Virus record (IMG/VR): IMGVR_UViG_3300005860_000274
Coordinates: 1-7,192 of that record
DNA length: 7,192 bases
Direction: 5' to 3' (one strand)
Positions 1 through 7,192 of the stretch are shown here, piece after piece. Below the pieces are notes generated by a model. It was not told where the DNA came from. It worked only from the letters and a program-made list of their open reading frames with translations, and made no database searches. The translations under genes and the position numbers were made by a program. Every line of letters begins with the position of its first letter. The first letter of the stretch is position 1.

Positions 1-328
1 AATAAGATCCTTGCTGGTGTGCATTTTAAATTTTATTGACTTTTCTTCCTGCTAGCGTGCAAAGTCAATCTTATTAAATCCTTCTTTTGCTGGTGTGCAG
101 AGGCTCTTTTATTGACATTCAATATTGCTCATGTGCACATATGAGGTTATTGAGCCACCATTTTGCTTGTGTGCATAATACTTATTATTGAACTATTTCT
201 CTTGCTTATGTGCGAACGGGTTATTATTAAACTTTTTCATTGCTTATGTGCATTTCTTTTCTTATCGAAACTTATAATTGCTTAAGTGCAAGATGAAACT
301 TATTGACTCTTGTTCTTGCTTGTGTGCA
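1..328 (-). repeat. TIGR-like dual-repeat array (mirror copy of 6865-7192)
   Basis: Reverse complement: recurring TGCTNNNGTGCA and TTATTGA at ~38-nt period. Confidence 0.9.
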
Positions 329-330
329 AA

Positions 331-1362
331 CTATTTAATAATCTTTTTCTTCTTAAGCCATGTTATTACCTCCTCTTTATTTATCCCTAACTCCTTTATT
401 ACTTTTTCAAACGTAGCTTTATATTTAGTTGTTTTAATATCAACGTAGTAATCATTCACTGGAGCAATTATAAAGTCTTCGTGTTTACTTATGACTTCGT
501 ATTCCTTACCCAAAACTACTTTGTAAGCCTCAGGCAATGGTACTCCTTCACGATAATGTAAAGAGATAGCAAAGTACTGTGATAATAGTAAGGATATTGC
601 TTTCCTGATAGCAGTTCTCTGTACTTTTAATTTAGGCCAGTCTGGGTGTTTAGATGCTATCTCCTCTTTGAAACTCTTTATTATCTTAGCATAAACACCG
701 CCAGCTAATATGAGGTTATTAGCCAGAATCCCCAGTAAAAACGTCTTAACAGTCCTGTTGTACTTAACATTTCTCGCTGATGTACCAATGAGTTTAGTAT
801 TATCATTGGGGCATAACCACCCGTCTTTAGAGGGAATGGCTGGTTTACCATTGCTTGACTCACCAGCGTAATAATAATATCCGCATTTAGGGCATGTAAA
901 CATCACTGCCAGTCCCGCATATTTCCTGAACTTATTGATATTATATTGGAATCTTGGAGGAAACGCATAAACGATAAGTCTTGCAGCGTTAGCTGGTCCT
1001 ATACCCCTAATAAATGCTAAGAAGTTGGTAAACTCTGGGAACTTGGTAACAGCATCCGCTATAAGTCCTTCAACTATTTCTTGCTGTTTAAGTAATTCCA
1101 TGTATCTTTGTACGAGTTCGTCCGACGGAGTTTCTTCAAGAATTCTGACTGGTTCACCGCATATTGGACACTTATCACGTTTTTCATCTTCCTTAAGCAA
1201 CACTAAATGATTATTCTTACATAACGAATATCTCCTGATAAAGATCCAACTGTTTTTCTCTTTTTTGGCACCTATTCTATTACCATATGCCACACGAAGT
1301 TTAATTAAGTCGTCTCTAAACGCTACAAGATCCCTTAAATTCACCAAATCTTTTTCACTCAT
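331..1362 (-). CDS. TasA-like IS110/Nop-related protein (mirror copy of 5831-6862)
   Basis: Identical translation in the inverted arm. Confidence 0.85.
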   Translation of the reverse strand: MSEKDLVNLRDLVAFRDDLIKLRVAYGNRIGAKKEKNSWIFIRRYSLCKNNHLVLLKEDEKRDKCPICGEPVRILEETPSDELVQRYMELLKQQEIVEGLIADAVTKFPEFTNFLAFIRGIGPANAARLIVYAFPPRFQYNINKFRKYAGLAVMFTCPKCGYYYYAGESSNGKPAIPSKDGWLCPNDNTKLIGTSARNVKYNRTVKTFLLGILANNLILAGGVYAKIIKSFKEEIASKHPDWPKLKVQRTAIRKAISLLLSQYFAISLHYREGVPLPEAYKVVLGKEYEVISKHEDFIIAPVNDYYVDIKTTKYKATFEKVIKELGINKEEVITWLKKKKIIK

Positions 1363-1508
1363 ATTTCCATCCCCTACATGGAAAAAAGAGAGAGGATTTA
1401 AAAAGTTTTCGGTGAGAGGTTGTGGTTGTAAGCTACCCCGCCTCAGAGAGGCAAGGTTTTCCGCCCCCTTAACCCCCATTTCTATAAAAGATCGGAAAAA
1501 GTACGGGC

Positions 1509-1871
1509 TTATTTTATTCTCTTCAAATGAAAAGGTTCGTATAACGGATTAGATGGTATCTCTTCATGAAGTTTCCTAATTCCTTTTTCTGAAATAACAT
1601 ATTTCTCAGCAAATAGAGTGTCTTCCCATGCTTGTAGACCTAGTTTCTCCCTCACTTCATCGAAAATAATTCTGTGTTCGTCATCACCTAACATCATACG
1701 TAATGCGAGTTGTTTATCTATATCTATGTCCTTAGGTAGAATTGCATATATATGCCAACCCTTTCTTGTAGTAAACGTATAAACTTTACAACCGATATAT
1801 TTAAGAAGAAAATATGCCCTCATGACTTGAAGTTGTGTAGGCTTATCAAAATCTAACTTTAATAGTCTCAT
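1509..1871 (-). CDS. Small AEP-like protein (mirror copy)
   Basis: Identical translation in the inverted arm. Confidence 0.6.
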   Translation of the reverse strand: MRLLKLDFDKPTQLQVMRAYFLLKYIGCKVYTFTTRKGWHIYAILPKDIDIDKQLALRMMLGDDEHRIIFDEVREKLGLQAWEDTLFAEKYVISEKGIRKLHEEIPSNPLYEPFHLKRIK

Positions 1872-1941
1872 AAATGAAATTTAAAGAGTGTGTATTTAAA
1901 GTTTTCCCTACATCTAGGGACGAGGCTTGCTGTTCGCTTCA

Positions 1942-2280
1942 TCAAATATGAAATAATGCCGAAATTATTATACCAATAGTTAAACTGATAGCAGACGAGA
2001 TGCCTGCGGATATAGATATCAGCTTTAACATCATACTATCTAACTGTGATATACGCTTATCGTATTCTTCAATCCTCTTATTCATTTCTTTAATTTCGCC
2101 ATTAAGAATATTATTAAGCGTGGAAATTTGGTTATGTAACTCGTTTAATTGTTCAGTGGTAGCCTTTAATTGTTGTTGAATTGATGCTATATTGTATATT
2201 AACCCATTAGTTACTCCAGAACCATATATTATTCTCTCTAGTTTCTCTATTCTATTTCTCAAATCATTCGTATCAGACAT
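1942..2280 (-). CDS. Coiled-coil/TM protein (mirror copy)
   Basis: Identical translation in the inverted arm. Confidence 0.85.
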   Translation of the reverse strand: MSDTNDLRNRIEKLERIIYGSGVTNGLIYNIASIQQQLKATTEQLNELHNQISTLNNILNGEIKEMNKRIEEYDKRISQLDSMMLKLISISAGISSAISLTIGIIISALFHI

Positions 2281-2928
2281 TCACACCACCTTTATGACTA
2301 AGTTAGGGAACGCCGTCGGCATACTAACGTTTGTTGTGAAATTGTATATTTTCACTACCCACGGTAGAGTAACTGGTGTAACGTTAAAACCAGTTTGTAA
2401 CATATAATCAAACCATTGGAATAAACACCAGAATACTAGATATGTATGTAACTTCTCTGGAGTTACTTCAACTAAATTATATATCAGTTGTTTTACACCA
2501 TTAAAACCGCCTTCTGCAATAGTGAGCTGGGAGTTAGGCGGTACTTGAAATACGAAAGCTACTATCTTATTATTAATCATACCAAGCGAATATGGAGGTA
2601 TATTATTAAGGTTTTGTATTGGAAAGCTGACTGTTTGCCCGCATATTTTACCAGCATAATCTGGATAATACGCATTGCCAAATGGATATGGTTCTACCGT
2701 GAAATTATCAAATACTGCACCCCTATAAATCACTACATATTTGGTTTCAGACGTACCGTTAGTGATTACCCAATTTACTATACCATTATTTTGATCCACG
2801 TTGGCAGATAATGTAAGTCCTTGAGCTGATGGATTAGAGATAAGTACTGGTTTTGGTAATTTGTGATGTATGTGAAAAGGTATTCTTTGCCTATAAAATA
2901 TCTTAAGCTTATGTATGATAGCCATCAC
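2281..2928 (-). CDS. Hypothetical 215-aa protein (mirror copy)
   Basis: Identical translation in the inverted arm. Confidence 0.8.
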   Translation of the reverse strand: MMAIIHKLKIFYRQRIPFHIHHKLPKPVLISNPSAQGLTLSANVDQNNGIVNWVITNGTSETKYVVIYRGAVFDNFTVEPYPFGNAYYPDYAGKICGQTVSFPIQNLNNIPPYSLGMINNKIVAFVFQVPPNSQLTIAEGGFNGVKQLIYNLVEVTPEKLHTYLVFWCLFQWFDYMLQTGFNVTPVTLPWVVKIYNFTTNVSMPTAFPNLVIKVV

Positions 2929-2970
2929 TAATATGGAAACATTAAATATAAAAAGAATTTCTTGGAAATT

Positions 2971-3168
2971 TTAGGCTACAAGAGATAGTAAGAATATACC
3001 AATAATTATTAGAACTAGACCTCCGAAACCTTCTAGTAGACCTACTAAATTCTTTATTATCATATACCCTCCTAGTCCTATAAATACTACAGCAATAGCC
3101 GCTATTGCTGCCTTTCCATATGGCGAAGATGTAATTGAATCGACCAAATTTGAAACACTTTCACTCAT
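2971..3168 (-). CDS. Small two-TM membrane protein (mirror copy)
   Basis: Identical translation in the inverted arm. Confidence 0.75.
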   Translation of the reverse strand: MSESVSNLVDSITSSPYGKAAIAAIAVVFIGLGGYMIIKNLVGLLEGFGGLVLIIIGIFLLSLVA

Positions 3169-3287
3169 TGTACATCATTAGTTACGAAACACAAGAAAAT
3201 AAAAAGTTTTCTTTTATTCATCCACACTTTTATTAAAAGGTTTTAAATATTTTCTAAAAAATAGATTATCAAAAAATAAATAACTTT

Positions 3288-3569
3288 TCAAGAATTAAAA
3301 TGCTTGAATATGTATGTTATACCGACCGCTACTAATATTAGTCCTATGATGAATGAGAGTGTTGCGAATCCTACTGTTGAGAATAATGAAAGGATGAAGA
3401 ACGACGATACTGAAAGAAGCACTTCAACGGACCATGCTAATCCGTGAACTATTATTGAATATTGGTTTTTGCTACTAAGAGCAGCACGCTGAGTGAATAT
3501 AGCTAAAACACCAAATATTAGTTCTACTAAAACGATATAGATGGATACTATTGCTGATATCATTTGCAT
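3288..3569 (-). CDS. Small three-TM membrane protein (mirror copy)
   Basis: Identical translation in the inverted arm. Confidence 0.7.
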   Translation of the reverse strand: MQMISAIVSIYIVLVELIFGVLAIFTQRAALSSKNQYSIIVHGLAWSVEVLLSVSSFFILSLFSTVGFATLSFIIGLILVAVGITYIFKHFNS

Positions 3570-3626
3570 CAATAATATATTATCACATCAATAATATATT
3601 ATTGATGTGATAATATATTATTGATG
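3567..3626. repeat. Nested repeats at the palindrome centre: three ATAATATATTAT 12-bp palindromes at 19-bp spacing
   Basis: ATAATATATTAT at 3572, 3591 and 3610. The 17-bp direct repeat ATAATATATTATTGATG occurs at 3591-3607 and 3610-3626. Confidence 0.85.
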
Positions 3627-3905
3627 CAAATGATATCAGCAATAGTATCCATCTATATCGTTTTAGTAGAACTAATATTTGGTGTTTTAGCTATATTCAC
3701 TCAGCGTGCTGCTCTTAGTAGCAAAAACCAATATTCAATAATAGTTCACGGATTAGCATGGTCCGTTGAAGTGCTTCTTTCAGTATCGTCGTTCTTCATC
3801 CTTTCATTATTCTCAACAGTAGGATTCGCAACACTCTCATTCATCATAGGACTAATATTAGTAGCGGTCGGTATAACATACATATTCAAGCATTTTAATT
3901 CTTGA
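3624..3905 (+). CDS. Small membrane protein with three predicted TM helices; ~93 aa
   Basis: Three hydrophobic segments, followed by T-rich terminator-like sequence. The start is ambiguous (TTG 3621, ATG 3624 or ATG 3630). Confidence 0.7.
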   Translation: MQMISAIVSIYIVLVELIFGVLAIFTQRAALSSKNQYSIIVHGLAWSVEVLLSVSSFFILSLFSTVGFATLSFIIGLILVAVGITYIFKHFNS

Positions 3906-4024
3906 AAAGTTATTTATTTTTTGATAATCTATTTTTTAGAAAATATTTAAAACCTTTTAATAAAAGTGTGGATGAATAAAAGAAAACTTTTTATTTTCTT
4001 GTGTTTCGTAACTAATGATGTACA

Positions 4025-4222
4025 ATGAGTGAAAGTGTTTCAAATTTGGTCGATTCAATTACATCTTCGCCATATGGAAAGGCAGCAATAGCGGCTATTG
4101 CTGTAGTATTTATAGGACTAGGAGGGTATATGATAATAAAGAATTTAGTAGGTCTACTAGAAGGTTTCGGAGGTCTAGTTCTAATAATTATTGGTATATT
4201 CTTACTATCTCTTGTAGCCTAA
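4025..4222 (+). CDS. Small membrane protein with two predicted TM helices; 65 aa
   Basis: Two hydrophobic Gly-rich stretches (AAIAAIAVVFIGLGGYMII; GFGGLVLIIIGIFLLSLVA). GAAAACTTTTTA promoter-like motif at ~3982-3993. Confidence 0.75.
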   Translation: MSESVSNLVDSITSSPYGKAAIAAIAVVFIGLGGYMIIKNLVGLLEGFGGLVLIIIGIFLLSLVA

Positions 4223-4264
4223 AATTTCCAAGAAATTCTTTTTATATTTAATGTTTCCATATTA

Positions 4265-4912
4265 GTGATGGCTATCATACATAAGCTTAAGATATTTTAT
4301 AGGCAAAGAATACCTTTTCACATACATCACAAATTACCAAAACCAGTACTTATCTCTAATCCATCAGCTCAAGGACTTACATTATCTGCCAACGTGGATC
4401 AAAATAATGGTATAGTAAATTGGGTAATCACTAACGGTACGTCTGAAACCAAATATGTAGTGATTTATAGGGGTGCAGTATTTGATAATTTCACGGTAGA
4501 ACCATATCCATTTGGCAATGCGTATTATCCAGATTATGCTGGTAAAATATGCGGGCAAACAGTCAGCTTTCCAATACAAAACCTTAATAATATACCTCCA
4601 TATTCGCTTGGTATGATTAATAATAAGATAGTAGCTTTCGTATTTCAAGTACCGCCTAACTCCCAGCTCACTATTGCAGAAGGCGGTTTTAATGGTGTAA
4701 AACAACTGATATATAATTTAGTTGAAGTAACTCCAGAGAAGTTACATACATATCTAGTATTCTGGTGTTTATTCCAATGGTTTGATTATATGTTACAAAC
4801 TGGTTTTAACGTTACACCAGTTACTCTACCGTGGGTAGTGAAAATATACAATTTCACAACAAACGTTAGTATGCCGACGGCGTTCCCTAACTTAGTCATA
4901 AAGGTGGTGTGA
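4265..4912 (+). CDS. Hypothetical protein, beta-rich composition (N/V/T/P/Y), possibly a virion or surface protein; 215 aa
   Basis: Long ORF in the co-directional gene run. TTTTATAT TATA-like box at ~4241. Start is GTG 4265 or ATG 4268. No family recognised. Confidence 0.8.
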   Translation: MMAIIHKLKIFYRQRIPFHIHHKLPKPVLISNPSAQGLTLSANVDQNNGIVNWVITNGTSETKYVVIYRGAVFDNFTVEPYPFGNAYYPDYAGKICGQTVSFPIQNLNNIPPYSLGMINNKIVAFVFQVPPNSQLTIAEGGFNGVKQLIYNLVEVTPEKLHTYLVFWCLFQWFDYMLQTGFNVTPVTLPWVVKIYNFTTNVSMPTAFPNLVIKVV

Positions 4913-5251
4913 ATGTCTGATACGAATGATTTGAGAAATAGAATAGAGAAACTAGAGAGAATAATATATGGTTCTGGAGTAACTAATGGGTTAATATACA
5001 ATATAGCATCAATTCAACAACAATTAAAGGCTACCACTGAACAATTAAACGAGTTACATAACCAAATTTCCACGCTTAATAATATTCTTAATGGCGAAAT
5101 TAAAGAAATGAATAAGAGGATTGAAGAATACGATAAGCGTATATCACAGTTAGATAGTATGATGTTAAAGCTGATATCTATATCCGCAGGCATCTCGTCT
5201 GCTATCAGTTTAACTATTGGTATAATAATTTCGGCATTATTTCATATTTGA
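4913..5251 (+). CDS. Coiled-coil protein with C-terminal transmembrane anchor; 112 aa
   Basis: Heptad-like L/I periodicity (IQQQLKATTEQLNELHNQISTLNNIL...) followed by a hydrophobic C-terminus. The ATG directly follows the upstream TGA, with an AGGTGGTG Shine-Dalgarno-like motif. Confidence 0.85.
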   Translation: MSDTNDLRNRIEKLERIIYGSGVTNGLIYNIASIQQQLKATTEQLNELHNQISTLNNILNGEIKEMNKRIEEYDKRISQLDSMMLKLISISAGISSAISLTIGIIISALFHI

Positions 5252-5286
5252 TGAAGCGAACAGCAAGCCTCGTCCCTAGATGTAGG

Positions 5287-5300
5287 GAAAACTTTAAATA
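5287..5300 (+). promoter_or_regulatory. Archaeal BRE + TATA promoter of the AEP-like gene, probably giving a leaderless mRNA (mirror 1893-1906)
   Basis: GAAAAC-TTTAAATA, with the TATA box starting 29 nt before ATG 5322. Confidence 0.7.
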
Positions 5301-5321
5301 CACACTCTTTAAATTTCATTT

Positions 5322-5684
5322 ATGAGACTATTAAAGTTAGATTTTGATAAGCCTACACAACTTCAAGTCATGAGGGCATATTTTCTTCTTAAATATATCG
5401 GTTGTAAAGTTTATACGTTTACTACAAGAAAGGGTTGGCATATATATGCAATTCTACCTAAGGACATAGATATAGATAAACAACTCGCATTACGTATGAT
5501 GTTAGGTGATGACGAACACAGAATTATTTTCGATGAAGTGAGGGAGAAACTAGGTCTACAAGCATGGGAAGACACTCTATTTGCTGAGAAATATGTTATT
5601 TCAGAAAAAGGAATTAGGAAACTTCATGAAGAGATACCATCTAATCCGTTATACGAACCTTTTCATTTGAAGAGAATAAAATAA
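5322..5684 (+). CDS. Small archaeo-eukaryotic primase (AEP/prim-pol)-like protein, catalytic core only; 120 aa
   Basis: LLKLDFD fits AEP motif I (hhhDhD). TTRKGWHIY fits motif II (S/TxxGxH). LGDD supplies a candidate third acidic residue. It has its own BRE/TATA 29 nt upstream. Confidence 0.6.
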   Translation: MRLLKLDFDKPTQLQVMRAYFLLKYIGCKVYTFTTRKGWHIYAILPKDIDIDKQLALRMMLGDDEHRIIFDEVREKLGLQAWEDTLFAEKYVISEKGIRKLHEEIPSNPLYEPFHLKRIK

Positions 5685-5715
5685 GCCCGTACTTTTTCCG
5701 ATCTTTTATAGAAAT

Positions 5716-5765
5716 GGGGGTTAAGGGGGCGGAAAACCTTGCCTCTCTGAGGCGGGGTAGCTTAC
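5716..5765 (+). mobile_element. GC-rich hairpin resembling an IS200/IS605-family terminal palindrome (solo end/remnant; mirror 1428-1477)
   Basis: CCTTGCCTC-TCT-GAGGCGGGG stem-loop (5737-5757, two G-T pairs) followed by TAGCTTAC, in a GC-rich patch within AT-rich DNA. The resemblance to IS200/IS605 ends is from recall. No tnpA or tnpB is present. Confidence 0.45.
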
Positions 5766-5782
5766 AACCACAACCTCTCACC

Positions 5783-5797
5783 GAAAACTTTTTAAAT
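5783..5797 (+). promoter_or_regulatory. Archaeal BRE + TATA promoter of the tas-like gene/array (mirror 1396-1410)
   Basis: GAAAAC-TTTTTAAAT about 35 nt upstream of ATG 5831. It matches the archaeal purine-rich BRE followed by TTTAWA. Confidence 0.65.
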
Positions 5798-5830
5798 CCT
5801 CTCTCTTTTTTCCATGTAGGGGATGGAAAT

Positions 5831-6862
5831 ATGAGTGAAAAAGATTTGGTGAATTTAAGGGATCTTGTAGCGTTTAGAGACGACTTAATTAAACTTCGTG
5901 TGGCATATGGTAATAGAATAGGTGCCAAAAAAGAGAAAAACAGTTGGATCTTTATCAGGAGATATTCGTTATGTAAGAATAATCATTTAGTGTTGCTTAA
6001 GGAAGATGAAAAACGTGATAAGTGTCCAATATGCGGTGAACCAGTCAGAATTCTTGAAGAAACTCCGTCGGACGAACTCGTACAAAGATACATGGAATTA
6101 CTTAAACAGCAAGAAATAGTTGAAGGACTTATAGCGGATGCTGTTACCAAGTTCCCAGAGTTTACCAACTTCTTAGCATTTATTAGGGGTATAGGACCAG
6201 CTAACGCTGCAAGACTTATCGTTTATGCGTTTCCTCCAAGATTCCAATATAATATCAATAAGTTCAGGAAATATGCGGGACTGGCAGTGATGTTTACATG
6301 CCCTAAATGCGGATATTATTATTACGCTGGTGAGTCAAGCAATGGTAAACCAGCCATTCCCTCTAAAGACGGGTGGTTATGCCCCAATGATAATACTAAA
6401 CTCATTGGTACATCAGCGAGAAATGTTAAGTACAACAGGACTGTTAAGACGTTTTTACTGGGGATTCTGGCTAATAACCTCATATTAGCTGGCGGTGTTT
6501 ATGCTAAGATAATAAAGAGTTTCAAAGAGGAGATAGCATCTAAACACCCAGACTGGCCTAAATTAAAAGTACAGAGAACTGCTATCAGGAAAGCAATATC
6601 CTTACTATTATCACAGTACTTTGCTATCTCTTTACATTATCGTGAAGGAGTACCATTGCCTGAGGCTTACAAAGTAGTTTTGGGTAAGGAATACGAAGTC
6701 ATAAGTAAACACGAAGACTTTATAATTGCTCCAGTGAATGATTACTACGTTGATATTAAAACAACTAAATATAAAGCTACGTTTGAAAAAGTAATAAAGG
6801 AGTTAGGGATAAATAAAGAGGAGGTAATAACATGGCTTAAGAAGAAAAAGATTATTAAATAG
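5831..6862 (+). CDS. IS110/Nop-domain-related RNA-guided protein without RuvC (TasA-like, TIGR-associated), with two zinc-ribbon insertions; ~343 aa
   Basis: It begins directly at the IS110-like coiled coil (LRDLVAFRDDLIKLRVAYGNRI). It has FIRGIGPANAARL...KFRKYAGL (Transposase_20/Nop-like), YNRTVKTFLLGILA, RTAIRKAISLLLS and a YREGVPLPEAY...KH tail. There is no N-terminal DEDD RuvC domain. I place the start at ATG 5831 rather than 5714 because a BRE/TATA (5783-5796) and a purine-rich GGGGATGG lie just upstream. A dual-repeat array abuts the stop codon. Confidence 0.85.
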   Translation: MSEKDLVNLRDLVAFRDDLIKLRVAYGNRIGAKKEKNSWIFIRRYSLCKNNHLVLLKEDEKRDKCPICGEPVRILEETPSDELVQRYMELLKQQEIVEGLIADAVTKFPEFTNFLAFIRGIGPANAARLIVYAFPPRFQYNINKFRKYAGLAVMFTCPKCGYYYYAGESSNGKPAIPSKDGWLCPNDNTKLIGTSARNVKYNRTVKTFLLGILANNLILAGGVYAKIIKSFKEEIASKHPDWPKLKVQRTAIRKAISLLLSQYFAISLHYREGVPLPEAYKVVLGKEYEVISKHEDFIIAPVNDYYVDIKTTKYKATFEKVIKELGINKEEVITWLKKKKIIK

Positions 6863-6864
6863 TT

Positions 6865-7192
6865 TGCACACAAGCAAGAACAAGAGTCAATAAGTTTCAT
6901 CTTGCACTTAAGCAATTATAAGTTTCGATAAGAAAAGAAATGCACATAAGCAATGAAAAAGTTTAATAATAACCCGTTCGCACATAAGCAAGAGAAATAG
7001 TTCAATAATAAGTATTATGCACACAAGCAAAATGGTGGCTCAATAACCTCATATGTGCACATGAGCAATATTGAATGTCAATAAAAGAGCCTCTGCACAC
7101 CAGCAAAAGAAGGATTTAATAAGATTGACTTTGCACGCTAGCAGGAAGAAAAGTCAATAAAATTTAAAATGCACACCAGCAAGGATCTTATT
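6865..7192 (+). repeat. TIGR-like dual-repeat/dual-spacer guide RNA array, 38-nt period, truncated at the window end
   Basis: Repeat 1 (T/C)GCACNNNAGCA(A/G) starts at 6865, 6903, 6941, 6979, 7018, 7056, 7094, 7132 and 7170. Repeat 2 TCAATAA (variants TCGATAA, TTAATAA) starts at 6887, 6925, 6963, 7002, 7040, 7078, 7116 and 7154. They are separated by unique 9-nt segments (one is 10 nt). Confidence 0.9.

Follow-up and report, generated by a model that had tools for sequence, protein, structure and literature searches.

A probable TIGR-TasA system with zinc-ribbon insertions in a Sulfolobales virus

TIGR arrays consist, by the published definition, of two alternating repeats of 8–12 nt and spacers of 9 nt, in 5–15 or more units. 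Dual-repeat Tas proteins have been described as compact with minimal variation. The solo, nuclease-free type is represented by FpTasA, which binds 36-nt tigRNAs, and by MbTasA, for which RNA-guided binding and reversible transcriptional repression have been shown (Faure et al. 2025; Xu et al. 2026, preprint). TasR and TasH possess an N-terminal RuvC or HNH domain and cut DNA. In TasR arrays, the edge and loop repeats have a box D-like start and a box C-like end in common (UG...CCA) and covary; in SpTasH, residues Y289 and H296 are catalytic in pre-tigRNA processing (PMC13421893). Archaeal viruses are among the TIGR hosts, and the array of Acidianus tailed spindle virus (ATSV) has been cited as an earlier TIGR-like sighting (Faure et al. 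2025).

Here we analyse a stretch of 7,192 nt that makes up the IMG/VR record IMGVR_UViG_3300005860_000274 (the window). With a probability of roughly 0.88, we regard its gene and array as a TIGR-TasA system that belongs to a Sulfolobales virus, and in which a Tas protein free of nuclease domains joins a Nop-type domain to a coiled-coil arm and to two zinc ribbons specific to the lineage. Judged by sequence, the system is of a kind already described, as the ATSV locus, a close relative (83% identity), figures in the founding TIGR paper. Mildly new are the two zinc-ribbon insertions, the 38-nt unit built on a 13-nt and a 7-nt repeat, and the rudivirus/lipothrixvirus-like neighbourhood. The features are compiled in Table 1.

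Table 1. Features located in the window, with the evidence for each
Feature	Position	Strand	Basis
Putative archaeal BRE/TATA element (GAAAACTTTTTAAATCC)	5783..5799	+	read from sequence
tasA, nuclease-less Tas protein with Nop-type guide-RNA-binding fold	5831..6862	+	AF2 model, Foldseek, NF052498, identity with ATSV_B343
Coiled-coil hairpin, presumed dimerisation arm	5837..6145	+	helices 3–30 and 81–105 of the model
GIGP...YAGL helix-hairpin core, Nop/Transposase_20-like domain (residues 120–151)	6188..6283	+	alignment to TasR 140–213
Zinc ribbon 2 (residues ~154–200)	6290..6430	+	invariant columns C157, C160, C184, D187; model
Y280...H294 loop, predicted metal-independent pre-tigRNA processing dyad	6668..6712	+	hmmalign to SpTasH
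TIGR dual-repeat array, 8 units and partial ninth, ended by contig end	6865..7192	+	repeat anchors, 168-unit consensus
Exact reverse complement of 5831–7192 (same gene and array)	1..1362	-	arm comparison

The tasA gene and the fold of its product

The tasA reading frame runs from the ATG at 5831 to the TAG at 6860–6862 on the + strand and encodes 343 aa, as an earlier sequence-only reading of this DNA had proposed. A program-made list of open reading frames places the start upstream, at 5714 (382 aa). Because all close homologues and ATSV_B343 begin at the MSEK methionine, and because the DNA homology with other loci sets in at ~5827, the start at 5831 is the correct one and the 382-aa frame was rejected. 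The candidate BRE/TATA element lies ~35–45 nt upstream of the ATG; we take it to be such an element from the Sulfolobales promoter consensus. Directly before the start there is a purine-rich GGGGATGG. Scans for sigma-70/bacterial promoters and terminators do not apply to archaea.

An AF2 model of the 343-aa protein was obtained with high confidence (pLDDT 89.4, pTM 0.83). When it was compared with the PDB by Foldseek, TasR (9MTY) came first (E 4e-5), followed by TasH (9W03/9W04) and the IS110-family recombinases IS621 and ISCro4; the top 17 matches belong to these proteins only, and nothing else was found below E 1. In a structure search of BFVD, the ATSV protein ranked first (TM 0.98), ahead of phage Tas-like proteins. 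On the sequence level, the relationship emerges from profiles. A single-sequence PDB search with the protein gave nothing useful, and hhalign of a shallow family alignment against SpTasH gave no significant match, this link requiring a deeper profile. The family-only profile matches PDB TasR at E 1.3e-4; enlarged by 59 remote relatives, it matches TasR at E 1e-51 and TasH at E 1.5e-30, both scoring far above IS621. The best NCBIfam match, NF052498 (TIGR_Tas_endo; E 3e-13), covers model positions 2–212 of 215, but with 50 bits it stays below the curated cut-off of 100. Pfam returned weak zinc-ribbon matches only, with neither Transposase_20 at E<=1 nor Nop. In this low similarity, the window protein differs from the published TasA proteins. 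The expectation that such a protein would usually be mistaken for an IS110 transposase in annotation was not borne out, since Pfam finds no Transposase_20 and the public labels read hypothetical, Zn-ribbon or rubredoxin.

The absence of a RuvC/DEDD domain had been noted before and holds. The first element of the model is a helix starting at residue 3, and none of the Pfam and NCBIfam matches is to a nuclease domain, so that both RuvC and HNH are absent and the coiled-coil helix itself forms the N-terminus, where TasR and TasH carry their nuclease domains. What the window protein shares with TasR and TasH is the GIGP/YAG core and the coiled coil. Both coiled-coil helices align to the coiled-coil region of TasR (profile, domain 1), and by analogy with TasR they presumably constitute a dimerisation arm. 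The GIG and YAGL motifs are found at G120-I-G122 and Y148–L151; G120, G122, G150 and L151 are invariant in the family, and the three glycines correspond to SpTasH G148, G150 and G177.

Two insertions interrupt this framework. Zinc ribbon 1 (residues 31–78; invariant C48, H52, C65 and C68) is inserted at the tip of the coiled coil. Zinc ribbon 2 falls where the profile alignment with TasR shows a gap, namely at the short wedge loop by which TasR separates the DNA strands, and may take over the role of the wedge. In the model both insertions are all-beta zinc ribbons without a helix; therefore, a beta-beta-alpha-metal fold is impossible. A cryptic HNH domain inside zinc ribbon 1 was rejected for this reason and for lack of an HNH match. 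The solo Nop-domain architecture with a coiled coil and without a nuclease is that of FpTasA and MbTasA, from which the window protein differs in the two ribbons and in a C-terminal two-helix extension.

The protein also has the Tyr/His processing loop of the dual-repeat type, a region it shares with TasH. By hmmalign, Y280 and H294 fall on SpTasH Y289 and H296, and both residues are invariant among 26 family members. From this alignment, we predict that they form a metal-independent dyad for pre-tigRNA processing.

The dual-repeat array in the window and in related loci

The first edge repeat is located at 6865, 2 nt past the tasA stop. Eight full units and a partial ninth follow, which agrees with the 8.5 units counted before; the edge anchors are spaced by 38, 38, 38, 39, 38, 38, 38 and 38 nt, and the ninth edge with 9–10 further nt reaches the contig end. 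Each unit consists of an edge repeat TGCACAyaAGCAA (13 nt), spacer A (9 nt), a loop repeat TCAATAA (7 nt) and spacer B (9 nt), adding up to 38 nt. A spacer of 10 nt, a rare length, occurs in the eighth unit. In each arm of the window 7 of the 8 units fit TGCACNNNAGCAA-N9-TNAATAA with <=2 mismatches, for a chance expectation of 0.01 matches on average (200 shuffles). The position-wise information of the repeats was derived from 168 distinct units of 13 loci.

As in TIGR-TasA, a dual-repeat array adjoins the gene and each unit holds two spacers of 9 nt, yet the unit measures 38 nt instead of 36, and its repeats, 13 and 7 nt long, just miss the published range of 8–12 nt. Edge (UGCA...GCAA) and loop (UCAA.UAA) have only U...AA in common, the box symmetry being partial. 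An Rfam search of the half-window revealed no family; one sub-threshold snoRNA match (E 0.47) was dismissed. CRISPR-Cas loci differ in having one repeat of 25–36 nt, spacers of ~30 nt and cas genes, none of which occurs in the window.

The closest counterparts are found in two viruses. ATSV (KU645528) encodes ATSV_B343, which is 83% identical and likewise 343 aa long, beside an annotated repeat_region (9232–10146), and Sulfolobales virus YNP1 (KP282679) has the equivalent locus with a protein of 82% identity. In both, the array begins 1–9 nt past the stop, and the edge and loop consensus as well as the 38-nt period are identical to those of the window. However, every spacer differs, and the genes upstream are unrelated, homology starting at the tasA start codon. 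The neighbouring genes of the window resemble rudivirus and lipothrixvirus genes, unlike those of the large spindle virus ATSV, and the window array is ended by the contig.

The linkage of gene and array is conserved. In 16 of 16 homologous loci, down to 62% identity, the array lies directly downstream on the same strand; homologues devoid of adjacent arrays, which would have spoken against the TIGR assignment, were not encountered in this set. The arrays of related loci reach ~46 units and together contain 177 distinct spacer pairs, mostly restricted to one locus. One distant relative (37% identical) has its array upstream, with different dual repeats that both start with UGU and end in ACA or AGA. 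As a sequence pattern, UGU...AC/GA in both repeats fits edge–loop covariation across the family. Taken together, fold, profile matches, array anatomy and conserved gene–array linkage support the TasA-like TIGR system that had been proposed from the letters alone.

Several features bear on transcription. Tracts of five or more T occur twice on the + strand vs 44 times on the - strand (11.5 kb of arrays). Because the contig of the window ends inside the array, 3' ends were read from related loci: in 7 of 11 complete arrays the last edge is 3'-truncated (TGCAC..), and in several cases + strand T5-6 tracts follow. Strand asymmetry and truncated terminal edges appear to indicate a transcribed and processed array. 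Co-transcription of array and gene had been called likely. The adjacency of the two stands, but co-transcription is better termed plausible on the sequence evidence: the last tasA codons (AAGAAAAAGATTATTAAATAG) resemble an archaeal BRE/TATA element, in divergent loci a T-tract and a stretch similar to TATA separate the array from the gene, and the 37%-identical relative has its array upstream.

It is important to note that the whole 7,192-nt window is a 100% perfect palindrome with arms 1–3596 and 3597–7192 and 0 nt between them. The mirror copy at 1–1362 is thus present in the sequence, but it is not independent evidence for a second copy because the entire contig is palindromic. Exact-protein look-ups with four window ORFs gave no matches, a 20-mer scan of metagenome contigs for the palindrome gave chance matches only, and a scan for related loci with a 215-aa window protein retrieved no locus besides the window. 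No tRNA genes were found in the window. The perfect palindrome may be an artefact of assembly or amplification; a real hairpin telomere or a head-to-head replication junction, if true, would equally account for it. A more far-reaching scenario, which we consider doubtful, would have such a structure ~2.2 kb from the cassette; the clade would be a distinct thermostable zinc-ribbon TasA subtype confined to Sulfolobales viruses, and the cassette would move between unrelated backbones (ATSV-like spindle, YNP1-like, and rudivirus/lipothrixvirus-like linear).

Proposed mechanism and alternative readings

In a TIGR-TasA system of this kind, + strand transcripts of the array would arise by read-through of tasA or start at the TATA-like element within the last codons of that gene. 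On the transcript, a TasA dimer would place one protomer at the loop repeat UCAAUAA and the other at two half edge repeats. Tyr280 and His294 could then cut each edge repeat in its variable central part, yielding 38-nt tigRNAs of the form ..AGCAA-N9-UCAAUAA-N9-UGCAC.. The two spacers would pair with opposite DNA strands, spacer B covering the 9 bp that adjoin the site of spacer A, so that the top strand of the target would read spacer A and then spacer B in reverse complement. Without a nuclease, the complex would stay on the DNA and might block transcription or replication of the host, of a rival element or of the virus itself.

Targets were searched as spacer A joined to the reverse complement of spacer B, because according to our own derivation only this order yields the published 3' overhangs; the opposite order was searched as well. 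Across the window, the complete genomes of ATSV and YNP1 and 160 kb of sequence from related loci, none of the 177 spacer pairs had a match with 0–1 mismatch, and matches with 2–3 mismatches were at the level of shuffled controls. Three exact 18-mers were absent from IMG/VR. That 177 spacer pairs yielded no target in these searches raises once more the question against what TIGR systems are directed.

One answer would be that a relative of TIGR-Tas uses its guides on RNA, with the 9-nt spacers blocking or marking host or viral RNAs in the style of archaeal box C/D sRNPs (Nop5–fibrillarin–L7Ae). The Nop fold is common to both, as is the layout of two spacers bordered by box C- and box D-like nucleotides; archaeal hosts make heavy use of box C/D guides; and DNA targets were not found in the loci and genomes searched. 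However, the model lacks the fibrillarin-binding N-terminal domain, and the K-turn-forming boxes (RUGAUGA/CUGA) are absent from the repeats. Unlike box C/D guides, those of the window are arrayed and virus-encoded, and their presumed target is DNA. Since no activity of TasR was seen on RNA substrates, and TasA has been shown to bind DNA and to repress transcription (both published), we consider an RNA target improbable.

It is very improbable that the repeats are sites at the DNA level, i.e. iterons, a centromere-like region or an origin, which the zinc-ribbon protein binds as dsDNA for partition or replication, with no guide RNA involved. The two zinc ribbons would suit such a task, gene and array adjoin each other in the manner of a partition cassette, some TasA genes share an operon with ParB-like genes, and no spacer targets turned up in the loci and genomes searched. 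Iterons, however, would not be expected to enclose locus-unique segments of a fixed 9 nt, and the strong strand asymmetry and the truncated terminal edges point to a transcribed, processed array. Moreover, fold and best profile matches are those of Tas proteins that bind guide RNAs, and the RNA-processing dyad is conserved.

Finally, a decayed IS110 element, i.e. a transposase remnant minus DEDD with degenerate bridge-RNA or terminal sequences as repeats and no present function, can practically be dismissed: it could draw on the weak match to the IS110 NCBIfam model (27 bits, positions 122–260 only), on weak matches to transposase PHROGs and on the structural similarity with IS621 and ISCro4 (a homologous RNA-binding domain and coiled coil), but the family keeps its full length (343 aa), its 26 members sharing 87 invariant columns and showing no frameshifts, the 59 remote relatives sampled include 13 with PF02371 and none with a DEDD domain, TasR and TasH far outscore IS621, and in place of a single two-loop bridge RNA and element ends the locus carries its guides in long regular arrays, in tens, which are foreign to IS110.

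Meaning for the TIGR family

On the preferred TIGR-TasA reading, the family defined in 2025 gains a further locus from an archaeal virus, while the picture of that family stays unchanged; compared with FpTasA and MbTasA, the host is a virus of thermoacidophilic archaea. No member of the family turned up among 185,579 species genomes scanned. In public data the clade comprises 71 clusters labelled hypothetical, Zn-ribbon or rubredoxin. The clade is missed by Pfam and stays below the NCBIfam cut-off; the value of the finding lies mainly in annotation. A nuclease-free, hyperthermophile-derived Tas protein with zinc ribbons at the coiled-coil tip and at the wedge could serve as a robust DNA-binding scaffold. 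At least four different viral backbones carry the cassette, a point of relevance to the spread of TIGR modules.

The TasA protein

Several independent lines, namely a structural model, a fold search, sequence profiles, NCBIfam and BFVD, place the 343-aa product of tasA among the Tas proteins. Pfam returned weak zinc-ribbon matches and nothing else, and the names given to the family in public sources include hypothetical, DUF1610-type Zn-ribbon and rubredoxin. Among 1.84 billion representatives searched there were 307 relatives; PF02371 is present in 13 of 59 sampled relatives, and a DEDD domain in none of the 59. The AlphaFold2 model, for which 26 family members served as input, reached high confidence (pLDDT 89.4, pTM 0.83). 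The best 17 matches of the PDB fold search were exclusively the RuvC-bearing TasR, the HNH-bearing TasH and the IS110-type bridge recombinases IS621 and ISCro4; beyond these, E exceeded 1. They include TasR 9MTY (E 4e-5), which is the TasR-tigRNA-DNA complex from the founding TIGR paper, and the TasH entries 9W04, 9VZX, 21KL and 9W03. Against PDB sequences, the family profile alone gave TasR as the sole significant match (E 1.3e-4), and the profile that combined the window protein with 59 relatives matched TasR (1e-51), TasH (1.5e-30) and IS621 (2e-4). The best NCBIfam match is NF052498 (TIGR-Tas system RNA-guided endonuclease; E 3e-13, model positions 2-212 of 215), with a score of 50 bits that lies under the 100-bit cut-off; the SpTasH control scored 119 bits. 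BFVD returned the orthologue of Acidianus tailed spindle virus (ATSV; TM 0.98), followed by a phage protein annotated as IS116/IS110/IS902-family transposase and by a 309-aa protein, probably SpTasH, which we located in Salicola phage CGphi29. Since fold search and profiles lead to Tas and IS110-type proteins and the array layout matches, the sequence-only reading of a TasA-like TIGR system is correct.

The domain layout (see table), taken from the AlphaFold2 model and the family alignment, has no space for either a RuvC or an HNH domain, which bears out the earlier claim of a nuclease-less protein. A hidden beta-beta-alpha-metal nuclease is unlikely because both insertions are helix-free; the protein is therefore a TasA. 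Its second zinc ribbon occupies the place of a short wedge loop in TasR. Dual-repeat Tas proteins have been described as compact, with minimal variation, whereas the window protein is set apart from them by its zinc ribbons; zinc is not mentioned in either TIGR paper. A longer, 382-aa ORF from 5714 is unlikely, since the MSEK methionine is the start in all close homologues, and it is also disfavoured by DNA similarity to related loci, which sets in at ~5827.

SpTasH residues Y289 and H296 of the C-terminal loop catalyse metal-independent cleavage of pre-tigRNA (PMC13421893), and this Y/H dyad is reported to be conserved among dual-repeat systems. A common-profile alignment assigns Y280, H294 and P301 of the window protein to Y289, H296 and P302 of SpTasH, respectively. 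This correspondence, together with the invariance of Y280 and H294 across the family, leads us to predict that the window TasA processes its own pre-tigRNA.

Features of the right arm, the TasA protein and the array unit
Feature	Position	Remarks
94-aa ORF	nt 3621-3905	
65-aa ORF	nt 4025-4222	
215-aa ORF	nt 4265-4912	phrog_6678 member
112-aa ORF	nt 4913-5251	
120-aa ORF	nt 5322-5684	
GC-rich stretch	nt 5712-5757	46 nt
tasA	nt 5831-6862 (+)	ATG at 5831, TAG stop 6860-6862; 343 aa
TIGR array	nt 6865 to contig end	
Coiled-coil arm helices	residues 3-30 and 81-105	
All-beta zinc ribbon, arm tip	residues 31-78	C48, H52, C65, C68 invariant
GIGP...YAGL core	residues 120-151	
Second all-beta zinc ribbon	residues ~154-200	C157, C160, C184, D187 invariant
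Helical CTD	residues 203-291	
Loop	residues 292-311	
Two extra helices	residues up to 343	
Edge repeat TGCACAyaAGCAA	unit positions 1-13	conserved save middle positions 7-8
Spacer A	unit positions 14-22	information near zero
Loop repeat TCAATAA	unit positions 23-29	conserved
Spacer B	unit positions 30-38	information near zero

The array and its linkage to tasA

As had been read from the sequence, a dual-repeat array sets in 2 nt past the stop of the 343-aa ORF: edge-anchor spacings are 38, 38, 38, 39, 38, 38, 38 and 38 nt, with a ninth edge repeat cut by the contig end, and 7/8 units per arm match TGCACNNNAGCAA-N9-TNAATAA with <=2 mismatches (shuffle expectation 0.01). The unit profile, pooled from 168 distinct 38-nt units across 13 related loci, has the same edge, spacer A, loop, spacer B order by which dual-repeat TIGR arrays are defined (Faure et al. 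2025). At 13 and 7 nt, the repeats lie slightly beyond the quoted TIGR range of 8-12 nt, and the unit measures 38 nt instead of the 36 nt in described TIGR. All but 28 of the 177 distinct spacer pairs are confined to one locus, and every window pair is unique to the window. The edge repeat has internal TGC...GCA complementarity at positions invariant among units, a putative pairing reminiscent of the TasR edge repeat, in which two solitary base pairs have been described. Box symmetry between edge (UG..CAA) and loop (UC..UAA) is partial, the initial U and the terminal AA being common.

The window protein is 83% identical to ATSV_B343 and 82% to a protein of Sulfolobales virus YNP1. Directly after ATSV_B343 follows an annotated 915-bp repeat_region, and the ATSV and YNP1 arrays have the same repeats as the window. 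The adjacency of gene and array, noted in the sequence-only reading, recurs among homologues: the array lies directly downstream on the same strand in 12/12 IMG/VR loci (window included) and in 3/3 metagenome loci of a 62%-identity clade. Its first edge is usually 1-2 nt past the stop and sometimes degenerate. In the sister metagenome 3300005861, locus L028 encodes a Tas homologue of 37% identity with the array upstream of the gene, at L028 1-250 and the contig end. This dual-repeat array differs, with a 40-nt period and the repeats TGTAATACACA and TGTAyAACAGA, both of which begin with UGU and finish with ACA/AGA.

Transcription of the arrays from the + strand is supported by three sequence features. 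T5+ tracts are archaeal termination signals, and 11.5 kb of arrays contain 2 on the + strand versus 44 on the - strand, a + strand deficit not significantly beyond composition in arrays of 42% A. Moreover, arrays close with an edge truncated on its 3' side (TGCAC..), as reported for TIGR arrays, and T-tracts follow several of them. Co-transcription of tasA and array, previously considered likely, is plausible; the last tasA codons resemble a BRE/TATA element, and at L021 and L022, two divergent loci, a T-tract plus TATA-like stretch separate gene from array.

Another GC-rich motif, CGGGGAGGA(A/G/C)GTCAG, is dispersed over both strands of ATSV-like contigs, often as part of a hairpin and frequently just past TIGR arrays or ahead of tas (related loci L001 7974, L006 1649/4381/6710, L008 2445/9030, L028 576, L023 ~7100-7145); it probably represents a terminator-like or repeated element of intergenic regions and is not TIGR-specific. 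ATSV also has a second annotated repeat region, a 'possible viral CRISPR locus' (L001 9510-9799, ATSV 11703-11992), which is located 1.5 kb downstream of the TIGR array and lacks the TIGR edge motif.

Genomic setting and contig palindrome

Sequence similarity assigns the genes next to tasA to the rudivirus/lipothrixvirus type: the 215-aa ORF has matches in 45 rudivirus and lipothrixvirus (Ligamenvirales) genomes at 29-37% identity, and the 120-aa ORF has one in Sulfolobales Beppu filamentous virus 3 (SBFV3). None of the five ORFs between palindrome centre and tasA resembles the flanks of other tas loci at DNA or protein level. As those upstream flanks form at least three further groups, the tas cassette sits in several different backbones. 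None of the cultured rudivirus and lipothrixvirus members in the phage collection encodes this Tas protein, tblastn of that collection led to ATSV and YNP1 only, and the family was absent from 185,579 species genomes in a scan limited by its patterns.

Homologues of the 215-aa ORF in Ligamenvirales often lie a few kb from the genome end, pointing inward. The 94-, 65- and 112-aa ORFs, without informative family match, comprise two small hydrophobic (membrane-like) proteins and one coiled coil with a C-terminal hydrophobic tail. The GC-rich stretch in the otherwise AT-rich contig is 96% identical to OP999031 177-222 (Sulfolobus tengchongensis spindle-shaped virus 4); ARAGORN rejected it as a tRNA fragment.

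The window, which is the complete IMG/VR contig IMGVR_UViG_3300005860_000274, forms a perfect palindrome throughout (arms 1-3596 and 3597-7192, 100% complementary, gap 0), and 5831-7192 therefore recurs as reverse complement at 1-1362. The mirror copy reported earlier is thus present, but it is one locus written twice and no second piece of evidence. More likely than not, the palindrome arose as a fold-back artefact during amplification or assembly; the less favoured, albeit sizeable, alternative is read-through of a linear virus's hairpin telomere or head-to-head replicative junction. The centre (3596|3597) has no central loop, and both contig ends break within the TIGR array. It falls inside an AT-only 12-nt natural palindrome, ATAATATATTAT, which occurs again 19 nt leftward and stands ~27 nt upstream of the 94-aa ORF ATG, a TATA-box-like placement.

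Predicted function and relation to known systems

Homology predicts that TasA, as a dimer, carries one 38-nt tigRNA and binds to 18 bp of DNA, the spacers A and B pairing with opposite strands. MbTasA binds its target and represses transcription reversibly. From the 3' overhangs in the literature we derived the target orientation, which is spacer A plus reverse-complemented spacer B. At 0-1 mismatch, no spacer pair has a target in the window, in the complete genomes of ATSV and YNP1 or across 160 kb of related loci, matches with 2-3 mismatches are no more frequent than in shuffled controls, and three exact window 18-mers have no match in IMG/VR.

A literature search found no paper specifically on TIGR systems of Sulfolobales viruses. 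Faure et al. (2025) count archaeal viruses among TIGR hosts and mention that a similar array was seen earlier in an archaeal virus, citing the ATSV paper. Since the window is related to that locus at 83% identity, the interpretation holds, but the system is a known one. New here are some minor variations, namely the zinc ribbons, the 13/7-nt repeats and the 38-nt unit, and the genomic context.
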